A stretch of 24,658 nucleotides of DNA from a virus (taxonomy: Duplodnaviria; Caudoviricetes). The translations under genes and the position numbers were made by a program. Positions within the stretch are counted from its first letter, which is position 1; the number at the start of each line of letters is the position of its first letter. Where the stretch lies: IMG/VR virus record IMGVR_UViG_3300020045_008087, positions 1 to 24,658 of that record. One strand, 5' to 3'. This document shows, piece after piece, positions 1 through 24,658 of this stretch. The notes under the pieces are model-generated. The model searched no databases. It was given only the letters and a program-made list of their open reading frames with translations, and was not told the DNA's origin.

Positions 1-1266
1 CTAGGTAAAAATAAGAACCCTAACTACAACTATGACGAGTATCAACAGATGCCCGATGGCAAGATGCGATGTCTCAACTTCTTTGACCTCCCCAAGAAAC
101 CCTACATTATTATCAACCACACCAATCTGGGTAAGTATGTAGTGGATGATACCTCTATGGCTGAGCAAGCCCATCCTCAACAGGATATCTTAGAGAAGCG
201 TGGCAGACAGATAGTAGAGAACGCTGATCAAGCTACCTCAGGACTTGTTCTAAACTCCAATATGATCTCCCAGGAAGATGCTAAAAAGTTAATAGGTGAT
301 CCATCGGAAAAGATAATGGTAGCAGGTAGTGTTAGAGATGCAGCAGCCCGTCTTCCTATGAATATACTCCCTGCTTATGTCATAAACGATAAGACTGATG
401 CCCGGGGTGAGATAGACAACATCTTTGGTGCTAATGCTCCTGTTAGGGGTGAGAAATCAGGTATTGATACATTAGGTCAGGAGGTTATGTCACAACGAGC
501 TAATATGGGTAGGTTGCAGACGATAACCGATGCCCTAGAGGATGCTGCAGATAAGTTGTTTAAGGCTCTGGTTCAGATGATGAAGGTCTATATGGATGAG
601 GAAGATCTGATCAGGTTTACCCCATCTGAGGGTAAGACCAGATTCATCAAGTGGTCATCAGATAAGATTGAAGATGGTATACAGGTTAGAGTCAAAGCAG
701 GCTCTGCCCTACCTAAAGATAAGTTTGCCCTAAAGAATGAGACCATCCAGGCTATCGCTATCTTAGATCCTCTATCTATAGCCGAGGGGTTAGATAAGCC
801 AAACCCTAAGGAATGGGCAAAGAGGTTGGTATATTACAGATTTTTTATGGATAAGTATCTGGCAGAGATTCTAGGAGATGATGGCTCGGTTATTGACTCA
901 CAAGCTACCGGGGATATTCAGGCTCTAATGCAGGGTCAGATGCCACCTGTACCTGATGCCCCATCTAAGGAGTATATCGCCACGCTTGAGCAGTTTATGA
1001 AGTCGGAGGGCTTCAACTCCATACAAGATCCAGCTATCAAGCAAAGCATTATTGAGTTTGCCAAGGCTGTAATGGAGAAGGCGAATCAAGGCTTGGGCGA
1101 GGGACAGAATCAGGAGCCAGCTATGCCAACAGAAGCCCCGCCAATGGGAGAGGAAGCACCAATGGAGGGTATGCCAGCAGAACAACCAACAGCGCAGCCA
1201 CAGGAGGGCATGATGGCTGGAATGATGAATAGATTGAAGGGAATGTTAGGTGGGGGTAAGGAGTAG
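1..1266 (+). CDS. Phage portal protein, 5'-truncated by the window edge
   Basis: Frame is open from base 1 (LGKNKNPNYNYDEYQQM...). Portal-like segments (AEQAHPQQDILEKRGRQIVENA; GIQVRVKAGSALPKDK), an acidic Pro/Met-rich tail, and position directly upstream of the capsid gene. Confidence 0.8.
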   Translation, partial: LGKNKNPNYNYDEYQQMPDGKMRCLNFFDLPKKPYIIINHTNLGKYVVDDTSMAEQAHPQQDILEKRGRQIVENADQATSGLVLNSNMISQEDAKKLIGDPSEKIMVAGSVRDAAARLPMNILPAYVINDKTDARGEIDNIFGANAPVRGEKSGIDTLGQEVMSQRANMGRLQTITDALEDAADKLFKALVQMMKVYMDEEDLIRFTPSEGKTRFIKWSSDKIEDGIQVRVKAGSALPKDKFALKNETIQAIAILDPLSIAEGLDKPNPKEWAKRLVYYRFFMDKYLAEILGDDGSVIDSQATGDIQALMQGQMPPVPDAPSKEYIATLEQFMKSEGFNSIQDPAIKQSIIEFAKAVMEKANQGLGEGQNQEPAMPTEAPPMGEEAPMEGMPAEQPTAQPQEGMMAGMMNRLKGMLGGGKE

Positions 1267-1297
1267 ATATTAAGGGTGTTTTAAGGCTAAGTTGCTA

Positions 1298-1336
1298 TAT
1301 TGACAGGGTTTGATGTATTAAAATATAATTAACATA
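1298..1336 (+). promoter_or_regulatory. Sigma70-type promoter for the capsid operon
   Basis: TTGACA 1300-1305, 18-nt spacer, TATAAT 1324-1329; 32/39 identical to 8612-8650. Confidence 0.8.
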
Positions 1337-1356
1337 ACAAGAAACCAGAAGTCTTT

Positions 1357-1393
1357 AAGACTCAATCTCTTTTTAAGAGGTGGGGTCTTTTTT
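1357..1393 (+). terminator. Promoter-proximal intrinsic terminator/attenuator in the capsid leader
   Basis: Stem 1357-1371/1375-1389 (one A-G mismatch, G-U pairs), T-run 1388-1393; left arm overlaps the conserved motif AGAAGTCTTTAAGACTCA (1347-1364). Confidence 0.6.
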
Positions 1394-1400
1394 AAAGACA

Positions 1401-2468
1401 ATGGCAGCATTTACACAAAGAGTAATTTCAATAACACAAGACAAGATCGTTCCAAAAGTGTTCGATCAATTCCTTTCTGACAACCTTGCAACCTTCAGAT
1501 TCATCTCCAATGGTAAAAAGTGGGTCGGTGAGACTCTAAAATTCCCAGTTAAGATCGCTAAGAATACACTAGGTGGTTCATTCTCAGGCTTAGATGCTCA
1601 TGATACTGACGCTGTTGAGACAAGACAGTCATTATCTTATGATTTAAGAGCTTATGAGATTCCAGTTGCTATCCCAGGACTTGATAGATTAGTAAACGCT
1701 ACAGAGGCTCAGGTGATTAACTTAGTTAAAACTGAGATGGAGTCTACCGCTCAAGATGGCTTAGATGATGTTGGAGATATGTTCTACCAAGATGGAACAG
1801 GTAATGCTTCCAAAGATTTCAACGGACTATTAAACCTAGCAGACGATGGAACAGTTGCTACCACAGTTGGTAACCTATCCAGGTCAACCTACTCCTCACT
1901 AAACGGAGCTGTTAACGCATCAGGTGGAACTATGACTCTAACTAAGCTCGCAACCTTAAGGTCTGATGTATCCGGAGGTTCTGCTACCTCACAAAAGCCA
2001 ACTCTTATGATCTCGGATGAGACAGTTTGGAATCTTGGAGAGTCATTGCTTTCTGCTACAGTACAGGCTAATTATCAAGCAAATGGTTTCCCTGTAGTTA
2101 CCAGGACATCCAGAGGTGCTATCTCAGGAGCTGAGCTAAAAGGTGCAGCCGGTTTAACTTCTATTATCTATTCAGGTATCCCTTGGGTAGCTGATGAAAA
2201 AGCCACAGCACAGACTGTCTTTATGTTGAATGAGAATTACCTACTTTGGTACGGAATCAATGATCCTCAAATGTCACAACCATCATTCGGTGATAATGTA
2301 GACGGAGTATATATGGATATTCCATCTAAATACTCAGGTTTGAATTGGTCTGGTATGATGAAACCTATCAACCAATATGGTGAGGTTGGACACATCTATC
2401 TATTTGGAAACTTAGTAACTAATCAGCCAAGGAGACAGGGAAGATTAACAGGAGTAACAGGAGTATAA
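1401..2468 (+). CDS. Major capsid protein (HK97 fold)
   Basis: 355 aa from ATG 1401 (MAAFTQRV). DFNGLLNL and C-terminal FGNLVTNQPRRQGRLTGV resemble podoviral capsid proteins of the BPP-1 Bbp17 type (from recall); follows portal; followed by a decoration gene and terminator. Confidence 0.85.
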   Translation: MAAFTQRVISITQDKIVPKVFDQFLSDNLATFRFISNGKKWVGETLKFPVKIAKNTLGGSFSGLDAHDTDAVETRQSLSYDLRAYEIPVAIPGLDRLVNATEAQVINLVKTEMESTAQDGLDDVGDMFYQDGTGNASKDFNGLLNLADDGTVATTVGNLSRSTYSSLNGAVNASGGTMTLTKLATLRSDVSGGSATSQKPTLMISDETVWNLGESLLSATVQANYQANGFPVVTRTSRGAISGAELKGAAGLTSIIYSGIPWVADEKATAQTVFMLNENYLLWYGINDPQMSQPSFGDNVDGVYMDIPSKYSGLNWSGMMKPINQYGEVGHIYLFGNLVTNQPRRQGRLTGVTGV

Positions 2469-2469
2469 T

Positions 2470-3192
2470 ATGATAAATCTATCATCACAATCGCTATACA
2501 ATGAATCATCAGTCAGACAGCACCAACTTGGTAGCCTAGCTGTAGACAAATATGGAGACAGATACAGATACGTTCAGGCTGGAGCTGTAGCTTTAGCAAC
2601 AGGACACCTTCTACAAGAAGCAGCAGAAGATACTCAATTCAGATCAATGGCTGTAGCTGAGGCAGCAGCAATTGGAGCAACTTCCGTTGAAGTAACATTA
2701 GGTTCAACAGCAACAACCGCAAATATGTTTGAAGAGGGTGAACTAGTAGTTGAATCCTCAACAGGTCTTGGACAATATCGAAGAGTCAAGAGACACGATG
2801 TTGCATCAGGAGCTGCACAATGTACTTTCGTACTCGATGCTCCTTTGAAAGTTGCACTAACAACTTCCTCACAGGTATCAGTTAGAAAGAATGCTTATGA
2901 CGGAGTGATTGACTATCCAACTACACCAACTGGTGGTCCTGTAGGAATTGCTCAGTACGCTATGACAATCGCTTACTTTGGATGGGTCAAATCAGGAGGA
3001 AACTGTGTAGCACTCTTTGATACAGGGGCTAACGCAGCAGCAGATGAAAGTGGAATTATCCCATCAAGAGATGTTGCTGGATCAGTAACTCCTAATCTTG
3101 AAACAATCGCAGCAGGAATGCAGATTGGCTGGGCTAGAGAACAAGTTTCAACTGACTCAACATATAGCTTTATAACTTTAACAATAGATTAA
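2470..3192 (+). CDS. Putative capsid decoration/cement protein
   Basis: Starts 1 nt after the capsid stop, inside the same terminator-bounded unit; HQLGSLAVDKYGDRYRYVQAG and YFGWV motifs typical of post-capsid structural proteins. Confidence 0.6.
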   Translation: MINLSSQSLYNESSVRQHQLGSLAVDKYGDRYRYVQAGAVALATGHLLQEAAEDTQFRSMAVAEAAAIGATSVEVTLGSTATTANMFEEGELVVESSTGLGQYRRVKRHDVASGAAQCTFVLDAPLKVALTTSSQVSVRKNAYDGVIDYPTTPTGGPVGIAQYAMTIAYFGWVKSGGNCVALFDTGANAAADESGIIPSRDVAGSVTPNLETIAAGMQIGWAREQVSTDSTYSFITLTID

Positions 3193-3233
3193 TAGAGCTT
3201 ATTGACGAGTAAAGTTCAGGATAAGCAAGGAGT

Positions 3234-3257
3234 GACCCTTCTTGCGAAGGGTTTTTT
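3234..3257 (+). terminator. Intrinsic terminator after capsid and decoration genes
   Basis: GACCCTTC-TTGC-GAAGGGTT, T-run 3252-3257. Confidence 0.8.
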
Positions 3258-3266
3258 AATACAAAT

Positions 3267-3431
3267 ATGGCTAAAGCAAGAACAGTTAAAACAGAAAATA
3301 AAATAGTAGATGGCTTTTATAAAGGCTACGATTTGAGCTGGCTCAAAGAGAATCCAGAGCATCCAGACTTCTATCTGGTAGCTGAAGCCGAAGGATTAGA
3401 AGAGGTTGAGCTAGAGGAAGGACAAGAATAA
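3267..3431 (+). CDS. Small hypothetical protein, 54 aa (not in ORF track)
   Basis: MAKARTVKTENKIVDGFYKGYDLSWLKENPEHPDFYLVAEAEGLEEVELEEGQE; fills the gap and stops 1 nt before the next ATG. Confidence 0.7.
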   Translation: MAKARTVKTENKIVDGFYKGYDLSWLKENPEHPDFYLVAEAEGLEEVELEEGQE

Positions 3432-3432
3432 T

Positions 3433-4395
3433 ATGGGAGCAGCTAGAGATTATATACCAGCTTTAAAATACGGACACAAGATATACGCTGAAGATATTGC
3501 CGGGATGATTGGATTGCCTCATGTAGGTAATGTCTATTATGTTGATCCAACCAGCGGGAGCAATAGTGATAGCGGTACTAGCCATACTGCAGCTTTTGCT
3601 ACTATAGCAGCAGCTTATTCAGCTATGACAGCTGACCAGGATGATGTCGTAATCATTGCTGGCACAGGGTCGACAGGAAGAACTACTGAAACAGCAGCTG
3701 TTACTTGGGCTAAGAGACGAACACACATTGTTGGAAATGGACCAGTAAGAACTTTTAATGCCAGAAATGGTATCGGTCTTTACGCTTCAAACACAGCTTC
3801 AGCTTTTGTTATTTCAGCTACTAACTGTTCTTTTTCTAATATTTCCTTCGCAGCCTTTGGTGATACAGATGTTGCGGTAGAGGTTACAGCAAGCTATAAC
3901 ACTTTCAATAATGTTCACTTTCAGGGAATTGGTAATACTACACCTGCAGGAGAAACAGGAGCAAGATCACTCCTTATTACAGGCTGTGGAGAGAACGAAT
4001 TTAACAATTGTACTATCGGGTTAGATACTGTTACCAGAACTGTTGCTAATGCCTCTTTAGAACTTACTGGTTCTTGTCCAAGAAATATCTTTAGGGGTTG
4101 TTATTTCCCAATCTACACTAGCTCAGCTGATGCTGTATTTGTTAAATCAGATACAGGAAATGCGCACGAAAGATTCTTAGTCTTTGAGAATTGTTTATTT
4201 AATAATCCTACTACAGGTTCTTCAACAACTATGACTGTTGCTATGGACTTATCCTCAACTGGAAATGGTACTGTTTTCTTGAAAGATTCTTGGTTGAGAG
4301 GTTGTACTGACTGGACAAATACTTTCAATGATCTATATCTAACAATGCCTCTAACCGATACTGATGAGGGTGGAATAATGAAGATCGGTACTTAA
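3433..4395 (+). CDS. Right-handed beta-helix (pectin-lyase-like) virion protein
   Basis: YYVDPTSGSNSDSGTS...FATIAAA cap motif followed by Asn/Cys ladder repeats (NCSFSNISF, NTFNNVHF, NEFNNCTI, NIFRGCYF, VFENCLF). Confidence 0.75.
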   Translation: MGAARDYIPALKYGHKIYAEDIAGMIGLPHVGNVYYVDPTSGSNSDSGTSHTAAFATIAAAYSAMTADQDDVVIIAGTGSTGRTTETAAVTWAKRRTHIVGNGPVRTFNARNGIGLYASNTASAFVISATNCSFSNISFAAFGDTDVAVEVTASYNTFNNVHFQGIGNTTPAGETGARSLLITGCGENEFNNCTIGLDTVTRTVANASLELTGSCPRNIFRGCYFPIYTSSADAVFVKSDTGNAHERFLVFENCLFNNPTTGSSTTMTVAMDLSSTGNGTVFLKDSWLRGCTDWTNTFNDLYLTMPLTDTDEGGIMKIGT

Positions 4396-4403
4396 TACTC
4401 CAT

Positions 4404-4440
4404 CTATATCAAAGCACATCGATTCTGGTATAATTAACTC
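4404..4440 (+). promoter_or_regulatory. Extended -10 promoter, probably leaderless, with CTATATCAAA box
   Basis: TG-G-TATAAT 4426-4434, ATG 6 nt later; CTATATCAAA 4404-4413 also at 19485-19494. Confidence 0.6.
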
Positions 4441-4674
4441 ATGGCTGACATCTATACCCATAAGTTTATCTTTAATATCGGTGAAAAAGAGATTAAGGGT
4501 AACTGTGAGCTGAACACAGATGGTCTAGCTTCCTATGAGATTAAAGATATTTCCGCACCTATGCCTACACAACTACTTAAAGACTTCACCGAATGGATGG
4601 ATTTGATACTTAAAATGCACAGAAGTTCAGGAGAAATACTAAACATTCAAGTTAAACAGAAGGATCTAGCATGA
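4441..4674 (+). CDS. Hypothetical protein
   Basis: 77 aa; ATGA overlap with the next gene. Confidence 0.65.
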   Translation: MADIYTHKFIFNIGEKEIKGNCELNTDGLASYEIKDISAPMPTQLLKDFTEWMDLILKMHRSSGEILNIQVKQKDLA

Positions 4675-5138
4675 GTAAATATGCATCAGTACAGGATAAA
4701 GATGGTAATTATGAGGTAATATCCTCTAACGAGGCTTTTAAGCTAGAGTCTACCTGGACATTTGTTACAGCTACAACAGGAGCAACTGGAACACACACCC
4801 TCTTTACTGTCACAGGAAATTGTCTTGTCTCAGTTTTTGGTATCTGTGATACTAATTTAGCAGGTGCTGGGACTATTGAGGTGGGAGTGGCTGGAAATAC
4901 CGCGGGTCTTTTAGCACAAATAGCTGATGCAGAGAACCTAGACAATGGTGATAATTGGGTTGATGCTACTCCTGAGGTTGGGGTATCAGCATTGCCAGGA
5001 ATGTTTATTAACAACGATGGTTCAGATATTATTCTAACTATTGGTACAACAGCTATAACTGCTGGAGTTGTTGATTTCTACTGCTTATGGAGACCTCTTA
5101 GCTCAGATGGCAATATTGAGGTCACTACACCTGCCTAA
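4671..5138 (+). CDS. Small beta-sandwich (jelly-roll-like) virion protein
   Basis: All-beta pattern (TLFTVTG, AGAGTIEVGV, DIILTIGTTAITAGVVDFY) reminiscent of capsid cement proteins. Confidence 0.5.
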   Translation: MSKYASVQDKDGNYEVISSNEAFKLESTWTFVTATTGATGTHTLFTVTGNCLVSVFGICDTNLAGAGTIEVGVAGNTAGLLAQIADAENLDNGDNWVDATPEVGVSALPGMFINNDGSDIILTIGTTAITAGVVDFYCLWRPLSSDGNIEVTTPA

Positions 5139-5141
5139 CTC

Positions 5142-5876
5142 ATGCGAGATATATCCTTCATACGGGGTAAAGCACTAACATTAGATACCACAGTACAAGA
5201 AACCCAGGCACTACATACAGTCAGGCAGAAGTTCAACACCAATATCAAGGCAAAGCAAAAGGAGATTGACTCCCTAGCGGGTGTTATTACCCGCAATAGA
5301 CAGTTAGCCTCAGATGAGATTGAAAAGGTGTTGAAGGAGTCTCGGGCTGAAGCTAAGCAGTTAATATCCGAGGCAGAGAGCGCCAAGGGTGAGGCAGAGA
5401 CCATTTTAGCCAAGAATAAGAAAAATCAAACCCGATTAGACGTAATTAGCCAAGAACTTGATAAAAGAGAGGCTGATTTAGCCAAAAAAGAGGATCATAT
5501 CGAACAACACCTCGCAATGATCGCCAAAGAGAAGGAAGTTACCCAGGAGAACCTATTAATATCCCAAACACGCTACCAGGAGGCTGTAGAAGCCTATATT
5601 GGGGCTGTTTCGCTGCTTTCCTTGGCTGTAGACCAGATGGAAAACCTAGCTAAGATTAGGCAGGAGGTATCCGAGGAAATATATCAAACCCTGGCAAGAA
5701 CTGATATAATGTATCAAAGGGTTGTTAAGTTAACCAAATTGGTTGATGTTGATAAACTTTTACTCAAGGAGAAAGCCATAGAGCTTCAAGATAAAGAAAG
5801 GTTACTCTCTGACCGCAGAAGGCAGTTAGATAGGGTAGCAACGGAATTGAAGCAAAATGGTAAACGAAGTATTTAG
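5142..5876 (+). CDS. Coiled-coil protein
   Basis: 244 aa, E/K/L/Q-rich heptads, no proline. Confidence 0.7.
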   Translation: MRDISFIRGKALTLDTTVQETQALHTVRQKFNTNIKAKQKEIDSLAGVITRNRQLASDEIEKVLKESRAEAKQLISEAESAKGEAETILAKNKKNQTRLDVISQELDKREADLAKKEDHIEQHLAMIAKEKEVTQENLLISQTRYQEAVEAYIGAVSLLSLAVDQMENLAKIRQEVSEEIYQTLARTDIMYQRVVKLTKLVDVDKLLLKEKAIELQDKERLLSDRRRQLDRVATELKQNGKRSI

Positions 5877-7299
5877 TCCTACATCTAACAATGAAAAAGG
5901 CGCCCCGGTGGGGGGTGTATCCTCCTCAGACAGTGTTTCCCAGATTGTCCTACGTTTAGATCCCACCACAAAAAGATTATTGGTTGACGCCTCCATCTCC
6001 TCATATACAGGAGTAACAGATGGTGAGGCTGTCGATGCTGCGGATACAGGTACTCTAATCTTAGGAACTGATGGGACAAATTATCAGGTAGTATCAACTG
6101 ATAGTTCTGGCAGACTAGTATTAGGTGCTTCTTCTTTGGCTATTGGGAAATTAGCAGCAAATTCGGGCGTAGATATTGGAGATGTAGATGTAACCTCTGT
6201 CCCTACTGATCCTTTTGGTGCCAATGCAGATGCAGCCTCAGCTACAGGCTCTATAAGTGCAAAATTAAGGTTTATTGCAGCTACTGGCATCCCTATTACA
6301 GGTACAGTTGCGGTTACACAGTCTGGTACTTGGGATGAGGTAGGAATTAATGATAGCGGTAATAACATATCAATAGATTGGGGAGGTACTGTACCGCCCA
6401 TTGGTGCAGGATTAGAGGCTACAGCTTTACGTGTTACTCTTGCAACGGATTCAACAGGTTTGATATCAATTGATGATAATGGAAGTTCTATAACAGTTGA
6501 TAGCGCAAATCTTGTTACCTTAGCTGGTGCAGTTTCGGGTACAGAGATGCAAGTTGACGTTGTTGCTGCACTACCAGCAGGTACTAATAATATCGGTGAT
6601 GTAGACATATTGAGTATCGCTGCCGGTGACAATAATATTGGAAATGTTGATGTTGCTACCTCTGCCCTGCCGACAGGAGCCTCAACTCTAGCTGAACAAC
6701 AGACTCAGACTACTCATCTATCTACCATTGCAGGTGACACAACAGCCATAGAGACAGCAATCCAGATAATGGATGATTGGGATAACGCTGCCTCAGATGG
6801 AGCTAGTGTATCAGGAGATGTGGCTCATGACTCTGCTGATGCAGGAGAACCAGTTAAGATTGGTGGAAAAGCTATCAGTGCAGAACCAGCAGTCGTCACT
6901 GCAAACGATAGAGTAAACGCACTGTTTGATTTAGTAGGTAAGCTAATTGTTTTACCCTATGCAAACCCTGAGAACTTTGTATCTGGTGCGATTACCTCTG
7001 CAATGACTGGAACAACCTCAACCTCTCTGATTGCTGCTCCAGCATCAGGATTACGAAATTACATCACTCAAATCACAGTCTCTAACGCTCATGCTACAGT
7101 AGGAACTGACATAATTATTCAGGATGGATCAGGAGGTACTACTTTATATACAATTCCAGCAGCAGCAGTTTATGGAGGTGCCACCCTAACCTTCCCAACC
7201 CCCCTAAGACAACCAACTACTGCTACAGCAATCTTCTGTGCCAATGTAACCACAGGTGCAAGTACAAAAGTTTCAGCATCAGGCTATAAAGGAGTTTAA
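5857..7299 (+). CDS. Putative fibre/structural protein with IG(D/N)VD repeats
   Basis: 480 aa, rich in A/T/S/G/D; three IG(D/N)VD(V/I) repeats; compact C-terminal beta domain. Confidence 0.6.
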   Translation: MVNEVFSPTSNNEKGAPVGGVSSSDSVSQIVLRLDPTTKRLLVDASISSYTGVTDGEAVDAADTGTLILGTDGTNYQVVSTDSSGRLVLGASSLAIGKLAANSGVDIGDVDVTSVPTDPFGANADAASATGSISAKLRFIAATGIPITGTVAVTQSGTWDEVGINDSGNNISIDWGGTVPPIGAGLEATALRVTLATDSTGLISIDDNGSSITVDSANLVTLAGAVSGTEMQVDVVAALPAGTNNIGDVDILSIAAGDNNIGNVDVATSALPTGASTLAEQQTQTTHLSTIAGDTTAIETAIQIMDDWDNAASDGASVSGDVAHDSADAGEPVKIGGKAISAEPAVVTANDRVNALFDLVGKLIVLPYANPENFVSGAITSAMTGTTSTSLIAAPASGLRNYITQITVSNAHATVGTDIIIQDGSGGTTLYTIPAAAVYGGATLTFPTPLRQPTTATAIFCANVTTGASTKVSASGYKGV

Positions 7300-8606
7300 T
7301 GGCACTCGTTTTAACTGACCAACAGACGAATGTAACCGCTAATGATTTAACCAATAACGGAGCTACAGAGTATACCGCTACTAGTCCTTTTACTGCCGCC
7401 ACAACTTCAGCAGGGGTAGATGGGTCAGGTTCTAAGTATCTAACAGCAGCTGATACAACTGACAACTCATTTACCAACGACTTCACCATTGAGTGTTGGG
7501 TTAGATGGTCTACCCTTCCAAATAATGCTATCAATGAGTTTGTTTGGAAAAGCGGGGCATATAATTTTAATTTCCACTACACACTAGGCTTGAGACTTTT
7601 CACTTACCCTTTTGACTCTGTAGCTGTTGCTTGGAGTCCATCAGTGGATACTTGGTATCACGTTGCGGTCACTTTTGCTTCAAATCAGGTAAAGTTCTAC
7701 GTTAACGGATCTCAACAAGGAACAACCCAGACCGCTGCTAATTCTTCTACTGCTGACACTACTAACTCTCTTACTATTGGTGATAGTTCAGATCAGGGTG
7801 GTACCCCAAATGGAGCCCTTGCAATTACTGAGGTTAGATTGTGGAGTGTAGTTAGAACTGCTACTCAAATATCAAACTATAGATCTACGATGTTGTCGGG
7901 AGCTGAATCTTCTCTTGTAGCCTACTATCCGTTTAGAACCCGACCTACTATAGCTTGGGATGCAGCAACCTTTTCTGATGATAATTCAGGTTCGGCTACA
8001 ACCTTAACCTACTCCCATACTTGTACAGGTTCAAACCGCATCCTATTGGTTGGTGTTGGATTAAGTGGCGAAACGGATGATGTGACAGGTGTTACTTATA
8101 ACGGAGTTGCTATGACTAGAATTGGATTTGATGGAAATAGTGCATCGCAGGCAGTGTCATCTTATCTATATTATTTAATTGCTCCTGCAACTGGGGCAAA
8201 CAATGTAGTTGTTAGTGTAAGTAGTGGGCAAAATATCTCTTCTGTTGCTTCTTCATATACAGGTGCAAAACAAACAGGTCAACCAGATTCCAGTGCAACA
8301 AATGATTCTAGTACAGGAACAACGCTTGATTTAACTACTACAGTTGTAGCAACAGGAAGCTGGTTAGCTTCTGTTTACTGGAATTTAAATGGTAGAACAA
8401 AACCATCCAGCACAGTTTACCGACCCGTTTCTGGAGATGGTGGAGAATTTGCAGATAGTAATGTAGCGGTGTCTACTGGATCAAATACCCATCAATGGAC
8501 TACCAGCTCTTCGGGATCATCACAGGCAGGAGTTATTGCTTCAATTGCTCCTGTTCCAAGTGCTGCCTCTGGTCCTAGAAAATTAGCTATGATGGGTGTT
8601 GGCTAA
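7299..8606 (+). CDS. LamG/concanavalin-A-like domain virion protein with a second beta-sandwich domain
   Basis: DFTIECWVR, DTWYHVAVT, VKFYVNG, LTIG, ITEVRLWS, LVAYY motifs; TAATG coupling to the upstream gene. Confidence 0.85.
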   Translation: MALVLTDQQTNVTANDLTNNGATEYTATSPFTAATTSAGVDGSGSKYLTAADTTDNSFTNDFTIECWVRWSTLPNNAINEFVWKSGAYNFNFHYTLGLRLFTYPFDSVAVAWSPSVDTWYHVAVTFASNQVKFYVNGSQQGTTQTAANSSTADTTNSLTIGDSSDQGGTPNGALAITEVRLWSVVRTATQISNYRSTMLSGAESSLVAYYPFRTRPTIAWDAATFSDDNSGSATTLTYSHTCTGSNRILLVGVGLSGETDDVTGVTYNGVAMTRIGFDGNSASQAVSSYLYYLIAPATGANNVVVSVSSGQNISSVASSYTGAKQTGQPDSSATNDSSTGTTLDLTTTVVATGSWLASVYWNLNGRTKPSSTVYRPVSGDGGEFADSNVAVSTGSNTHQWTTSSSGSSQAGVIASIAPVPSAASGPRKLAMMGVG

Positions 8607-8611
8607 TGCCC

Positions 8612-8650
8612 TATTGATATGATTTGGTGTAGTGATATATAATTAACATA
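8612..8650 (+). promoter_or_regulatory. Sigma70-type promoter, near-copy of the capsid promoter
   Basis: TTGATA 8614-8619, 18-nt spacer, TATAAT 8638-8643. Confidence 0.75.
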
Positions 8651-8666
8651 GAGTTTTCTAAAAACC

Positions 8667-8885
8667 ATGCCTAACACATCCACAGCCGATCCCAAGTTTG
8701 CCCAATACCTAGAAGAGTTAAATACCCTAAATGAAAAATATCAGTATTCTTTAGTTGCCAAAATAAAGGTTACTGAAACCGGAATTACACCCTACCTTGC
8801 TAAAATAGATCTTGTACCACCAAAAACTGTAGCCAAGAAAACTGTAGCCAAGAAAACTGTAACTAAGAAAGGAAAAAAGAAATGA
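8667..8885 (+). CDS. Small protein with Lys-rich tail; paralog of 10365-10625
   Basis: 72 aa; tail KTVAKKTVAKKTVTKKGKKK; gapless alignment to the 86-aa ORF. Confidence 0.7.
   Translation: MPNTSTADPKFAQYLEELNTLNEKYQYSLVAKIKVTETGITPYLAKIDLVPPKTVAKKTVAKKTVTKKGKKK
8823..8867 (+). repeat. 3 x 15-bp coding tandem repeat
   Basis: AAAACTGTAGCCAAG x2 then AAAACTGTAACTAAG. Confidence 0.95.
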
Positions 8886-9565
8886 ACCCCAATGTAGACT
8901 CTGATCTTTATAACCTAGTTACTATTAAAAATATCGACTCCGAGGACTTTGTCTTTACAGTCAACAAAGAACCATACCTTATTAAAGCCGGGGAGACTCG
9001 GAACTTCCCAAAGTTCATGGTTAATATCGGTTTGAAGCATTTAATTGATAAAATCCTACTTAAAAAAGACCCTGAGGGTAAGTTAACCAGAAGGGTTGAT
9101 CTTAGGGATGAGTTAGCGGCACAAATCATTATTGAAGAGGTCTCTTACCAAAAGCCTGTACTTCCTACAGATGAGGAGCTTGTCCAACAGATCAACAGAC
9201 CGACAGATTTGGATAGAGTCTTACAGAAAAACAAGGAGGGGTTAAAAGCAAACGATACACTTATCCCACCACCTGTGATGACACAGCCTGTGCCGGACTT
9301 AACCAGTATGCCTGTAGAAGCTCCAGTTACACCCATCACACCCGAGCAAGAGACAGAACACTTCGATGGGCTAGAGGAACCTTCTGTACCAGCTATGCCC
9401 ACCAAAGCACAACTAATTACATACGCTCAGAACACCCTTAAATTGACAATGGATGAAAAAACCAAGAAGGCTTGGGATAAAATGAAGGTATCAGAGTTAT
9501 TTGTGGAGCTTGGCTTAGATCAGGAAGAAGATTTAGCAGCAACGGGGGTATTCAATGGATCCTGA
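8882..9565 (+). CDS. Hypothetical phage protein, possible small C-terminal helical domain
   Basis: 227 aa; globular N-terminus, Pro-rich linker, PTKAQLITYA...MKVSELFVELG end; overlaps both neighbours. Confidence 0.65.
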   Translation: MNPNVDSDLYNLVTIKNIDSEDFVFTVNKEPYLIKAGETRNFPKFMVNIGLKHLIDKILLKKDPEGKLTRRVDLRDELAAQIIIEEVSYQKPVLPTDEELVQQINRPTDLDRVLQKNKEGLKANDTLIPPPVMTQPVPDLTSMPVEAPVTPITPEQETEHFDGLEEPSVPAMPTKAQLITYAQNTLKLTMDEKTKKAWDKMKVSELFVELGLDQEEDLAATGVFNGS

Positions 9566-10364
9566 GGACTTAACACCAAGTGAAGATCAACCCGCCTTTA
9601 CAGCAGAAGAGGGAGATCCTATTATTCCTGTTGAGGGTGAGATAACTATCCCTGCCGAAGCCGAGGAAACACCAGGGGCGCCAGCTGAGGAGCCACCAAA
9701 GTATCAGTTTAAGACAGAGGCAGAGTTAGATGACTTTATTAAATCAAGGCAACCCGTAGCTCCGGTTGTCCCTGAAGCTCCTGTAGCACCCGCTGCAGCT
9801 TCTCAGGATGAAGATGATGAGTTTGCCGACCTGGAGATATTTAAGGGTTACAGGAACCCACAGACGGGTGAATGGGTGGGTGAGGCTCCTTCAGACTGGA
9901 ACGATTTTGCCAGGAAGATACTTAAACACAATTCCCCCAAAGTTGTAGCTCCTAAAATATTAGAACAGATTAAGAACATGACTCAAAAGGAACGGGAAGA
10001 GTTAAAAAGGATAGATGCTGAGTTTGACAAAGAATATGACGCATTAGCAGCTCAGAGCCTAGTACCTGCGAGAGGTACACCAGAGGGGATCGAGGTTAAT
10101 AAGCAGATTACAGCTATCGGTGCGCAGTTTGGTCAGTCTTCAATAACCAAAGCTCATCAACTCTGGAGTAAAATACCTAAATCTGAGGGTGGTGGATTAG
10201 ATTATGTACCCGCCAAGAAGGTTAACCCCTCAAAGGCTGTGGCAGCCAAGATTGGCTCATCTGCAGCCTCAAACAGTGCTGGTAAGGTACCCAAGGCAAT
10301 TCCCTATTCTAAGCTACACGCAGCACGAAGTGTCGATGAGCTTATAGAGGAAGAGGATATTTAA
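9555..10364 (+). CDS. Putative capsid scaffolding protein
   Basis: Acidic Pro/Glu disordered N-terminus, helical middle, low-complexity linker and short C-terminal helix (SVDELIEE). No scaffold gene lies between portal and capsid. Function inferred. Confidence 0.5.
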   Translation: MDPEDLTPSEDQPAFTAEEGDPIIPVEGEITIPAEAEETPGAPAEEPPKYQFKTEAELDDFIKSRQPVAPVVPEAPVAPAAASQDEDDEFADLEIFKGYRNPQTGEWVGEAPSDWNDFARKILKHNSPKVVAPKILEQIKNMTQKEREELKRIDAEFDKEYDALAAQSLVPARGTPEGIEVNKQITAIGAQFGQSSITKAHQLWSKIPKSEGGGLDYVPAKKVNPSKAVAAKIGSSAASNSAGKVPKAIPYSKLHAARSVDELIEEEDI

Positions 10365-10625
10365 ATGTCAGCCAGAACCGCCAAAGCCATGAGAAAAGCC
10401 GAAGATGATAAAACAAAGGACTTTGAAGCCCGATCCGAGGCTCTTATGACTGAGCTTAAGGCTTTGAGCTTAAAATATAAGATTGACCTTATATCTACCT
10501 TACAATATCGCACAGAAGGTGTTTTGCCAGTTATTACTCTGGTGGATATTAAGGACAAGTTTGGTGAGGTTACACCAGAAATGCAGAAAATTATAGATGA
10601 GAAGAAGGATAGTCTCATCAACTAG
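10365..10625 (+). CDS. Hypothetical protein; paralog of 8667-8885
   Basis: 86 aa, abuts the upstream stop; shared EL..L..KY...L.......G..P.....D pattern. Confidence 0.7.
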   Translation: MSARTAKAMRKAEDDKTKDFEARSEALMTELKALSLKYKIDLISTLQYRTEGVLPVITLVDIKDKFGEVTPEMQKIIDEKKDSLIN

Positions 10626-10629
10626 ATAA

Positions 10630-10638
10630 TGCTATAAT
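10630..10638 (+). promoter_or_regulatory. Extended -10 promoter for the tail operon
   Basis: TG-C-TATAAT; predicted +1 near 10645, where the conserved leader motif begins. Confidence 0.65.
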
Positions 10639-10654
10639 TAGTATAGAAGTCTTT

Positions 10655-10687
10655 AAGGCTCAGATCAACTTGATCTGGGCTTTTTTT
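10655..10687 (+). terminator. Intrinsic terminator/attenuator in the tail-operon leader
   Basis: GCTCAGATCA-ACT-TGATCTGGGC plus T7 (10681-10687); left arm overlaps AGAAGTCTTTAAGGCTCA (10645-10662). Confidence 0.8.
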
Positions 10688-10701
10688 GTACCTAAAAATA
10701 T

Positions 10702-11598
10702 ATGTTAAGTTTCCAGTCACAATATGAACTATGCCAGGATTTAGCGCAGGATACTAATACTGATGCCACGACCTTTTTTAAGACCAATATTAACATTGGT
10801 CAACATTTATTGGAGTCAGAGTTAGGTTCATTCTACACAGAGGAGGAGTTTACCGATCTAACTGAAGCCTCAGTCTCCTCTTACCCTACACCTGATCAGT
10901 TTGTCCGCTTGAAGATAGCCTATGTTACTGTTGGATCTGTAAGGTATGTTATGGAGGAGATATTTGACGAGGATGAATGGCAGATGTTGAAGTCTTCCCA
11001 GGCATCTCAAACATCAAACATCGCCCAGTATATTATTGTTAGAAGAGATAGGTTTGAGATTTATCCCACACCAACCTCTGCGAGCAATACCATTACCCTA
11101 CGGGCTGAAGCTGGATCAAAGGATCTACAGTTTGATGATTACACCACAGGCACGATTACTACCTTGGCTAATGGTGGAGTGGCAGTTACAGGGTCTAGCA
11201 CTACCTTTACCGCTGCTATGGCGGGCAGATATTTTAAAATCAATGCTTCTCCTGCCTGGATTAAGATCGCCTCGTTCGGATCAACCACTACCTTAACTCT
11301 GGATAAGCCATACTCTGGCACATCTATCGCTGCTGGTACCTCAACCTTTACCATTGGTGAGATGCCTCGTACACCGGAGAGTACCCATCAGGTACCTGTC
11401 TGGTATGCCTTAAGGGAGTATTACGCTGGATTTAAACAGAATGAGGCAAAGGCTAAGTATTACGATACCAAGTATGAATTTGACCTTAAAAGGGCAAAAA
11501 ACACCTATTCCAAGCGTTATTCTACCAATTATATCCCGGGTAACAGGCAAAGGAGGCTCGTTAATCCTAACCATTATCCTGCGGATATGACCTATTAA
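10702..11598 (+). CDS. Head-tail adaptor (tail tubular A-like) with inserted beta domain
   Basis: Helical N-terminus, YPTPDQFVRL, FEIYPTP, helical C-terminus (PESTHQVPVWYAL...KYEFDL); precedes the nozzle gene. Confidence 0.7.
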   Translation: MLSFQSQYELCQDLAQDTNTDATTFFKTNINIGQHLLESELGSFYTEEEFTDLTEASVSSYPTPDQFVRLKIAYVTVGSVRYVMEEIFDEDEWQMLKSSQASQTSNIAQYIIVRRDRFEIYPTPTSASNTITLRAEAGSKDLQFDDYTTGTITTLANGGVAVTGSSTTFTAAMAGRYFKINASPAWIKIASFGSTTTLTLDKPYSGTSIAAGTSTFTIGEMPRTPESTHQVPVWYALREYYAGFKQNEAKAKYYDTKYEFDLKRAKNTYSKRYSTNYIPGNRQRRLVNPNHYPADMTY

Positions 11599-11609
11599 AA
11601 TGATATGTT

Positions 11610-14600
11610 ATGGCAAAAAATAAACCACAACCAGTACCTCTTTCAAGAATCGTAGGTGGAATAAGTGACCATTCCAAGGAGTCTGTTGTTCCAGATTCGG
11701 TAGCTTTTATTCGGAAGGTTGACTATAGAACTGATCCTAGACGTTGGAAAATCTTACCCAAAACAGTAAAAGAGTCAGGTTCGGTTATTACCGATTTACC
11801 CAAGTGGGGAGATATTGTTGGGGATAATGCCTATATTTATGGGGATACCGGTAATATCTATCAAAGGACTAATGCTGGATCAGTAACACTTCTAAGATCT
11901 GTAAGCAATTCTCATGGAAATGGTATGAAATATCTGGCAGAGGATGGCTATTTATACTATTCTTTGGATAAAGTCATCGGTAGATATGGAAGGATAGGCT
12001 CAACGCCAACCTTTACTGATGACTTCTTGGGAGCCCAAGGTGGCGTGCCAACCAACACCCATGCCCTAGATCTGGAGGCTTCTTCATCAAGATATGCCAC
12101 CGCTGCTGACTCTGCTTCTTTGTCTTTTACTACTGATTTTGCCCTAGAGATTAACTGGAAGCCTGAGAGTTTACCATCTGTAGGAAATGAGATGGTGTTG
12201 ATGTCAAAGTGGAATGAAAATGGGAATCAAAGGGCTTTTAAATTCTCAGTTGCTGCTATATCAGGTTATTTTGGTGATGGAGGGGATGGAGCGCTTACTA
12301 TTTCTAGTAATACTACTGAAGCACCGATTGATTCGTCATGTTCTGGAACATCAGGAGCCTATACTCTATCTGCTACCAACGCTTCCTTTGCTGCCGATCA
12401 GATCATTTTAATACACCAATCAAGAGGTACAGGGGCGGGAACGTGGCAAAGGAACAAGATAGTCTCTTATGTGGCGGGTACTATTACCCTGGAGGATGCC
12501 TTAAATGCTACCTATACTGATTCTGGAGCTTCTCAGGCTCAGGTTAGGGTATTAAAAGAATATACCGATGTTACTGTTAATACAGGCATAACCTACACCG
12601 CTAAGGCATGGGATGGCAATGTTGGGGGTATCTTAGCCTTTATCGCTTCTGGAACAGTTACAGCTACAGGTACTATCACAGCTAATGGAGGGGATGGATC
12701 AACCTCTACAGGTACAGGTGGGGGAGGTACAGGGGGCGGTTTTAGGGGTGGAGATGGAGTTCGAGGCGGAGTAGGATCAGATGGTTATCAAGGTGAGGGT
12801 ACTGTTGGTGCAGGGATCCAGTCAACTGCTGCCAATGGAAATGCTGGAGGAGGTGGGTCTGAATCTCCGGGTGATACAGCTGGTTATACTGGTGCAGGAG
12901 GAGGGGGAGGGCATGGTGTAGCTGGTGAGATTGGAGGAAAGGCTGGTAGCGCAACGGGGGGAACTGGCGGTTCTACTGCTGGAGCAGCTGATTTAACGAC
13001 AATGGTCTTTGGTGGTGGAGGCGGTGGTGGTGCAGGAGATACCACATATATTAATAATGTTGGTGGTGGTGGTTCCGGTGGAGGGATCATCTTCATAACT
13101 TCTACTGCTTTGGTAGTAACAGGTGCTATTACAGCTAATGGTGGTGATGGAGGAGATGCACACGTTGAGGCAGATGGTGGTGCTGGTGCAGGAGGCTCAA
13201 TTCTTTTGAAAGCACAAACCGCAACCCTTGGGGCTGCTTTAATAACCGCATCAGGAGGAACCAACTCAGATTCGGGCTATCATGGTGGGGATGGTGGGGC
13301 GGGTAGAGTCCATTTGGACTACTATACCTCATATTCAGGAACTACTACTCCAACCCTAGATGTTGTCCAAGATAATAGTTTAGTCACTACTACTACCTAT
13401 CAACTTAAGCTGATGCTTTCATCAAATGGAACAACGGAGGAGAGTTTATCGAGGACAGCAACCGCCATCGCTACTGGCACTTATGGACATTATGCTGTTT
13501 CCTGGGATGCCTCTGATTCACAAGCAGAGTTCTTTGAGAATGGAGTTAGCTTAGGCACATCAACAGGGGCTTTTACCTCTATGGCGAATACCACCTCTCT
13601 TTTTGCCATAGGAGCTAACTTTGATGGTGCTGGATCAGCGGAGAGTTTTCTCGATGGAATAGTAGATGATGCGAGGGTTTGGAACGCTGAAAGGACAACA
13701 ACTCAAATATTTAACAATAAAACAATGGAGCTTGTAGGAACAGAGACAGGAATTGTTGCCTACTACCAGCTAGATAATGCTGCCACTGATGCAACAGCTA
13801 ACGCCAACAATTTAACTCTAGTAAACTCACCTGTCTACACCACAGATGTAGCCTTCTCGGGTGCTACAACCAGGCTTGATATTGACCAGACTGATGCCTC
13901 AACAGGTGATACCTACGCTTTAGGTACAAGTGTATCTGAGGCTGCTGCTGGTAGACAGACCTTTGTACCCGCCAAAGACCCCCAGAAGTCTATACAGGTA
14001 AATATTTCAGACAAAGGAGATGATGGGGATTGGACACTAGTTGTCCATGATCCTCAGAATAGAGAAATGGCATCTAAGACAGTCACTAATGCCAATCTGA
14101 ATACAGGGCTTTTTGAATTTACTTTTGATAGTGTTTGGACACCCATTATCGGTGTCTCCTACCACTTTCACGTTTATGCCTCATCAACCACAGGAGCCCC
14201 TGCAGTTGTGGCAGGTACAAATAATAACCTTGAAACAGGACAGTTTACCTCATACTATCAGTTCCTGGTTGAGGATACCCTTTACCATCCGATTGATAAC
14301 ATCTTGAACTTCATTGGTATTGGTAACAGTAGATACTTAGCTACCTATGATCCCTCAACTGGTACTTATAACCCACATCGGTTGACCTTCCCTTCTGAGT
14401 GGAAGGTTAGGTGTTTGGGTAGATGGTTGGGATATTATGCCATCGGTTGTTGGAAGGGCGATGAGGTAACTGATTTTGACCAGGGAATGATCTTCTTCTG
14501 GGATGGAATAAAGGACAAATATAATGATTTTGTAGAGGTTCCTGAAGGAGCTATCAATGCCATGTCAGGATCACAGGGAACCCTATCTTTTGTGGCTGGA

Positions 14601-15293
14601 TATCAGGGTGATCTGTTGGAGTATAAGGGTGGGGATGCAGCTAAAAAGGTCAAACGATTACCTAAGATAACTGCTGATAAGTATATCGAGGTGTTACCTG
14701 GAGCTTTGAAGAAATGGAGAACGCTTTTGCATATTGGGGCTGGGGTAACTGATTCAGCAGATGTGGAGCAGGGAGTATATTCCTGGGGTTCTAGGAATAC
14801 TAACTATACTGACAGCCTATCTTTAGATTATGTAATCTCAACTGGTAATTCCTTATCTACGGGTGTAAAGATTGGGCTGGTAATGCCTATGCAGAAAAAG
14901 CTGCTTATTGGATGGAAAGATAATGTTTCGTATGGCTTGGATGTGGTTGATCCGGGTGGGAATCCATATTCTGAAGGTTCTGTAGAGTGGCTAATTAGAG
15001 ATGAGGGGGGAATCTGGAAGGAGAAGATACCAATGGTAATACGAGCTGATTTTGAGCCCCTGGCAGCGTCAGAGAGTATCAGTTTACAACACAAACTAGA
15101 TAGGGCATCTGCCTGGACTGCAGAGACTGAGGAGGCTACAGATGATGCAGATAAACTAAGGGTACAACCTAGAGATTCAAGATATAAAGAGGTACAGGTC
15201 AGGCTCAATCTTAAGACCACAGGCACTACATCTCCTGCTGCTTTAGGGGTGACGTTACTACCCGACACACTAACTGATGAGGAGATTGTCTGA
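11610..15293 (+). CDS. Tail nozzle/stabilisation protein with inserted LamG, Gly-rich and beta-sandwich domains
   Basis: Propeller-like blades at both ends (AYIYGDTGNIY, IFFWDG, GVYSWG), C-terminal EVQVRLNL..TSP; LamG motifs split by a Gly-rich block; sits between adaptor and ejection genes. Confidence 0.7.
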   Translation: MAKNKPQPVPLSRIVGGISDHSKESVVPDSVAFIRKVDYRTDPRRWKILPKTVKESGSVITDLPKWGDIVGDNAYIYGDTGNIYQRTNAGSVTLLRSVSNSHGNGMKYLAEDGYLYYSLDKVIGRYGRIGSTPTFTDDFLGAQGGVPTNTHALDLEASSSRYATAADSASLSFTTDFALEINWKPESLPSVGNEMVLMSKWNENGNQRAFKFSVAAISGYFGDGGDGALTISSNTTEAPIDSSCSGTSGAYTLSATNASFAADQIILIHQSRGTGAGTWQRNKIVSYVAGTITLEDALNATYTDSGASQAQVRVLKEYTDVTVNTGITYTAKAWDGNVGGILAFIASGTVTATGTITANGGDGSTSTGTGGGGTGGGFRGGDGVRGGVGSDGYQGEGTVGAGIQSTAANGNAGGGGSESPGDTAGYTGAGGGGGHGVAGEIGGKAGSATGGTGGSTAGAADLTTMVFGGGGGGGAGDTTYINNVGGGGSGGGIIFITSTALVVTGAITANGGDGGDAHVEADGGAGAGGSILLKAQTATLGAALITASGGTNSDSGYHGGDGGAGRVHLDYYTSYSGTTTPTLDVVQDNSLVTTTTYQLKLMLSSNGTTEESLSRTATAIATGTYGHYAVSWDASDSQAEFFENGVSLGTSTGAFTSMANTTSLFAIGANFDGAGSAESFLDGIVDDARVWNAERTTTQIFNNKTMELVGTETGIVAYYQLDNAATDATANANNLTLVNSPVYTTDVAFSGATTRLDIDQTDASTGDTYALGTSVSEAAAGRQTFVPAKDPQKSIQVNISDKGDDGDWTLVVHDPQNREMASKTVTNANLNTGLFEFTFDSVWTPIIGVSYHFHVYASSTTGAPAVVAGTNNNLETGQFTSYYQFLVEDTLYHPIDNILNFIGIGNSRYLATYDPSTGTYNPHRLTFPSEWKVRCLGRWLGYYAIGCWKGDEVTDFDQGMIFFWDGIKDKYNDFVEVPEGAINAMSGSQGTLSFVAGYQGDLLEYKGGDAAKKVKRLPKITADKYIEVLPGALKKWRTLLHIGAGVTDSADVEQGVYSWGSRNTNYTDSLSLDYVISTGNSLSTGVKIGLVMPMQKKLLIGWKDNVSYGLDVVDPGGNPYSEGSVEWLIRDEGGIWKEKIPMVIRADFEPLAASESISLQHKLDRASAWTAETEEATDDADKLRVQPRDSRYKEVQVRLNLKTTGTTSPAALGVTLLPDTLTDEEIV

Positions 15294-15796
15294 TGTTTAC
15301 TGAGGAGCAAAAACAAGAGCTTAAGAAATTAATACCCGAGATCTTAGCATTACAGCCTTGGCGTATATCCCGACCAACACAGTTTATGCCTAATGTTGTG
15401 AAAAGGGAGTCCATCGAGGATAAGGTTATTGTTGTCGGTTTGGCTGCTGATAGACCTACTAGCGATTCTACGGGGGTGGGGGCTTATTTTTCTACAGATA
15501 CCAATATATTCTCTGTTTATGATGGTTCGGAGTGGGTAGAGTTTGCTAGGATACCGGCAAGTCCTACCGCTTTTACTCAGACCTATTCAACAGCCGATGC
15601 TACCCATGCTGCTTCTACCTTTGCAGCAGTAGCGGAGACAGCATCTACACAAACCACACCCTGGGGGTTTGCTTCTCAGGCTCAGGCTGATGCTATCTCA
15701 GTTGAGTTAAATGACTTGGGGGATGATGTGGTGGATCTGAAACAGCTGGTTAATAGCCTGATAGATGCCCTCCAGAGTATAGGATTGGTTAGTTAA
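15293..15796 (+). CDS. Short fibre/needle-like virion protein
   Basis: GLAADRP...YFSTDT...YDGSEWV fibre motif and C-terminal VNSLIDALQSIGLV resembling head-fibre trimerisation ends. Confidence 0.55.
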   Translation: MFTEEQKQELKKLIPEILALQPWRISRPTQFMPNVVKRESIEDKVIVVGLAADRPTSDSTGVGAYFSTDTNIFSVYDGSEWVEFARIPASPTAFTQTYSTADATHAASTFAAVAETASTQTTPWGFASQAQADAISVELNDLGDDVVDLKQLVNSLIDALQSIGLVS

Positions 15797-15802
15797 ATGA
15801 GA

Positions 15803-15808
15803 TATAAT
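15803..15808 (+). promoter_or_regulatory. Possible -10 element for the ejection-protein genes
   Basis: Intergenic ATATAATGAACATA resembles ATATAATTAACATA of the duplicated promoter; no clear -35. Confidence 0.45.
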
Positions 15809-15846
15809 GAACATATCAAAATGTATCAGATAAAGGAACAAACATT

Positions 15847-16830
15847 ATGGCTGTAGATCTAGCTGCTTTCCCAGGATATACCGGGTGGGGTGCTGCTGAA
15901 GCTGATGCAGATTTTGCTGCCACAGGAGGCGCAGGTAAAGGAGCTTCTGGTGGTAGTTCCGGTGGTAATGGTGGAAATCCCCTTCCTGCCCCTCCTTCAA
16001 TTGCTGAGTATTCAGATAAAGCCTATGCTCCTGCCGATGAGGCATTAAAGGAGTATGTTATGCAGCTAAAGTCTCAGGAGAAGCCCCTGGATGTATATGG
16101 ACAGTTAGAGACTGCAATGGGTCTGCCTTCAATGAAAAAAACAGCTTCTACTCTGAGAGAACAGATCGGTGGCTTAGAAGATACAATCAGGCGTGTTGAG
16201 CCACAGGTACAGGCTACCACCAGAGAATCTCTAGTTACCCAGGGACAACAGGAGGGGATGATAGCTGAGAGAAGAAGACCTTTGATAGATGATTTAGGTG
16301 TATTAGGAACCGCTCTGGGGCGGGTAAGCCAGTCAATAACAGCCGCTACCGCTGATTTAGGTACTAGGGTATCTTTATTCATGGAGGGTCAAAAACAGGC
16401 TTTGAAGCCTTATGAGGTGCAGCTTGCAGCCTTAAATGATAGGGCAGCCAGACAGGTAACAGGTTTCTCTGCTGATGTGGAGAATCAACTATCTGTGGCT
16501 AGGGCTAATTGGGAACGCAACAACTTCTTAGATGATAGGCAGGTAGAAGAAGCCTTTGAACTTCTAAAGATTGAGAAGAACTATCAGAACGAGCTGTCCA
16601 AGTTGATCAAAACCTCAGAGCAGGAGATGTCTACCTATGAGAAGAAGAAGCAGGTGGATCAGAAATATAAGGTGGGTACGGAAGCCTACGACACCACCAG
16701 ATATTATGAGGACAATGGTTCCTCGGGGTCTGGTTATGACTATTCTGGTGGCTCTACTGGCTCCGCTGGGGGGGGTTTTGACTGGTCATTCTATGGATTA
16801 GATACTGCAGGGAATGTGGGAGTAAGATAA
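15847..16830 (+). CDS. Putative internal virion (ejection) protein
   Basis: Helical A/Q/E-rich core with Gly-rich termini; position after tail genes. Confidence 0.55.
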   Translation: MAVDLAAFPGYTGWGAAEADADFAATGGAGKGASGGSSGGNGGNPLPAPPSIAEYSDKAYAPADEALKEYVMQLKSQEKPLDVYGQLETAMGLPSMKKTASTLREQIGGLEDTIRRVEPQVQATTRESLVTQGQQEGMIAERRRPLIDDLGVLGTALGRVSQSITAATADLGTRVSLFMEGQKQALKPYEVQLAALNDRAARQVTGFSADVENQLSVARANWERNNFLDDRQVEEAFELLKIEKNYQNELSKLIKTSEQEMSTYEKKKQVDQKYKVGTEAYDTTRYYEDNGSSGSGYDYSGGSTGSAGGGFDWSFYGLDTAGNVGVR

Positions 16831-19475
16831 TGGATCAAGATATACAAGCAAAGGTACAGGCAGCTATTAAGGCAGGAGCCCCACGAGATGAGGCAATTCA
16901 ACGTGGTATGGCGCTACAGGCTCAACGAGCCCCTCAAAAAGGGATGGATATACAAAATCCTGGTTTTAGTGGCTCTCAACCACAGCCTGAGCCTAAAGGA
17001 GGAATTTTACAGTCAATAGGAAAAGGGGTAGTGGGTATGGGTAAGAGCTTGCTGAGCCCTTTTAAAGGATTAGCTGCTGATGCTTATGATCTCGGGAAGT
17101 TTACCTTTGGTGGTGGAGAGAAGGCTTTTGGACCACAATACCAGAACCCATTTAGAAAAGAAGAAGATCTAGTTAAAACAAGAAATCAGGATGATCTCGG
17201 GGGTTTTGCCTTAGATCAAGCCAAAAAAACAGCCGGGATCATGTCTTTTGCTGTACCCTTTGGAAAGGCAGGAGGTTTAGCCAAAGTTCCTTTCAGTAAG
17301 GCTGCGGTAAATATACCTGGATTCGTAGGATCTAAGTTTGTGGCTCCAGGTGCAGCAGCAGGGGCTATGCACGAGGCTTCTCAGGATGATGCTACGCTTG
17401 AGAGTACACTAGGAGCTGGGCTAGTTGGTGCGGGTACAGGTGCAGTCATGCAGGGTGCAGGAAAGATAATCAAGGGAGTTAAAACAGGGAGCAAGACAGC
17501 AAAGGAGGCTGCATCCACAATAGAACAGGGTACAAGACAGATAAAACAGAAAGCCTCTATCTATGGTGCAGGGAATGAGAAGGCTATCAATAAAACCCTA
17601 GATAAATATAAGCATAATTTTAAGGGTGATGCCCAGAAACAGTATGAAGGATTGGAGCCTACAATGAATGAAATTGAAGGAAAAATACAGCAAGTTATCA
17701 AAGATAACCCCAGTATCGTAGCACCTGTCAAAGATATCAAACTATCATTCCTCAATAAGTTAAAAAGCGCCCTGCGTTCAAAGGATATGACTCAGAAACA
17801 GGCTTTAGATGAGGTTAACGGATACCTGAAAGATCTGATCAAGGCTAGTGGGGGCAGGGGCAAGTTTACAGAGATTAATCTGGAGAGGTTAAGACACCTT
17901 AAAAAGTTGGTCAACGAGGATTATGGGGCAGTACATGAGATTATTGAGCGTGGAGGATCACTAACTCCAAGACAAAAGGTTATTGAGGTTGCTTGGCAAA
18001 GCCTTGACGATGCAGTTAAAAGTGCATCACCAGAAATTAAAGAACTACTTTTAGACGAAAGTAATCTATATAAGGCTGCTCAGTCCTTATCAACTGCAAG
18101 ATCTAACCCACCCACCTTCCGTTTGGCAGGTACATCTGTGCCGGCATGGGCAACTCAAAAAATGCGAGATGCAGCATCTACTGCTTTGCGAACTGTGGGT
18201 GATATGGGAGAAAAAGTTACAGGCGTTGTGCCTAATTTGCCATCGAGTGTAGTGGGACAGACAGGAGTTAGATTAGTTACCGAAGGCTTGAGCAATAAAC
18301 AGGAACAAGGTCAGAATGCCTATGATGATGCCGAGGGTGATCAGGGTATCCAAGATACCTCTAATTTTACTACAGATAATGCCCAAAGTAAAATGGACTC
18401 CGCCCCAACTATTACAGGTAGGACAGTTGAACAGCATATGCGTGCTTTATCCAAGGCAAGTGCAGCAGGTGATAAAGGAGCTGTGGCAGCAATTAAGGCT
18501 CAGTTAACCATTGAGCAAGCCTACCAAAAGACAAGGGGTACAGACAGTGTTAAGCCCCTATCTGGACCCAACTCTGTTTTATTTAATAAAGCCCAGACAG
18601 CTGTCAAAGCTGTAGATCGAATATCACAGGTGTTAAAGGGTAATCCTACAATAAATATTGAGAAGGCTTTAAACCCAACGAGCCAGGAGGGTAGGTTATA
18701 TGGAGCTGATGTAGCATCTACAATAGATATTTTAGGTTATTTCAGAACGGGGGCTGCTATTACTGCTGATCAGAGGCAGGATTATATATATATGTTACCC
18801 GGTCCATTAGATGACGCAAAAACTGCAAGAACGAAAATGGAACGACTAAAGGAAGAGCTACAGGGATATGCTGACGGATTAAATGCTTCAAGGGGAGCTA
18901 CCCCTGATCCTTTGGAACAGACGATGGGGGGTTTCTCGGGACAACAGTCTTTTAATAGCCCCAGCTCTGGGGCAAACACCAAGATAATCGCAGCGGTACC
19001 ACAAAACGCCAAGCAGTCTGCACAGAAGAATCTACCCCTGATAGAGGCTGCCTTAAAAGAAGAGGGTATCAATGATCCTCAAACCCTTGCCTATGCCCTA
19101 GCTACCATTGAGCATGAAACAGCAGGAACCTTTGAGCCTATTGAGGAGTATGGTGGGAGATCTCAAGCCAGGAGGTTGGGTTATGGTGGAGGAGAGAATT
19201 ACTTTGGTAGAGGTTTTATTCAGTTAACCCATGCCGAGAACTATCAAAAAATTGGTCAGAGGATTGGGGTAGGTGATGCTTTGGTTAAAAACCCACAGTT
19301 AGCCCTAAGACCAGATATTAGTGCCAAGATATTAGCTGCTTTCTTTAAAGACCGGGGAGTTGCAGCAGCTACATCAAAGGGTGATTTCATAGCTGCCAGG
19401 AGACCGGTGAATGGTACAGATCAGGCTAGAGAGATAGCATCTATAGCTAATAGATATCTCCGGGCGCTGTCCTAA
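16830..19475 (+). CDS. Large DNA-ejection protein with C-terminal GH19 (lysozyme-like) domain
   Basis: A/G/K-rich helical body; C-terminal LAYALATIEHET, YFGRGFIQLTHAENY, LVKNPQLAL, ARRPVNG match GH19 signatures. Confidence 0.8.
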   Translation: MDQDIQAKVQAAIKAGAPRDEAIQRGMALQAQRAPQKGMDIQNPGFSGSQPQPEPKGGILQSIGKGVVGMGKSLLSPFKGLAADAYDLGKFTFGGGEKAFGPQYQNPFRKEEDLVKTRNQDDLGGFALDQAKKTAGIMSFAVPFGKAGGLAKVPFSKAAVNIPGFVGSKFVAPGAAAGAMHEASQDDATLESTLGAGLVGAGTGAVMQGAGKIIKGVKTGSKTAKEAASTIEQGTRQIKQKASIYGAGNEKAINKTLDKYKHNFKGDAQKQYEGLEPTMNEIEGKIQQVIKDNPSIVAPVKDIKLSFLNKLKSALRSKDMTQKQALDEVNGYLKDLIKASGGRGKFTEINLERLRHLKKLVNEDYGAVHEIIERGGSLTPRQKVIEVAWQSLDDAVKSASPEIKELLLDESNLYKAAQSLSTARSNPPTFRLAGTSVPAWATQKMRDAASTALRTVGDMGEKVTGVVPNLPSSVVGQTGVRLVTEGLSNKQEQGQNAYDDAEGDQGIQDTSNFTTDNAQSKMDSAPTITGRTVEQHMRALSKASAAGDKGAVAAIKAQLTIEQAYQKTRGTDSVKPLSGPNSVLFNKAQTAVKAVDRISQVLKGNPTINIEKALNPTSQEGRLYGADVASTIDILGYFRTGAAITADQRQDYIYMLPGPLDDAKTARTKMERLKEELQGYADGLNASRGATPDPLEQTMGGFSGQQSFNSPSSGANTKIIAAVPQNAKQSAQKNLPLIEAALKEEGINDPQTLAYALATIEHETAGTFEPIEEYGGRSQARRLGYGGGENYFGRGFIQLTHAENYQKIGQRIGVGDALVKNPQLALRPDISAKILAAFFKDRGVAAATSKGDFIAARRPVNGTDQAREIASIANRYLRALS

Positions 19476-19484
19476 TTTCTATTA

Positions 19485-19522
19485 CTATATCAAATTGCAT
19501 GAAACTGCTATAATAAACTTAC
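19485..19522 (+). promoter_or_regulatory. Extended -10 promoter, probably leaderless, with CTATATCAAA box
   Basis: TG-C-TATAAT 19506-19514, ATG 8 nt later. Confidence 0.6.
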
Positions 19523-19828
19523 ATGGATTCCACCGCACAGCCCTCATTAGAACAGAAACGAGCCATAGTTGAACAGGAGATGGCTAGACGCTCTTCTGGA
19601 CAGCTCCCATCATCTGCCGGGATAGGCGCTGAGGTTGCCAATAATCCCTCCTCAGGTATGCCGGTTGATCAGATGACCAATCCCCCCGCTATGACCGGTG
19701 GAGCCTCCGGTGGACCATCTGATATGGCTGCAGGAGCCTTGAAGCAACAAAAGGGTGAGGCTACCAAGCTAGCCGAGACATTGGTTTGGAGAATGAAGAA
19801 GCTCACCGAAGGAAGTGCTGCCCAATGA
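19523..19828 (+). CDS. Hypothetical protein
   Basis: 101 aa; ATGA overlap with groES. Confidence 0.65.
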   Translation: MDSTAQPSLEQKRAIVEQEMARRSSGQLPSSAGIGAEVANNPSSGMPVDQMTNPPAMTGGASGGPSDMAAGALKQQKGEATKLAETLVWRMKKLTEGSAAQ

Positions 19829-20121
19829 AGATCCAATCCAAGATAATACCATCTAAGAATGTTGTAGTATGTACCCCACCCCAAGATCAAAAAACAAAGT
19901 CTGGGTTAATTCTCCAAGATACTGAAAATAAGCCTGAAATGGGTGTGGTCTATGCTTTCGGTCTTGGCAAGAAGCCTTGTGATTTCAAGGTGGGTGATTC
20001 TATAGTTTTCCGCAGATATACCGATAATAGGGTTTTTGTAGAGGGACAGGAGTTTAATTTTGTTAGATTTAACGCTGAAGATCCAACCGCAAATGATGTC
20101 CTGGGGATTGTGAGGAAGTAA
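19825..20121 (+). CDS. groES: Phage co-chaperonin GroES (Cpn10)
   Basis: IIPSKNVVV, KTKSGLIL mobile loop, GVVYAFGLG, FKVGDSIVF, DVLGIV; start placed at the ATGA overlap (98 aa). Confidence 0.9.
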   Translation: MKIQSKIIPSKNVVVCTPPQDQKTKSGLILQDTENKPEMGVVYAFGLGKKPCDFKVGDSIVFRRYTDNRVFVEGQEFNFVRFNAEDPTANDVLGIVRK

Positions 20122-20136
20122 TGACATCAATTCATT

Positions 20137-20502
20137 ATGAATACTTTAGAATTTATTAATCAATATATCGTTTTAGTTGGAATAGTAGTCGGGGGATTGA
20201 TTTACCTCATTCGTAGCTGGAAACAAACAGGAGGAACTGTAGCTACCTCCACCATTCAGCTACTCCAAGCTGAGGTTGGTGCTTTAAAAGAGCGATTGAC
20301 TACTACCACTACGCAGCTTACTCAGCTAAATGGTCAAATTATTGACCTAACCACCAAGGTGACTAAACTGCGTGATGAAAACGTCTACCTTACCGATTTG
20401 ATTAATGCCGCCCTTAAAGACTATTTTAGAGAGAGTGATTTAGATCGGGAACACGTGAGAAAAAGGTTAAAGAAGAGCGATTCAGACCAAAAAGAGGTAT
20501 AA
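20137..20502 (+). CDS. Membrane-anchored coiled-coil protein, lysis-cassette associated (holin-like)
   Basis: One N-terminal TM (YIVLVGIVVGGLIYLI) then coiled coil; directly upstream of the endolysin. Confidence 0.55.
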   Translation: MNTLEFINQYIVLVGIVVGGLIYLIRSWKQTGGTVATSTIQLLQAEVGALKERLTTTTTQLTQLNGQIIDLTTKVTKLRDENVYLTDLINAALKDYFRESDLDREHVRKRLKKSDSDQKEV

Positions 20503-20510
20503 TTAAAGTA

Positions 20511-21281
20511 ATGCCAGTTAATATACAAATTCCAGAGCTTGGAGATAAGTTTAAAGACTATCGAGATGACATTCCGGGGGACAGTTATTCGTGGGGTCCA
20601 GTAATTAAAGCTAACGAGATTCAATACTTCACCTTTCACCACACAGTTACTAAGCAAACCGCCAAACTGGATGGTAACTGGAAAGCTGAGTGTGACAAAA
20701 TTGCAAACCTACATATCTCTCCTCCTAATGCTTGGGGTGGTGTTGGTTATCGTTTTATTATCTGTTCGGATGGAACAGTGGCTTATGTGGGTGATCTGTC
20801 CCATGGAGGAAGTGCTGTTGCCAACAAAAACGACATCATGTTTTCCGCAGCCTTTGTAGGAGACTTTACCAAGGAGCTACCTACCGCTGCCCAGGTTCAT
20901 TCTGCTCATCTTCTAGCCAAATTCTTCCTAACACAGGCGCCTCAGTATCCTAAACTAGACAGTTGGGATGATATTAAGGGGCACAGAGAGTTTAATCCCA
21001 CTGCTTGTCCTGGCTCTGCCTGGAAAACAGAAGGTGATAATCTATATACTAGGATTAGAGATGATAAGTGGCAGGGATACCCAGATCCACAGCCAACGAC
21101 TACTCCAGCCCCACCAAGCGACCCTATACCACCAGTTGATCCATGTGAACAACTTAAAAAAGATCTTGCTGATGCTAACCAGAAGATTGATGATTTAACA
21201 GTCGAGAAGAAGATAATTCAGGGTGAACTGAATGAATATATAGCTCACTTAGCAGCAATAAAAACAGTAGTTAATAAATAG
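20511..21281 (+). CDS. Endolysin, N-acetylmuramoyl-L-alanine amidase (Amidase_2/PGRP-like)
   Basis: FHHT, GVGYRFII..DGTV, KGHRE, TACPG zinc-amidase motifs; Pro/Thr linker and coiled-coil tail. Confidence 0.9.
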   Translation: MPVNIQIPELGDKFKDYRDDIPGDSYSWGPVIKANEIQYFTFHHTVTKQTAKLDGNWKAECDKIANLHISPPNAWGGVGYRFIICSDGTVAYVGDLSHGGSAVANKNDIMFSAAFVGDFTKELPTAAQVHSAHLLAKFFLTQAPQYPKLDSWDDIKGHREFNPTACPGSAWKTEGDNLYTRIRDDKWQGYPDPQPTTTPAPPSDPIPPVDPCEQLKKDLADANQKIDDLTVEKKIIQGELNEYIAHLAAIKTVVNK

Positions 21282-21340
21282 GTAGCTGGATATGGGGGCT
21301 CACCAGTAGGGCAGGCTGGAGTCCCCATATCTGTCTATCT
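21280..21340 (+). other. Long intergenic stem-loop after the endolysin
   Basis: GGATATGGGGGCTC (21288-21301) pairs with GAGTCCCCATATCT (21319-21332); outer AGGTAG/CTATCT; no U-tract. Confidence 0.75.
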
Positions 21341-21352
21341 TAGACGGAGACG

Positions 21353-21697
21353 ATGGCGAAGAGAAAAACGACTATACCTGTGATTGAAAATGTCCAGGTT
21401 GAACAATTGATTAAGAATACTGAATCTGTAGTACACCAGACCTTTGAGGATCTGAGTGGAAGAGGGGGTATTGGTGAGAGTGTTGATGATATTGAAGCTA
21501 ATACTGATTCAATTCTAGAAGAGGTTAGGAAATTGAGAAGAGATCAGAATAGATTTAAGGAAGAGGTTAAACAAATGATAAAAGAAGAAGTTGAGAAACA
21601 GATTAGACCATTGAAAGAACAATTAGAAAGATTAACGAAAGATAAGCCGAAGTTTCTCTTTATTAAGCCTCATTGGAGGTTTTGGGAAACTAAATAG
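21353..21697 (+). CDS. Coiled-coil hypothetical protein
   Basis: 114 aa, GGAG RBS, aromatic/basic C-terminus. Confidence 0.65.
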   Translation: MAKRKTTIPVIENVQVEQLIKNTESVVHQTFEDLSGRGGIGESVDDIEANTDSILEEVRKLRRDQNRFKEEVKQMIKEEVEKQIRPLKEQLERLTKDKPKFLFIKPHWRFWETK

Positions 21698-21717
21698 AGG
21701 GTGGTGAGTAATTAATT

Positions 21718-21981
21718 ATGGATTTATACACAGAGAAAAAGGTTTCACCAAAGGGTAAAGTTAATAAGACTGATCTGAAGAAGATCCTACGATATACAGT
21801 AATCTTTTTTGCTGCACCTACTTTAATCTATTTAGCACAACTACAAGGCACTTTAAGTCATAATGGTGATTTAAGTTTGGTAGATTTTGCTTTTAGCAAG
21901 GAAACTCGTGGTGCTATCTATGGATGGGGGTTAGGTATTGCTATTAATTTCTTTTTAAGGCTTAACAACAATAAACAATAG
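21718..21981 (+). CDS. Putative holin
   Basis: 87 aa, two hydrophobic segments, basic N-terminus, near the endolysin; GGTGGTGA RBS-like site upstream. Confidence 0.6.
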   Translation: MDLYTEKKVSPKGKVNKTDLKKILRYTVIFFAAPTLIYLAQLQGTLSHNGDLSLVDFAFSKETRGAIYGWGLGIAINFFLRLNNNKQ

Positions 21982-22011
21982 CAGTATAATAGATAGGTAA
22001 GAAAATTACCC

Positions 22012-22315
22012 ATGAGAGAGAAAGAGAAGGAATTATCAGAACAGGCACAAAATCAACCAAGGATAGAGACCCTTGGAAGACTAGTGCCTGTTTTGGGTGA
22101 TCCAGAGGCAGAAAAAAGAAGAATTAGCAGAGAAAGAATAGCTGCTGGTGTAGGGGTTAACTATCCAATGCTGTGGAGAAGATCTCAACAAAGGAGCTGG
22201 AATAAAGGCTAGTCGGTTGGTTATCGGCACAGTGTTAGGACTATCCATTGCTGGTAATATCGCCCCAATTAAATCACTCCGAGATTCGTTAAAACAAGAA
22301 GGGGAGAGAATCTAA
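22012..22315 (+). pseudogene. Hypothetical gene apparently split by a +1 frameshift near GGGG 22153-22156
   Basis: Frame 0 stops at 22212; the +1 frame is open for 53 codons (22154-22312) and its TAA overlaps the next ATG. Confidence 0.5.
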
Positions 22316-23148
22316 TGAGCCAGAAGGATGTTGAGGCTGGGAGAGAAGAGTTGGGAAGATTAAAAGCCCGAATTGCTCGTTATGAGAAACAGATGGGCAA
22401 GATGGACTCCCCATATCCCTCTCTTAAAAGGCACGACCACACTTCATTTTATGATGGACAGCATCTAAAAATAGCACTACTTTCTGATACCCACATTGGT
22501 TCAATTCACGAAAGACTACACGCACTAGATCAAGCATATAAAATAATGGAGCAAGAAGGTGTACAACACGCCTATCATTCAGGGGATCTGGTAGCTGGAG
22601 AACACGTTTATAAAGGACAGGCGTATGAATTAAAATCTCATGGAGTTAATGAACAGGTTAATAGGTTTGTTAAACAGTATCCAAGATCTTCATCAGTTAA
22701 GACCCATTTTATTACTGGAAACCACGACTTGGCTTTTTTGAAGACTGCTGGTTGTGATATTGGTGAGATGATAGCCCAGAAACGTCCTGATATGACTTAT
22801 GTTGGTCAGATGGAGGGAGACGTATTAATTGCACCCAGAGTATCTTTGAAATTAAAACATGGCATGGGTGGGGGAGGCAGCTACGCCAAATCATATAAAA
22901 TGCAACGCTTTATTGACTCCCTAGAGCCAAATAATCGCCCCGCAATACTAGCCAATGGACACTACCACCATGATTTCTATATGACCCATTCAGACGTCCA
23001 TGCTTTTAATGTAGGTTGTTTTGAGGGAGCATCACTATTCTTAAAAACCCTAGGGCTTCAACCAAGTATTTCTTTTTGGATGTTAGATATGCACATTAGG
23101 GCTGGAAGGGTTAATCGTATGCGTCCTGAGTTATTTAAATTCACATGA
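22315..23148 (+). CDS. Calcineurin-like metallophosphoesterase
   Basis: SDTH, HSGDLVAG, GNHD, KHG, GHYH motifs in canonical order. Confidence 0.9.
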   Translation: MSQKDVEAGREELGRLKARIARYEKQMGKMDSPYPSLKRHDHTSFYDGQHLKIALLSDTHIGSIHERLHALDQAYKIMEQEGVQHAYHSGDLVAGEHVYKGQAYELKSHGVNEQVNRFVKQYPRSSSVKTHFITGNHDLAFLKTAGCDIGEMIAQKRPDMTYVGQMEGDVLIAPRVSLKLKHGMGGGGSYAKSYKMQRFIDSLEPNNRPAILANGHYHHDFYMTHSDVHAFNVGCFEGASLFLKTLGLQPSISFWMLDMHIRAGRVNRMRPELFKFT

Positions 23149-23591
23149 GCCTAGAGAGAGGAGAGAATGTTGTATTTGATGTTCCCCCGCCAGACCCACC
23201 AAGGGTAGTGAGATCTACCGATGAACATTCGGTTGAATATCATGCGTATTTAACTACAAGATTATTCAGAGCTGTGGGAGTGGCTGAGATGTGTGACCAA
23301 ATGTTCTATAGATATTTGGGAGGAAAGCCTGGGCTAGTCGAGGTGGTAGTCAATGATCCATCCACCAAAGTTAAAAGTAAAATTAACCTAATGTTGACCA
23401 GAGATTATGTTTATAGCTTGAAGAAACTAGCTTTTAACACATTCCTTGCTCTTTGGGATATTAAACCAGAAGGGGTAAACATCGCTCAACAGGTGATGGA
23501 TAACATGAAAGATACAGATCGTAGCGAGGTACAATTAGTAGATAAAATTGATGATCCACCAAAAGATGTACCATCTACAGGAATGCACTAA
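23145..23591 (+). CDS. Hypothetical protein
   Basis: 148 aa; ATGA overlap with the upstream gene. Confidence 0.65.
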   Translation: MSLERGENVVFDVPPPDPPRVVRSTDEHSVEYHAYLTTRLFRAVGVAEMCDQMFYRYLGGKPGLVEVVVNDPSTKVKSKINLMLTRDYVYSLKKLAFNTFLALWDIKPEGVNIAQQVMDNMKDTDRSEVQLVDKIDDPPKDVPSTGMH

Positions 23592-23633
23592 TCTAGTATA
23601 ATATACCCCTAGAAAGCGGGGTGAAGAAATTAC

Positions 23634-23762
23634 ATGGATGAAACACAAGAGGAAGTTGTTGTGGAAGAGGAGGTTTTAGAGGAAACCCCAGTTGAGGCAG
23701 TTGAAGCTGAAACAGAGGAGACTGAGGAAGAAAAACCCCTTGAGGAAGTACCACAAGAGTAG
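23634..23762 (+). CDS. Very acidic 42-aa protein (not in ORF track)
   Basis: MDETQEEVVVEEEVLEETPVEAVEAETEETEEEKPLEEVPQE; TATAAT 23597-23602 and GGGGTGA RBS upstream. Confidence 0.7.
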   Translation: MDETQEEVVVEEEVLEETPVEAVEAETEETEEEKPLEEVPQE

Positions 23763-23774
23763 TACAATTTAGTT

Positions 23775-23905
23775 AGATTGAGCTTACTGTAATGTTCGTG
23801 TGTTGCGTATAACCACATGAGCAAAACCAGTGACCTGTATAGGGCTTAATCTCTAACTACTGGTTTGGGTGCTTGTAACACTGTACCCAAGCTGGTAGTT
23901 TTTTT
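23775..23905 (+). ncRNA. Putative structured small RNA of unknown family
   Basis: TACAAT 23763-23768; stem 23775-23785/23842-23852; hairpin 23793-23802/23814-23823; pseudoknot 23824-23832/23858-23866; terminator at the 3' end. G-U pairs favour the + strand. Confidence 0.6.
23855..23905 (+). terminator. Intrinsic terminator
   Basis: 18-bp stem 23855-23872/23883-23900 with G-U pairs, T-run 23899-23905. Confidence 0.8.
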
Positions 23906-23906
23906 G

Positions 23907-23935
23907 TTGACAAATATTGACCTTGGGGGTATAAT
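23907..23935 (+). promoter_or_regulatory. Perfect consensus sigma70 promoter
   Basis: TTGACA 23907-23912, 17-nt spacer, TATAAT 23930-23935. Confidence 0.9.
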
Positions 23936-23940
23936 TTAAT

Positions 23941-24036
23941 AGCCAGTAACAGTTTTCGCCACACGAAGTCCCTTTGATTTCGGGTATGGTTTCAAGGCGA
24001 AAACTGTACCGTACTCGGAATTAAGGGGATTTTTTT
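23941..24036 (+). promoter_or_regulatory. Structured 5' leader with competing antiterminator and terminator helices
   Basis: 12-bp perfect helix 23949-23960/23996-24007 versus roughly 26-bp helix 23965-23990/24008-24033 with T7 24030-24036. Confidence 0.75.
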
Positions 24037-24297
24037 GTGAACAAAATAGGACAAATACTTCAGATACCAACCACACCACAGACTAAAATAACCTTGATGT
24101 GGCAGGATAGGGCATATCAGATATTCAAAGCCCTTAACCTACCTAGAACAGATCTACCCAACCTCTTTAGATTCTTCAAATTTAACTATGATAAACACCC
24201 TGGACTCATTGAAGCAGCGTATTCTTTTGTCAGTGACTATGAGGGTGATACTCCCAAACTTAAACTATTCTACTGGAAGTTTAATCAGTTGAAATAA
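24037..24297 (+). CDS. Small helical hypothetical protein
   Basis: 86 aa, GTG start 7 nt after AAGGGGA; TAATG coupling to the next gene. Confidence 0.65.
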   Translation: MNKIGQILQIPTTPQTKITLMWQDRAYQIFKALNLPRTDLPNLFRFFKFNYDKHPGLIEAAYSFVSDYEGDTPKLKLFYWKFNQLK

Positions 24298-24587
24298 TGA
24301 ACTATAGACAAACACAAGCTTTAATGACTGGACGAGCAAGTAAATTGAGGAAGAGCCCAACTGTTGCTGAGTCAACCCTGTTCAAGTTGTTAAAAGATGC
24401 AAAGATAAACTTTAAGTTCCAATCCCCACGTTGGCATGACGGACAACTACGTATTTTTGATTTTTGGCTACCACAGCCTCATCGTATAAATATTGAAGTA
24501 GATGGGGAATATCACAATGCTGAGAGAGACGCTTTTAAAGATAAACTTATGAAACGGGCAAGACCCCCTAGGAAAGCACCGTTTTAG
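24297..24587 (+). CDS. DUF559/Vsr-like PD-(D/E)xK endonuclease, possibly C-terminally truncated
   Basis: RASKLRKSPTVAE, FKFQ, IFDFW, IEVDGEYH, RD..KD motifs; the usual terminal (V/I)LRF strand is absent. Confidence 0.75.
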   Translation: MNYRQTQALMTGRASKLRKSPTVAESTLFKLLKDAKINFKFQSPRWHDGQLRIFDFWLPQPHRINIEVDGEYHNAERDAFKDKLMKRARPPRKAPF

Positions 24588-24658
24588 ATCCTTAATTGGA
24601 CTTAGAGTTTCATGTCTTTGCAAATGGTGTTGTCTCTCACCAGACACATATTCTAATC

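Follow-up and report, generated by a model that had tools for sequence, protein, structure and literature searches.

A predicted structured RNA with its own intrinsic terminator ahead of the early operon of a phage from a lineage present in Patescibacteria genomes, and its possible action as an attenuator

The stretch of DNA analysed here, hereafter the window, is a linear virus record of 24,658 nt that is 60% complete. It carries genes for a P22-like portal, a major head protein, tail and lysis, all on the + strand. Relatives of the capsid protein are found on contigs of genomes titled Woesebacteria (the best match, with 50% identity), Berkelbacteria, Saccharibacteria, Gracilibacteria and Nealsonbacteria, and six of the ten capsid-relative loci belong to Patescibacteria. 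The window represents a phage from a lineage present in Patescibacteria genomes and, given that the capsid relatives sit on Patescibacteria contigs, the host is likely an ultra-small CPR bacterium. The closest near-complete relative, G001, is 95% complete and has a capsid protein that is 87% identical. Elsewhere, a capsid-gene match (G022:C144) has two TGA stops, which would fit a recoded phage in the bin concerned; G002 holds about ten short repeats in an array together with an inverted copy, with an origin-like appearance (L136, 13490-13700); and in the window, at 3229-3432, an unlisted short ORF-like stretch with a terminator-like hairpin occupies a 240-nt gap beyond the gene that follows the capsid gene.

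The element studied here, RNA1 (131 nt), lies within a 274-nt gap, 3' of the lysis and accessory genes and of a 42-aa acidic ORF, and is followed by a perfect early promoter (Table 1). Two promoter-structure-terminator units stand here in tandem; RNA1 is the first, and the second is the leader RNA2, driven by the perfect promoter. The acidic ORF has no Pfam or PHROG match, carries its own promoter-like site and ribosome-binding purines, and possibly encodes a protein of the DNA-mimic type. Short direct repeats shared by the two units are seen in the terminator loop (23877-87 and 24000-10), in the T-run tail (23899-914 and 24030-45) and in the -10 context (23762-71 and 23929-38); they hint that a promoter-leader-terminator unit was duplicated long ago.

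Table 1. Features of the RNA1-RNA2 region, in window coordinates
Feature	Position	Strand	Details
Promoter-like site of acidic ORF, 10/12	23574..23602	+	consensus scan; -10 at 23597
42-aa Glu-rich ORF	23634..23762	+	stop codon 12 nt 5' of RNA1
Promoter-like site of RNA1, 9/12	23740..23768	+	TACAAT 23763-68; predicted +1 about 23775
RNA1	23775..23905		131 nt
RNA1 5' domain, state A, three-way junction	23775..23852	+	predicted fold, -27.1 kcal/mol
State A helices	P1 23775-83/23844-52; P2 23784-89/23828-33; P3 23793-805/23810-23; P4 23834-36/23841-43	+	
State B nested antiterminator hairpin, 16 bp	23824..23866	+	23824-32/23858-66 extended by 23837-44/23851-57
Intrinsic terminator, 18-bp stem, 10-nt loop, T7	23855..23905	+	stem 23855-72/23883-900, -26.1 kcal/mol; T7 23899-905
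Perfect sigma-70-type early-operon promoter, TTGACA-17-TATAAT, 12/12	23907..23935	+	consensus scan
RNA2 leader	about 23942..24036	+	z -6.29; T7
RNA2 first stem, 12 bp	23949-60/23996-24007	+	encloses 5' arm of terminator-like helix
RNA2 terminator-like helix, 24 bp	23967-90/24008-31	+	holds Shine-Dalgarno-like purines of 86-aa ORF
86-aa ORF behind RNA2	24037..24297	+	
DUF559-type endonuclease ORF	24297..24587	+	

A preliminary description presented RNA1 as a pseudoknotted small RNA of roughly 130 nt with its own terminator. That a structured element of this size exists is borne out by folding with ViennaRNA, where RNA1 beats its shuffles (z -5.55, with none of 200 as good). The same holds for the 5' domain alone (z -4.32, 0 of 200), which by these shuffle tests is a real structure. 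All the helices that had been claimed, the T-run and the next promoter were found where they had been placed, with P1 read as 11 bp including three G-U pairs (23775-85/23842-52) and the hairpin of the P3 region as 10 bp including two (23793-802/23814-23). Missing from that description were P2, which has a pair probability of 0.98, and the hairpin P4. These two create the three-way junction of the 78-nt, three-helix 5' domain, and P2 sequesters most of the strand that had been proposed to form the pseudoknot. The fold is the same within a longer transcript coming from upstream. The terminator is also present, and its stem, energy and T-run are those of an intrinsic terminator; it is missing from the terminator-scan list because its 10-nt loop exceeds the 8-nt limit of the scan. 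Judging from its position, this terminator almost certainly shields the early promoter from upstream transcription.

The promoter assigned to RNA1 is less secure. TACAAT is present and places the predicted start at the beginning of P1, but the site scores 9/12, a level that occurs at chance frequency (15 sites found versus 11.7 +/- 3.7 expected). Its -10 context and flanks resemble the late promoters of G001. The consensus promoter reported 2 nt past the T-run is there, with a complete match. It is possible that RNA1 is a stand-alone RNA, and it could equally be read as the 3' UTR of the acidic ORF, whose promoter is an alternative source of the transcript. RNA1 would then serve the acidic-ORF or late transcript as a structured 3' UTR with a constitutive terminator, its 5' domain would stabilise the mRNA, and the competing helix described below would be due to chance. 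The nearby stop codon of the ORF, its better promoter, the unchanged fold in a longer transcript and the presence in G001 of a hairpin and a terminator at the same place all fit this reading, which we nonetheless consider rather unlikely, given that it leaves unexplained a 78-nt junction domain (z -4.3) placed before an already very strong terminator. Transcript length touches the fold at one further point: an 8-bp complement, 23770-77 with 23852-59, extends P1 only in transcripts that start upstream of 23775, and it occupies the base of the terminator 5' arm. Long and short transcripts may thus differ in termination.

According to the preliminary description, a strand inside P1 pairs, as a pseudoknot, with the left arm of the terminator, and the two folds compete. 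The competition is upheld, while the knot gives way to a simpler topology. The segment 23824-32 is complementary to 23858-66 (eight Watson-Crick pairs and one G-U), and this pairing takes part of the terminator 5' arm (23855-72). In the computed folds it lies at the foot of an antiterminator hairpin that is nested throughout (state B), its upstream strand being held by P2 in the ground fold (state A). When the terminator 5' arm has just emerged, state B with P3, obtained by forcing the 23824-32/23858-66 pairing, reaches -24.5 kcal/mol versus -27.1 for state A, a gap of 2.6 kcal/mol. Masking the first 15 nt (23775-89) at this stage makes state B the best computed fold, and at full length the lead of the terminator drops from 15.6 kcal/mol with a free 5' end to 3.0 when the 5' end is blocked. 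As modelled, the folds of RNA1 constitute a protector, antiterminator and terminator logic that has no need of a knot.

A true pseudoknot is disfavoured by hand accounting, ViennaRNA leaving pseudoknots unscored: opening P2 and P4 costs +6.9 kcal/mol and a loop penalty must be added, set against -9.6 kcal/mol for the duplex. The same balance bears on the reading of RNA1 as a riboswitch-like element, where a ligand or ion would stabilise the knot formed by P1 and 23824-32/23858-66 and so block the terminator. The crossing helix on which this depends is present, and the 9-nt and 5-nt linkers appear compatible with a knot. The need to break P2 and P4 in addition to the pseudoknot penalty, the lack of any Rfam family match and of an ORF directly after RNA1 make this reading very unlikely.

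How well the competing helix stands out depends on the null that is used, and all of the tests were post hoc, chosen with the helix already known. The 8-bp Watson-Crick run recurs in 16 of 2000 shuffles (p 0.008), whereas p rises to 0.056 with G-U pairs allowed, to 0.225 for the best 25-nt window and to 0.33 by duplex energy. A second pairing, 23800-07/23874-81 (8 bp), reaches into the terminator loop (p 0.095), and both pairings occur jointly in 8 of 3000 shuffles. In structure-preserving shuffles, a state gap this small is found in 99 of 2000 (p 0.05; median gap 10.7), and the energy of state B alone has a p of 0.24. The support for bistability of RNA1 is therefore borderline, ranging from p 0.008 to 0.33, with 0.05 in the fairest null. 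Eight promoter-structure-terminator units of relatives were hand-picked for a two-state test, which gave a result for seven; the gap was 4.0 kcal/mol for RNA1 versus 5.9-18.6 in six of these seven, the other, a weakly folded unit, having a gap of 1.0 kcal/mol. The several nulls without significance agree with a 3' UTR in which the helix is fortuitous, and the small state gap is left unexplained by it.

The expectation that RNA1 falls outside known families was confirmed by the Rfam scan, in which no C4/CI, riboswitch aptamer or ribozyme model matched it. There are no matches at gathering score in the window, and of the seven weak matches (E<=10) in 23550-24100 none overlaps 23775-905. ARAGORN predicted no tRNA or tmRNA genes.

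Ribozymes of the HDV-like kind typically have a P1 of about 7 bp. A divergent member that trims the upstream mRNA was considered for RNA1 on account of its strand order, which runs P1, insert, crossing helix, short hairpin, P1', a 5-nt linker led by C, and crossing helix'. This order mirrors that of minimal HDV-like ribozymes, where P4 is missing and the catalytic C occupies the first position of J4/2, and the linker 23853-57 begins with C as in that first position (PMC10879173, in the text available). The P1 of RNA1 measures 9-11 bp instead, no Rfam ribozyme matches, and P1.1 cannot form, the loop of the short hairpin having no C and the linker after P1 no G; loss of P1.1 is a severe deficiency in the HDV-like fold, according to the available text of PMC3383444. 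We regard a ribozyme as highly improbable. Attenuation controlled by ribosomes on a mini ORF is scarcely credible either. There are two such ORFs, 23792-812 (six codons, with tandem Cys) and 23817-849 (ten codons), and the antiterminator is also favoured when 23790-812 is blocked. Both lack a Shine-Dalgarno-like site and have their start codon hidden within structure, and ORFs as short as these often arise by chance, 13 start codons being present between 23763 and 23939.

Relatives of RNA1 were sought at several levels. In the INPHARED phages, blastn gave short matches in 184 records, the best of 35 nt at E 0.3, and no homolog of RNA1. A gapped pattern of P3 retrieved 119 loci from viral contigs (50 of 64 parts), none with the context of RNA1 as judged by eye and blastn, and a gapped pattern of the crossing helix retrieved 79 loci, all simple inverted repeats, with a best model score of 18 bits. 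A covariance model built from the single sequence, which is insensitive and was applied to many records that are fragments, recovered only RNA1 itself from 78 related-phage sources (1.26 Mb), and nothing from 151 Woesebacteria-class genomes or 33 further loci. Blast searches produced only short chance matches in 5 + 40 related records, and two short matches without a homolog in 139 genomes of the order; the best short match in a bacterial genome lies inside coding-like sequence. The 86-aa and 148-aa neighbour proteins found no viral loci as single queries, and an alignment search with neighbour proteins found one, in another context. A 19-nt stretch was not found in the searched part of the supplements of a catalogue of 10,000 viral RNAs (PMC10690425), and the literature search yielded no description of the element. 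With one sequence and no homologs, RNA1 cannot yet define a family.

RNA2 can be placed in a broader setting. A strict scan detected its layout, carried by unrelated sequence, in seven of 45 records (window included), six of them scoring -30 or better, while three shuffles gave seven, zero and zero matches with a best score of -28.9; the leader of this type in G001 was caught by looser scans only, for a total of 8/45. Members of this uncatalogued class, found ahead of phage replication operons, open near +1 with an 8-15 bp stem inside which lies the 5' arm of a long terminator helix; the 3' strand of the stem lies at or near the terminator 3' arm, and a T-run and usually a start codon follow. 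Early leaders of this type are located at L133 11958-12048, L259 10501, L240 19374, L263 6813, L245 8558 and L233 1338. The class is better supported than RNA1 itself. RNA1 resembles it in the long closing stem from the predicted +1, the terminator at the end and the long-range pairings aimed at that terminator. Unlike in RNA2, the terminator 5' arm of RNA1 lies outside the first stem and its complement inside, and P1 closes before the terminator, with just the weaker 8-bp pairing 23800-07/23874-81 crossing into the loop, which leaves RNA1 outside the class to which RNA2 belongs. Stand-alone units made of a promoter, a long stem-loop and a terminator also occur in relatives, with unrelated sequences (L244 near 1443-1545, L283 near 4304 on the minus strand, L254 near 5273, L260 near 1413 and L245 upstream of 8558); the long hairpin of L245 has a C-rich, anti-Shine-Dalgarno-like loop.

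The genes downstream of RNA2-type leaders include those for a Toprim/zinc-finger primase-like protein and an HNH nuclease, and two others that look by eye like replication initiators and have no Pfam match. The 86-aa protein behind RNA2 has distant matches in 82 of 401 Microgenomatia-class genomes, where it corresponds both to a gene of about 95 aa standing alone and, in element-like loci, to the C-terminal part of proteins of about 245 aa. The conserved host gene of about 95 aa often lies beside a gene that looks, by eye, like a peptidyl-tRNA hydrolase (loci L388-L412). In the Atlas look-up, the 86-aa protein fell in unnamed clusters only, with C-terminal families of replication initiators at 0.75 as weak leads.

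A reading that we hold unlikely takes RNA1 for a free-standing antisense RNA that acts in trans, akin to C4, CI and IsrK. Its 78-nt domain would bind the RNA2 leader as it is made and upset the first stem of that leader, thereby setting termination or translation of the early genes for immunity or copy control. RNA1 is bounded by a promoter-like site and a terminator, its 5' end is closed and it adjoins the early leader. In the available text of PMC5320573, C4 RNA is about 77 nt with three stem-loops, to which the size and three-helix shape of the RNA1 domain are similar. Moreover, 23795-802 is complementary to 23960-67 (8 bp, or 11 bp with a bulge, at -14.2 kcal/mol), and 23824-29 matches 23987-92 (6 bp, as read from the sequence). 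This pairing is not significant (p 0.065 for the 8-mer, 0.14 by duplex energy and 0.18 for the best window), the 8-mer is buried in P3 with a pair probability of 1.0, and co-folding gave no stable complex. In seven of seven relatives, the top five windows include no convincing non-coding complement to the 5' part of the leader. The 5' strand of RNA1 also matches the terminator arm of the capsid leader over 12 bp with a bulge, a pairing that is not significant, ranking 25 among 1400 sites, and neither G001 nor G002 has an equivalent of it.

Comparison with the known systems, limited to the available text of PMC5320573 and PMC4825925, points both ways. The three-helix domain of about 78 nt with a closed 5' end and the position beside the leader of early genes recall P1/P7 C4 RNA and P4 CI RNA (PMC5320573, PMC4825925). 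In C4 RNA, the RNase P site is a 5' GG(W) at the base of P1, whereas P1 of RNA1 starts with AGA and has no 5' GG processing motif; unlike C4/CI, RNA1 has no loop-exposed complements to two target sites and has its own terminator (PMC5320573). Like IsrK of Gifsy-1, RNA1 would be a short terminated RNA with a possible read-through isoform, and this isoform would enter a helix that hides a ribosome-binding site; it differs from IsrK in having a second promoter between the two parts, in the lack of significance of the trans pairing and in showing no sequence or Rfam similarity (PMC4825925).

Other terminators of this phage lineage also look conditional. Just before the capsid and adaptor genes lie late-gene leaders in which a promoter is followed by AGA and then by a 4-bp hairpin, the 3' strand of which forms the base of a terminator. 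They are found in the window at 1347-1393 and 10645-10687, and in relatives at L134 (6615 and 19240), L135 (2537 and 13091), L138, L139, L156, L290 and L291. These promoter-proximal terminators carry a covarying hairpin, in which 43 of 44 cells pair and both sides vary in three of the four pairs (matched by 0 of 500 shuffles), a covariation count biased by the choice of alignment rows by motif pattern. This suggests that the late leaders are an undescribed late antitermination signal.

The reading that we tentatively prefer, plausible but short of probable, is that RNA1 is a small RNA whose transcription stops by default, which insulates the early operon, and that it is likely switchable to read-through. 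Taking the helices, coordinates, terminator and position as they stand in the sequence, and the energies and the flip upon masking as computed, we infer transcription, read-through and a trigger as follows. By default, the 131-nt RNA would fold into the closed three-way junction and stop at the strong intrinsic terminator: strand 1 (23775-89) would hold strand 2 (23824-33) through P1 and P2, leaving strand 3 (23855-72) free for strand 4 (23883-900), and a stable short RNA would be released. If strand 1 were masked during transcription, strands 2 and 3 would form the nested 16-bp antiterminator and the polymerase would continue into the early leader RNA2 and its genes. RNA1 would thus act as a conditional stop, or attenuator, at the border between the late and accessory genes and the early promoter.

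The least supported step is the trigger, for which a late antitermination factor of the phage would be our choice, given that the -10 context and the first three bases of RNA1 match the late leaders of the phage. The predicted folds follow the classic 1:2 / 2:3 / 3:4 scheme of exclusive pairings, and the conditional-looking terminators of the RNA2-type and late leaders add to the case for a switch. Against it, G001 has only a small hairpin and a terminator at the position of RNA1, and the hairpin motif of the late leaders is itself absent from RNA1. Since the finished terminator stays the best fold even with strand 1 blocked, read-through must be kinetic, and it looks redundant because a perfect promoter sits 2 nt past the T-run. 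In the pR'-6S-tR' region of Lambda, a short terminated RNA is released by Q. RNA1 would similarly be made constitutively as a short RNA that stops at a strong terminator and that a phage factor may release, and the late leaders of this phage also resemble that arrangement; unlike there, the switch of RNA1 seems to lie in the pairing of the RNA itself. A Q-like gene was not detected in the record, which is 60% complete.

The attenuator of pT181 offers a parallel at the level of pairing. As described in the available text of PMC5703833, the repC leader has a pre-emptor and the stem-loop IV attenuator. In RNA1, too, an upstream strand can pair with the terminator 5' arm and pre-empt the terminator, a factor acting in trans would shift the fold by masking, and the element precedes replication or early functions on a mobile element. 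RNA1 differs in that its default is predicted to be OFF rather than ON, with P1/P2 as an extra protector, and in that its terminator is followed by a second promoter and leader instead of directly by an ORF (PMC5703833). An antisense promoter as in the pT181/pIP501 type was sought by consensus scan only, which found no minus-strand promoter-like site in 23626-24658. By analogy, and as far as these partly available sources go, pT181 pre-emptor logic together with IsrK provides the closest working analogies to RNA1.

A wider, improbable model joins both units into an RNA-only switch for lysis/lysogeny or replication in phages of CPR bacteria. Terminated RNA1 would bind nascent RNA2, whose first stem otherwise topologically traps the terminator arm, and the antiterminator of RNA1 would yield the read-through isoform. 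If true, unrelated sequence would here make up a circuit like those of IsrK and CI, in hosts whose regulatory machinery is minimal. Gene control in CPR phages is, in our judgement, almost unstudied, and our literature search found no paper on the topic. In the window, a single phage combines three ways of controlling termination at the RNA level, namely RNA1, the interleaved RNA2 leader and the covarying late leaders. Were RNA1 only a 3' UTR, it would be ordinary; if it is a switch, it would couple the early operon to late transcription through a compact two-state element that is easy to test.
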